DNA of 64,000 nt from Microthyrium microscopicum (Eukaryota). Position 1 is the stretch's first letter. Every line of letters begins with the position of its first letter. The notes beneath the pieces are model-generated. The model did no database searches. It saw only the letters and a list, made by a program, of their open reading frames with translations, and was not told the DNA's origin. This document shows, piece by piece, positions 1-64,000 of the stretch. The translations under genes were made by a program, and so were the position numbers. Location of the stretch: contig MU004234.1 in NCBI GenBank assembly GCA_010405405.1, positions 292,993 to 356,992 of the forward strand. The letters are read 5' to 3'.

Positions 1-1059
1 CAGCCGTGAATACTTGTGGCCTTCGTGATCATAGACACACTGTTCACTGGAACATCCCCGACAGCTAATAGATCTAGTCAGAAACACGTTTTAGTTTTTG
101 ACGACTTTACTTACGAGCGAGGATAAGAAGCTTTCCTTGCGGAGCCAAAGCTGATGTCAACGGAGTGATAAGTTCTGGGTTTGGCGCAGTGATGACAATC
201 AAATCGGCACCACCCATTTCGTTCAATTGCTCCTGGGCCGAGGACTTGCTGCCGTCAACGTAGTCAGTGGCACCAAGATCTTTCGCGAACTTTTCCTTGG
301 AGCCGCTGGATGAAAGAACGACCGTGCGATAACCCATTTTGCGCGAGTACTGAACGGCCAAATGACCGAGTCCGCCAAGGCCTTGGATTGCCACGATGCC
401 GCCGGGTTGGATACTCATGTTGCGGATGCCGTTGAAGACTGTCACGCCGGCACACATCAGACTAAAAGGTGATTAGATTTGCCTCATACAAGGGATGAAA
501 GCTTACGGAGCCATCAATGCTTTGTCCATATTCTCTGGAAGAATGACAGCCGCTTCTGAGCGAAGAGTGGTATACTCCGCATCTACATCCCATCAGTATC
601 ATACACCCGTCAATAGAGAAGGATAACTTACAGCCACCAACACGACTCACTCCATTCACAGCACCATTCTCACAGCACTGAAACAATCCCCTGCGGCAAG
701 AGCGACAAGTTCCATCCCATCCACCAGCCCAGGCACCACCAACGAGCATACCTTCTTTAAGGTTGTTCTTGACACCTGGACCTAAAGCTACGATGGTGCC
801 AACAGTCTCATGGCCTGGGATCAATGGCCAATCGCTACAGCTCCAGTCAATGAAGGCTCAATAGGAAGAAGAAGGAGTATACATACATAGGCCCCATCAT
901 GCCCTCAATGGCAAGAGAATCAGAGTGGCATACACCAGAGGTATGAACTTTGACGAGAACCTCGCCCTCTTTTGGCGTTGGGACGTCGATTTCGACAATT
1001 TCGAGTTTAGCGCCCTTGCTTTTCGCCATTGCGGCCTTGCATTTCTTTGGAATTGCCAT
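1..1059 (-). CDS. Zn-dependent medium-chain alcohol dehydrogenase (GroES-like + Rossmann), 3' end runs off the window
   Basis: Exons 1059-887, 834-632, 582-507, 461-115, 64-<1 join in frame. Motifs: GVCHSD, IPGHE, structural Zn Cys cluster (D-x2-C-x2-C-x7-C), GLGGLG. Confidence 0.93.
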
Positions 1060-1941
1060 TGCTAGCTTAGTATGGGATGAATTTGAGTCGAAGCTTTGAT
1101 GTTCAAGTATGACGAGAGGAAGTTGGATAAAAGTGGAATAGAAGGAGCGAGCTTAAGGTGTAGATAAGAGTATTTAAAGTGTGGGAAAGGGAAGACAAGC
1201 GTCCTTTTATAAAGTCTGATTTGATACCATTGTTTACAACGGTTGCTAGCTCTTGTGCTCTTGCCCCACCCAGCTGTTGATGTTGAATCATGTATTCACA
1301 CATGCAGCTTGCTGAGCTCACAAGCTAAGGCTATCAGAAATTGCCATCATCGTGTCTTAGCTTGCATGAATTCCTTCTAACTGCCATGCTGAAACACATA
1401 AATGGTGCTTGTTCTGCCATCTAGAGCATGCATATCGTTTTTATATGTTTGTCAGCTTGCACGGCTGGAGTATCAAAGTCACGATATCTCCGTCGGAAAA
1501 GAGCACTCCGGTCTTTATTAAACTCCCTGATTTCTTTATTGTTCAAAGCCTGCAATAAAGCCCCGCTCACCCTCTTCATCCAGACAGAACTTTTGAAATT
1601 CTCATCTAGATTTTCGGTGCTGGCCCTTTCAGTGTTGTGTCAACATGAAGCTCAAAGTTATGTTTGTTGACGATTACGTCACGCTGACGTACGGCAAATG
1701 CGATCTATGATGCTAAAAAGCTCATGCATTGTAGATTGATCTGTTTGGCTCCACTGGCGGCCGCCAGCGGGCATGACGGATGGAAAACCTGGCAAAGACC
1801 GTTGAGAAGCTGATCGCATCGACACAAGGATCTGAGTAATCTCTCTTTCCGTACATGAAAGATGCAAGGATTTCCAAAAAGATATTTATACAATACCATT
1901 CAAGAAAATCTAGCGCATTCTAACAACGCGAGCCGAACGGA

Positions 1942-4826
1942 TCATAACTTCGACTTAAGCGCCTCTAATCTAAACTTGACATCCTTCAACGGTTTACTAA
2001 CCGGCTTCCAATCATCAAACAGCGCCAGCAAATGCTGACACTCTGCACTTAACTGATTGCGCACCATTTCCTCTTCCAGCACGCCACGCATTGCCCAGGG
2101 CAAGAAGAAGGGGTTCGCATCTTTACTACCTGGCGGACCTTCGTACGTCTTCACGATGACTTCGGTGTGGGGTGGTGGGTTGGTGGTCTCGAGGGTGTGA
2201 GCTACTGCGGTGTCGTATAGGGCGGCGCAGTCGTAGAGACGGGAGTGGCCTTCGCCGGAGTAGAGGGAGCCGGCGAGGGCGGGAGAGAGTTCGCGGATTA
2301 GGCCGTGGTCTGAGAGGCCGAGATTGCGGAGTTTGAGGGCGAAGCCGACGAGTTCGGTTATGCTGGGTAATGTTAGATGTTGCATAGGGGGAGAGGATTA
2401 GGCGGCTTACAAGTCTGATGTGAAGATCCGACCGTCAACATAACATATGCGGTAGATGCAGGGATGTGAGATGTTGGAGAACGTGGAAGACTCTAAGGAG
2501 ACGAGCTGGTCATCAAGACTGCCGGCGTAGACTATCTTTACTCCGAATTTGAGGACTTCTTGAACGGCAGACATATAAGCCGTAGACACCTTCGACTGAG
2601 AGGATGTAAAGTCAAAAAGCTCAAGAGCGGAACGACCGAATAGCTGAGTCTTGTACTCGGCGAAAGGGCCAAGATTGACTCCAGCCATGGCACAGATACC
2701 AATCTTTGCTGTTGACACGCACCCAAATTTTATCAGCCGTTCTATCAGCATAATCGTGACTGGTACGCCTTGAGAATGGCATGCGAGCAGAATCATATCC
2801 GCAGATCTTATATGATCAATCCAATTGAGAAGTAGCTTCCAGAGCGTATCAACTCGATCAGCGATAAGACCTTCTCCTTCCAAAGATACCTTCTCGATCT
2901 CACATTCATAGCCTTGTTGTTCCGTCCAGGATTTGATAGCTGCTGCCGCCATGTTAGAGAAGCGAATAGATGTTCCAGTAGGAGGACCAAGCAAAGTCTG
3001 GATGATGGTATTAGGAAAGAATCCATGAACACCAATCGCAATGGCTTTGTGAATCCTCGGAGGATGGGGTTGTATGTGAAGATGTGGATGGTGTTGCTCT
3101 CCGCCTATGAAGTATTGTTTGATGTTCTGCCACATTGATGGCTGTTGGACCAAGGAATAAGTTCTCTTGAATTCCGGTAGGACGAGGTCTTGACGAGGCT
3201 CTTTGCTTATCCTAGCCTCTTTTGCTCCCGTCAATAGATCTTTACTTGCCGGGCTCACTGGCTTCACTTGGACTTCTTCTATTGTGGGAGTTTGAGGTCG
3301 ATCATTCTTTTTGTTTTTGGACTTCTTCGTCGCGGGCTTGGGTAGTTCTTTCTGCAGAGGCTCCTCTACTTCATTGAACTGTGCCACTTCCGGATTGGTT
3401 TGCGATGGCGTATTTGCAACAGCCAGCTCTCCGACCTGTTTGTGAATATCACTTTCTTCTACAGTATCAGTATCTGCTTTAGACCAAAAAGCCCAGCCAG
3501 AAGATTTGCGACTGCCATCCTTGCCATCTTTCAGGGAGCTGGCTCGTGATGATGGCCGATCCTGTTGCTGTACGGAGTCTAGTTGAGGAGTCTTAGTCTT
3601 TGCATTTTCAGCTTCGATGGCTTTATTTGCATCTATCGGCATTGGGGCGTCCTCGGAATTTTTGAGAGTTTCTGCGTTTTGCTTTGTGCTCCAACCCCAA
3701 AACCAGGACTTTAAATCTTCTGTCCGTGCTTTGGTTGTTACATCTTTAGCTGGATCAATAGTCTCAGTAGTCACAGTTTTGCCGTTGGCGTCGCCATTTA
3801 GGGTTGCAGTTGGATTATCAGCCTCGGTGATTGGAGTAGAGCCAGGAAGTGGTGTATTTTTGGCCTCATCAACCACTGCTGCGACGTCTTTCTCTACCTT
3901 CGTTTTACTTTCGTCGTATCCGTCAGGTCGCGACCAAAATCCACCAAACCACCCTCTAGATACAGGTTGAGACGCTGCACTCGAACTCAACGGCGTGCTG
4001 TCCTTATCTGCGGTCTTAGTGGGATCGGGTGGCAGCGGAGGATCCGGTTCAGCGCTCGTGGCGGTCTTTGTAGCGGGTCCCTTTACTGTGCCATTAGTTC
4101 GTTCCTTGGCTTTGCTAGACGTAATGCTGAGATTTGTGGTGGTGGCTGCAAGTGGCACGCTCTTGGTCGACCCATGATTACTGCCTGATAGATAACGTCT
4201 GGGAGACGGGCTGGGCGCATCGCTTGACTCTTTCGGCAGGTTCGGCGTAAGAGTCTGGTCGAGCTTTGGAGTCGAGCTTGATTTTGCAGAGATGCTCTCT
4301 CGACGTACCTCCGTTGTCGCTTGTGGTCGGGCTTTCGATTTCCAGCTTCCGTACCAGCCGCTCCCTCGTGCCTCTGATATTGTAGCTTTTGCTCTAGTGT
4401 TCCGTGCAGGAGTTGAAACCAGTGTTTCGGTGGATGCTTCGGGCTGCGGGATCGTTGGAGTTTGGGACTCGATGGTGGATGTAGAGTTTGTTATGGAGGA
4501 GGTAGGTTCGTTCTCGGTGGTCGTTGGCGTTGGAGGCTCATTCTGCTCCACGTCCTTCTTTGGTATCCGCGGCTTGGACTTCTTGCGTGAGGGCATGGGG
4601 ATACGGGAAGCTATGAGATCCACGAGATCGTAGCGTCGCTATAAGACGGTCAGTTTTCGTGATTCATGAATAAAGAAGCAAAAACAGCAGCTTGTGTATT
4701 GTGTATAGGTGCGTCATGGCGGGGATACGTGTATGTTGACGCATGTTTGGTGGTGATTTGACTTACCTTGCGTCCAGAGTCTGGTGGTGAAGAATCTATG
4801 GGGATGTTATCTTGTTCTCCAGACAT
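1942..4826 (-). CDS. YML020W-like conserved fungal protein: long disordered N-terminus, C-terminal alpha/beta-hydrolase-like domain, ends in -SKL
   Basis: Exons 4826-4767, 4638-2411, 2362-1942 join in frame via GTAAGT..TAG and GTAAGC..CAG introns. Motifs IGVHGFFP, GPPTGTS, CHSQG, LRNLGLSDHGL, NPFFLPW. Confidence 0.8.
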
Positions 4827-5004
4827 AGACAGGATAGAACGCAAGGGGACAGAGTGGTGAGAGAAAGAGACAATGCGATTGCCTGATGGACGTGGTATCA
4901 TCACAGACAACTCTGGCCGTTGGGCTGGGAAGGCGCGAAAGCGCGCTAGTAACGCCACCAGTTCATAGCCGCTAAGAAAGTGTCCAGCCAATCAACTCTC
5001 CCTC

Positions 5005-5039
5005 AATTTTTCAACCTCCCCGCCCGAACTTTTTTCGCA
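5005..5039. promoter_or_regulatory. RRPE-like element(s) in the 266-bp divergent promoter upstream of SPB1
   Basis: AATTTTTCA at 5005-5013 (reverse TGAAAAATT) and AACTTTTTTCGCA at 5027-5039 resemble the yeast ribosome-biogenesis RRPE motif. Function is inferred. Confidence 0.4.
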
Positions 5040-5092
5040 CTCCAAAAGTTCGGTGGTCAATCCGACAGAAAAGACACCGGTACAAAGTCGAC

Positions 5093-7635
5093 ATGGCGAT
5101 CCAAAAGAAGGTACGGTAATGAATTCCTGTATAACTCGTAAGCTAACTGTTCTCTAGCACGGCAAAGGCCGTCTCGATAAATGGTACCGCCTCGCCAAAG
5201 AGAAAGGATACCGCGCTCGTGCCGCCTTCAAACTCATCCAGCTAAACAAGAAATACCACTTCCTGGAGAAGAGCAAAGTGCTCATCGATCTCTGCGCCGC
5301 ACCTGGATCATGGTGTCAAGTTGCCGCGGAGGTCATGCCTCCCAACAGTCTCATCGTCGGCGTCGATCTCTCCCCAATCAAAGCCATTCCTCGTTGTATT
5401 ACATTTCAAAGCGATATCACAACAGACAAGTGTCGCGCGACGCTTCGTCAACATTTGAAGACATGGAAGGCCGATACTGTGCTCCATGACGGTGCGCCGA
5501 ATGTTGGTACCGCATGGGTTCAGGATGCATACACGCAGGCGGAATTGGTGCTGCAGAGTATGAAGTTGGCTACCGACTTTTTGGCCGAGGGCGGGACGTT
5601 TGTTACCAAGATCTTCCGATCGAAGGATTACAACTCACTACTCTGGGTTTTTAATCAGCTTTTTACGAAGGTTGAAGCAACCAAGCCACCATCCTCCAGA
5701 AGTGTATCTGCCGAGATCTTCGTCGTATGTCGTGGTTACAAGGCACCCAAGAAATTAGACCCAAAGTTTCTGGACCCAAAGTCCGTATTCGCGGATTTGC
5801 AAGAGGCCACACCCAACAACGAGGCAAAGGTCTTCAATCCGGAGAAGAAGAAGCGTAAGAGAGAGGGTTACGAAGAGGGTGACTGGACACAATTCAAGGA
5901 AGTACCCGCCAGCGAATTCATCCAAACCTCAGATCCTATCGCTATGCTGGCTACTGTCAACAAGCTCAGCTTCGAGCAAAAGCCAAACGGCGATATCGCA
6001 CTAGCTACCCTGGATCGTCTACCGGAAACCACTGAAGAAGTCCGATTATGTTGTGCAGATCTCAAAGTGCTCGGCAGAAAGGATTTCAGAACACTTCTAC
6101 GGTGGAGACTGAAAGCTCGAGATATTTTTGGATTTGCATCAAAGAAGGACGATGTAGCTGGCGAAGAGGAGGTTGCAGAAGTAGCGCCAATGGATGAGGA
6201 AATGAAGATTGCAGAAGAGATGGAACGTTTGAAAGAACAAGGTGACAAGAAAAAGAAAAAGGAGCGAAGAAGAAACAACGAGCAAAAACAAAAAGATATC
6301 GTACGAATGCAAATGCACATGACGACTCCCATGGAGCTAGGCATGGAACAATCTGGTCCAGAAGGCGAAGGTGCGATGTTCGATTTGAAACCAGTCGACA
6401 AGTCCGGCGCTGTGAGCCACATTTCTCGAGGACGAATGCACACTGTTGTCGAAGAAGAGGTACAACCAAATTCGGAGGATGATGAAGACATGGATTCTGA
6501 TTCTGATGGAGATATGCTTGAACGCCAACTGGACAACATGTACGACGATTTTCAGGATCGCCGAAAGGCTGCGGATGCAAAATATCGCGCCAAAAAAGCT
6601 CGTGAGGAGTATGGAGATGCAGAGTGGAAGGGCATATCTGACAGTGAGCATGAAGAAGAGTCAAGTGATGACGGTATCGTGGAGGATGATCAAAGTGATG
6701 CATCTGATGATGAAGAGGATGGCCCAAAGACACTTATCAAGGATTTGGACAACAGCGGTACGACCAAGGGATTGACACGTCGTGCTGCCCTGTTCTTCGA
6801 TCAAGACATATTCAAAAACATCCCAGACTTGGAAGATGATGGTTCCGAGGAAGATGAAGATAGCGGTATTGACGTTGACGAATCTCCGGAGCTGAGTCAA
6901 TCGCAAGCCGTGCCGGAAACAACAAATAAGACTTTTGAAACCGAAATAGACGAAGCAGTTCAAGACTCGGACTCGGACTCAGAAAACGATTTCGAGATCA
7001 TGGGAGTAGAGGACAAGATGGAGACCTGGGAAGAGGAAGATGATCCTGAACCAATGAAAAATGGCCGACCGGACATCGACATCATCACAGCTGAAGCAAT
7101 GACATTAGCTCACGAACTAGCCACCGGCAAAAAGACAAAAGCTGGGCTGGCCGATGACAACTTCAACAGATACACCTTCCGATCCACTGATGGACTTCCA
7201 GACTGGTTCTTAGACGATGAAAACGAGCACGCCAGAATTCAACGTCCAATCACTAAAGCGGCTGCCAATGCTATCAAAGAAAAGCTGAGAGCACTCAACG
7301 CGCGACCAATCAAGAAGGTCATGGAAGCGAAAGCCCGAAAGAAGTTCAAGGCTGCTCGTCGACTAGAGAAATTGAAGAAGAAGAGCGCCCTCTTACTTGA
7401 AGATGAAGGGGTGTCTATGGCCGACAAGGCGAAGTCCATTTCACAGATGATGGCCAAAGCTGCCAAGAAGCAACCGAAGCGGAATACTAAGCTTGTGTTT
7501 GCAAAGGGCGGTAATAGAGGTATCAGTGGCCGTCCAAAGGGCACGAAAGGCCGTTATAAGATGGTTGATGCGAGATTGAAGAAGGATGTTCGTGCGCAGA
7601 AGCGGTTGAAGAAGCGGGACAGCAAGAAACGATAA
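5093..7635 (+). CDS. SPB1: AdoMet-dependent rRNA 2'-O-methyltransferase Spb1
   Basis: Exon 5093-5110 (MAIQKK), intron 5111-5157, exon 5158-7635 ([26 protein letters not shown]). Motifs [25 protein letters not shown]; Spb1 C-terminus LPDWFLDDE...ARPIKKV. Confidence 0.97.
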
Positions 7636-7903
7636 TTGTTGACGTTCTCAAAGTGTCAAATACAGTATGCTTCTCGATCATCCTTCGGTTCCCTCCATGA
7701 CCTTGAGACTGCTTGTCTGACATTTAAGCTGCGGAGGCTGTGAGGCTGGCTCGACTGACAAGGAGAGGAGAATACGAGACTTGACCTACCTTATAGGTTC
7801 ACGCACTTCATGGCAGCCTAATCTCTCGAACGAAGCTCAGTTTGAATGGAACCCAAAGAGAACTCTCTAGAAAATCGCTTCATCGTCTTTCTTAACTGAA
7901 GAG

Positions 7904-8857
7904 ATGTCTCGTCAAATGGATCCCGAAGTTTTGCAAGGTCTGCAGGCGTTCAGTGCTGCTAACCCTGGACCGCCAAATGCTTCGAATGCTGATCCTTAAG
8001 ATATCAAAACGAGAATAACAAATACAACACACAGGGAGCTCTTAGCACAGACACCAAAAGTAGGCGATGTCGAAACGACAAATTTCTGTACCACAACGAA
8101 TGATGGCCATTCATTGCTCATGCGTTGGTATACTAGAACAGCACCCTCCAACCCATCATCATCACCATCACCATCTCCATCACCATCTCCATCTCCAGCA
8201 ATTCTATTATTCACGGTGGCGGCTTCTTCGGCGGCTCAGTCGAATGGCACAAACCAGTAGTCTCCAACTACGTATCTATAAGCGGCATCCCCTTTCTCTC
8301 CATCGATTACCGCTTGACACCAGAGGCCAAGTATTCAACACTAGTAGAAGATTGCTTCACAGACCTGACCTAGCTACATGATCACACCTCAGAAATGAAC
8401 ATCGACCGTGCCCCCGAATCGCAGTAATGGGCGACAGCGCAGGTGGTGGTCTCACTCTCCTCGCTCGAGAACGCAATGGTCTCAAGATTGCAAAACAAGT
8501 TCTTGTTTATCCTATGCTGGACGACAAATCTACGACTCCCAAGCATGACTAATTTGACATCCTGCTACGGGACGCTACGGACAGCATGATGGCCTGGTCG
8601 GCAGTGTTGGGTGATCAGGTTGGTGGACCAGATGTGCTAGAAACTGCTGTGGCAGCGACAACCTATATTGAAGTTGGTGATGTTGATCATGTTAGAGATG
8701 AGTGCTTGGAGTTTGCATCGACGCTGTTGAAGGGTGGAGTTCAGGTTGAGTTTCATTTGAGGCCTGGATGTCCTCATTTATTCGACTTGCTGGCTCCGGT
8801 GCGCAGAGTATGAGAGCTGTTGGGGATCGTGTTAGGGCGATTCAGTGTATTCCATAA
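7904..8857 (+). pseudogene. Disrupted HSL-family (Abhydrolase_3) esterase/lipase
   Basis: HGGGFFGG (8212), IDYRL, GDSAGGGL (8430), YPMLDD, EVGDVD and PGCPHLF lie in different frames. In-frame stops TAA 7997 and TAG 8371; frameshifts near 8210 and 8413. Confidence 0.85.
8153..8197 (+). repeat. Imperfect hexamer microsatellite (CCATCA/CCATCT)n
   Basis: ccatcatcatcaccatcaccatctccatcaccatctccatctcca; reads (SP)n in the esterase frame. Confidence 0.85.
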
Positions 8858-9853
8858 GGCTGTTTTTTCTTTCCAAGCAAGAAACCGTCATATTGTTCTT
8901 TGCTAGAAGCTGTTCTTCATTTCATTATGTTCTTGTTTGATCAGTCATTTCGAACTTCGGTTCAGTGAATTTAGTACTTCAACCGAAGAAGTCCTATGTC
9001 GGATCAGATGTGAAACACATGATAGTAGAGTACCACCAATAAATTTAGCATTTCCAAGGATGATGCCAATCCTTGACCCTTGAAATGGATCTTCGTGCCT
9101 TGATTCTTAGCGTAACCTCGCCCATCATCTGTAGCTTCACAAAGCTACTGTATCTTCCACACTTAACCTCGCTCCAAAGTTTAGCACTATACAACTCCTT
9201 TGTCACTCCATCGCGAGCTTCAAGTTTGCTTGCGATCGACCACCAGGTCACGGCTATCGCTTCAAACCATCTCAGGGACAAAGTGGGGTCATCATCAGGT
9301 AGATCGTACCAACTACCAACGCAGCCTTCCGCGGGGCAAGCTTGGTTGAACAACCAAGTTCAGTGCACCTCACGCAGTCACGCAACCAACGGCGACTTGC
9401 ATGAATCCTGCGAACAGAGCTCTTGTACTACCATATCTTCCAGTGGCATCGCTACGATCTGCTATCAGTGCCCGCGCGATCCAACACATCACGATTTGCA
9501 AGACCTTGGATATTGAGGAGACAGGATGTTGAGCGGATTGAGCGGACCGGTAAGATATATTTCTTTCTATACTGTACATTGCACGACCCTCTTCTTCGAC
9601 CCTTGCCACAGCGCGATATCATTCAACACTGCAAACCCCAGAATGGTTGTGTATGAGGAAGCATCCAAGCGGGGGAGTACAAACGAAGAGCGGCCGCATA
9701 TATGGACACACTCGCTGAGCACCTACGGCACCGTCACTTGAATCTTTGACCTTAACCCACAAACACACACTTCCTTTCAAAATGCAGACTGATGTTGCAT
9801 TTCATTTTGTTGATCCGCTTTTGGCTCCTTATTACTATACAAGCTATAGTTGT

Positions 9854-11100
9854 ATGGTTCTTGCAATGACTAAGCTATTCTCACAGAAAAAGCCGTATTC
9901 GGCGGTCACGGTTCACATTGAGCGGCTGACGGGAGAGGAGTATGCGGAGAATGATCTCTCTGGTATCGTGGATCTGATAGAGGTCATTCGTATACAAGAC
10001 AGTGGGCCTACGGAAGCGGCGAGAGCAATTCGAAAGAAGCTGTAAGAATAAGGCATACGTTTACTGCGAGAGATGCTAATTGAACGCATAGGAAGTATGG
10101 GAATCTTCATCGCCAGCTTCGGGCTCTGACGATCCTGGACGGTCTCATTCAAAATGCTGGCGCCAGATTCCAAAGGACGTTTGCAGACGAGCCACTACTA
10201 GAGCGGCTACGTCTCATGCCCAGGGATGATATGGTCGATGCAGATGTTCGAGCGAAATGCAACACACTGTATCGACAATGGGCCGCTGCATACAAAACAA
10301 CACCAGGCTTAGCTCCCGTCGCCAGTCTGTACAAGCAACTTCCGACTACGAAAAAGATGCAGCCATCACAGTCACGAGTTGTCCGCGAAACAGAGCAAGA
10401 AGCGCAGCGTGAGATAGCAGCTTCGCCGCCGAAACCAAGTGCTTCAAAGCCACAGCCTCCAGTACCATCCAGACCAGTGCAACTGGGCCAAACGAGCAGC
10501 TCGTCATTTTTCAGTCGATCAAAGGACAAGAAGAAGAGTAAAGGGCATACATCGTTCAATCTGGAGAAAGAGAAGGGTCAACTCATGGAAACAATAGCGG
10601 CGTCTTCAGTTGCAAGCACCAATCTCATCAACGCTATTCGGTTAATCAACCGAGAGAACCAACGCGTCAGCGAGAATCCCGAAGCACGAAACCGTTTTGA
10701 GCAATGCAAAGGTCTACGTCGCTCAATTTTACGCTATATCCAACTGGTAGAATCGGAGCAATATATCGGCGGTCTACTCAGCGCCAATGACGAGCTCGTG
10801 AAAGCTCTGATGTCGTACGAGGTTATGGACAAGAGCATCGACGATGACAGCGACAGTGATGTAGAATATATGGCCAGCAGGGCCCGCCGCATGTCTGGTG
10901 GCAAGGACGTGGAGCAGCAACTAGCTGGCATCAGTCTCAATGCTGTTGCGGCATCACCACCTACTCCTCCTAGAGCTGTGGCGCCACCTCCCAAAGAGGA
11001 AAGTGAGGAAGAGGAAGAGGACGATGATGATGACAATCCGTTCGCAGATCGGAATGCGGTGAAGACTCCGCACATTGAGAAGACTGGAATGGCTTGGTGA
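9854..11100 (+). CDS. LSB5: VHS + GAT domain endocytic adaptor, Lsb5-like
   Basis: Exon 9854-10041 (KKPYSAVT...EAARAIRKKL), intron 10042-10091, exon from 10092 (KYGNLHRQLRALTILD). GAT-like LLSANDELVKAL; C-terminal acidic DNPFAD (NPF). A terminal intron 11097-11146 is possible. The start could be 9866. Confidence 0.82.
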
Positions 11101-11690
11101 GGCCCGATTGCGGGGATTCATCGAATATATACTAACTCATAACTAGGCGGTGATCTGACAGCATTGGGTAGTGTTAGAGGTGGCATTTCGTAACTCAATG
11201 TTCAGCTGGGCTATATTTATTCTCAAATCCTTTGAAGAGTCTCCCAGCTAGCGGCCATATAATCCATGTCAATTACACAAATATCCCACCTTCTTGTGCG
11301 TTTTGTTTTGGAATATTGGACCGTGTAGCTCTGCTGCTCTACCATCTTAATGCAGGTTTCCTGAATCATACTTGATCCGCCCTTTTTGAATCCCGGAACT
11401 TCACTCAAGTCCCACTTCTTCACATTTCCCAATAGCAATCCCTCCGTGTAAATAGTCAATTATTTCTCGTCTATACCGATTTTATATCGCATACATTGTG
11501 TCCAATCAGGGCTCATCTACAAAAGTGACCTCTCGGATCTACGTCACCAATCTGGATGAGCCTCGCGGCTACGCGGCTGTGCCATGGTTTCTTAGGTATC
11601 TGCAAGCTTTAATCTTTACGAGCCGAGCCTTGGAAAAAGTACCAAGAAATGCAAGCCCCGCTGACTCTCGCGCTAACATCAGTCGCTACA

Positions 11691-11840
11691 TATAAATCCT
11701 CTTGGAGGCCGTTCTGTGCTAACTCGTCTACCTTCGCTCAACCACCACGCACATTTACAGCTCTACCTTTTCGCACTTCCCATTGTGAGTATATTATGTA
11801 TATTTAGTGCTAATCGAGGACGGACTAATTTTGAGAACAG
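11691..11840 (+). promoter_or_regulatory. TATA box and 5'-UTR intron of the CaaX micro-gene
   Basis: TATAAA at 11691-11696, then a pyrimidine-rich leader. GTGAGT (11785)...CTAAT...AACAG (11840) intron ends 25 nt before ATG 11866. Confidence 0.65.
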
Positions 11841-11865
11841 ATCAGTAGTCGCCACAATCGTCAAT

Positions 11866-12044
11866 ATGCCTGGTAGCCAGACGTCCTCTATTGTCAAGCC
11901 CATCAAGCCTTCGGGCACCAAGAGCGGCTGTCTTGCTTGTCCGTGTCCGGATGGAGGCTGCTGTGAGATTTGTTGCTGTAAGTTTCTTGCTATCGCTTGA
12001 TTTAGTAGAGTGAATGGCTGATGTGGATAGGTACCGTGATGTGA
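11866..12044 (+). CDS. 41-aa Cys-rich peptide ending in CaaX (CTVM); candidate prenylated peptide
   Basis: Exon 11866-11977, intron 11978-12030 (GTAAGT..GCTGAT..TAG), exon 12031-12044. Product MPGSQTSSIVKPIKPSGTKSGCLACPCPDGGCCEICCCTVM. Confidence 0.8.
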
Positions 12045-12690
12045 GAGGGCAGAGAGATGCCGTTATGGAAGACAATCTATGGTGGTCATATCATGATCTC
12101 AGATGTTTATAGCATTTCCTACTGCACAGAGAGTTAATGAATAAAGACGAAATACTCCAAAACCGGGCGCTACCAACCACCTATCACAAGAACGATCACC
12201 ATCTGGCTTCGTTTTGCTTTCTCAATCATGGCTGTGAACTGAAGCCGCATTCCAAACTCTCTTGATTTGCCATGGAAATCTTAGGAATACCTGTGTCTTC
12301 AAGCTTTTGACCCCCCTGAACCAATCGCGCCATCTCCTTTGCTATCTTGAATACCGTCGCCATACCTCCACCGTTAAATCCCGCCATCACAAATCATCCA
12401 GGCACGCCGCCGATATGGGGGTAGCCATCTGGTGTGTAGCTCATGATTCCCTTCCGTGTGTAGTCCACGTTTCCACCCTGCGTTGCTCTTTTGGGTGCTC
12501 GCTGACAATGGCAGAACTGGCGCGCCACATAGCCATCGAAAAAACGCTCTTGGAGAGAGAAAAGTGTGAAGATTGCCTCACTGTCGGTTTGCTGTGATGC
12601 TTTAATTTGGCTCGAGATGTCGCTAATTACAACGTGGATAACTCGAAAACGATACTGCTTTTCTACTAAACAGCCTCTGAGCTCCTGTGG

Positions 12691-12710
12691 AACCGGCCAA
12701 TTGGCCGGTT
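12691..12710. repeat. Perfect 20-bp palindrome
   Basis: AACCGGCCAATTGGCCGGTT is its own reverse complement. Confidence 0.9.
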
Positions 12711-12778
12711 TCTGCCTTTTGATGGTACTTTTTCAATCAGTATAGATTGAATTCCTCGATTTGCCTCCGTTCTCATTA

Positions 12779-13636
12779 TTATTGTCCTAGTTCTGCAGGA
12801 TTTGTGCCATCGCGCACGACATTAACTTTGGGACTTCCGTCGAATTCATCTATCCTTGATTGTCCGTCCATTTCATTGACTTTCGGTTGTTCGGTAAATT
12901 CATAAGCAGCCATGGTGGGCGCTAGCTGAACGTCTGTATTGTTGCGCTGCTTTCGCTGTCGTTTCTTGTAGAAAAATATGGCTAATATGAGAGCCAGTAA
13001 TGCGACTGCTCCAACCGATACTCCAACAGCTATTCCAATCGTGGCTGACTTGCTAAGAGATCCCGAGTGAGGAGAATTTGACGTCGAGGGCGCGCTAGTA
13101 CTTGACGATGTGGAAGTACTTGAGGATGTTGGGCTTTGTGAGGTCGAGGATGAAGTCGAGGACGAATTCGCGGAAAGGAATATCCTGGAGCTGCTTGAAC
13201 AACATACTGTCGGATCTATAGCTCCACAACAGAAGGAGCCATCCGTCGGACATGATGTCAATTTAGCACTAGACGAAGAGTTACCTCCAGTCTAAACAAA
13301 GGATGATTCAGTAAAAGTTCACAAGCATCTACGCAGGCTGTAGGTAGCTTCACATACCGTTCCATCTAGACATATTTTATGGCAATTCGGGCTCTTCCAT
13401 GTCGGATCTGTGCATTCATCGCGAAACCAATACCCCTGAACAGAGTTATAGCATAGGCCATTCGCCTCGCACGCGTCGGAAAAAGTCGTGCGGCAGCATG
13501 GTCCATCCACTCCGACGACCTGATTGCATGGCACTCCGATCGGATCTGTCGTGGTGCCGTCTGGATAATAACAAGTAGCGCGACAAGTCCCAAATAGTTC
13601 CAGCAGGAAAAAGGCCAAAACGAAAGAGGGTATCAT
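12779..13636 (-). CDS. Single-pass cell-surface protein (signal peptide, Cys-rich ectodomain, Ser/Thr stalk, TM helix, short tail); Mid2/WSC-sensor-like architecture
   Basis: Exons 13636-13358 and 13291-12779. MIPSFVLAFFLLELFGTCRA signal; CYYPDG..CC..NGLC..CTDPTW.S..C..FCC; TM IGIAVGVSVGAVALLALILAIFFY followed by KKRQRK. Confidence 0.85.
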
Positions 13637-15673
13637 GATCGCAAACCACGGGATGAATGATACATGGACGGAGGAAACAAGGGTGGACCGCCAAGATAAA
13701 GCATTTCTCAAGAGACGACACAGGTGACAAAAAACAGAAAGCTACTCCGTAGTGGGCGCAATGGTTATTTCTAAAAACAACCTTAAAATGAACGCAATGC
13801 GTGGGCTGCGCCCCGACGAATGAAGCGATAAGCCCAATTCAGCCACGATGAAGTATGAGAGAAGACGAAACCAAAAGTCGGTAAAAACAAGAGAAAAGGG
13901 TGTCTAGCTGAACAGAATAAAAAGCTCTATCATTTGACTTCTTCAGAACTGCAATATCTTGCAGTTTGAATAGGTTACGTCTTGTATAAAACCTATAAGG
14001 CGGAGGGTCTGCTTACTCTGGAAATGGGCTTATACCAAAGAGTGCTAGTCTTCAAGCAAAGCGAATGCTAGGAGGTAGAGTAGGTCCAATCAGAGCTCGA
14101 TAATCTCCTGAAGACACGCCACGGCGTCGAAATAGCGTTTAGAATGTCTTACCATGCAGCGGTTAAAGTCCTTAATACGAGCTTTGCATCCTCACAACGT
14201 CCAATTCTCCGAACCTACTGTACAGCATAAAATTATGGAAATTCCAGTCTCTAGCACCGGCGATATTCGAAAACCATAGTCCATATCCGGCACAAAGATT
14301 GAGGCTCTCGAATATTTACGGCATGGCAGATCATGCCTAATACAACATACGTCATGGCAACATCTCTTGTCGCATCTACGGGCTCCATCTGACCTTGAGA
14401 ACGCCGAAAAATGGTCTTGTAGAGAGCAAGTTGTCGAGTTTCTCTTCGGATCCTTCGGCTCTGGTTGCTTTTGTATAACTCGGGATGTGTATGGCAACTG
14501 GCGAGGTACTCTAGACAACAGCGAAACGACACTGCTCTTCTCAACAGACACTCAAAGCATCGAGAACGAGTCAACAGATTCGTTTCCAGATATCAAGGGC
14601 ACTCAGAGTACCTGGCCATGGAAATATCCAATAACGCCATGCGTCGGCATTGCCATAAATTCAGACATTGGAGAATACTTATGGACCGTCCCAAGAGTTC
14701 GACTTTCCGAATCGGTTATTGCGACCAGTACTCTAGAATGATTTACAAAACAACAAAGGTAATTGATTGGAAGGTTTGATTGTGTATACGCTTGGAATTG
14801 GCTTCGCACCCATAGTGCGTAGTTTGGTAACATTTCTGGTTGAGTCTGACCACACAAATGATACCGGCGATGTTGGGTCGTCTCTACGCACTCATCGCTG
14901 TTAGGATATAAGAAAGGTCTCACGGTGATAAGGTACCTAGGTATATTAGCGGTATATGAATAGACCTTGGGTTAATTTTCATCTCCACGGTAGGCTAACA
15001 TTACTAGTTAACACAAAATGGTGCGTATCTAGCTTCCACGAAGGATTAAATCATACCGGTTGCATCGTCTTGTTACTGGGGTACACTATACTCAGTCCGC
15101 CAGTCTTGATTTTCTTCGCAAGAATCAAATATAAGGGCGGCTTTGTCCGCCAAAATTCTTCAAACGCCAGCACATCAACCCAAATCAGCGACCCCTTCTG
15201 TGCCTAGAACAAACTCGGGACTTCTCAAACGACGCACAATCCTTAGCGCAAAGCTCACCACTACTCGCCAACCATGGAGAGCTCCACGAGCAAAACTAAA
15301 GGTCATCTCGGTGACCTTGGGAAACTTCCTCGAAAAGTCAAGGACGGAATTCTAAAACATTTAGGTAAGAACACCCGTGTATAACAACGTCTTTGGACAA
15401 AACTCGACTGCGCTATGACTGTCATCATATTAGATGGCTGCCGGGCCTGCTAAAGATGTTCAAGAAAACTTTTAGTCTGCGGGACTTCAATTCACCGTGC
15501 TAATTAGGGTGATCTCACAATCTCAACACGTTCTGTGGCTTTCATAGTAGACACCAAAAGTAGCTTGATCCATATAGGGTGTTATAAACTAAGATTTGGA
15601 AAATTAGTGTATCACAATCTTCGACTGACAACTTCTAGGTATATTCCACAAATATCCTATCATCGTCGACAAG

Positions 15674-17158
15674 GTGTTAAAGAGTTCTCTTCATCCGATG
15701 GATTATATTGAAGATGGATTGCGCGATAGGTTTAGATCAACGGGTATCAACTTAAGTCCTTATATTGGGTTGGAACGAGTTCTCCTTCCAGTAAACTTTC
15801 TGCGGACGTGCAAGTTGATCCACCGAGAATTATTTGAAGCGTTCTATAGCGAGAATACTTTCCTAGTCTATAACGACCAGACCAGCGTTAAATGGATCCA
15901 AGGATTACCAACTTTGGCATGGCTGAACATCACGAACTTGATACTAAAGTTCAGGCCTCACACAATCCACTGGTCTGCTAAAAACGGCTACAAAAGTTTC
16001 TGGCAAAGGAGTGCTTTCGAAGCTCGATTGGACAGCTGGGCAACGATCTGCTCTGCCATTTCTGGAAATCTTATGATTCACGATCGTTACAACACTATCA
16101 GGGTGACTTTCTCTTTAGAGCAGGTGTATGATATATTCCAAGTTCAAGAAGTACTAGAACCAGCTACTATTGCTCTCACATCAATGTGCTCAGCGGTAAA
16201 GATTACCGACAACGACCGCAATCAATACGCTTTCGCCAGCGCCAGCGCAAAAGAATGGCCCATTTCCAGATTGAGGCAGTGGTATTCGTCCAAAGTATAC
16301 AGCATGTACGTGTCATGTGGCATCAAGATGATGTCGCGTCCTCAGCATAAGGCTCCGAACTCCTTCCCCTTCACAAGACTGCCAGTAGAGCTCCAATCTA
16401 TGATCCTTTCAGACGCCGACCTTATTAGCAACAAGTGGTTAGAACCTACTGGTCATAAGGACATGGATAAAAATTCATGCTCTGGGTCCTCGTGCGTGGG
16501 ACACTGCGTTCCATCGGGTTGCACTCAACTACATGGTGAATATCAAAGCTGGAGCTCTTGTGAGGAACATCCCATCCTCTATTCAAGTAGCTGTACATGC
16601 AATCCTTTACGTCGGTCGCCGCTTCTCTTGGTCAGCAGGGATATACGCGAAGAAGCTCTTCGAATAATCTACAGCAAGAACAAGTTCAGGGTTCAAATCG
16701 ACTTTTACTCCTACCTCCGTGGACATCACCCAGAAACGCTTGATAGGTTTCGTAGGGTGGATAAATGTCACCTTTATATGCTACGAGAACTCAGCTTCGA
16801 TTCTAAAATTGATTGTAACTCATGGCACAGTTCGACAACCCACTACTTGATGATCATAGAACATCTGTTGCTCTTCCTTAGACAACGCTGCAATCTTTCG
16901 AAATTGCAGCTCAAGTTTGAACTCAGGCCATACCTCAGTCTGGGAAGAGCAAGTGTTTTGACGAGGGAGTTTCCTCTGCTGAGGAACTTATTGCATTCAT
17001 TCTGCACACTCCTACAGGCCTGCGGCTTTGATAATGCCAGTGTCAAAGTGAGCATGGAAGACATCGAAGAGTGGCCTGGAAGTGAATTTGTGACTGTGCA
17101 TGGTCCTGGTGCAAATTACTCTATCAACTCGCTGATGAATAAAATCATCAGAATATGA
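15674..17158 (+). CDS. Hypothetical protein with F-box-like module(s); true start probably in an unresolved upstream exon
   Basis: 494-codon ORF. FPFTRLPVELQSMIL F-box-like motif; two related motifs FLRTCKLIHRE..FYSENTF and LLLVSRDIREE..IYSKNKF. Probable acceptor CTGAC..TAG at 15638. Confidence 0.7.
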   Translation: MLKSSLHPMDYIEDGLRDRFRSTGINLSPYIGLERVLLPVNFLRTCKLIHRELFEAFYSENTFLVYNDQTSVKWIQGLPTLAWLNITNLILKFRPHTIHWSAKNGYKSFWQRSAFEARLDSWATICSAISGNLMIHDRYNTIRVTFSLEQVYDIFQVQEVLEPATIALTSMCSAVKITDNDRNQYAFASASAKEWPISRLRQWYSSKVYSMYVSCGIKMMSRPQHKAPNSFPFTRLPVELQSMILSDADLISNKWLEPTGHKDMDKNSCSGSSCVGHCVPSGCTQLHGEYQSWSSCEEHPILYSSSCTCNPLRRSPLLLVSRDIREEALRIIYSKNKFRVQIDFYSYLRGHHPETLDRFRRVDKCHLYMLRELSFDSKIDCNSWHSSTTHYLMIIEHLLLFLRQRCNLSKLQLKFELRPYLSLGRASVLTREFPLLRNLLHSFCTLLQACGFDNASVKVSMEDIEEWPGSEFVTVHGPGANYSINSLMNKIIRI

Positions 17159-17856
17159 CCTGAGAATTTTCTTCTTCCAAGCGGCATTGATGCCTTGTAT
17201 GCCTTTACATGTAATAGATCTGTATGACAGGGAAAGATGATTAGCAAACAATAGAGCATGAAGACTAATTACTGCCCAATGTTCAGTATCAAGCGACAGG
17301 TTGTGCTCTGCTATCTATATGTAGAAGAACCATCTCTCTCCAAAGACACTTTCCTTCTCAATTGCTTATAAGCAGTCTTTCTACCTTTCAAATATACATC
17401 TTGGATACAGATCGTACCTCCCGTTGCAAGCGACCACAATTATCCAGCCACGGCTACTTTCTGAAGCACAAACTGCATTTATAAACAAAAAGGGCTTGTC
17501 GAATGTAAAGAGCCCACCACGAGCACAACGGCCACTGGGCTTTGCAGTGATCCAGTACTTCGAAGATCAACATCTGAGATCTCCACCCATCCAGTCAGGT
17601 CCGAAAGACGGATTCTATCAATCCAATCGAAATGCGACTAGAGCTTACTGAGGATTAGTCTTTGAAAGTGATAGGCTCAAATCTCTACTTAATGCATATA
17701 TACACCAACTGAAACTCCCTCACGAGTCACAAACTCTCCAACCTTCCTCTGCTCGACCGGTGCCTCAACTTGCTACAATGTTAGTACCTTCAAGAATACG
17801 AAAGCTTCAAAATACTAAACCCACTTATTTGCTAGAGAAATTTCAAGATGCCAATA

Positions 17857-18330
17857 ATGGCCCAACCCGAGCTCAATTGGCAAAAATGTGCAGCTCGACA
17901 CAACCAGCTACTAGAAATCGGATGGGTCACACTTCTAGAAGAAACAGACTAGAAGCAAGACAAGACAACATGGTCGCAGAAGTATTTTGGCCAAGGCAGG
18001 AATTCCACAGCTGCGACGGAGCTTGAGGCTCGTCTAGAACCATCCGTCGTTAAATTTCTCAAAGCAACAGAGAATGACTACCCTGGGAATGAGGAGGACG
18101 AGCATCTATTCTACTATGTCAAGAAGCTCGTTACCCCAGAAGACATGATCAGATCACTGAATCAAGATGAAAGCACTGGCGTTCCCGACAATAACTCTCC
18201 TGTGCCTAGACTTTACGTCCCGGGTGTTTCTTTCAAGGCACCTGTATATGATTCTCCGACAAGAACGAAACTTCGATATGTTTGGCTCTTCAAAGCTGCT
18301 GGTTTCAGACTCACTGCAGGTGGCCTCTAG
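17857..18330 (+). pseudogene. Probable truncated relic of a fungal hypothetical-protein family
   Basis: MAQPELNWQKCAARHNQLLEIGW...*(TAG 17950)...ELEARLEPSVVKFLKA...HLFYYVKKL in one frame. Resembles a recurrent ascomycete hypothetical family (recalled, not searched). Confidence 0.5.
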
Positions 18331-20520
18331 TAAGTGATAACCGTTCCTGGGTTACCATTATGGTGTTACTATCAGAAGCCAGCCTAGACCAGAACACGAT
18401 GAAAGGCAAGTATGCACTTCGAAAAGTCTCCATTCATACCACTCGGCCTAGGTTTAAGGCATAACTTTCTATTCAGCCTTGAACATGTAGTAGATTTTCG
18501 ACGCCTTAATAGATCAGCTGAATATTAAATAAGCAGGATATATATATTTTCTTTTAGGTAGCTACTGAAATATGTTATTTACCTATTGACGATATGATGG
18601 CGAGCCTGTATCAGGCTAGCCATAACTCACGCTCATTGGTCAGGACTTCAGCCTCAATGCCCAAATGTAGGAAGCTTGAAAATGAGAAATAATTCCTCAA
18701 CATATCATTGGCATAGAATCGGATCAAGGATGCTGGCACATTGGATTACCTTCTCTTCCCTTGTGTCAGCAACACCGCTTGATCTGTGGCTACAAAATTA
18801 ATACATCCTTCGCCTCCTCCAGGAGTCCGCGCTGCTACTTCTTGATCGATTTCTTTGACGGCGCCCCTCTTGATCATAGTAGAAGTAAGGAGTCCTATGT
18901 GGGTTTTCTCTAGGCGGCCGAACTTTCCCGTCGCGCATCGCTACCCAAGCGGCTTTTCTAACCAATTCTGTGGAAGAATCTTCTTTATCACGTTCGTTGT
19001 ATAACACGAGGGTCATTTCGAAGGCTGGATGCATCTTGATCAAAGATGAGGTTACAAGTCTTAACCTGACATTCTTGGATGAACTGAAATCGTAGTGAGA
19101 GGCTTTGGCTCTGGCGAAAAGGCTCAGGCTACGCTCACGAACATCTGAGTATGCATGTGTTCGTCGAAGAATGTCTTGTTTTGCAGTCCGTGTACACAGA
19201 TATTCATCGATAATTCTTGATTTACTTCGAACTCTATCACCATGGCAGAAACTTCCAGATTGACCTCGACTTCCTGATCGACTTCGATCTCTAGATAGAT
19301 TCCGACTTATGAGTATCAACGACGAGTCGATTTCGTGATCCACACTGCTAACTTGGATCTCGATTGTTCAGACAGATCCATCAAGATCTCGTCGGATCTT
19401 CGCTCGCGTATGGGGATACTCGTAGATGGGCTGTCTAATTTCAATTTTATTCTCTTCCAATCTTTGGTCCTGTCGTGGCGTTATTCGAAGTCAAGAGATT
19501 GGTGCCAATTCTTGCTCCTGGTCTCGCGGACATGTCCAGAAGACCAGCGCCACCTAAGATCATAATCTGATATACATACTATCCAGACGAAATAGGTTCT
19601 ACAGGTCTTGCGAGTCGAAAACATTTGAAGGTCCAACATCGGTATTGGGAACTTGAAACTATTGCTTGGCGTGCGAGGGAAGAGTGGAAAGCTCTAATCC
19701 TGATTATAAAAGAGTTCTCTACATGAGACATTGATGATTACCCCAACTCCGTAGACGACTATGTCTTCGAAATGATTCTGGGATGGTGGAAAGGGGTACT
19801 TTATATAGAAACTTAGAAAGTAAAATATTTCTGTGAACAGAAAACTTCAGGGCATATCGCCGCCAAATTATGTCTTGCCCATTTATACCATACTCCCAAA
19901 AACACCTACCAACAATGTACGACCTCATGGCCAACTGTACGGCCTTTAATCCTGTGAGATCTAGAGCTCTGTCGACCTGCAGCACCCCAAGCCGGCTAAT
20001 TTTCGTTTGATTCGCCAGTGAGATGACAGCCTCACCACATGCCCAAAGATAGCTTACTTTCATTGACACCTCAAATTCGACTCATCTCAGACAGAACAGT
20101 GACATGAATGTCCATCAAAGTCTCGACTTCCTTGACCCGCGAGGTGGCCCACAGAGCGAGATCGCTTATCGCCGGAAGTGCATATAGATACTTCTCGTAA
20201 GTTATACACATACCGTTCAGGCAACACGAAGCTATTCTAGCTCTGTGTTTCCTTGCTTCACTTCACTTTACCTGTTTCGAACTCTACGTTTGCATCTCTT
20301 GGTGCTTCCTTCCTAAATACAATATGGGATTGTTATCAAAGTGATCTGGCGAGTCGGCCTGGTGACGATCCAGCGCAACGTCACTTTTTGTATAATTGTT
20401 CTAGTTTATGTTTTCATTTCCTACAAAAATCGGCGGCAGTACTTGAATGTTGTTTTCATTTCATTATTACATCGACGCCTTTACTTGACCTATAGCTTCT
20501 GTTTGTCCATACGAGCGACC

Positions 20521-22338
20521 ATGGTTCTCCTTCAAAAAGCTTACTCTACCCTCAGCATACATCCACAATCAGGCTCTGTCAAAAAAGGCCTCAAGGGGAC
20601 TGTCATCACTCCCAAACAAACCCCATTCTCCTGCGGCATAAAAATGTCCCGAATGGCCAGTGATCTCGCCGCCTCCCTCTCCTCCACCACCCGCTCAACC
20701 AAACCACCCACCGTGCGTAAAAAGCCAACACACATCGGCATAATAGGCGGCGGCGTCGCCGGTCTCCGCTGTGCAGAAGTCCTTCTCACCTCCGAAATCC
20801 GCGTAACAATCCTCGAAGCACGCGACAGACTCGGCGGCCGACTGGGGCAGACGACCGTCGATGGGCACCTCGTAGATCTAGGACCGAATTGGATACATGG
20901 GACGAAGGATAATCCGATCTATGAATTAGTCAAAGAGACGGGGACGGCAGCATGTGGATTCGAAGATACCCCGAATTTATACGGGAGAGATGGGATTAGG
21001 TTGAAGAAGGAGGAGAGTAAAGTGGTGACTGGGTTGTTGTGGGAAGTTATTGGGATGGCGTTTGAGGAGAGTAATAGGCAGGATGGGGCAATTGGTGTGG
21101 AGGAGAGTTTGAGGGGGTATTTGGAGGGGAATGTAGAGGCAGCAGTGAGGGTGGCGGTGGGGAAGATGGGTGTGACCGAGGTGTCGAGGCTGGTGGGCAA
21201 GGAGGCTGTGGTAGAAGAGGATAGGGAAGGTTTGGTGGAAAGATTGACGGATCTTGTTCTGGCGGCGAGTGATATATGGGGCGCATATATTGGCAGTGAG
21301 ACGAAAAAGCAGAGTTTACGGTATCTGTGGTTAGAGGAATGCCTGGATGGAGAGAATTTGTTTTGTGCGGGGACGTATGAGAAGGTTTTGGAGACTGTGG
21401 CCAGACCGGCGCGGGAGGGCGCTGAGGTAGTATATGGGTGTGTCGTGGACAAGATACATGAAAAAGATCCTAATGGGAATGGTGTGCTAGTCAAGAGTAC
21501 AGATGGTCGCGAATGGCAGTTTGATGAGGTCGTGGTGACGACGCCATTGGGCTGGCTCAAGGAGAATCTGGATGCGTTTCAACCGCGTGTACCGGATGAT
21601 CTGAAGGAAGCGGTGGAACAGCTGGGATATGGCGCCTTGGATAAGGTGTATATCTCGTTTCCGGAAGCGTTCTGGGATACGTCTGGTGGACAAGACGTAG
21701 CATTGGAGACAGCTTCGCATATTTCGCTGACGACGAGACGTTCCTCCGTGCCATCGATACCAGCAACTGTTCCTCTCTCACCAACGATATCTCGCACCGA
21801 AGACATGCCCAACCGATCTGGCATCCACACGTTCATGCAACCCAACTACACCACCAGCCCCTTCGGTACAAACACACAAGAAGCCATCTCACTCGCCTCA
21901 CTGCCCGGCGAATGCGCTCATCCAACCCTTCTCTTTTACACCAGTGCGCCAACATCGTATCTCGTCACGGCTCATCTGGCTAACTGCAAGTCGGCGTCCA
22001 CAACGACTCCATTTCCGTCCGCGCCGCTGGAAGAGCTTTTCATGCCATATATTTCTCTGTTGCCGAATTACGATGCCGCGAATCCAGCGTGTAAACCTCG
22101 TGATATACTAGCCACGAATTGGACAGCAGATGCGCTCGCCGGCCATGGCAGCTACACCTTCTTTCCAGCAGGCGTTGACCGGGCAGATGAACATGTATTG
22201 CGGCTGCGGGAAGGAATGCCAGAGCGCGGGATTTGGTTGGCCGGTGAGCATACGGCACCATTTGTTGCGCTCGGAACTGTGACGGGTGCGTGGATGAGTG
22301 GCGATGCAGTTGGACGGAGAATTCTAGATGGAGACTGA
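20521..22338 (+). CDS. Flavin-containing amine oxidase (polyamine oxidase/Fms1-like)
   Basis: IGIIGGGVAGL dinucleotide fold, EARDRLGGR, DLGPNWIHG, VVTTPLGWLK, GSY, AGEHT, GTVTGAWMSG. Intronless; start is 20521 or 20644. Confidence 0.92.
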   Translation: MVLLQKAYSTLSIHPQSGSVKKGLKGTVITPKQTPFSCGIKMSRMASDLAASLSSTTRSTKPPTVRKKPTHIGIIGGGVAGLRCAEVLLTSEIRVTILEARDRLGGRLGQTTVDGHLVDLGPNWIHGTKDNPIYELVKETGTAACGFEDTPNLYGRDGIRLKKEESKVVTGLLWEVIGMAFEESNRQDGAIGVEESLRGYLEGNVEAAVRVAVGKMGVTEVSRLVGKEAVVEEDREGLVERLTDLVLAASDIWGAYIGSETKKQSLRYLWLEECLDGENLFCAGTYEKVLETVARPAREGAEVVYGCVVDKIHEKDPNGNGVLVKSTDGREWQFDEVVVTTPLGWLKENLDAFQPRVPDDLKEAVEQLGYGALDKVYISFPEAFWDTSGGQDVALETASHISLTTRRSSVPSIPATVPLSPTISRTEDMPNRSGIHTFMQPNYTTSPFGTNTQEAISLASLPGECAHPTLLFYTSAPTSYLVTAHLANCKSASTTTPFPSAPLEELFMPYISLLPNYDAANPACKPRDILATNWTADALAGHGSYTFFPAGVDRADEHVLRLREGMPERGIWLAGEHTAPFVALGTVTGAWMSGDAVGRRILDGD

Positions 22339-22677
22339 AATACACTTACTGAAATACACTTGGGTAGAGAGAGGACCTCGGGATAGCGAAGACGCAAGTT
22401 CTACAGCTTAGCAGGCCTAATGGAACGGACGGAATGATACCTAGACACCTAAAAGCAAAACAACAGAGAACGGAGATTATGGTACAACTGATGCATTAAT
22501 CTTGACTACTGGTTCCCAATCAAAGACGCCTTGCTAGAAAATGCCAAATACCCAATATTGGTCGAAAGTGCCAGGGCCAGAAGAATTGCCGTCCGGGTAT
22601 ACTGATGCCAATGCATGGAGTCGTTTTATAATTATGTTTGATCGTTGTAGCAAATGGAATGTCAACGTTTGCTCTTC

Positions 22678-23664
22678 TCAAAGCCATGCGGTTTCGATGT
22701 TGGTCCTCGTTGAGGCTCTCTGTTTGTTCTTTGGTTGCTTGACTTTGATGAGCAAAGGTGTTATATGCTCTTTCTTGGTTGTGCTGACTGGCTTTCGACA
22801 TACAGGACATTGTGCACTGCGCACACCTGTTTGCGTTCGAGTTCTGATTTCTGAATGGCGTAAGGATTCGAGAAGACACAGGTTACAAAATGCGTGTCCT
22901 GGCTCATCTGTTAGCGGGGTCTGAGGAAATCCGTGCTTTTGGAACATACCACAATGTGCCATGGTCAGACTTGTCGGAACGTCCATGCATATCACACAGT
23001 TCATTGAATTCAGAGTGGTCTTCTTAGCCCCTTCGAGCTTTGACTGTGCCTTGACTGCATCTTCTCGTTGTTTCGCTGCCACCCGCCTGAGCTCTTCTGA
23101 TGCTTTATCGGTGCTATTGTCCAAGTCGTCAATCATGATAGGAGCCGCCCTGCTGCCTTCCAACAGTGTTGCTGAGGCACCTCCAGCTCCTGACGCTACT
23201 TGAGGTCTCCGCATAGACTCCAAGGTATATGCCGCCTGAATTTCACCCTCGGTGTGAGTACCAGGTGACGAGTCGCCCGTCAAGTCTATCACGGTGGGGC
23301 CATTCTGTGGCGTTTGTCCGCGCTCGAATGAGCTCTCAAACGACGAGGGGTGACCTCCTGTTCGCCGTCGTTTCCGTGCTCGGGATGACTCCGCCACTGA
23401 CGAACTGAACGAGTCAGGCCGTCTATGATTTTTACTCATCTCAAGGAAGGCTGAGCGTGGTGTGGAGGAAGTAGAAGAACCGAGAGAGACGAAGGAGGAG
23501 GGCGAGGAGTTGTCTTCGTATTTTAGGTCGGGTACGCCACGGCGGATGTATTGTGAAGATGAAGGACGATTTAGCGAGCGGCTTGGTTCTGGCGATGGAG
23601 AATTGGGTACGAAGAGGGGTGATTCAGCTCGTAGTGAATAGCCAAAGGGATAATTACGGTCCAT
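22678..23664 (-). CDS. C3HC4 RING protein with SUMO-interacting motifs (Slx8/Rfp/RNF4-like STUbL)
   Basis: SIM-like VIDLT and IMIDD. RING CVICMD..HC|GHAFCNLC..CPVCR after removing a 51-nt intron 22949-22899. Confidence 0.8.
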   Translation of the reverse strand: MDRNYPFGYSLRAESPLFVPNSPSPEPSRSLNRPSSSQYIRRGVPDLKYEDNSSPSSFVSLGSSTSSTPRSAFLEMSKNHRRPDSFSSSVAESSRARKRRRTGGHPSSFESSFERGQTPQNGPTVIDLTGDSSPGTHTEGEIQAAYTLESMRRPQVASGAGGASATLLEGSRAAPIMIDDLDNSTDKASEELRRVAAKQREDAVKAQSKLEGAKKTTLNSMNCVICMDVPTSLTMAHCGMFQKHGFPQTPLTDEPGHAFCNLCLLESLRHSEIRTRTQTGVRSAQCPVCRKPVSTTKKEHITPLLIKVKQPKNKQRASTRTNIETAWL

Positions 23665-24467
23665 GATGGGCGCTGTTGTGGCTAAGGCGGCAAAGAATGG
23701 TGTTGTGGTAAGAATGTTGGGCTATTACCCCAGCAGGCAGGTACGATAATTACAGTAGCACCTGCAGGCAGATTTTTAGGAAGGTAGCGGCTAGAGAGGA
23801 GGAAGGGGCGAAGAAGTGGAGAGAAGGGATGTTGGTGAGAGGTTAGAGGTTAGAGGTTAGAGGCGAGTAGAGGCAAGAGGACGACCAGAGGTGAAGGAGT
23901 TGATGGTGGGCCGTGGCCAAACAAGAGTGCCGCCTCCAACTTCACTCCATCCCTCGACAACTTCAACACCTCAGTTTTCTTAAGGAGAATTACGGTTGAA
24001 TTCACTTGTATTATTGACTTCAACCCATGAGTAGGAACCGTAAACCTGACTGATGTCTTTGAATGGAAATGCGGGTATCACAAGCTACTTCTTGATGAGC
24101 TGAAGTATAACTGATCGTAGTACTTCCTGCAAAATTGGACGGAAAACAGGCAATAGGCCCGACTAGCCAGGGTTACTTGGCAGCAACAAAAATCTTACAA
24201 AGGAATGACAATAAAATAGAACGGCAAAGAGTGTTGCAAGATGGAGGAATCAATTACGAGGTATAATTGCCAAGCTTAACTCCGCTCCACTCCGAAGTCT
24301 CTAACTTCAGATGCCAAGACATGTATGATCCCTGCTCCTGCAGCGAGATTTCTCTAGGATTATATCGCGAAGTCATGATCCCTCCTCCTACACTGTAATA
24401 TCGTCGCGTCTGCCTTACACCCTTTCTGCTTCCTTTAAAATGTCCTAGCATCTGTCGCGCATCTAAG

Positions 24468-27400
24468 ATGCACCATTACCAAAGAACCAGGCTCGTCGCT
24501 AGGCTTGCGCGACAACATAAAGCCATTCTCGATCTTCGCCTCCCCATTGCGCCCCTATTACGCTATGAACAGTCACGATCATACGCCGCGTCTGCGGAGG
24601 CAACGGAAGCCGCTGAAGCTCACACTTTAGCTAGTAAGTCAATGTAGGTGTTTTATCATAGAGGCATACTAATTGAATTTCATTAGGATCGAGTAATGCG
24701 CGCTTCAATGAAATTGGAGTACAGCACTTGAGTGATCATGTTCACTCTCAGATCTTTCCTCCAAATCCTCCCAAACCTCCTCAAGAACTCATAGACCTCT
24801 CCCGCGATCATCTCACACGCCATGATCTCCTCGGCAAGAACCTTGATACCACACCTCCCGTCGCTTTCGATCTCCCCCAGCTTCAAGGGAGAACACTGGA
24901 TGAACATTTCTACCGACTGGCCATGGACTCGGCAGAGACCTATTTTGAAAATGCCAAACGCTTTGCAAGAGCAAATCCGCCTCAAAGGCCGCGCAAATGG
25001 GTCAAGAAAAGTGGTTGGACCAAATACAATGCAGATGGGACTACTGAGTCGGTTGATGCGCCACAGGAAACAGAGTTGACATTCGATACTGAAGTCATGT
25101 ATAAAGAAACCAGTTTTGCTTGCATGGCATGTGCCTGTAGCCCAACGGCGTGGTACTCGTGGTTGTCGCCCTGGCTTTTGGGAGAGTCAAAATCTGATCG
25201 ACATCTCATTCCAATGGGTGATCCAAAGAAGCAGAGGATAATAATTGGTCATAATATTGGATATGACAGGGCCAGGATATCCGAGGAGTACTCGTTGGAG
25301 CACTCGAACAACTTTTTCCTGGATACTATGTCGTTACACGTTGCCGTGAATGGGATGTGCTCGAGACAGCGCCCCACCTGGGTCAAGCATCGAAAGAGTC
25401 GGGAACTGCGGGATGAAATATCGAAATCAGAAAATTCTACAGAACTGGCTCTTCTACTGGAATCTGGAAAGCTGACGGATGAAGAGGAGGATTTGTGGGT
25501 TGGACGAAGTTCGGTCAATTCATTAAGGGATGTGGCTCAGTTTCACTGCGGTGTGACCATTGACAAAGCAAAACGGGAATACTTTGGAGAGTTGGATCGA
25601 AAAGGAGTTGTAGAAAAGCTGGATGAATTGCTGGACTATTGTGCTGCCGATGTCGATATCACTCACCGGGTGTACCGCAAAGTCTTTCCCGCTTACTTGG
25701 AGACATGTCCTCATCCAGTCAGTTTTGCTGCTCTACGTTTTCTTTCTACAGAAATACTACCAGTCAACAAAGGCTGGGAGGCCTACATCAAGAACACCGA
25801 AGCAACTTATATGAAGTTATCCGATGGCGTACAAGAGCGCATACTAAAGCTTTGTGATAAAGCTCTCAAGCTCAGGAACAAACCAGTGAAATACCAGGAT
25901 GACCCATGGCTCAGCCAGCTGGACTGGACCGGGCAGGAAATCAAGATGGTTAAGGGCGAAAAGAAAGACGATCCCATGAGACCTGCGAAAAGACAAAAAA
26001 TGCCTGGAATGCCCCAGTGGTACAAGGATTTACATGCCACCAGTGATTCAGAAATCAATCTTACGGTTAGGACTCGAATCACTCCACTTCTCCTTCGGCT
26101 TTCGTGGCGTGGATATCCTCTGACTTGGTCGGATGTTCATGGATATATGTACAAGGTTCCCAACGAAGAGGTACAGCAGCTTCGACAACAGGGCTTGGAG
26201 CGAAGTGATATGGATGAAGAAAAGAATGAGAAGTTGCGAGACGACAGGACGCATTGCTATTTCAAACTTCCTCACAAAGATGGCCCGACTGCAAGATGTA
26301 CTAATCCACTTGCCAAAGGCTACCTCCAATACTTTGAACAAGGAACGCTATCGTCAGAATATTCTTACGCCAAGGCGGCTCTGGAAATGAATGCATCCTG
26401 TTCATATTGGATCAGCGCAAGAGACCGAATCAAGTCACAAATGGTCGTCTACAACGACGAAGTCAAAGATCCGGAAGCAAAGAAACGCAGGACGAAAGCC
26501 TCTGTGGCTTATATTCTTCCCCAGGTCATCCCAATGGGTACCATCACTCGACGGGCGGTCGAAAATACCTGGCTTACAGCTAGTAATGCCAAAGCCAACA
26601 GAGTAGGATCGGAACTCAAGAGCATGGTCACTGCGCCACCAGGGTACTGTTTTGTGGGTGCCGATGTGGATTCGGAAGAATTGTGGATTGCAAGTCTAAT
26701 GGGAGATGCTCAGTTCAAGCTACATGGCGGAAACGCCATTGGCTTTATGACTCTCGAGGGAACCAAAGCGGCTGGCACTGACCTGCACTCTCGAACGGCC
26801 AAAATCCTAGGCATATCTCGAAATGATGCCAAAATCTTCAACTACGGTCGTATCTACGGCGCCGGTCAAAAGTTCGCAACCCAACTGTTGCGGCAATTCA
26901 ATCCCAACACCGCAGAGAGCGATGCTCTGAAAACTGCTCAAAACCTCTACGCGGAGACCAAAGGCAAAAAGACAACCCGTAAATCCCTCCGCACCCGCTC
27001 CTTTTGGCGCGGCGGCACCGAATCATTCGTGTTTAATCGCCTGGAAGACTTTGCTCAACAAGAATTCCCAAAAACCCCTGTCCTTGGAGCTGGTATCACA
27101 GAAGCCCTCCAACAACGATATATATCCAAAGGCGGCTTCCTCACCAGTCGCATCAATTGGGCCATTCAATCATCCGGTGTCGATTACCTCCATCTCCTCA
27201 TCGTCGCCATGGACTATCTCACCCGTCGCTACGCTCTCAATGCTCGTCTATCCCTCACCGTCCATGATGAGATCCGTTACCTCGTCAAATCCGAAGACCG
27301 GTACCGTGCTGCCCTCGCCCTGCAAATCGCAAATGTTTGGACGCGTGCCATGTTCAGTCAACAACTTGGTATCGGTGACCTACCCCAAGCCTGTGCTTAC

Positions 27401-28015
27401 TTCTCTGCCGTCGACATTGACCACGTGCTGCGCAAAGAGGTCGATATGGACTGCGTGACGCCCAGCCACCCAACTGCCATCAAACCGGGCGAGAGTCTTG
27501 ACATCGCTGAACTCCTCGCCAAGGGCCACGAGGCACAGCTCAATCCTAATGCACCAGGCGCTCAGACTTCCGATCTTTCACGCTTCGACTATACGCCTCG
27601 TGAACCCATCATCGCTAGCCTCGAACGCGACACAGACACAGCGTATCTCCGCGCCCAAATCACCGCCGACGATGCCGAACTACGGCAAATCATCAAAGAA
27701 GCCACTGGTGGCGAAGACACAAAACCACCATCTTCAGGCTCATCCGGCCGCGGCCGCCCACGCAAAGTGTCGACGGGCGAAGGCAAAAAACCGCGTTCAC
27801 CACGGGTCAAAAAAGATAATATGGCAGATGCGGCCATGAACATCCACTATCATCATCAGCAGACGCCGAACCTCGTCCCCGTCGACGAAACTTTGTGGGG
27901 CAATACAGCGAGCACGTGGATGAACAAGAACTGGGAGGGCAAGAAGAATCTTTGGCAAGTTGGTCTGGGAACATATCGTGGACCAAAGCCAGCGATTACC
28001 GGCACGCGATGGTAA
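24468..28015 (+). CDS. MIP1: Mitochondrial DNA polymerase gamma
   Basis: Exon 24468-24633 (Arg-rich presequence-like), intron 24634-24686, exon 24687-28015 (RFNEIGVQ). Exonuclease FDTE, GHNIGYDRAR; Pol A VGADVDSEELW, Pol B AKIFNYGRIYGAG, Pol C VHDEIRY. Confidence 0.97.
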
Positions 28016-28283
28016 TTGTACAAACTGTATTGTTGTGTATATATGTCTGAATATCTTGGATAAAGCATTGGCGTTGTGTATATTAACGCATTGATCAGAA
28101 TTTATATAACGAATGTCTAGTATTGTATAATAACATCCCCGTCACGGAGGTATGGTTCAACCTTCCATCTTTCTATGCTCCATAGATCGAGCTGTGAAAC
28201 ACAGACCTCAAATGACTCAATATCGCGAACATGTAAGTGCTTAGAGTTTGAATCATCATTTACATTATTAACTAATCTAACCG

Positions 28284-30315
28284 TCATGATTTGACGCATA
28301 GCTGTCCTGAGTTATCCATAAAGAACTCACTGCCCACACACGAACGGCAGTAGAAGACTCCATATGGATCAACTTTCATCTTGATGTCTAATAAACGCTC
28401 ATAGTTGCTGCCCCAGAATGCATGCTGCCAGTCCCTTGTGTCTGCGAATGCCTATCAAACTGTCAGCTCAGCTTTCTCACCTGGACATACTACTTACCTC
28501 GTTCGCATAAGTACCACCCTGTGGTGCGAGGCTTCGGTAGCTTTCTGTAAACTTATCGGCATCCTTCCACTTCTTCGCCAATACTGTTCGATCTGTTCCC
28601 GTCCATTGCAGTTCGCTTGCTGGTCGCATGATTGCAGTTCGAAATGCTGGATTCACAGCATTTCCTCCACCTCTCATGTGCGGTGGCTTGTGTGTGCCAA
28701 TGCCCATGGTGGCATCGTTCAGCATTTGTGTGGTCTCATCGAAAGCGCCCATGAGCGCCTGCTTCAAGCCAGGCTTTTGGTTGTCTTCCGCACTGTACAG
28801 CCACGAAGCGATGATTTTGTTCGTTCCCATACCTGGAAACGTAGCTTCCGTAGCCTCAGTTGAGCGCTTGTTCAATGCCGATGTTGGATCGCCAAATACA
28901 CTGAGCTCACTGCGTGTGTACAACCATTTCTCTGCCTCCTCCCACGTCTCATGCTCATGCCACGAAACACTCGCATGCACATTCCGTCTCGCCAGTCTGA
29001 CCCTCCTCTTCTCCTCATCCCGATCTGTATCACCAGATCTTGACGACGATCGATCACCATCATCATCCCCCGACGAGTCCCTTCCACCAGATCCATACCC
29101 AGTTGGCTGTCTGCCATTAATCTTCGCCAGCCCATCAAGGATCGGATCCACCAAAGCATGTGCCTGATCTCTTGAAAAGCCCGGCACAGCAACACTCCAC
29201 GTAACCTTCCCATCCCCCTTCGCCGGATACCCATCAAAGTACCCACCACCCCCAACCATCGCAATCTTACTCCACTGAGTATACCAATACGTAATTTCAT
29301 CCCACCCATACAAGCTTCCCCTAATAGTAACACTCCTCTCACTAGGCAACGCCTTGATAACATAAGCCAACGCAACACCATACGTACTCCCACCTCCACC
29401 CCTCATAGCCCAAAAATAGTCCGTATTCTGACACTCATTCGCCGTAATAATCTCGCCCATTGGCGTAACCAGATCAATTTCCAGCACTTGGTCAGCGCCT
29501 AGGCCATATTTTGCGGATAAACCACCATGTCCGCCATTGGAGAGGAAGCCGCCGAGGGAGACGGTGGAAAAGGCGCCGGAGACGACCATTAGATTGCGAG
29601 CGCGCGCTTCTTTGGAGACTTCAGACCAGCGGTTTCCTGCGCCGGCGCGGACGGCGGCACCGGGGATGGAGATGTTGCAGTTTTGGGGGGCGAAGGTGGT
29701 TGGATACCAGGTTTTTGTGTTTAGGTTGTGGGTCCAGATTGAGAGGGAGTTTGGTTGGACTGATCTATATATGATATGAATATTAGCTTTGTGATTCATA
29801 AAAGTTGGAACTGTGGAAGGGATTTGTGTTTACCGTCCGAGAAAGTCGTGTCCTGTGCTTTTGATGTTGAGGCGGATGTTGTGATCTCGCGCGAAATCTA
29901 CCGCTGCCTTTACATCACTGGCCTCTTTTGCTTCCACTACGTATATTGGATATCCACCTGTTGTGCATGCGCCGCTGGCACCTGGCATACAGCTGTAGTT
30001 GTTGTAGTTCTGCCACATATTTGATGTTGGATGGCGGGCGTGCCATGCTGAGTCTCTGAATCCCTTTGTGACATCTTCACAAGCCTCGACGCTGAAAAGA
30101 TTGCTTCCCGAATGACATGGCGCGGCCGGTGGGTCTGGCTTCAATAATCTTCCTTTTACTGCTGTCTTTAACTTTGCCCATTCTACATCAGAAGGCCATT
30201 CGGGTGTGTTTGGGAGGTTTTTGCATTGTCCAGCTTGTAGCTTCGGATAAGGGGATAAGGAAGACACAACAGTAAACAGCGATAAGAGCGTAGAGAATGA
30301 AGCCGCCGATAACAT
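28284..30315 (-). CDS. Secreted FAD-linked oxidase (PCMH FAD-binding + berberine-bridge domain; isoamyl alcohol oxidase-like)
   Basis: Exons 30315-29834, 29764-28498, 28451-28284. Signal peptide; KSTGHDFLGRS (flavinylation His); GGFLSNGGHG; WAMRGGGG; BBE motif YANEA..WQHAFWGSNYERLLDIKMKVDP..FYC..CVGS. Confidence 0.92.
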
Positions 30316-31432
30316 TGTGGCAGAATAAAAAAAAGCAAATGAGTGACTGTCTTCCTCCCAAGATCACAGACGCAGCGAGCTTCAAATATCAATCGAACAA
30401 GAGAAATCACACACCAAGGAACATAATCCTCACAATCCCCTTGGCGATGGTGGGACTATTTGACCCAAGCCTATTTACCGATTTAGACACGACCTCCATC
30501 CCGGGAAACTTGTCAGGTATAGGGCCACAAAGTGGTCATAAGGGTGGGGAAATAAACGTTTTTTCTTGAGATCCAATATAGGCGCATGTTCAGATCTCAT
30601 CCAACCCTGGATTCTATTGGGCTTTGTTGCAATATATAATCGGTACTAGCTAATACTATTACCGGTGTCATTTGTTCTTATCGTGACCAATGGGCAAGAT
30701 ATGATGATCCTGATGCTGAACAACATCGTTCTTGAGCCAGGAAATGCGAGATATCGGCAACAAGGATTTCGTAGACCCTTAAGGATCACTAGAGGTTTGA
30801 TATAGTCACTTCTATATCTTGCTTTTGAAAGGATAGAAGATAAATTTGTCGCGTTATCTTGCGGTACTTGCCACGGATGGTAGCACGCGACAGCTTGCTT
30901 CAGCCTTATAAGACCTTTAGACTCCAGACTTTAGAAGGGCTGCAACGGGCCCGTGGGAGGAGATGAGGCTGGAAAAGGTAATAGTAACGTCGAGTATTCG
31001 TGACCTAACCCCTGGAGTGTTTCGGTTTGACTTTACTAAGCTTTGAAGATCATGGGAAAGGGGCATATATTAAATGTCTATTATAGTCAAATCTACCGCT
31101 AGCTTGGAACTAGGCATTTGATATCCCTGCTTCTAGAAGCTTGCAGGTACCGATACGTCTTCTCTTGCTGGCTTCTGGATCAAGTGGATTGCGGATTGTG
31201 GAAGTGTCCTGTTCAGAATCCAGTTCTAAGTTCAGTATCACGATCACGGATCAAGGAGTCACTTCCTCCCAATATGCTAATGTCAGCGCTGCAATCCCAA
31301 TTCCTCATTCCCACTGAAAGTGAACCTAACTATCTTTGGTCTTCCCAGCCTCAATTCCCAATCCAATACGCGACATCGGCCTATTTTCGTAGATCCTACA
31401 ATATCACCCGACTCCATTCTCAAGAAAGTTTA

Positions 31433-31503
31433 ACAGAGCCCAGCACGCCTAGCGACGATCGAATATACAGAGCCCAGCACGCCTAGCGACGATCGAATAT
31501 ACA
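31433..31503 (+). repeat. Exact 34-bp tandem duplication
   Basis: ACAGAGCCCAGCACGCCTAGCGACGATCGAATAT at 31433-31466 and 31467-31500, followed by ACA. Confidence 0.95.
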
Positions 31504-32540
31504 ACACCATCGCCAAGTACCAGTACAAATCGCCACATGACCCTATATGCCCAACATCGACAGGGCTCATCGGGAGAAATCACCCTGTTTGAACCGCTCC
31601 CACTCCGCCCAAGCAACCCGACCCGACTTTAGAACGTGCCCCGATCAGTGCCAAATATAGCCGAGCCCGATCTTGAACGCGTGTTCAACAATACCAAGCC
31701 GATCCAATCTCGCGGCAAGCTCCATCAGGAAGGTCGACTAGTAGATCTAGCCGCCGGACCGACCTGCCATAATGGGAATCGCTTATGAACGTGCTGCTTG
31801 GAAAGTGACTTGCGCAAGTGACGATGAAGTGTAGGTCGGAGGTTGTTGATACCGATGGTCTGATAGTCTGTTTCTTGGTCAATGGTAATAGAGTGTTGGG
31901 TATTGGCGAAGAAGTCTATGATTCAATGTGGGTTTTTTTGGTAGGGGCTTTTATATTGACTGGGCTAGTGGCGTTCACCGTTGATGGTTGTCGGCAGATA
32001 AGACAGATGAACTTGTTGTTAAGTATACGGCTAGACACAGAGTGATTTTAACATTTGCTGGCAATTGAGGGCCCTGATAGATTTTGAAAGATAAGGATAA
32101 GACATTGAGACCAAAGATGTGAACTTGACTGCTACGAATATGGTAATAGATTCCGGTGTGCAGGGTCCGATCATATTCGATCAAGAAAATCAAAAGTAAG
32201 ACCGTACTCAAATCTTCAGCACGGCGTATCATGAAGGCTGATCGCGTAGATGACAAGCGATGTCCCCAGGGGGTTTGCCACTACGGACGGATGTACTGAG
32301 TGAAACGAAATAGCGCTCAAACATTTGGTAGTCAGGCGCCTCAGAGAGCCCAGCAAGAATTCTTTTGATCTTGGAATGGGTTTGTGGGAAAAGTGATGAA
32401 GCAGTGATCCCACAGATAATGAACCTCATTCCTAATTTGTTCGAAGGCTGGGACTACTTATTGTAGAGTCAAAGCGATGCGACGTCCTTGGTCTGGATAA
32501 TAAGTGCGTATTGGCTTGGATTCAGTATATTCAGATCTAT

Positions 32541-34272
32541 TCAATTGTCATCTTCATCGTCTGACAAGCCCAGTCGCGCTGCTTTGAACTTGCTGATCTT
32601 TTGTGGTTTGTCAGAGACCATTGCGGCTTGATCTTCATCATCCATGGATGCTTGGAAGATACTGCGATCAAGGGAAGGATCTAAGCTTAGCATGCGCTCC
32701 CGATACAGTGCAAACTCATCGATAGTTGGCGGCTCTGTTTGCTGGCTCTGAACAATGGTTTCCAAATCATTCTTGTTTTGACTTGTACTGATTGCAACTC
32801 TCTCTTCTGGAGGCAATGATGCTTTAGGCTTTGCCATTTTGGAGGCTTTGAAACGAGATAAACGACCAGTGGATGGCTTCGGCTCGCTTACAGACGGTTG
32901 TGTAAGTGGTCTCTCGACAATTTCGATTGCCAGTGGTGCTCCAGCAGGCGGAGGGTTCGCTACTGGCTTCGTGGGCAGGTTTCGAATTAGTTCCTCAGGT
33001 GCTGATGAGATATCCAACGACTCGGCGAAACGAACGCCCTTCTTGTTTGGGTTTTCGGAAGTGTCATCAAACTTCAGTTTGCCCTTGGAAAGAGCACTTT
33101 TCTTTTCCAAGACGGGCTCCGAGGGAACTTCTCGACCTGCATTAGACATCTTGTGCTTTTTGATTAACGCTTCCATCTCCTTCACGTAATCTTCATCCAG
33201 TTGACTACGAATATTGACCATACCGTACTCGTTTTCTTCCTCGGATGAGCTTTCGTAATCATCTTCTGACCAGTCTCCTTCATCTTCTTCAAGATCCATG
33301 GTTGCTACAACTGGTCCTATTTGTTGCAGCTGGTTGTGCAACTCTCTTCGAGCTTCTACCTCACCAGCAGGAGTTGAGGTATTAATGACGGTGTATTCAG
33401 AATCTGATAGACCCTCTTCATCGTCGAGTTCAAGTACACGACCCGAGGTTTGGTTTGAGATCCGAATTGCTGGAGCTTTTTGTGGTTGAGTGAGTTTTCG
33501 ATTCGAGGATGGCGATTTTGTAGCTGAACTTGGTATCGCATTTTTGTTCAATGACTTTTCGGGGGTTTCTTTCTTGTTGGTTTTCTCTAAAACGGACTTT
33601 GCTTGTAGTAGATTGGTCATGTCATCTACAGCTCCTTGAAAGTTTTCAACTTTGCTTGCTATATGAGGTTAATGAATGATCCGCGACGGTTGGGGTGCGG
33701 GTGAAGACGGTAAAGAGCAGGACGTACATACTATACTACCAGACTCATCTAGTTGTTCTGTAACTTCAAGCAAAACCGCATCTTCAGGTTTAGCGGAAGT
33801 TGTAGATTCCAGTAAGTGATCGAGCGCTAGGTGGTTCTTGTCAATCTGCTTCTGAATTGTGTCAGAGTTTCGCTGGCCAGCTAGTTAAGAAATCAGCAAC
33901 TTAGTACTTGAACAGATAACAACCAACTCACTCTGCACACGGTCTTTGATGATGTTCAAGATTTGAGCCTTGGTGCGCTGTGTTGATTTGTTTGCGCCAA
34001 TGATAAGACTATCGATGCCTGCCGGATCATCAGTGAAACTCTTAAACATCTTGCAGACTGTAAAACAAACCAGCTTTCTCCAAGGTCGAACTTTCTTCGT
34101 GGTCATAGAACACTTGGTTTATCTGGCTAGGTGAGGCATCACTTGGTAGCTCAGCAAGACCTTCCTCGAGTCCCATATATAAGCCTTGCCATGAAAGCCA
34201 GTATGACATAGTCCGGCGTAGCTGAGATATGGCATTTTCGAGGGATTCTATTTTGGAATCTATGTCAGCCAT
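32541..34272 (-). CDS. Unconventional prefoldin Bud27/URI-like protein (DUF3835-type C-terminus)
   Basis: Exons 34272-34071, 34018-33932, 33880-33728, 33658-32541 join in frame. N-terminal coiled coil with W-x2-W; EVTEQLDESGSIVSS; acidic EENEYG; KGVRFAESLDI; repeated SRFKA/SKFKAAR. Confidence 0.75.
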
Positions 34273-34582
34273 GGTATCGATAGAAGCCTGGATGCGAATG
34301 ATGTGGTCTGGCTTTATTTTGTTGGCGGAAGTTAACAGGTAGAAATGAAGATGCAGTTGGAGTTGAAGGATTCACAAAATAAATAAATCGAGGATTCGAG
34401 GGAGGCCTCAAGAAAGCTCGGACCCTGATTTTATGTGGTGACATCCCTGTTCGAGGTGACAGGGCCCAATCGAGGACACCTTTGCGACATCAATCTCCCA
34501 TCTACATCCATTGACACACTTACCATTAGTTATACAGCTTATCTTGAGAGACATCTGCATCCAATTCTAATAGAACACCACA

Positions 34583-36365
34583 ATGGCCGGCGAAGATGAC
34601 AAAGAGAAGGCAGAGAAGCTCGCCGCCGCAAAGAAGAAGGTCCGCAAACGTGATCAACGGCCCCTGGCGACATCTACTAATAGCTATCTAGTACGAGTTG
34701 ATGAAGAAACAAAAGTCCAAGAAAGCTGGAAGCAAGAAGACAGAAGAAAAAGCTGAAGCTTCAGCCCCGAAATCTGAGAAGCAGGTCAAGGCAGTGCCAA
34801 AAGACGAGCCGAAAGAAGAGGAGCCAGAGGAACCAACAGCTGAAGTGGACGAGAGCAAAGAGGAGGACAAAACACCAGAGCCATCGTCGCCTACATCCAC
34901 CAAGAACAACCACGGTCGCAAGCCCTCCGTTTCCCAGCAGTCACGTATTAGATCCACGTCATTCAAAGCAGGCCTCAGTCAGGACGCGCCAGCATCGCCG
35001 GTCCTTAACTCTGGCCCCCTCAGTCCGGCTGCAGACGCCGCAGACATATACCGCAAGCAAGTCCAACGGATTGAAGAACTTGAACGAGAAAATAAAACCT
35101 TACAAGAAGACGCAGTCCGGTTGCGCACATTGGAAGATGAAGTCCAAGAGCTACGAGAATCCAACAGTGACGCCTCGATACTCAAAGCCAAAGCAGACGA
35201 AGCAGACAAACTCCGCACTGAAGTCGCTGCCCTCCAGCGGCAAAACACCCAACTAACACAACAAGCCAGCGCCAAAAAGTCCCGTCAAGAAAGCTCTAGC
35301 AGCCCATCCGCTGACATCAAAGCCGAGCTCGCCAGCAAGTCGCACACCATCGAAGCCCTCGAACTCGACATATCCTCGTTGAACGCACGCCTCTCCACCC
35401 TGCAAACCACCAGCAACAATCAAGCCGCCACAATCCTCCAACTCGAATCCCAACTAGAAAAGGCGAACACCGCATCCACATCCGCAACAACAGAGCTTGC
35501 CGACCTCAAAGCCGCCCTCTCGGCCAAGAAAAACACAGATGATTCCACCACAGATCTCGCGCCCCGCGTTGCCCAACTCGAAGCAGAACTCGCCACCGCC
35601 CAACGCTCTGCATCCACCGCAACCCAACGCGCCGACACCCTCGACGCCAAAATCGCCGCCCTCGCCACACTACATCGCGACTCCGACACCCGCTCCGCCG
35701 ACCGCGCCGCAGCCCTCGAGCGCGCCCAACGCGAATCCAAAGATCTCCGCACCCGCCTCGCCGCCCTCCGCACAGAAGCAGACCGCCTCCGCAACGAAGC
35801 AACCCGCCGGTCCCGCGTCGAAGCCGAAGGCGACGCAGCAGGCCTAGACGAGCTCGAAGACGAAGAGCGCGAACGCCTAGTCCTACGTGTCCGCGAACTA
35901 GAAGCCCACGTCTTCGAGCTGGAACGCGGACACTGGCGAGATGCAAGAAGAGCACTACAACCCACCCTCGACACGAACGCCGAAGGCGCTGGTTTCGATG
36001 ACGTAGATTTAAGCGCGAGTGTGCATGGCGCTACACCACGCGCAACGAGTGCGAAACAGGGTAGTTCGTTTGCGGACGTTATCAGCAGCGGAATCAGTGC
36101 ATTTACCGGTACAGATGCAAGCGCAGGGGGACGGATACGGGGAAATACGGGCGCTGGTTCGAGGCCACGGAAGCAAAGTCTGGGCTTGATGGATGATGAT
36201 GAGTTTGAATTTGATGAAGATGCGTTTCGTAAGGCGCAGGAGGAAGAGAGTAAGGCACAGGTGGAGCGTGTACGCGAGGTTAAGCGTGGTCTTACGAAGT
36301 GGGTTGGATGGCGGGTTGATATTGCGGATTTGCGGGCGGGTATGGGTGGTGTGTTTGATGTATGA
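34583..36365 (+). CDS. Conserved fungal coiled-coil protein ('M protein repeat'-type)
   Basis: Exon 34583-34639 (KAEKLAAAKKK), intron 34640-34691, exon 34692-36365. Long heptad region; C-terminal ERVREVKRGLTKWVGWRVDI. Confidence 0.85.
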
Positions 36366-36708
36366 GAGAAACATGATGTATGTATGATACCAGATGCAGT
36401 GTGTTTGTCGGGTGAACAACCTAAAGTGCTTGCTCTATGAAAAGTACACTTTGATGGCAGTTTTGTTTTACAATATTAGACATATCTTATCTTTGATGAA
36501 GGAAACATTTTACACCCAAAACCTTGTGTGATTAAATATATTGACGTCGGTACTGTACAGTGAGTGCGAATTATAGATAGACAGACGATTAAACCGCCAG
36601 CATGGCCTGTATGCCGTGGAAACAAGCAATCAACAACAAAGCAGACATTCAACTAGAATGACTTTTTTTACATATAAACCTCGCTCAAAACCACGTAAGC
36701 CGATGCCC

Positions 36709-39621
36709 CTATGAACCAACCGCCTGACTTCCCTCACCCGGATGTTCCTGAATATCAGGATTCTTGTTCTTCTTTTTCTTGATTGGCCGCTTGCCTCTTC
36801 TTACCTTCTTTTTTTTGGGCTTATCCTCATTCTCTTTGCCATCTGGTGATAGTAGTGCTCTCGATTCACTCATCTCTTCTCCTCCACTATGGTCGTCTTG
36901 TGGGTGTACGTCAAGGACTACTTTGCGTAGCCCGCCTAGATCAATGCCGCGTTCCTGAATACTGCCAGAACGAGCGATGCGGTGCTGGGAACCAGTAGAT
37001 GCATCGGACTTCATGGTGTTGCCAGATGAGTTCTCGTCGGGTCTAACGTCTTCGTCATCTGTTGATCGATCCTCCGAGTCAGGACTGATGATCAATTTGG
37101 CAGGCATTGAATTGGTGGTATTGGTGAGAGTGCTACTCAGGGCGGGACTTGGGAGTGGAGAGTGGGTTTTGGATCCCTTACGTCCTTCAGATGATGGCGA
37201 AGGGTGGCTCTCCACGAGTGTTCGAGGTGTGAGCATGGGTTCTTGAGAAGTCGGTTTTTGAGCAGGTGATTTTGAGAAAGTTGTTTCCTGAGCGACTTGC
37301 TGGTCAGTGGCAGCGGAATCTTGTGCGACTGGAACTTCGACGCTTGTTTCCTGAGTAGTTGATTCTTGAGCAGTCGAGTCTTGAGCAGCCTCCTTTGGCT
37401 TGGGCCCTCTGGAGGCCGTTTCATTTTTGGCCGGTTCTTGAGTCGCCGATTTCTGAGGCGCAGGCTCATCTAAAGCAGCTTGCTGAGTAGTGGTGTCGTG
37501 AGTTCCATGAGAAGTAGAATCCTGAGGAGTTGGTCCGGCACTACTCGATTGTTGCGTAGCGGGCTCGTCACTAACCGATTGTTCCGGAGCATGATGCTTG
37601 TCACTAATCGATTGTTCCTGAGCAGGCTCGGCACTAATCGAGTGTTCCGGGACCGTATCCAAAGGTTTGACTTCAGGGCTCTTACCACGAACTTCCGATG
37701 CAGACTGTTCTGGGAGAAGTCTAGTAGGTTCCTCGGGAACGAACTTGGATTTGCTTGGTGGATCTGAGCTGAGAGTCCCATAACTCACTGCATGAGCTCC
37801 ATCCCGAGCTGGGAAGCCTGCAGTAAGAAGGCCAGTGTTTTCACCAGCATCCAGGGGCGACTGGGCTGACGCCGCTCTCACGATAGTGTCTGATGTGCTA
37901 GTGCCGTGTCTCTTAGGTAGCGGCATTACTGCATCCGTGCCAAGAGCACTGTGAGTTCGGAGTGGTGAGGGAATGAGAAGAGGCGATTTGGGTAGCAGTC
38001 CTGGTTTGATCTTGACTGTCTCAATACGAGTGGTTTTGGGTCGCGAGGCGGCATTAGAAGGACCAAGATGCTTGAGATGCGCTCGGAGGTCGTCAGCTTT
38101 GCTTGGGACTGGGAATGCTTCAGTTCCACCACTATTTCGACGTTTCATGAATTTAGCCATAGGAGTGCGACCAGTGTCTGACACTGCTGAGAGCTTTCTT
38201 TCCATTTGGGCGCCGGTAACCACTTTCACGAGAGCATCGCCATCCGATGCGTCATCGTCGTGGTACTCAGGGACGTGGCCTTTGGGAATTCGATAGTAGG
38301 GAACTGGGTGAATACGACGGATGGCTTTGTGAACATCAACAAAAACATCAGACTCGTCGACAATTTCCCTTGAAACATGTTAGCATTATATCAGTATTTT
38401 GACTTGCATGACTTGTATGACTTACTCTCCGATCAATTCCTCAATAACATCTTCCAGGGTCACCACTCCGAGAGCTCCAAATGATTCACCGGGGTTTTCT
38501 GATACAAGAATCATATGACTTTTGCCTTCCTGAAAAAAGTTGATGATATCCAAGCAGCTGGTCTCAGATCTAGTTTCTGGCAGAGTAGCAAGCTGAAAAT
38601 CTTGGACTTTCAAGCATTCCGAGGGATCGTATGTGATTAGCATCTTGACCAGCAGCATACCGATGAAATTTCCAGGATCGTCGACCGCATAGATAGGTAT
38701 CCGAGAGTATCCTTCAGACAATATCGTGTTCATCATTTCCTCGTGCAGAACGGTGTCCGCAGACAAGGTAAAGACGTCTTCCATTGGTGTCATGATACTG
38801 CCAATTGGCTTTTCTTTCAAGTCCAAGACAGCGCTGATTATGGTAACCTCATCCTTGTTGAGACGATCATTGGGACTGGTACCAAGGGTACGATGCAAGG
38901 TGACCAGGGTCTTGAGTCCAGCTTTCTTGTACGTTGTACCGTGGTCCTCTCCCAAGAGATAATCGAGAAGCTTTGCTGTTGGCCATGCAATAGGAGCCAA
39001 AAGAATCATCAGACACAAAGTGAACGGGGCCATGAATGCCCCGATTGGGAGGCCGTACCGGACGCAGATAGACTGAGGAGCTATTTCGCCAAAGATGACG
39101 ATAAGAACCGTACTACCTAGCACGGCTTGCCATCCACCTCCAAGAGATCGATCGAGCATTATAGGGAGAGTTTCGTTCGTGATGACGTTGGAGAGGAGGA
39201 GAGAAACGAGAACCCAGTGTTTGCCTCTTTTCAAGAGATTGAGGACTTTTTGGGCATGTACACGTTCAGAGCCAACTCCTGAGCTGGCAATGACCTGAAG
39301 ATATGTTTCGTCTTGTCCCATGAGGCTTTATAAAATGATTAGTTAGACAAAGTTGCATGTGTTGTGTACTGGAGGCGTAAAAGAAACTTACGCGATCGTC
39401 AATCCTGCAAAGGCACCACCAAGGAGGACCAGTATAGCAGCTGACGCCAGGTAAACCCAGGCTGGAGCAGCATCTTCATCTGTGCCATGTTTGAATGTTG
39501 TGAACTTTTCGTGATAGTTCTGTGGCAAGGCGGCGACGGCGGAGACGAGGCAGAGCTTGAAGATGGAAAGCAAAGTTGCAGCACTTGCTGGAAGGCGTGC
39601 TCTTTGAGTGGTTGGCGACAT
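36709..39621 (-). CDS. MAM3: CNNM/DUF21 + CBS-pair metal homeostasis membrane protein, Mam3-like
   Basis: Exons 39621-39392, 39325-38426, 38368-36709. [69 protein letters not shown]. Confidence 0.92.
37569..37648 (-). repeat. Degenerate 30-33-nt coding tandem repeat in the MAM3 tail
   Basis: cactaaYcgaKtgttcc at 37569, 37602 and 37632, encoding EHSIS/EQSIS/EQSVS units. Confidence 0.7.
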
Positions 39622-40971
39622 GTTGTTGATGCCAACAGGAGGGAAAAGTGTGAAGAATTAGGCGTGCGGAGAGTATTCCATGGCCAATTGATTCAAGAAA
39701 ACAGTGTATGAACTTGACGAAGAGAAAATTGAGGAGTCGACGATGGAGGATTTACAGTTGAAGTTGTTGAGAGTGTTAGAGTTGATGGACGGCGGGGAAG
39801 GTGCAGGTTTGCTCCTGGTTCGCTCCTGACAGCTTCTGCACTGACGAGGGTCGCTCCTGCATCATCGCTGCTAGCCAAAAATACCTTTTATCAATGACAC
39901 TCAATAGTCAATATAAAAGTACAATCTTCCTCTATATTTGGGTCTTCTTCCGACAACCTTTACATCAATACATCTACGGTTAGCCTAGTCTATCTTGTCA
40001 CGTACAGGTGAAGCTTGTTTCTCGTTCAATGCCTGGTCATTCAGTATGTGGCGCAAGAAATATGAGGATTTATTGCCATTCCATTGTGTCATTATGTTCT
40101 ATCACGCTAGACAAATATCCAATAAGAAAGGTGGTCAACAACATGCAATTGCATCAAGGATGCTGACACATACATAGGCGTTGGTAGAAAATTATCTGCA
40201 TATCAGCAGGAGTTCTTTTTTTTTCCACACACAATGCAGCTTTGACATAAACGAATATCACTTTGAGTTTGTTCGTGTTTGGCCATCAAGTCCTCTTTCG
40301 ATTTCTTGAAATCGAGAACATCAACGCATGGTTTTATGCCAGAATTTGACTTCGCCATTACTCGTCCAGGTCCTATCAGACAAATTTCAAGAATATTCAG
40401 TCTCGATATCTCTGTTATTGCTCTTCTGACCTTTTGCGTCTCAATGTAGCCCCACCTTTTAAATACTACCGATTTCAGTCAAAAAGTAACTTAATGCTCA
40501 CGATACTAATTTACTCTCACAAATTACTCAAGTCACGCACACAGTGCAATACCCCATGATGGCAACTGCCCCAATCACGATAACAGAGAAACGTGGTATC
40601 AGTCCTATCTTCGGCAGTGGCGTTCAACTTTCAGCCAATTGTTTCCCAGCCCCGATTTAGACGATGGCGGGCCCCAACTTCATCAAGATCCTTCATCTCC
40701 TTGGGCATCCATCACTGATTCATAAAAGCATCACGCAGCCGTTCATGGATCGAAGTGATCCGTTAAGCATCATTCACTGCGATGATAGCACCAAGCGCAA
40801 GAGACTGACCATCAAACGACGCAGATATCAAGCCAGGTTTTCAGCCTTATGCTGCGCGCTCACTCCACTAGGCTGACCCCTTTTCTACGCATCACAGGAA
40901 GATAAATACTCATATCGGCGCAAATATTCTCAAATTGTTTTGGCAGGCCGGAGACAGCTCAAATTTGACTT

Positions 40972-41943
40972 TTGACATCGAACACGGATGCTATGGTATC
41001 GGCATTCTATGGACCTGGAGTAATAGCATTGTGGTTGTTGGCTTCGGTCTCCACCTGCATAACGTTCGGGTTGAATCGACGACATTGGTTTTATACCAAG
41101 GACAGTATCACTGTAGACTTCGTCGTCTTCTTGCTATATCCTGCAATCGCAGGAATTGATCTCTTTGCGCATCACTCAGTCAACCAGAACATTCAGGACC
41201 AAACACCAAATGCACCATCCGGCTCACAAGCTGAAGCCATCAATACCTCAGTCAAGATATGTGATGCCTACACCGCTATGGCTCTCTTCTTATGCATCTT
41301 CTATCTCAATTCACGAAAATCAAACAAAGACGTCTTTCCACGCCGTCGTGCAACTGCAGTGTTCGCCGTCACATGCCTCTGCTTTCTGGCAGAAACATTT
41401 GCAGGATTTCAGCAACTCAACATTCTTCCTTGGCTCTTCAATCTACTCCTCACACTGTTGAAGTTGATATCTCCGTTTGCATGCACCTTCCTCTTTCTGG
41501 CCGCACCCGCAGTCGCATTCGGACCCATTGGCATAGTGATCGAAGTCGGCAAAGACAAACAGCAAGGAGCCTGGCGGAATCTCTTCTCGTTGATCACAGG
41601 AAATCCAGGAATTGCTTGTTGTTGTATCCCGCTTTTTGGCTTGTATTTGATTGTGCCGGTTGTGCTGGTGTATTATGGTTATCAGTTGAGTCAGGTCATT
41701 CCTGGATACTTCGGCGAGCTTTTCCAAAAATCGGATTCGTCGCTCTCGGATTTCAGTCAAGTTGCTTGTCTAGTGATTGGACTGGCCATGCCGATTTTCA
41801 GCATTCAAAGTGCTCTGCAAAGAAGGAGTTGGGGAAGGTGGTTGTGGCATAAAAGCTGGGAAGTTTACACCAATTTTGCGGATAGTCGGATGCCAGGACT
41901 TCCTGGGCCGACAACTGGATTTGAAATTCGGGAATGGAAATGA
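40972..41943 (+). CDS. Multi-pass membrane protein of unknown function
   Basis: 323-codon ORF with several hydrophobic segments and an N-terminal VSAFYGPG motif. Start uncertain (first ATG 40993). Confidence 0.7.
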   Translation: MTSNTDAMVSAFYGPGVIALWLLASVSTCITFGLNRRHWFYTKDSITVDFVVFLLYPAIAGIDLFAHHSVNQNIQDQTPNAPSGSQAEAINTSVKICDAYTAMALFLCIFYLNSRKSNKDVFPRRRATAVFAVTCLCFLAETFAGFQQLNILPWLFNLLLTLLKLISPFACTFLFLAAPAVAFGPIGIVIEVGKDKQQGAWRNLFSLITGNPGIACCCIPLFGLYLIVPVVLVYYGYQLSQVIPGYFGELFQKSDSSLSDFSQVACLVIGLAMPIFSIQSALQRRSWGRWLWHKSWEVYTNFADSRMPGLPGPTTGFEIREWK

Positions 41944-42388
41944 TGAATACTGGAACATTCAAGCGGACTAAATCGAGAATCGAATTAAACAAAGGACAAG
42001 GAGCATGGCCATTGATACTCTAGGCACTCAGCAACTTCAAAACTGCGCTTCAACATTTCTGGATTGGCCGGCGGGTTGGACAACAAAACTGGAACCTAAA
42101 CTCAAAAAATTGGATCTATCCGTTGTGAGACCAGACTATCGGTAGCTCCGAACCATGAGGCTGAACAAGAGGACATATATCACAAGTACCCCGCGCAGGG
42201 CGACGACCTTCTAGAGTATACCACCAGGATTCTATCAGATCGAGAAGGAACCCATATAAGTTTCTTATCGGATTAACACTCGTTCTTGCCTGAAACTGGA
42301 TATATGACAAGCATTTTGATAAGACCAGGAGTCATATCAATTCACAACCTCATCACCTGAGGCTCAACGGCCCAGTAACTTTGCCATC

Positions 42389-43963
42389 ATGCAACCACAT
42401 CTCCTCTGCAAATATCTCCTGGTCGCAGGCACATTCATAATAACATCCTTCGCACAGTACCATACACCAGAATCGAATTACACTCACATGGACTGGCCTA
42501 CAATGAAAGCCAAGATCCAACCACGTATAATCCTCCACGGTGGAGCAGGAAATATCACACCGTCCAACATCCCGCCAGAGAAATATACGCTATACAAAGA
42601 ATCCATGCTCCATATCCTCACCACCGCCAATGAAATGCTCCAACAGCCCGAAGCACGCGCCTTGGACGTAGTTACCTTTGCAGTCTCGATGCTGGAAGAC
42701 AACCCACTCTTCAACGCTGGCAAAGGCTCCGTCTTCACGCGCGCTGGAACCAATGAAATGGAATCCAGCGTCATGGTCAGCAATGGCTATCACAAGCGCG
42801 GCGCGGGATGTATGTTGCTTCAACATGTTAAGAATCCGATCAAGTTGGCTGCTGAGATTCTGCGACGGGGTGAAGAGAAGGATGGGGGTGGAGCGCAGAC
42901 GCATGTTCAGATGTCTGGCCCAGCGTTGGAAGAGTTGGCGAAAGGATGGGGACTTGAGATTGTTGACGCGGACTATTTCTGGACGAAAGAGAGGTGGGAG
43001 CAGCATAAGAAGGGACTGGAGGCGAATAGTTCGCAGAATGTGGTGTCTGCCGTTGTTGACGAGAAGCTTGTGGATCAGACAGTTGCGTATAGTGAGAAGA
43101 TGAATGGTGTTAATCAAGTGGTGTCTGAATATGTTCCCAAGGGTACAGGTAAGCATATCGGCACATCCTCACTATATACTCGCGTAACGAGTTTCCACAA
43201 AGAGTCGTTCCATCTCGGTGTGGTTGACTCGCCGCCAGCAACGCACTTCCTGAAATTGTTCACTCAATGCTAACTTACTACCTGTATAGTCGGTGCCGTC
43301 GTCCTTGACAGCTACGGAACAATCGCAGTAGCAACTTCAACAGGCGGCATGACTAACAAAATCCCAGGCCGTATCGGCGATACACCAACATTCGGCAGCG
43401 GCTTCTGGGCCGAAGAATGGCACGAAACTCCTCTCGACAAGGAAGCGAAGGAAAAGCAACTCCAAAGCCTTTTCTCGCAGATCTCCTCACTTTTCACCAA
43501 TTGCTTCCCCAGTCAAAAACCACAAGAGCAGAAATCACAAAAGCAGGCGCACAGCAGCCAAGATACCCTCATCGAAGAGTCTCCCAACAACAAACCTCAC
43601 ACCGACAAATCTCACGCTAGCAAAGGCAAACTCAGACACGCCGTCGGCCTCTCAGGCACCGGAAACGGCGACTCCTTCCTCCGTCTATCCGCCGCCCGAA
43701 CTGTCGCAGCGATGAGTCGCTTCTCGCAGATATCTTTGGCAGAGGCAGTGACGAGCATGGCTGGACCTGGTGGTGAGCTTGTGCAAGCTGCTGGAGACCG
43801 TTGGAACGGCACGGCTGGTGAAGGAGAAGGTGGCTTCATTGGTATTGAGCTTGTTGGGCAGAAGGGGAAGATTGTGTGGGATTATAATCGGGGGATGTTC
43901 AGGGCGTATATTGATGATGATGGGAAGGCTGTTTTTGGCGCTTTTCGAAGCGATGAAGCATGA
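42389..43963 (+). CDS. Ntn-hydrolase isoaspartyl peptidase/L-asparaginase (Asparaginase_2)
   Basis: Exons 42389-43148 and 43290-43963. [22 protein letters not shown]; spliced G-T-VGAV (catalytic Thr); ATSTGG, GRIGDTP, SGTGNGD, GEGG. Confidence 0.93.
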
Positions 43964-44442
43964 TTGACTGGTGCAATCACGAATGATGAGCATCAACTAC
44001 GACGGATCGACTGCGAAACAGATGGTACCTGTTAGTTGGCACGATCACCGCGGCTTCCACTCACTCGGATGGATTCAGGCCTGAGTATCTTCCAGCCATT
44101 AGACAATGGTATCAAAATAGGCTGCTGGGAGGATTCATTTCATCAATAGCATGCGTTATGCGTGGTACAAAAAGGGCAAGGAAAATAATGTTTAATATCG
44201 AGTGGTAATTGCCAAAAAGGCGTGCTAGAATATACTAGATTGTATAGAATTGAAATCATCTCTGCTACCGAATATGTGAAGCATTGACAGAAGATCGTCA
44301 CTAATCGCCTCGAGATATGTAGTGATACGCTTCCTAATGCTAGTGACACGGTCGCTAAACCCTAAGCTAACTGCCGGTAAAAAGTGATCTTGATGATACC
44401 CTTAAATTGAAGCAAGGGAGAAAAAGCCGACCCCGCCCAGGA

Positions 44443-44448
44443 CCTCGG
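44443..44448 (+). promoter_or_regulatory. CCTCGG FarA/Ctf1-type fatty-acid response element upstream of PEX11
   Basis: CCTCGG about 215 bp before the PEX11 ATG. This core is established for FarA/FarB targets in filamentous ascomycetes; a single hexamer could occur by chance. Confidence 0.5.
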
Positions 44449-44661
44449 CATCTACTAGGAGACGATATCCGTAATTCATCCTCCACCAAGCCTGCTTCTC
44501 ACATGCGATATTGCCAGAAAATCTGTGCAGCTTCCATCCCCGACAGAACTTTCATCGTGCAAAGTCAACTCCTTCAACCTCTATCGTGAGACTCTCCACT
44601 TCATACAGCCACCAATAAGCCTCACCACCCACCCCCATCACCTTTTCTCATCACCATCAAA

Positions 44662-45468
44662 ATGGTCGCAGACGCGCTCGTATACCACCCAACGGTAGCC
44701 CACTACCTTCGATTCGTCGGAACAACAGGTAAACATCCTGAAAATCCTATCCCCAGCTCCAACTAACGCACCACTAGTCGGCCGCGACAAGGTCCTACGC
44801 TTCATCCAATACTTCTCCCGCTTCTACGCCTGGTACCTTTTCCGCACCAACAACCCCGAGACCGCCATCGCGCCCTGGAACAATGCTAAAAAGACCCTCG
44901 GCGCCACCCGCAAGATTATGCGTGTCGGCAAATTCGTCGAGCATCTCAAGGCCGCTGCCGTAGCCAGCGATAATAAGAGCGCGGACCCAATTCTTCGCAG
45001 TCTTGCTGTGTCGCGCCAGATTGGGTATGCTGGGTATTTGACATTGGATAACTTGTGTGTGTTGGATTCTACGGGTATCCGTAAATGGGAGGGCGCGAAG
45101 CGGTTGGGCAAGGAGGCGGCGAGATTTTGGATGTTTGGATTGGCGAGCAGTATTGTGTCAGGTGTATATAAGTTGAATGGATTGAGGTTGCGGAGGGGAC
45201 AGGTGGATCGTAAGGAGGGCGAGGGTGTCGTTGAGAGCAAGAAGATTGAACGGTATGTGAATGCAATGGGCATTCATGGGATATTGGCTAACTGGTGTAT
45301 AGGGAGTGGAACACTGCTCGTTTACAGCTCATCAGCGATTGCTGTGATATCTGCTTACCAGCAACTAACTTGGGCATTTTGGGTCTTGATGATGGTATCT
45401 TGGGTCTTGCTGGTTCAACATCTTCACTTATCGGACTTTACAATGCTTGGGAGAAGGTTCGACAATAG
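44662..45468 (+). CDS. PEX11: Peroxisomal biogenesis factor 11
   Basis: Exons 44662-44728, 44778-45252, 45303-45468. MVADALVYHP..GRDKVLRFIQYFSRF..RKIMRVGKFVEH..LQLISDCCD..DDGILGLAG. Confidence 0.95.
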
Positions 45469-46053
45469 AACTAGACTAGGTATGCGTTGAGCGATTTCAA
45501 GTAGAGCAAGTGGTTTTGGGTTGAGCTTAGTGGAAAAGAATGTTGCATTTTGTTTAGTAGACCTTTCCAAATACATCTTATGTATCTCATACTGCTATGT
45601 CCCTCCAGAAATATCTCATGGTGCTTGCTGGAAAAACTGGGACTTTACCACTTTGCGATAACATTAGCCAGTCGCCACACTGCCTGATAGATCTTGTTGA
45701 TGGACACTCGAAACATTTTAAGTTTGCGCAAAAAATAAGAAATACATAAATCAATTGAAGACAATTCCAAAATGTTTTTAATAGATTTGATGCCTGTGCA
45801 CTGGTGCAGGCAGTTATCTGGGTCACGTGGTTCGAGCCATCGCGAGAATTCTAGGCTAGAAAAGTTTACTTCGTTCGTGTCTAGAAAGCTCATCTGCAGC
45901 TTCAATCAACCATTTCATCCACTCTCACCCAAGCTCTTTCTAATCCGTCTTCGTTTCTGTCTTTTTACCCTCAGCTGGACTCTTAGAGTTCAGGTTTTAA
46001 TTTGCGCTCTTCTCTCTTCCTCTATCCTCCCCTTTTCACTCGCATACTCCGTC

Positions 46054-47243
46054 ATGGATGTCGCCCACGTAGAAAAGAGCAAAGGCTCATCATGGGACTT
46101 TATCACCTCCAATGCCGTTGTGCAACGCGCCACAGAAGTTATATCGTCGCTCCAAGAGAAGCGGAAAACTCTCGGTCTCAGCAATCCAGGCAATATAGAC
46201 AGAATAGCCAGAGAGGTCGAGAACGAGGTCTTGCTCAACAACTATAGCTTCACGGGTCTACGGGCGGATATCACCAAAAGCGTTGGCAATGCTCCTCTCT
46301 TCCAAGTATCGCATCAATTTTCTACCGGCTCGCAAATGCAAATGCCTTACAACTTTGCCCTTCTTTACGGAACACCAAATGTATGTCGCTATCGTGGTCG
46401 CACCATTATACCACTAACGTCTTCACCTAGGTTTTTATGCAAGCGAACATCGATAACGAGCGCCAACTCATGGCACGATTCAATTGGCGGTGGAACTCGG
46501 CCCTTACCACAAAGACAATGGCTCAGCTAGCCCCTGGTGCCACAGGACAGAGCATGGTGTCAATTGAGAATGACTACGTTGGATCCGACTTCACCGCAAG
46601 CATAAAGGCTATCAACCCATCGTTGTTGGAAGGTGGTCTTACGGGCATGATGACTGGTGAATATCTACAATCTGTCACACCAAAGTTGTCTGTCGGAGTT
46701 CAAGCCCTTTGGCAACGTCAGGCTATGACTTCTGGCCCAGATGTTGTTCTTACATATGCCGCTCGATATAAGTCTCTTGATTGGATTGCCACGGCACAAA
46801 TGAGCCCAATGGGAGTCCTCCAGACTTCGTACTGGAGACGGATAGCGGAGAATTTTCAGGTTGGCTCATCGCTGAGCTTACAGTACATGCCAGGTGCCCC
46901 ACAAGGAATGATGGGACCTCCGGCGAAGGCGGAGGGACTGGCGACGATTGGTGCGAAATTCGACTTCCGGACTTCTCAAGTGAGAATGCAGGTTGATAGC
47001 CAAGGACGTATTGGTGCACATATCGAAAAGCGCATCATTCCACCTGTCTCTGTCAGCTTTGTTGGTCAGATTGATCACGTCAAGGTATATTTAAGCTCAT
47101 GCCTCCAAAGAGCATCTACTGACACTAAATAGAATGAGAGCAAGATTGGTCTCTCAATATCGATCGAGTCAATGACTGAAGAAGCTGCAGTGCAGCAAGA
47201 ACAAATGATGACCTCTGGAGAGATGCAGAGCCCACCATTCTAA
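46054..47243 (+). CDS. TOM40: Mitochondrial import channel Tom40
   Basis: Exons 46054-46380, 46431-47084, 47133-47243. LGLSNPG, FTGLRAD, FQVSHQF, DYVGSDFTASIKAINPS, YLQSVTPKLS; ends PPF. Confidence 0.96.
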
Positions 47244-47892
47244 ACCATTTGCGAGCCTGGCTTCTTCGTCGCGGAACCGAGCTCCTACCGCGCACTTGAG
47301 ATGAGCCATTGAGTCGCATTTCTACACTCTCCCCTTTTCCTTCTTCCACTCTTGTATTAAAAACGTCCTCTTGTCCTGAGCTCATGAAACGAAGCAGTCT
47401 GTTTGCTATTTTGCATTTGTCGAAATCGGTAATGGGCTAGCATTTGCGGATTCGGCCCTTACGCAAAGAGATCAATACATTTTTCCGGACTAGTCAGACA
47501 AAAATACTGCGGATGATGCATGAAGCAGAGAGCTTTGGCGTATAAATGGACTGTTTCTTGTTTTGTTTGAGGAGAGAGAAGGGTTCTCTTTCTTCCGTTC
47601 TAATATCACGATATGTACATATAGAGGTCAAAGGTGGGAAGGTTGCTAGATGTAATCGGGACTGCGAACCTAACGCATTTCATCATGATTGATTCCTAGT
47701 TTCCTAGTAGGAGAAAATAGGAACGTCTGTTAGATGCGCTCGAATTCTGACATGATTTAAATTCCCAGAATAAACATGCAAGTCTTTGTTTCAATGCCCA
47801 ATGCCATGCTGTACATTACTGCGGAGAAGAGATCTACTATACACAAACATTCCAAAAACACCCCCAAACCCTCTCTTTTACACGGGAGCTTA

Positions 47893-48440
47893 TCACAAAG
47901 CACTCTTCTCACCATCCGCAGGCACCGCACCAGCACCAGGCGTCATAAACTATACATCCACATGTTAGCCTCACCCCTGTATATCGCTATACGATTTCAT
48001 GACTTACCTCACTAGCACTCTGCTGCATCTTCATAGTCTGCTCCATCTCCATCTGCACCTGATCATCCGAATACGCCAGCATCCACGGAACCATCAGCAA
48101 CAACGCGCTCGTACTCAGCACCCACATTGCCTTGCCACCCACCATCAGCCCAGACCCGAGCCAGGAAGAGGAGGTGTCGATGGCGGAGGAGAGTTGCGCG
48201 CGTCGGCGGGCGGGGACGATGTCGCGTAGGGCGGAGAGGCGTTCGAGGAGGGATTCGTCGGGGATGGAAGATGTTATTGAGGATGCGTCGGACTCTAGTG
48301 GGAGGTAGTTAGTGGGTGGATGGGGGGACTGGGAGTGTAGGGGGCATTGAGGGATGTATGTATGTACCATCGTCCGTGTCCCATTCTTCTTCGTTTTCGG
48401 CGGTGAAGTGCTCGTCGGTGACTTCTTCGAGTTTGACCAT
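47893..48440 (-). CDS. TOM22: Mitochondrial import receptor Tom22
   Basis: Exons 48440-48368 (MVKLEEVTDE), 48294-48008 (DESLLERLSALRDIVP..GKAMWVLSTSALLLMVPWMLA) and 47949-47893. Confidence 0.93.
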
Positions 48441-49349
48441 GGTTGCGGCTGTGAGATTATGATAGGCGTGGGATAGATTTGAGGAGTGTATGCAATGAGT
48501 ATGGATGATGGTTCAAAGCTTGATCTGGCAAGTTTGGCTTTGGGATGGAAAAAGTTGAGATATGACGTCCGAGCTTTGATGGAGTTTTGCGATTTCTCTC
48601 CTTGAGCTTGCACAGTCCGCCCTTGCCCTAAGACTTCCGTTTTTGTGATTAAAAGGTCTCGATTTGCTGGAAATTCCAACAGAGTGGTTTGTGATTTTTG
48701 GAGAATTGAGATTGGTGGACACTTGTTTTCTGCACCTCGCCCTTTCAAACCTTATTCGGACGTTGAGCTCTCCAAGTGCTTACCTTCCTAGCAAATCTGA
48801 CGTACCTTTGTCATTTACCGCAAGTTAACTCCCGAACCATTATCGCCCCCAGCATTGATCTATCTGGACTCTCAAAAGTACTATCGAATGGTAGACCTTG
48901 CAATTCTACTCTTGAATTTGTTGACCCAGCAAGTCGCGATGCCATGCTAGATTCTAGATCTCAACTCCACAATTCCTACCTCCTGAACCAACCCAGCATC
49001 CGGGTCTTCTTTACTCTTTAACATCTAAGGTCCATCATCCGATCGTGACCGCCATTCCGACCTTGAGAGCTCTTGACGCATTATGCAAGTACCTTTATGC
49101 CCGCGGGCCTAGTCGGGTCCCAACGGCCATGCACAAGATTTGCATAGCTGCATCAAATCCATGCAGCAATTGCGCATGGCTGTCCTTCAATATCGACCAG
49201 CCCCGGTTGCTGCCCTCACTCCTCGCTTCTATTTATCTTTGACACTTCTCCGCTTCCCCAGATTGTACACAAACTCCCCTGTTACTCATCGACGTCGACG
49301 CTTCTTTAGCTGCTGTGCGGCATCATCACATCCACGTTCGGGAACCACT

Positions 49350-50573
49350 ATGAGTAGCACTGAATCAATTCTTGGTGGTCCTGGTGTGGAGGATGCGCCA
49401 AAGGGCGAGACGGATGGACCGGTAGTCCCTTCGGCGCAGGCATTTCCTGATGGTAATTATTCAATTCGCGCTATGTGTTCTTGTCACTGCTAATTGGCTA
49501 TAGCGCCGTGGACGAGAGCACACACGGATGAGCGACATGGTGTTCGGATGCCACAAACAATTGCGCATCGGGGATACAAGGCCAAATTTCCAGAAAATAG
49601 CATGGCTGCATTTCGTGGTGCGGTAGAGGTTGGCACTCATGCGATAGAGACGGACGTGCATTTGAGTAAGGATGGCGTGGTTGTTTTGTCACATGTAAGT
49701 TTTTCGCTGCTGTTGAGGTCGCTCTGTTTAATGGTTGTACAGGATCCAACTATATCCAGATGTTTTGGCAAGCCGGACAAGATCATTGATTTGGAGTGGA
49801 GTTATCTCAAAACGCTTCGTACTACTGCAGAGCCTCATGAACCATTGCCGCTTCTGTCGGACCTTCTGGAATACCTTGCGGAACCGGGAAACGAAAAGCT
49901 ATGGCTTCTCTTGGATATCAAGGTTGGCTTTTTGACACAAAGGCAGTCGCAATTTACTGATTATTATAGCTCGACAACAATGCTGATGATGTAATGCGAT
50001 TAATTGGTGAAGTCATTTCGCAAGTCGCTCCCGCTAAAGATCGGCCGTGGAACCAGCGGATCACGCTTGGTGTCTGGGCGGTTAGTTTAAATCCTCGAGT
50101 CTTTGGTGTTGTCGAGTATCTAACAACTCCAGGCAAACTTCGTACCTCTGTGCGACAAATACCTGCCCGGATTCTCAATATCTCACATCGCCTTCTCCAC
50201 CAATTATGCCAGACAATTCTTTCCGGTGCGCAATGCGTCTTTCAACATCCTCCAAAATTCCATGATGGGTGTAATTGGTGGCGCCTTTCTTCGCAAAACC
50301 CAACGACTTGGTCGACCACTTTACTCATGGACAGTCAACGAGCCAAAGCGCATGGAATGGTGTATCAAGAAACAGCTTGATGGAGTCATCACAGATGATC
50401 CTAGGCTGTTCCTAGAAGTGTGCAAAAATTGGTCGCCAAGCAGTCCGAAGCCGTCGTTCAGTTTCAAGGAGTGGTATTCGATAATGAAGTTCCAAGTGCT
50501 TACGACGGTCTATGGAATTTACTTTAGATGGAAGTTCGGTTATGGGGTGGAGCGAAAGTACAGGCTTACTTAG
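49350..50573 (+). CDS. PGC1: Glycerophosphodiester phosphodiesterase family, phosphatidylglycerol phospholipase C (Pgc1-like)
   Basis: Exons 49350-49452, 49504-49694, 49743-49922, 49970-50080, 50133-50573. AHRGYKAKFPENS, ETDVHLSKDG, SHD, LLDIK, WTVN, DGVITDDP. Confidence 0.85.
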
Positions 50574-50995
50574 AGCATAGTAGATTAGATGATTGCACGA
50601 TAGGAATGCTATACCAAATCTCACGACCATGGTGGTGTTTCAAGGATCAGGACTTTTGTTTTTGTTGTTCTTATTTGGCTCATAAACTAACTGGTACTTC
50701 AAGATTTGAAATTGAGCTTCATCAGGCTGAATTGTGGCTTAGATCAAGCGGCGCGTCCACGTGGACCTGCAGGCTCAGCCCAGGTGCAGATAGCAATAAT
50801 AGGTAGCTGAGGTCCAACTTCATCCGACCCTTCTGCTCTTCAGTCTTCACACCTTATCCTTTTTGCTTTATGTAACCCGACATCTCTGACGCGAAAAGGA
50901 ATACTACCAACGAGAGAGGTGAGAGTTTGGACGAGAATTATCGGCGGCATCGAGCACTGGGACTTGGTAACAATCACTGATTAGCCGGCCTCACA

Positions 50996-53428
50996 ATGAC
51001 AACGCACGATAATGGAAATCGCTGTGTGTCTAAAGAGCCTCGCAGTGCCTCGGATACTCCAAAACGATGCGTTGTTTGTCATTTTCAACTACCGCAAGAT
51101 GTGGGGCCGCTCATCCTCCAGCCTCCTTCGCGTTGGAAGCTGGGCATTAATGATCGACGACGAAGGCAGCGCGGAGGAGTCGTGGATGACCTGGATAATA
51201 AAGTGACTGTTAGCGATCTCTGGGATGCAGATTCTCAAGAAGTTTCCTTCTCGCCTCGGCTGGGCCTGTACGGCTTTGGTCGCACGCAAGCTACTACAAG
51301 AGCGTCACAAAAACGGACACTAGATATCATCCTGCTCTCATCCAAACGCGGATGTCTCGTTTGTGAAACTATCCACAAGCTTCTGAGCCAGCCAAGCCAA
51401 CACGGCCTGTTAGAATATTCATCTTACCAACCTCTTGCCAGATTATATGAGCCCCATTGTCTGTTCGAGCTGGTGTGCTCGCGAGAAGAACGTATGCGCT
51501 ATATATATGACTAGTTGGTTACTGCTCGCTGAAATAAATAGATCACCCCTTCGAGATTCCAGCGCGACAGTTACCAAACTTTACATGGAGCCCAGCGAGT
51601 ATCCTCTTCGCCAAAGATTGCCTTCGGGAGTGCAGTACAAGACATGATCATTGTGGGTCGCTCAAAGCCCGCTCACATCCTACACGCCTCTTGCAGCTCT
51701 CAAGGACGCCATGCGGAGATGATAATTCGAAGACCGTCGTTATATTACGGGAAAACGTTCCAGACGATGAAACATATGCGTGTCTCTCCTACTGTTGGGG
51801 AAAAGGCCCTTTGCCTCTTCGACTGGTCCATGATAACAGGGCTCTATTTGAGGAGGAAATTCCACAGGCCCTCATACCACCACTTTTCAAGGACGCGATA
51901 TCGGCGGTACTAGACCTTGGTCTGAGATATTTGTGGATCGACGCCCTTTGCATCATACAGGATGATGATTTAGACTGGAAATCTGAATCCGTGGCAATGC
52001 GTACCACTTTCGAGCATTCGGCTATAACCATCGCGGCCACGAGTGCCCATAGCAGCCATGAACGATTGTTTTCGGAACCTTTGCCTCCATTCTTGGGCCT
52101 GAAAGTTGAAACTACGACAGGTTTACAAATCGTTCGGCTTCCCTACGTTCACTGTCCACCAGAAACAACAAAAGAACGGAGACACGCCGATTTTCCGCTG
52201 ATCAATCGGGGATGGGTCTACCAGGAGAGGATTCTTTCCCCACGAACGCTACATTTCATGAAGAACGAGATCGTCTGGGAATGTCGACAGCTCCACGATT
52301 GTTTTTGTAGCGGTTCCAACGCTTCCTACTACGCCTCTCGCGGTATCCTACAAGCCAAGACCAGTTTATTTTCACCGGCAAAACGAAGTGAGGCTCGAAA
52401 AGTGTTTAAGGGCTGGAGAGACCATCTCGAGAATTACACGGCTCTTGATTTATCGTACCAGAAAGACCGGATGGTAGCCATAGCTGGCCTCGCCAAACTC
52501 CATGCCCAAACACATGAACATATATGTGGACGTTATCTTGGAGGAATGTGGGAGGGCACAACTCACTACAACTACAACCTTGACGAGGACTTGCTCTGGG
52601 CAGTCATTGACTGGAAAGACTCCATGGCCATAAACCGCATTCCTAGGCCGCGTCCAATGGTAAGAATCTCCGCCTTAAACCATCATCAGTCCTAGCCTTT
52701 GTCTACTTGTAATATGCTACAATGCTTCCATAACGAGAAAGTAGTATAGGCGTTTTAGCCAATTAGCAACATAGTACTACTAGTACTGTGGTTACTGGGC
52801 TAAACATACGTGCTAAACAACACGACTATTCACATCAGGACTTTACACTAACAAGACCCAGCTCGCCCCGTCGTGGTCATTTGGCTCAGTCGCTCAGAGA
52901 ATCATTTTCTTATCGGTAAATGGAGAGCATAATGCATTCGGCATTTCGCGATGTGAGGTTGTTGTTCCCGAGGGAGGTGACCAATTCGGCCAATTAGCGG
53001 GTGGTCATATGGAAGCGCAAGGCGAGTTGGTGCCGGGCACTATACACTTCGACTCTGCGCATGAGAAGCTTTGGAATGAGCGAGTACAACGTACAACTGA
53101 TTACGATCGTGCTCATAGGTTTGTGGGGTGGGCAAAGCCGCCTTTGAATTCCGGTTGGCGATTGCATGTGCAACATCCTAACAAAACGGTTATGTTTCTA
53201 CCTGACTATGATTATAGCAACCCAGGCGAAGACTTTGTTGCCACGCATGCTAAGGTTTTTTGCTTGAAGGTTGCATTAACAACTGTTACGCGGGAAACCA
53301 TTTGTTTAGTTCTCCGAAAAGTGGATGGTAGCGATAGGATCTATCAGCGTATTGGCATTTGTGTGCTCGACCGGACTAGAGAGGACTTACATTCCTTCGA
53401 AAAGCAAGTTCAGCTTACCATAATCTAA
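50996..53428 (+). CDS. HET (heterokaryon incompatibility) domain protein
   Basis: Exons 50996-51491, 51542-52659, 52862-53428 join in frame. C..H..C..PTRLL, YACLSYCWG, YLWIDALCIIQDD, RGWVYQERILSPR, DRMVAIAGLA, YLGGMW, APSWSF. Confidence 0.92.
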
Positions 53429-53797
53429 AATCAAATAGAGCAAGATAGGTCATTAAGCCGTCAATCTATACCTTCCTTTATTAGCCGCGAGGAAGTACAT
53501 TTGAATCAGTCCTACCTCATTGTCTACAGAGCACAGAAATGGTAAAGTTCTCGTGGCCTTCTTCTGTTGACAAAATAAATGGTACGCTCCCATTGCGTGT
53601 GATGTCTACCATCGACTTCGCTCTGAATGCGCTGGCATCGAGGCATATGTCCGGTAAGGTGTGATGGGAGGATATTATCTGGCGGAAAGACTGCCTTGTT
53701 GTTGGGATTGCTCGATATTGTACTCTGATACTGGTTCCTGTTAGGTACACCGTACGCGGGTAGTAAGTTATCGTAGTGAAGAGGCCGCACACTGTGT

Positions 53798-53832
53798 CGC
53801 GCTTGCGGCTCGACGCGCTAAGCGCGACGCGA
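53798..53832. promoter_or_regulatory. Cluster of CGCG (MCB-like) boxes upstream of gamma-tubulin
   Basis: tcgcgcttgcggctcgacgcgctaagcgcgacgcga: four CGCG cores within 35 bp, about 70-105 bp before the ATG. MBF-type control is inferred. Confidence 0.5.
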
Positions 53833-53903
53833 TGTTTGGTGTGGGGCATGACAACCTCAGATATCCTCTTACTCCAACCATACAGTAGCAGACCAAAATC
53901 AGG

Positions 53904-55442
53904 ATGCCGCGGTAATTACTACCTGAATCGACCTGAGCCATTCCATGCTGACTGATAGGCAGCGAGATAATAACAATACAAGCTGGCCAATGCGGCAACA
54001 GCAGTACAGTTTCTCTCGACTATGAGCGAAAACAAGCTAACCATGCGCGCTTTAGTCGGCAGCCAATTTTGGCAGCAACTCTGTCAGGAACACGGAATCT
54101 CGCAAGATGGAAACCTGGAAGATTTTGCGACCGAAGGTGGAGATAGAAAAGACGTGTTCTTTTACCAATCGGACGATACACGATACATCCCACGCGCCAT
54201 ACTTTTAGATCTCGAACCCCGCGTCCTCAATGCCATCCAAACAGGCCCTTACAAAAACATCTACAATCCAGAGAACTTCTTCATACATAAGTCTGGCACA
54301 GGCGCAGGCAACAACTGGGCCGCAGGGTATGCCATGGCCGAATCTGTCCAGGAAGATGTAATGGACATGATCGATCGGGAAGCTGATGGCAGCGATTCAC
54401 TAGAAGGCTTTATGCTTTTACACTCAATTGCAGGTGGAACAGGATCTGGCATGGGCAGTTTTCTACTGGAACGATTGAATGATCGCTTTCCCAAGAAGAT
54501 CATACAAACATACTCTGTGTTCCCAGATACTCAAGATTCTGGCGATGTCGTCGTCCATCCCTACAACAGTCTCCTCTCAATGCGCCGGCTGACAGAAAAT
54601 GCCGACTCCGTTGTGGTTCTCGACAATGGTGCTTTATCGCGCATCGCTGCTGATCGTCTACACGTTCAAGAGCCTTCCTTCCAGCAAACAAATCAGCTTG
54701 TCTCCACCGTGATGAGCGCCAGCACCACAACCCTTCGGTACCCAGGCTATATGCACAACGATCTTGTCGGAATAGTCGCCTCGCTCATCCCCACACCACG
54801 CTGTCATTTCCTCATGACCTCATACACGCCCTTCACCGGCGACAACGTTGAGCAAGCGAAAACAGTCCGAAAAACGACTGTGCTGGACGTAATGCGCCGT
54901 CTCCTTCAGCCTAAGAATCGCATGGTCAGCACGAATCCAAGCCGAACAAGCTGCTACATCTCCATCCTCAACATCATCCAAGGCGAAGCAGACCCCACCG
55001 ACGTATGTTCTCCCAACGCTTCCATCTGTCGCCCCACTAACATCCCCAGGTCCACAAATCCCTCCTCCGAATCCGCGAACGCCAATTAGCAACTTTCATC
55101 CCCTGGGGTCCAGCCTCAATCCAAGTCGCCCTGACCCGCAAATCACCCTACATGCCCTCCTCACATCGCGTATCAGGTCTCATGCTCGCCAACCATACCG
55201 GTATCGCCACGCTATTCCGCAAAATTGTCACTCTCTACGATCGCATGCGTAAACGCGGTGCATATCTGCAAGAATATAAGAAAGAGGCCCCCTTCGCCGA
55301 TGGTTTAGGTGAATTCGATGAAGCGAGACAGGTGGTGATGGACTGTGTGCAAGAATATGAAGACGCGGAACGAGAAGATTATCTCACCCGGGACGTGAAA
55401 GGTGGCGCGGAGAGGGCAGAGGAGGATGAACGGGTTAGGTAG
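53904..55442 (+). CDS. mipA: Gamma-tubulin
   Basis: Exons 53904-53911, 53963-54003, 54056-55002, 55050-55442. [55 protein letters not shown]. Confidence 0.98.
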
Positions 55443-55475
55443 AAACTAGATCCAAGTGAAAAGCCGAGGTTAAAA

Positions 55476-55936
55476 ATGCATTGGAGGCAAGGAAAGAGAC
55501 CTGTAATTGAGCTGTGGCGCGATGGAACGTATGGAGCATATGAGTTTGGAACTGGAAAGGCTGTTAGTCGTGATGAACGTGTAAGTTTCTCCCTAGACCG
55601 CTCGACTTTTCTGGGTTTTATGGCGAGAACTCGATATTGCTAGAGCACTCGAGTGTGATTGGAGCCATCGAGTGTGGTGGGCGTTGATGGTGGAAATCTC
55701 CTATGAGCTTTTCCTTGCATACGTGTTGAAAATAACGCATGATTGTAATTTAACGCTGACAGTTATAGGGTTCGTGGAAGAACGATGAGGATAAAAACCC
55801 AGAAGAGGAGGACGAGGATGATTCGACCTGCGATACCATTATTAAAACGAGTCCGAAGAAATCAGATGATGATGCGCAAATTCCCCCAGTCCACACCTCA
55901 TCCGTCCACCGAGAATTCCAGTCATCAGAGAAATGA
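55476..55936 (+). CDS. Small spliced ORF, in frame with and just downstream of gamma-tubulin
   Basis: ATG 55476, donor GTAAGT 55581, branch GCTGAC about 55755, acceptor TAG 55768, acidic second exon to TGA 55934-55936. Confidence 0.4.
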
Positions 55937-56407
55937 CTATCAACGTCAAAAACAAGCTGACCAACTTCGAACAGCCGAACTCATCGGAGACGGTGCGTGG
56001 TTATCTCCAACCGCTGCCGGCGTGATGGCGCATCATAAAAAAGGGTAATGGAACAACGCGACATGAAGGACAATGCGCTGGCCTATATTTTTATTGAAGA
56101 GCATAGGTAATGTTAGCAAAGCTTTAATTTGTATTATATGCAATGATTAAACAACAAGACAATTACATCCCCGATCTACTCTAGTAGCGAGTGTGTTTAT
56201 GTCCAATGTAGCCACACTACTACGGTTACGATGACCGCCGATTGCGCCCAGGAAATTCAGAAAATCAGAAGACCCAGCCCTCGCTATGCTTTAAATCTTA
56301 GCCCATTCCGCATAGTATAATATTAGTAAGCCTCGCACCAGCGGGTTCATACATTATAATAAGTGTGTCCACCGTTCAGCCATCCCATCATGGTTGAAAG
56401 CTTGGGC

Positions 56408-58026
56408 TCATTGGAGCTTACTTGCGCCAGCGGTCGCATGTCCATTCATGCGTTGAATCTTCTTCATTCGTTCCAACTCCTCGCGTCTCTCTTCCTCTTC
56501 TTCACTATCATATTCACTGCGCTCATCGACTTTTTCCTCGCCCATCGTGCGCAGAATCCGGTAGAGGACGCGGAAGATTAGGTATAGCCAGAACACATTC
56601 ACGGCTTGAAGGGCGGCGAGCAGACCAAACGTGATCCAATGGCTGATCCAGCATTTATATTGCTGAGTCACCCAATTGAGCGTGTAAGGTCCAATGCTTG
56701 CGAATGGGGCGGCGGGCCAGGGACCGTTTATGAAGGTTGTTAGACGTGCGCCGAGGGATGGGCTGATTTTGGAAATGAATGAGAGCGCGGGTGAGAGGGT
56801 ACTGGCGAAGATAGAGTAGGCGTTCGAGATGTGGGCGGTGATGTGGTCGGGGAAGGGAGATGGGAGAGGAAGTAAAGAGGCGAGGATGCGGAGGTTTTGG
56901 TAGTGCCGGAGGTATGTCCACGCGCCCATGAAGAAGACGAAGTAGGGGATTACGAAGGCGGAGTCGATGTAATTGAGTACCTTGGAGGTCTGGCCGATGT
57001 TAGTCTAACTTCAGTAGTCATGTGTAGGAGGTACTTACGGCGAGGAAGAAGTCAGAAATGTCGTGTGTTATATACACAGGCAATCCCATTCGCGTAAAGT
57101 GAAAACGATAGCTGAGCCAAATCAAGCTGAGTGTAATGATGTGGTGCATAACCAGCTCTTTAAAGTCCTTTCGTGGTCTTTCGAGCATCAATAACAGCAC
57201 AATTGCTTGTTGGGCCCAGTAGCTAGCCTGGAGGAGATAATATGCCTTGAAAAGCGCGTCATGCGTGTAATGCGGGAAGCCTTCGTACATGGCATTGGCA
57301 TTGAAAAACCAGAGATCGGTACGGCTCATAACATATAGTCCAAAAGGTCCAAAGACCGCAAAGTATATCGCGGTATAGGCTTGTTCCATGAAACGCGACT
57401 GCTTTGCGCGCGTCTTCATGCCATATCCAATTGCCATGGGGCGGAGCAGGCGTTGCATAAAGAATTCGCGAGTGAAGGTAAGGAAGACTGTGTAGAATGC
57501 CACAAAGGCGAAATCCATTCGTCCTTTGCCATATTGTATTGGAGCGTCTGGGTCTGCTCCTTTCTCAGGCTGAATGGGGTATGATAGAAAGATTGCTGGA
57601 TAGACGGGGTTCGATGGTGTTGGCTTCGCTAGGTATACGCTCACGATCGAAAGGCAGACAACTAAAGGATAAAACCACGTATGCTTCATTCCAAATGCCC
57701 ACATGCGTTTATGGAGCGGTTTGTCTCGTTTCCGCTTCGATCGTCTGCGGTCTGATGGTGACTTGGTGATCTAATCTCGTTAGCATTGTGTCTGCGCGCG
57801 TCAATGGCAGACATACGGGACTCGATATTGGAGTATCTATATTGTTTGAGGGCGGCGATTGATCATATAGCGTTGCAAGAGATGGTCCTCCAGTGTCCCC
57901 TCTAGGGTCGCCTTGAAGGTTCGATGTTTTGCGATGTGGGCGTAACCGCGGAACTTCCGAATGCGATTGTGCTCGAAAGTCGGAGGTGACCGCCGGATCG
58001 ATATCGGGGAACGGTTCAGTGGCCAT
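56408..58026 (-). CDS. LAC1: Ceramide synthase (TLC domain, Lag1/Lac1 family)
   Basis: Exons 58026-57817, 57770-57039, 56989-56408. RFMEQAY; Lag1 motif RKDFKELVMHHIITLSLIWLSY..HDISDFFLATSKVLNY; DERSE. Lag1 vs Lac1 orthology is not resolved. Confidence 0.92.
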
Positions 58027-58493
58027 GATGACAGCTGAAGCACTTGGTGGATATGGCGATAAGTGGTTGTTGTGGAGAAGTAAGAATTGGCGAAGACGCG
58101 ATGTAAATTGCCAAAATTTAGGGGAAGAAACGCACGGACTGCGCAATGTCGTGAGATCGAATCACGGCAAAGACTAAAGTTTAGTCAGATTTCCTCCAAC
58201 CGACTTCATACTCTAGTAGAAATATCAAGTTCTTTTCCGACCATAAGCATTCAATTGTTGGGGTCGTTGAGTCTAAAATCAAGCTGCATAGCTACTGGAT
58301 TCCCCACATCACCATGCATGGGAGGTTCCCGCCGCTTCCGGGGATACCGCATCATTTTCTAGGGGAATCACCACCAGCATTCAAGAGTAAGGTCATGATC
58401 GAGAGTCATGCGTTGAAATCATATCATAAAATTACAGACTAGTAAGGTCCCGTTATGCAAGCTCATATCATTATCGTACAATTAATCCCAGCT

Positions 58494-59492
58494 CTAGGCA
58501 TCTAATGCCTTATCCTTCTTGCTTCCGATGTGGAGCTTCTCCTTAATCTTGTCCATCTTGCTAACCTTGCCCGGAGTACCTGATGGGTTGGCAGCGGGTT
58601 CAGGTTCAGAACCGGGAGCAGCAGCCTTTTCCTTGTGAACGCCCTTCTCTTCCAGAAGACCTAGGAGTCGTTAGCTGATGTCTACAGATGGACCTCGAGT
58701 GTACTTACGGTTTGCTTCGGATCCAGCACCAGGCTTGGTAGCATCAAAATCACCACCATCGGCCGCCAAGCCAGAAGCTTTTACGACTTGCTCGCCGGTG
58801 CCCATTGTCTTGCCATGAGGATTGCCGCCCTCCTGTGAGACACTAGCACTACGATCCTTTTTTCCCTCTTTTGGAGCGGCATCATCGCCGGCCTCCTCCT
58901 CCTTCTTCTGTGCACCACCACCGTGCATGTGGATTGGCTCACCAGAGTGATCATTAGGATCCTTTGGAAATTCACCGCCACTCATAACGAGCTCTTCGCG
59001 TTCTTCATCGGTATGAGGAATCTTAGGTCCCTTCTTCTTATCTTCAGGTGAATCGTGTGGGTTGGCAGCGCCTTGTTGTTTGGCTTCTGGTGCTTGACCA
59101 GATTTTGGATCTCCTGTTTCTTGACCGCTGACTGCTTCAGATGGACCTGATCGGTTTTCGGCAGATGTGTCGACACCAGAGGTAGGTGGGTTGTTGATTG
59201 CGGGCTTGCCAGTGGTGGTTGGGGTGGTGTCTGTGGTAGTGCTTGTGGTAGTGCCTGTGGAATGTTAGCTGTTGTCAAAATACTTGCTATGCGGAGCAAT
59301 GGGTTGGTGTGTACCTGTAGTGCCTGTTGTGCTGTGCTCTTCGTTGCCCTTGTCGAATGGTTCGTTGACGGTGCCGGCGCCTTGCTGTCCTGAGACGGGC
59401 TCAGTACTGTTTTCAGTACTGTTTTCAGCATTAGCACCTTCCCCCCAGATGGCCTTGGAGGCGTACGCGGCGACGTTGTTGACTGTTTCCAT
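58494..59492 (-). CDS. Hydrophilin-like Gly/Thr-rich conserved fungal protein
   Basis: Exons 59492-59315, 59254-58709, 58660-58494. METVNNVAAYASKAIWG, EPVSGQQGAGTVNEPFDKGN, GLAADGGDFDATKPGAG, DKIKEKLH. Confidence 0.85.
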
Positions 59493-59589
59493 GATGATAT
59501 GAGTTTGGTTTTGAAGAGAGAGGTAAGGTAGTAAGTTTCTAAGGTGTATGTCTTGGGTTTGTTTGTAAATTGGTCTAACAGTGGTACAG

Positions 59590-59849
59590 AGGGGAGTATT
59601 TAAGGTGCAGGCAATGGGCTTGGTCAAGGCAATGGTGGGATAGAGTTGGAGGAAATGACGTGTGGAGGATACTAGTCCTTGGTCTAGCTCACAAACTCAT
59701 CGATAGGCTTGATAGGGCCATGTGGGAGATCAGCGGATGAAAAGTCGGCTGGTACACATTTGACTGGTTGATGCCACTTTATGCCCCCATGGATCCATGC
59801 AACTTGCCTATTCCCTTGGTGTTGACTACCAGAAACACCAGTGACGTCA
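59590..59849 (-). promoter_or_regulatory. Stress-type promoter elements (STRE, CRE) upstream of the hydrophilin-like gene
   Basis: AGGGG 59590-59594, TATA-like TTAAATA about 59597-59603 on the minus strand, TGACGT 59657, full CRE TGACGTCA 59842-59849. Confidence 0.45.
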
Positions 59850-60536
59850 GCCCTCCACCAACCAACATCACGCGTATCGGGTTGTTGTTGCGGAATCATC
59901 TCCTTGCAAATAAATCCTGCGACTTCACTCTAACCAATTGCGACATCTACAAGTCTTGAACATTGCAATGGTGGTTCAAGGGTAATTCTTGATCACTGGT
60001 AGTGATCATACTTACTATGTACCATGCGTATGTATGTTTGCGGCGGGTGAAGACTACCAGCAGAAACATTGTGATAGCACCAGGTACATATTATTATTGA
60101 CCTATTATTCACTAGTGACCCTACAGTCCGGTCCATTCTCTTTAGCACGTTTACAACCTTGTCCAAACTTTAGTTGCATAAACTGGCGGGAAAGGCGACT
60201 TCCTTCGGAGTAAATTCCTACAGCTATATTGGCAATGCTGATGACATAACTTTTACATCGAGCATTTTTCAAAATCATTTCTGATTTTCATTTTCCTAAC
60301 GGATATGATATTAAGGTCGGATATGATATTGAGACTCCAAACAGTCTTTAGGAAAAGCATAATGTGTATGCTTGGAAACACCCTCTCCAAATATACGTAC
60401 TCTATCTTCGATGCCAACAAGTATCGCACGAAATAGTATGTCTGAGTATCAACCACTGATTATGATCAAATATCTTGAATTGCTCGAATTTTCTACCCCA
60501 GATTGATTCAAGCCAAGTTCACAAGTAAATCGAACG

Positions 60537-61232
60537 TCAACTATCATCCCTTAACTGTCTCTCAATCCCATCCATAATAACCCCAAACAACCCCGTAACA
60601 TCCCGCATAGAATCAATCAACAACACATCCCTCTCCTCCCCCTCCGGTTCCTCAATATCCATCATCTTCTGCTCCATAATCCTCCTCGCCAACTCCGGCT
60701 CCTCAGCTCCCAACGTCCGTCCAGATAACGTCTCCTTTGAAATACCCATAATGACAAAAATCGGCCTAATCCCGTTCCCCAACATAACCTCCTGAATCGC
60801 CTCCCGTGCCGGCCTCCTCATATGACTTACCGTCAATACTGCCGTACACCCTTCCAAACCTCCTCCCATGCCCATACCTACTTTCCTAGGTGCGTAGACT
60901 TTCGGCACATTCGTCCTGGGTATATACGTTCTCGGCGCATCAATCCCTGATTCTCCATCGCTCTCATTCCCATCAGACAGAAAGCCTAGTCGACGCAGTT
61001 TCGAGAACCAGATACGGCCAAAGGTTTTGCTGTAGTCGTAGCCGCGGGACGCTTGCGAGCGCGAGGCGATTGTTGTGGCGGCTTGGACCATGTCTGCTTC
61101 TATGTAGGGGCATTGGAGGGCTTGGGAGAGGGAGATGGCGAGGGTTTCTTTGCCGGTTACGTGGGTTCCTGAGAGGAGGACTACGTAGGATGATAGGGGC
61201 GTGGTTGGTTTTGGGGGTGGGGAATTGCACAT
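60537..61232 (-). CDS. P-loop small-molecule kinase-like protein (gluconokinase-like fold, divergent)
   Basis: VVLLSGTHVTGKETLA Walker-A-like, YIEAD, and C-terminal IEEPEGEERDVLLID. Intronless. Confidence 0.65.
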   Translation of the reverse strand: MCNSPPPKPTTPLSSYVVLLSGTHVTGKETLAISLSQALQCPYIEADMVQAATTIASRSQASRGYDYSKTFGRIWFSKLRRLGFLSDGNESDGESGIDAPRTYIPRTNVPKVYAPRKVGMGMGGGLEGCTAVLTVSHMRRPAREAIQEVMLGNGIRPIFVIMGISKETLSGRTLGAEEPELARRIMEQKMMDIEEPEGEERDVLLIDSMRDVTGLFGVIMDGIERQLRDDS

Positions 61233-61964
61233 TTTGATATGATTGATGGGTGAGGATGAGAGGTGGTGACGCTAATGGTGTGGTATGTAGTTGGTGTGGC
61301 TAGTCACTGAGGCTTTTCTTTGGAAATAGGCTCTTGAATGTAGTTCTGAATCTGGCGAATTGTTTTGTATTTCTTTATCATGGTTTTGTTCGAGTTTGGA
61401 GGATTCATGATAGATTGGTCCGCCTCGTAATAAAATAAAGCTGCCAGGCTGCCGTATATAAACCCCTGTTCGGTACTGTCGATCTCTATTTTTATTCCAA
61501 CGGTTGGTTCTACAAGTCTTCAGGGTGAAATGTCTTGAATTTAATTCATTTTGAGAGTCCAACAAATATTCTGTCCAGACCTTTGCAGCTTTTCAGTTAC
61601 GGTTGTTCAATGGACTTTCATCAATGCGAATCTCACATGAGAGTTGATAGTAAAAAACATGTCCTCTGGCATCTTTCAGCATTTCCATAAATAGAAATAG
61701 TTCAAAACGCTCGATTCTGACTATTGAATTGTTATTATCGATTTCGGTCTATCCCATCTTATTGGTGCAGTGTTGTGGCCCACCTGAATCAAAACTTCAG
61801 ACAGGGTCTAACTTCATCTCGTCATACTCTATGACGAGATATTTATGTGCATCACTGGCCAAAGAACACATATAAATATCGAACCTCACTTCATACAGCT
61901 ATTTTTCATAAGTTATTCGTGCTAAATACCGAGTACAAAATTACAAGTAACCGATTCAACGAAC

Positions 61965-62489
61965 ATGACAAACACTCAATCCGCAATAATCTGGCCCTCC
62001 CGCTTCACACCAGGCACAACAGACAACTTCGTCTCCAACGAAGTCATCGCCAAAGACATAACCGCCTCTCAAATATGGCCTCTCCTCGCCGACATAAGCC
62101 GATGGGAGAGTTACTACTCCAACTGCTCACAAATCACGCCTCCATCCTCCGGTCCAATGCTTGAACAGGGTGAGAAGTTCAAGTTTTCGACATTTGGTTT
62201 GCCGCCAATGGAATGTTCTGTGGAGGAATCTGTTGAGCCGTCGTCGAGTCAGGCGGGGCGATTGGCGTGGCGGGCAAAGTTGGATGGTAATGAGGATGAG
62301 AAGCTTGATGTGTATCATGCGTGGCTCGTGGAGGACTTGGATGGTGGAAGGGTGAGGATTTTGACGCAGGAGAGTCAGATTGGGAAACAGGCGGCTGATA
62401 TGGCAAAAAAGAGGCCGAATCCGATGTTGAATGGGCATCAGGAGTGGTTGGATGGGCTTGTTGAGACTGGGAAAAAATCCAAAACCTAG
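61965..62489 (+). CDS. SRPBCC/polyketide cyclase-dehydrase-like protein
   Basis: IIWPSRFTPGTTDNFVSNE..IWPLL..W.SYYSN..FSTFG..GRLAW..LDVYHAW..RVRILTQESQIG..PNPMLNGHQEWLDGL. Intronless; TATAAA at 61871. Confidence 0.85.
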   Translation: MTNTQSAIIWPSRFTPGTTDNFVSNEVIAKDITASQIWPLLADISRWESYYSNCSQITPPSSGPMLEQGEKFKFSTFGLPPMECSVEESVEPSSSQAGRLAWRAKLDGNEDEKLDVYHAWLVEDLDGGRVRILTQESQIGKQAADMAKKRPNPMLNGHQEWLDGLVETGKKSKT

Positions 62490-62586
62490 GATACGAGGAC
62501 TGGCTTGAAAGACCACGGACCATATTCTTGCAGGTAATTGATTGAGCTGCTATGCCGTTATTCGTCGGCGAACTTTAGGCATACTC

Positions 62587-63413
62587 TCATTCCTTCAACT
62601 GTACTGATAAGACATCAGTCAATGTTTCTCCATCGTGTTCTAGGTGTAGCTGTGCCTGTCCATTCTGGCCGGTGGTGAAAGTGAAATGAGCCACGGTACA
62701 TATAGCGCCTGAAGCAAGGGCCTTCGTAAAATCCTGTGGGAGAGCCTGGTAAAGTGTTGGCGACTCGGCTCGCGTGGAGATCACCTCGTTCCAAGCGAGC
62801 AGGAGCTGCTCCTGTGCCAATGTCATAGATGTGGCCCAAGTTGTAAACACCTTAAGTCTACGCATACTTGCATACAAGACCAGTTGACGAATGCTCTGCC
62901 ACATTTCCGCCGAAAAGGGGACAATATCTGACCATTGGACGTCACTCAACAAGTCCCCGTATCGCTTCAACGTGATACATGGCTCGCTGAAGGTAAAGCG
63001 ATTCTGACTGTACAGCACGTAAGTAGCTTCCTGATGAATCGTCTTGCTTGTCTGTAGAAAATTTATTCCGCCGAACGTGCAGAAGCCTGAGGAGTTGAGA
63101 TAGCAGATTTTGCTGGTCGTAAACAAATAGCGATAGATCATATTTCGAATCTCGGCAGGAAGCTTCATGAAGGGGAATGGCTTTTGCTTTTGCTCGCTGT
63201 CATTTCTGTCCTTGTTGTCGTCCTTCGGGAGGTCTGAATCGTGCTCCTCATTTTCGGATGAGAGCGTCATAGCTGGAGCCATTTTCGCTGAGGCCCGAAT
63301 TGTGGAAACTGGAACTTATTAGTGTGAAGTCAACGTATTGAGGAGCCTGCCAACGAGAACTTACCGCAATTTGTGTTGATAGTAGCGTCCGAGATATCAG
63401 TTTGCGAGAGCAT
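62587..63413 (-). CDS. F-box-like hypothetical protein
   Basis: PFPFMKLPAEIRNMIYRYLF and FLQTSKTIHQEATYVLYSQNRF. Main exon 63287-62587; optional upstream exon 63413-63365 joins in frame (alternative start 63282). Confidence 0.75.
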
Positions 63414-64000
63414 AGGTTCGGAGCGAGGTGTCGTAGATATGAGAGAGTCGAGGTTCGGTAAATGCTGCACGGGAACCATGTACCTAGTCAAGACAGGTAT
63501 GCAAGTTCATGCGCTGGAGCAGTAGAGGGTGAAATATTGTCAGGTTTAGTTTGAGAATTTGATTTCTGGGTAGAGGGCGAGAGGGCGAAGTCACTTGGTC
63601 AGGCAGCTAAATATTGAGCACGTCCAGTAGCTTTAATTGAGAAGTAACAGCCGGGACACAGGTGTGCATTGCCTAAATGAGCAAGTGAGGTTGGGCTGGG
63701 TCAAAACATTTTGATGGCAGTCGCGATGGAAGCGTCACTGGGCTATTGTAAGACAACACAGCTGCTAAAACAATACAACATAGAAGCATTGGGTTGATTT
63801 CCAACGCATAAAAAACGGTTTTTGTGTTCTAGTTTAAAGAAAATGCAATATGGTTGTTATGAAGGTATTGTTAAGCAGTACCGCCACATCTCTGCCATTA
63901 TCGCCATTCCGTCGCTCATATTTCTCTTAAAGAGTGAGCCGAGTAGTTCTAGCGGTTTATACCTCAAGATAAAAAATGCGCGATAGATCACCTACGGCCT

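What the first reader, a model, noticed from the sequence alone, without database searches (positions are those of the whole stretch)
11691..12044. Hidden 41-aa Cys-rich micro-gene whose CaaX box is created by splicing: candidate lipopeptide pheromone or membrane-anchored metal-binding peptide
Seen: TATAAA, a 5'-UTR intron, and a coding intron splitting the CaaX Cys codon (T|GT ACC GTG ATG TGA) give MPGSQTSSIVKPIKPSGTKSGCLACPCPDGGCCEICCCTVM, with 8 Cys in the last 20 residues. The ORF track misses this because the unspliced frame ends CCCKFLAIA. Established: C-x-x-M is a farnesylation signal; ascomycete a-factor-like pheromone precursors are tiny, often begin MP-S/T-rich and end C-a-a-M; Cys residues next to a CaaX are often palmitoylated. 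Inference: this is either an atypical a-class pheromone precursor or a prenylated metallothionein/CYSTM-like peptide. Intron retention would switch prenylation off.
Basis: partly seen in the sequence, partly recalled or inferred. Interest (0 to 1): 0.8.

Follow-up and report, generated by a model that had tools for sequence, protein, structure and literature searches.

The report
Spliced cysteine-rich lipid-tail fungal micro-gene
This is a real, twice-spliced fungal gene for a 41-residue cysteine-rich peptide with a lipid-attachment tail; it belongs to a family published in 2023 as a putative mating pheromone, but the family looks more like a separate membrane-anchored micro-protein, because some fungi with a known pheromone carry it as well.

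Summary
RNA-type contigs show both introns removed (11785-11840, 11978-12030), giving the 41-aa product ending CTVM. The host is the Dothideomycete Microthyrium microscopicum.

The peptide is a short, divergent member of the Botrytis BCIN_13g03330 family, published as the 'putative Leotiomycete a-factor' (PMC10569646). A CaaX-blind scan gave 17 family loci among 82 matches. All 16 intact ones end in CaaX, none with an intron there, so the proposed intron-retention switch is not conserved.

Evidence runs against a mating pheromone:
- The family also occurs in Fusarium and Colletotrichum, which have a different a-factor.
- 10 of 13 long-type loci sit beside MED7; the Colletotrichum a-factor sits at cyanase/EBP2.
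- This genome has three triple-CaaX precursors that fit better.
- The peptide has no Asn processing site.

Best reading, inferred and untested: a farnesylated, probably S-acylated, membrane-retained micro-protein. An exported non-mating lipopeptide or a metal binder remain possible. This scan had already met the family in other genomes.

The parts
11691..11696 (+). TATA box (TATAAA)
   Evidence: sequence; 46 nt upstream of the most 5' base seen in an RNA contig (11742); function not tested
11742..11784 (+). exon 1, 5' UTR (start as far as seen in RNA; true start not mapped); no ATG
   Evidence: X3 contig covers 11742-11784; no ATG between the TATA box and intron 1
11785..11840 (+). 5'-UTR intron, 56 nt, GTGAGT...CAG, CTAAT-type branch candidates
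   Evidence: joint 11784>11841 GT..AG in X3; same joint as a loose end in X2
11841..11977 (+). exon 2: 25 nt of UTR, ATG at 11866, codons 1-37 and the first base of Cys38
11866..11928 (+). N-terminal half: PGS and SSIVKP family motifs, Ser/Thr/Lys/Pro-rich, no Asn
   Evidence: alignment A3; hhalign to long-type profile 91%, E 1e-6 over 23 columns
11929..11977 (+). cysteine cluster C-x-x-C-P-C-P-D-G-x-C-C-x-x-C-C (7 Cys): candidate S-acylation and/or metal ligands
   Evidence: C22, C25, D29, G30, C33 invariant in A3; 80 of 83 C-x-x-x-ending hits have 6 Cys in the last 26 residues
11978..12030 (+). coding intron, 53 nt, phase 1, splits the CaaX Cys codon; lineage-specific
   Evidence: X2 contig runs from exon 2 into exon 3; absent at this position in 16 of 16 intact homologous loci
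12031..12044 (+). exon 3 coding part: rest of Cys38, then T-V-M and the stop (CaaX box CTVM)
12140..12145 (+). AATAAA, candidate polyadenylation signal
   Evidence: sequence only

Best explanation
A single-copy gene for a cytosolic, lipid-anchored micro-protein, the short form of a family conserved across Leotiomycetes, Sordariomycetes and (here) a Dothideomycete. Shown: transcription, both splices, the 41-aa frame, family membership, conserved CaaX and Cys cluster, purifying selection in relatives. Inferred from established CaaX chemistry: Cys38 is farnesylated, TVM is cut off and the Cys is methylated. Inferred by analogy with A. fumigatus RasA and yeast CYSTM/CYSPD proteins: some of the adjacent cysteines are S-acylated, which locks the peptide on the inner face of the plasma membrane. 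There the conserved PGS/SSIVKP/CxxC..DG surface would act as a small adaptor or regulator of a membrane partner. It is not the a-type mating pheromone.
For: CaaX is kept in 16 of 16 intact loci found with a pattern that did not include it. 83 of 120 protein hits end C-x-x-x; 80 of those 83 carry 6 Cys in the tail. A CC/CCC run lies just upstream of the CaaX Cys, the layout of the RasA dual-Cys palmitoylation motif (PMC5879109, passages). Small Cys-tailed CYSPD proteins are held at the plasma membrane by palmitoylation (PMC10840359, abstract and opening text). Purifying selection: pN 0.02 vs pS 0.66 between short-type loci L027 and L049; ratios 0.16-0.28 for five long-type pairs. Against a pheromone role: the family coexists with the a-factor in Fusarium solani and Colletotrichum. 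10 of 13 long-type loci lie beside MED7, including loci whose peptides are nearest to Leotiomycete records (L048, 96% to Hyaloscypha) and to Sordariomycete records (L077, 98% to Apiospora). The authors of the family paper found no mating-type dependence and unusually high conservation. Three triple-CaaX precursors exist in this genome.
Against: No lipidation, localisation or phenotype was measured, and the membrane partner is hypothetical. Long-type members keep an Asn just before the (G)PG motif (92 of 109 hits with the motif; a V-N-x-N-G-like motif in 80 of 120). That resembles an a-factor N-terminal cleavage site and the PV[ND]xN starts of this genome's triple-CaaX units, which fits export better than retention. 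The cluster has more Cys and a more fixed CxxC..DG spacing than palmitoylation alone needs. The window's peptide is the weakest-scoring member tested (7.1 bits, 1 of 1000 shuffles, against 25.7 and 28.0 bits for the other short forms). It is not MED7-linked, so orthology rather than paralogy is not shown. No Pfam CYSTM match.
Confidence: 0.45

Rival explanations
1. Precursor of an exported lipopeptide signal that is not the mating pheromone. It would be made like a-factor (farnesyl, methyl ester, ABC export), with the cysteines forming disulfides or a metal knot outside the cell. Long forms would be cut after the conserved Asn; short forms start at that same point after Met removal.
For: Asn precedes the xPG motif in 92 of 109 hits. 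Short forms begin M-P-[GPA]-S exactly where long forms read N-G-P-G-S. The triple-CaaX units in this genome start with a similar PV[ND]xN motif. Axl1/Ste23 cut after Asn (bioRxiv 2021.09.28.462209, passages). High expression in B. cinerea sclerotia.
Against: The implied mature peptide is about 37-40 aa, against 5-20 residues from Asn to the farnesyl-Cys in known pheromones. Cys runs beside a CaaX usually get acylated, which would favour retention (inference). Near-identity across many species argues against a specific signal.
Confidence: 0.2
2. Membrane-tethered metal or redox buffer (prenylated metallothionein-like peptide, or a zinc-knuckle half-site).
For: 7 free Cys in 16 residues. A CxxC motif is kept in 82 of 83 C-x-x-x-ending hits. 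CYSTM orthologues are linked to metal tolerance. One UniRef record carries the automatic name 'Metallothionein' (P0141), which is a label and not evidence.
Against: The Cys are confined to the C-terminal half, and the non-Cys N-terminal motifs are conserved. No Pfam metallothionein match for the peptide or four relatives. No solved-structure match below E 0.029. No induction data seen.
Confidence: 0.2
3. It is the a-type mating pheromone precursor of this Dothideomycete, as proposed for its Leotiomycete relatives.
For: Tiny, S/T-rich, starts MP, ends CTVM. The family was published as putative a-factor. The genome has Ste3 and Ste2 receptors.
Against: The same family is present in species with a different a-factor at the cyanase/EBP2 locus. 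It persists in the C. acutatum complex, where the a-factor is pseudogenised (P0128, P0134, P0135). No Asn 5-20 residues before the CaaX Cys and no GY motif. Three triple-CaaX h-type-like precursors lie in this genome, one 36 kb from the cyanase gene, while this gene is 1.26 Mb from it. No mating-type-dependent expression of the family in three Leotiomycetes.
Confidence: 0.1
4. A transcribed but non-functional or chance ORF.
For: No database record of this exact protein. No contig over it in the same-species run X1 (the tool says such a hole proves nothing).
Against: Both splices are seen. It has homologues. A long-type HMM ranks it first of 1974 window segments, with 0 of 5000 full shuffles and 4 of 5000 half-shuffles as high. 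Relatives show purifying selection.
Confidence: 0.03

Closest known systems
Leotiomycete 'putative a-factor pheromone' family, B. cinerea BCIN_13g03330 (Wilson et al. 2023, PMC10569646)
   Same: PGS ... SSIVKP ... C-x-x-C ... D-G-x-x-C ... CC ... CTVM in the same order; small; S/T-rich N-half; mostly unannotated (S10 File read).
   Different: 41 aa against 45-64 aa; lacks the MC...VNRNG leader; three extra residues (PCP) between CxxC and DG; lacks IPIP before the CaaX; 8 Cys against 6 in the tail; intron in the CaaX codon; not beside MED7; host is a Dothideomycete.
Sordariomycete and yeast a-type pheromone precursors (N. crassa mfa-1, F. graminearum ppg2, Colletotrichum a-factors, S. cerevisiae-type MFA)
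   Same: Under 100 aa, MP-S/T-rich start, C-terminal CaaX (ppg2 also ends CTVM) (S2 File).
   Different: Those have no Cys cluster beside the CaaX. Many have an Asn cleavage site 5-20 residues upstream, and the Sordariomycete genes lie at cyanase/EBP2. Some species carry both genes.
h-type / multi-CaaX precursors (T. reesei HPP1, Huntiella, Verticillium)
   Same: CaaX of the CTVM kind.
   Different: Those have three or more repeated units; this gene has one. Three other genes in this genome have that architecture.
CYSTM/CYSPD proteins (yeast Cpp1-3; PMC10840359)
   Same: Small protein with a C-terminal Cys cluster and a low-complexity N-half; plausible palmitoyl anchoring.
   Different: No Pfam match; CYSTM proteins are 60-150 aa with a helical Cys motif; this family adds a conserved CaaX and a CxxC..DG spacing.
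Dual-Cys plus CaaX membrane anchors (A. fumigatus RasA; PMC5879109)
   Same: Adjacent Cys pair just upstream of a CaaX.
   Different: No GTPase or any folded domain attached (AlphaFold2 pLDDT 52 and 47).
Fungal metallothioneins (features recalled, no call)
   Same: Tiny, about 20% Cys, no aromatic residue in this member.
   Different: Cys limited to one half; CaaX tail; no Pfam match.

Membership tests
BCIN_13g03330 family | PGS/SSIVKP N-terminal motifs plus CxxC..DG..C..CC cluster | tested here: met
   62% identity to L073, which hits long-type members at E about 1e-10 among 120 proteins. The loci were collected with a pattern designed from both forms, so this is partly circular.
BCIN_13g03330 family | C-terminal CaaX/CpaX, mostly CTVM | tested here: met
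   spliced product ends CTVM
BCIN_13g03330 family | length 45-64 aa and GY motif, as published | tested here: not met
   41 aa, no Tyr; GY is also absent from many published members and from the other short forms
BCIN_13g03330 family | MED7 as convergent downstream neighbour (feature found here, not published) | tested here: not met
   10 of 13 long-type, 0 of 4 short-type loci; MED7 is 438 kb away on the same contig, with no family gene in 9 kb around it
a-type mating pheromone precursor | under 100 aa with terminal CaaX | tested here: met
a-type mating pheromone precursor | Asn cleavage site 5-20 residues before the farnesyl-Cys | tested here: not met
   no Asn in the 41 aa; criterion (built on yeasts; ppg2 also lacks it)
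a-type mating pheromone precursor | cyanase/EBP2 synteny of the Sordariomycete a-factor | tested here: not met
   cyanase at C5:1,565k, EBP2 on C16, this gene at C5:305k
a-type mating pheromone precursor | mating-type-specific expression, Ste6 export, Ste3 activation, male fertility | not testable with these tools
   published relatives were not mating-type specific
h-type precursor | three CaaX-motif repeats | tested here: not met
   one motif; definition from PMC3068285
CYSTM/CYSPD | match to the CYSTM profile | tested here: not met
   0 Pfam families at E up to 10 for the peptide and at 0.001 for four relatives
CYSTM/CYSPD | palmitoylation-dependent plasma-membrane binding | not testable with these tools
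   needs acyl-biotin exchange and localisation
Metallothionein | profile match | tested here: not met
Metallothionein | metal binding and metal induction | not testable with these tools
   no data
Aspergillus PpgB (Krappmann et al. 2025) | sequence likeness to PpgB | not tested
   paper not held; only its citation was seen

The most novel reading that the evidence does not exclude
The family is a separate, class-spanning lipopeptide system of filamentous ascomycetes that has been mislabelled as a-factor. It would be a farnesylated, Cys-knotted 37-40-residue peptide, released from long precursors by a cut after a conserved Asn and from short precursors such as this one simply by Met removal. 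It would be exported or displayed as a mating-type-independent signal alongside the true pheromone.
Probability: 0.2. Interest if true: 0.75.

Novelty: new member of a known kind. Interest (0 to 1): 0.42.

Why it matters
The gene itself is one more member of a published family that this scan has met several times. The comparison around it matters more. It indicates that the only a-factor candidate published for Leotiomycetes is probably not the a-factor, because the same family sits in Fusarium and Colletotrichum species that have their known pheromone elsewhere, and MED7 linkage ties Sordariomycete-like and Leotiomycete-like loci together. That leaves a strongly conserved, mostly unannotated or mis-modelled lipidated micro-protein across at least three fungal classes, for which I found no functional study. 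Because it occurs in Sordariomycetes, it should be directly testable in laboratory moulds. It also points to the triple-CaaX genes as the better Dothideomycete pheromone candidates.

Tried and rejected
- No RNA holder is on record as RNA; the three runs are guessed RNA. I did not use depth or the X1 hole as evidence on expression level.
- Single-sequence homologue search with the 44-aa unspliced ORF found nothing. The ESM Atlas gave no usable hit for the peptide or P0004. Two of the three hits are long multi-stretch proteins, which I took as repeat matches without inspecting them.
- Exact look-up of 8 window ORFs found none. Cluster membership of P0004 and ten locus peptides could not be obtained, so the taxa of the four short-type loci and P0004 are unknown.
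- Viral-contig scans served as background: 0, 1, 3 and 1 matches, all chance. 65 of 82 metagenome matches were dropped as chance or unrelated.
- No microsynteny between the window and any of the 17 family loci at E 1e-4. Two short-type neighbours did not map near the gene.
- No second family copy was found in the genome with three queries; this does not prove absence.
- AlphaFold2 models were unusable (pLDDT 52 and 47), so no fold search was run. The PDB profile search gave one chance hit, E 0.029.
- Conservation of the 5'-UTR intron was inconclusive: a strict motif found it within 30 nt of the ATG in the window and in 1 of 3 short-type loci, background 79 of 2000.
- The C-terminus of P0004 cannot be resolved without its DNA.
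- Other acceptor choices for intron 2 were enumerated and set aside because RNA shows 12030.
- Not in print, as far as searched: searches found no functional study of this family, and none of the papers listed holds the term MED7. The library lacks most subscription papers.

Full report
Observation. The spliced frame is 41 aa with 8 Cys in the last 20 residues and ends CTVM. Three public runs, RNA by the tool's guess, were laid on 8000-14000. A contig of X3 joins 11784 to 11841. A contig of X2 covers exon 2 with loose ends equal to the end of exon 1 and to exon 3, so both introns are spliced at the predicted sites. X2 and X3 match the neighbouring genes at under 90% but this gene with 0 mismatches at depth 4-6. 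I infer carry-over of cDNA from this species, so they show splicing, not conservation. X1 (same species, neighbours spliced) has no contig over 11466-12035; the tool states that such a hole proves nothing.

Host and setting. The SPB1 gene at 5335-7635 is 100% identical to the Microthyrium microscopicum record, a Dothideomycete. Upstream lies a gene with a weak GAT-domain match. Downstream, on the other strand, lies a spliced gene for a Cys-rich, Ser/Thr-rich single-pass membrane protein. Nothing ties these neighbours to the micro-gene. The gene was found once in the genome.

Family. A search of 1.84 billion representatives gave 3 hits, of which one is a short relative, P0004 (58% identity, E 6e-5). 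Reading Wilson et al. 2023 (PMC10569646: abstract, passages, sections 9 and 23, part 1 of section 27, and S2, S3 and S10 Files) showed that their 'putative Leotiomycete a-factor' (BCIN_13g03330 family) has the same motifs in the same order. The PPTX figures could not be read and I did not open the expression table. I scanned metagenome contigs with a pattern covering only KP, CxxC and DGxxC, without the CaaX (background 3 matches in viral contigs). Of 82 matches, 17 are family loci and 65 were dropped as chance. Sixteen are intact, uninterrupted ORFs (14 distinct peptides), and all 16 end in CaaX. The seventeenth, L036, has an in-frame stop. Thirteen are the long published type. Four are a short type like ours, starting M-P-x-S with three residues between CxxC and DG; the closest, L073, is 62% identical.

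Strength of the homology. An HMM of 11 long-type peptides ranks our ORF first of 1974 window segments (E 0.0028). The spliced form scores 16.6 bits against 10.4 unspliced; 0 of 5000 full shuffles and 4 of 5000 half-shuffles reach it. A profile of 83 database hits scores it only 7.1 bits (1 of 1000 shuffles), against 25.7 and 28.0 for other short forms. So it is a divergent member, linked most firmly through the short type. The pattern was designed from both forms, which makes the collection partly circular. Codon counts show purifying selection (L027 vs L049: pN 0.02, pS 0.66). The intron in the CaaX codon is absent from all 16 intact loci, so the proposed retention switch is not a conserved device.

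Is the family the a-factor? A profile search returned 120 proteins. The named ones are all Leotiomycetes or Sordariomycetes (class assignment from my own knowledge); none is a Dothideomycete. Eighty-three of 120 end C-x-x-x. Many of the other 37 run past the CaaX or leave the family sequence midway, which I read as faulty gene models. Fusarium solani has a full-length member ending CTIL (P0179) and, per Schmoll et al. (PMC3068285, abstract and passages), also a putative a-type and an h-type precursor. Colletotrichum asianum, C. gloeosporioides and C. orchidophilum have family records (N-terminal half only, models break at the first CxxC). They also have unrelated a-factors in the S2 File of the family paper. 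The Colletotrichum a-factors lie between cyanase and EBP2, like N. crassa mfa-1, and are pseudogenised in the C. acutatum complex (PMC8661429, passages and section 16), where the Cys-rich sequence is still present (P0128, P0134, P0135). Ten of 13 long-type loci have MED7 as a convergent neighbour 0.3-0.7 kb away; these include peptides 96% identical to a Hyaloscypha record and 98% identical to an Apiospora record. So the Leotiomycete gene appears to have a Sordariomycete orthologue that is not the a-factor. The family paper itself reports no mating-type dependence and very high conservation, and doubts a mating role.

This genome. It has Ste2 and Ste3. Following earlier notes of this scan, I fetched all 58 C-x-x-M-stop matches and one more stretch, and confirmed three ORFs of about 73-78 codons with three CaaX-type units each (L124, L126, L133). 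That is the h-type architecture, with Asn 5-20 residues before each Cys. One lies 36 kb from the cyanase gene; our gene is 1.26 Mb from it, and EBP2 is on another contig. Our peptide has no Asn, so it fails the processing filter of Srikant et al. (bioRxiv 2021.09.28.462209, passages); ppg2 fails it too, so this test is not decisive. Against simple orthology with the long type: MED7 is 438 kb away on the same contig with no family gene in 9 kb around it, and 0 of 4 short-type loci are MED7-linked.

Mechanism. CTVM predicts farnesylation, proteolysis and methylation (established CaaX chemistry; described). Cys runs next to a CaaX are palmitoylated in A. fumigatus RasA (PMC5879109, passages), and small Cys-tailed yeast CYSPD proteins are held at the plasma membrane by palmitate (PMC10840359, abstract and opening text). 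I therefore put 0.45 on a membrane-retained, multiply lipidated micro-protein. One observation pulls the other way. In long forms an Asn precedes the xPG motif in 92 of 109 hits, short forms start exactly there, and the triple-CaaX units start with a similar PV[ND]xN motif. This allows an exported, non-mating lipopeptide (0.2). A tethered metal or redox buffer (0.2) cannot be excluded: CxxC is kept in 82 of 83 hits, but there is no Pfam or PDB support and the models are unstructured. The mating pheromone reading gets 0.1. I could not see the A. fumigatus PpgB paper (only its citation), so whether PpgB belongs to this family is open and would change these odds.

Novelty. The gene is a new member of a published family. 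Seven earlier notes of this scan describe similar Cys-rich CaaX micro-genes in other genomes, six of them filed under this family. I found none of the last three in print, within a library that lacks most subscription journals. Interest 0.42.

Noticed in passing
L106/L107 (G000:C2:3359449 and 3360364): A tandem pair of 31- and 32-codon Cys-rich ORFs ending CVVM and CVIM, each with an intron-like stretch just before the ATG and a KPVK/SPVK start. They do not score significantly against the family HMM (123 and 51 of 1000 shuffles as high), so they may be a second family of Cys-rich CaaX micro-genes.
   Followed up: partly
L124, L126, L133 (G000:C5:781k, C5:1529k, C7:1320k): Three triple-CaaX precursors. 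L124 and L133 share two peptide types; L126 has a third and lies 36 kb from cyanase. Best a-type pheromone candidates in this genome.
   Followed up: partly
window 12036-13636, minus strand: Spliced gene (intron 13292-13357 seen in X1) for a secreted-type Cys-rich, Ser/Thr-rich single-pass membrane protein with weak Mid2/Shisa-like matches. Its contig runs down to 12036, so the 3' ends may overlap the micro-gene, or the assembly merged the two transcripts.
   Followed up: no
L036:about 2140 (oriented 1770-1830): MED7-linked family locus with TAA where others have a Tyr codon, and an apparent intron inside the SSIVKP region: a pseudogene, a sequence error or a further micro-intron.
   Followed up: no
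P0128, P0134, P0135, P0158, P0195, P0210 and others: Many public models of this family run past the CaaX into unrelated tails, probably because the final ATG-stop is mis-called as a splice donor. This hides the CaaX from annotation-based screens.
   Followed up: no
long-type family N-terminus: Most long forms have a conserved Cys at position 2-3 (MC, MAC), a possible extra acylation site that the short forms lack.
   Followed up: no
L116 (G000:C3:2089893, minus) and L098 (G000:C1:1543411): Further small ORFs ending CCTVM or CTVM, unrelated to the family by HMM; they may be last exons of larger genes.
   Followed up: no
window 9520-9915: X1 holds a low-depth contig across the 337-nt intron 9549-9885 of the upstream GAT-domain gene: pre-mRNA or intron retention.
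   Followed up: no
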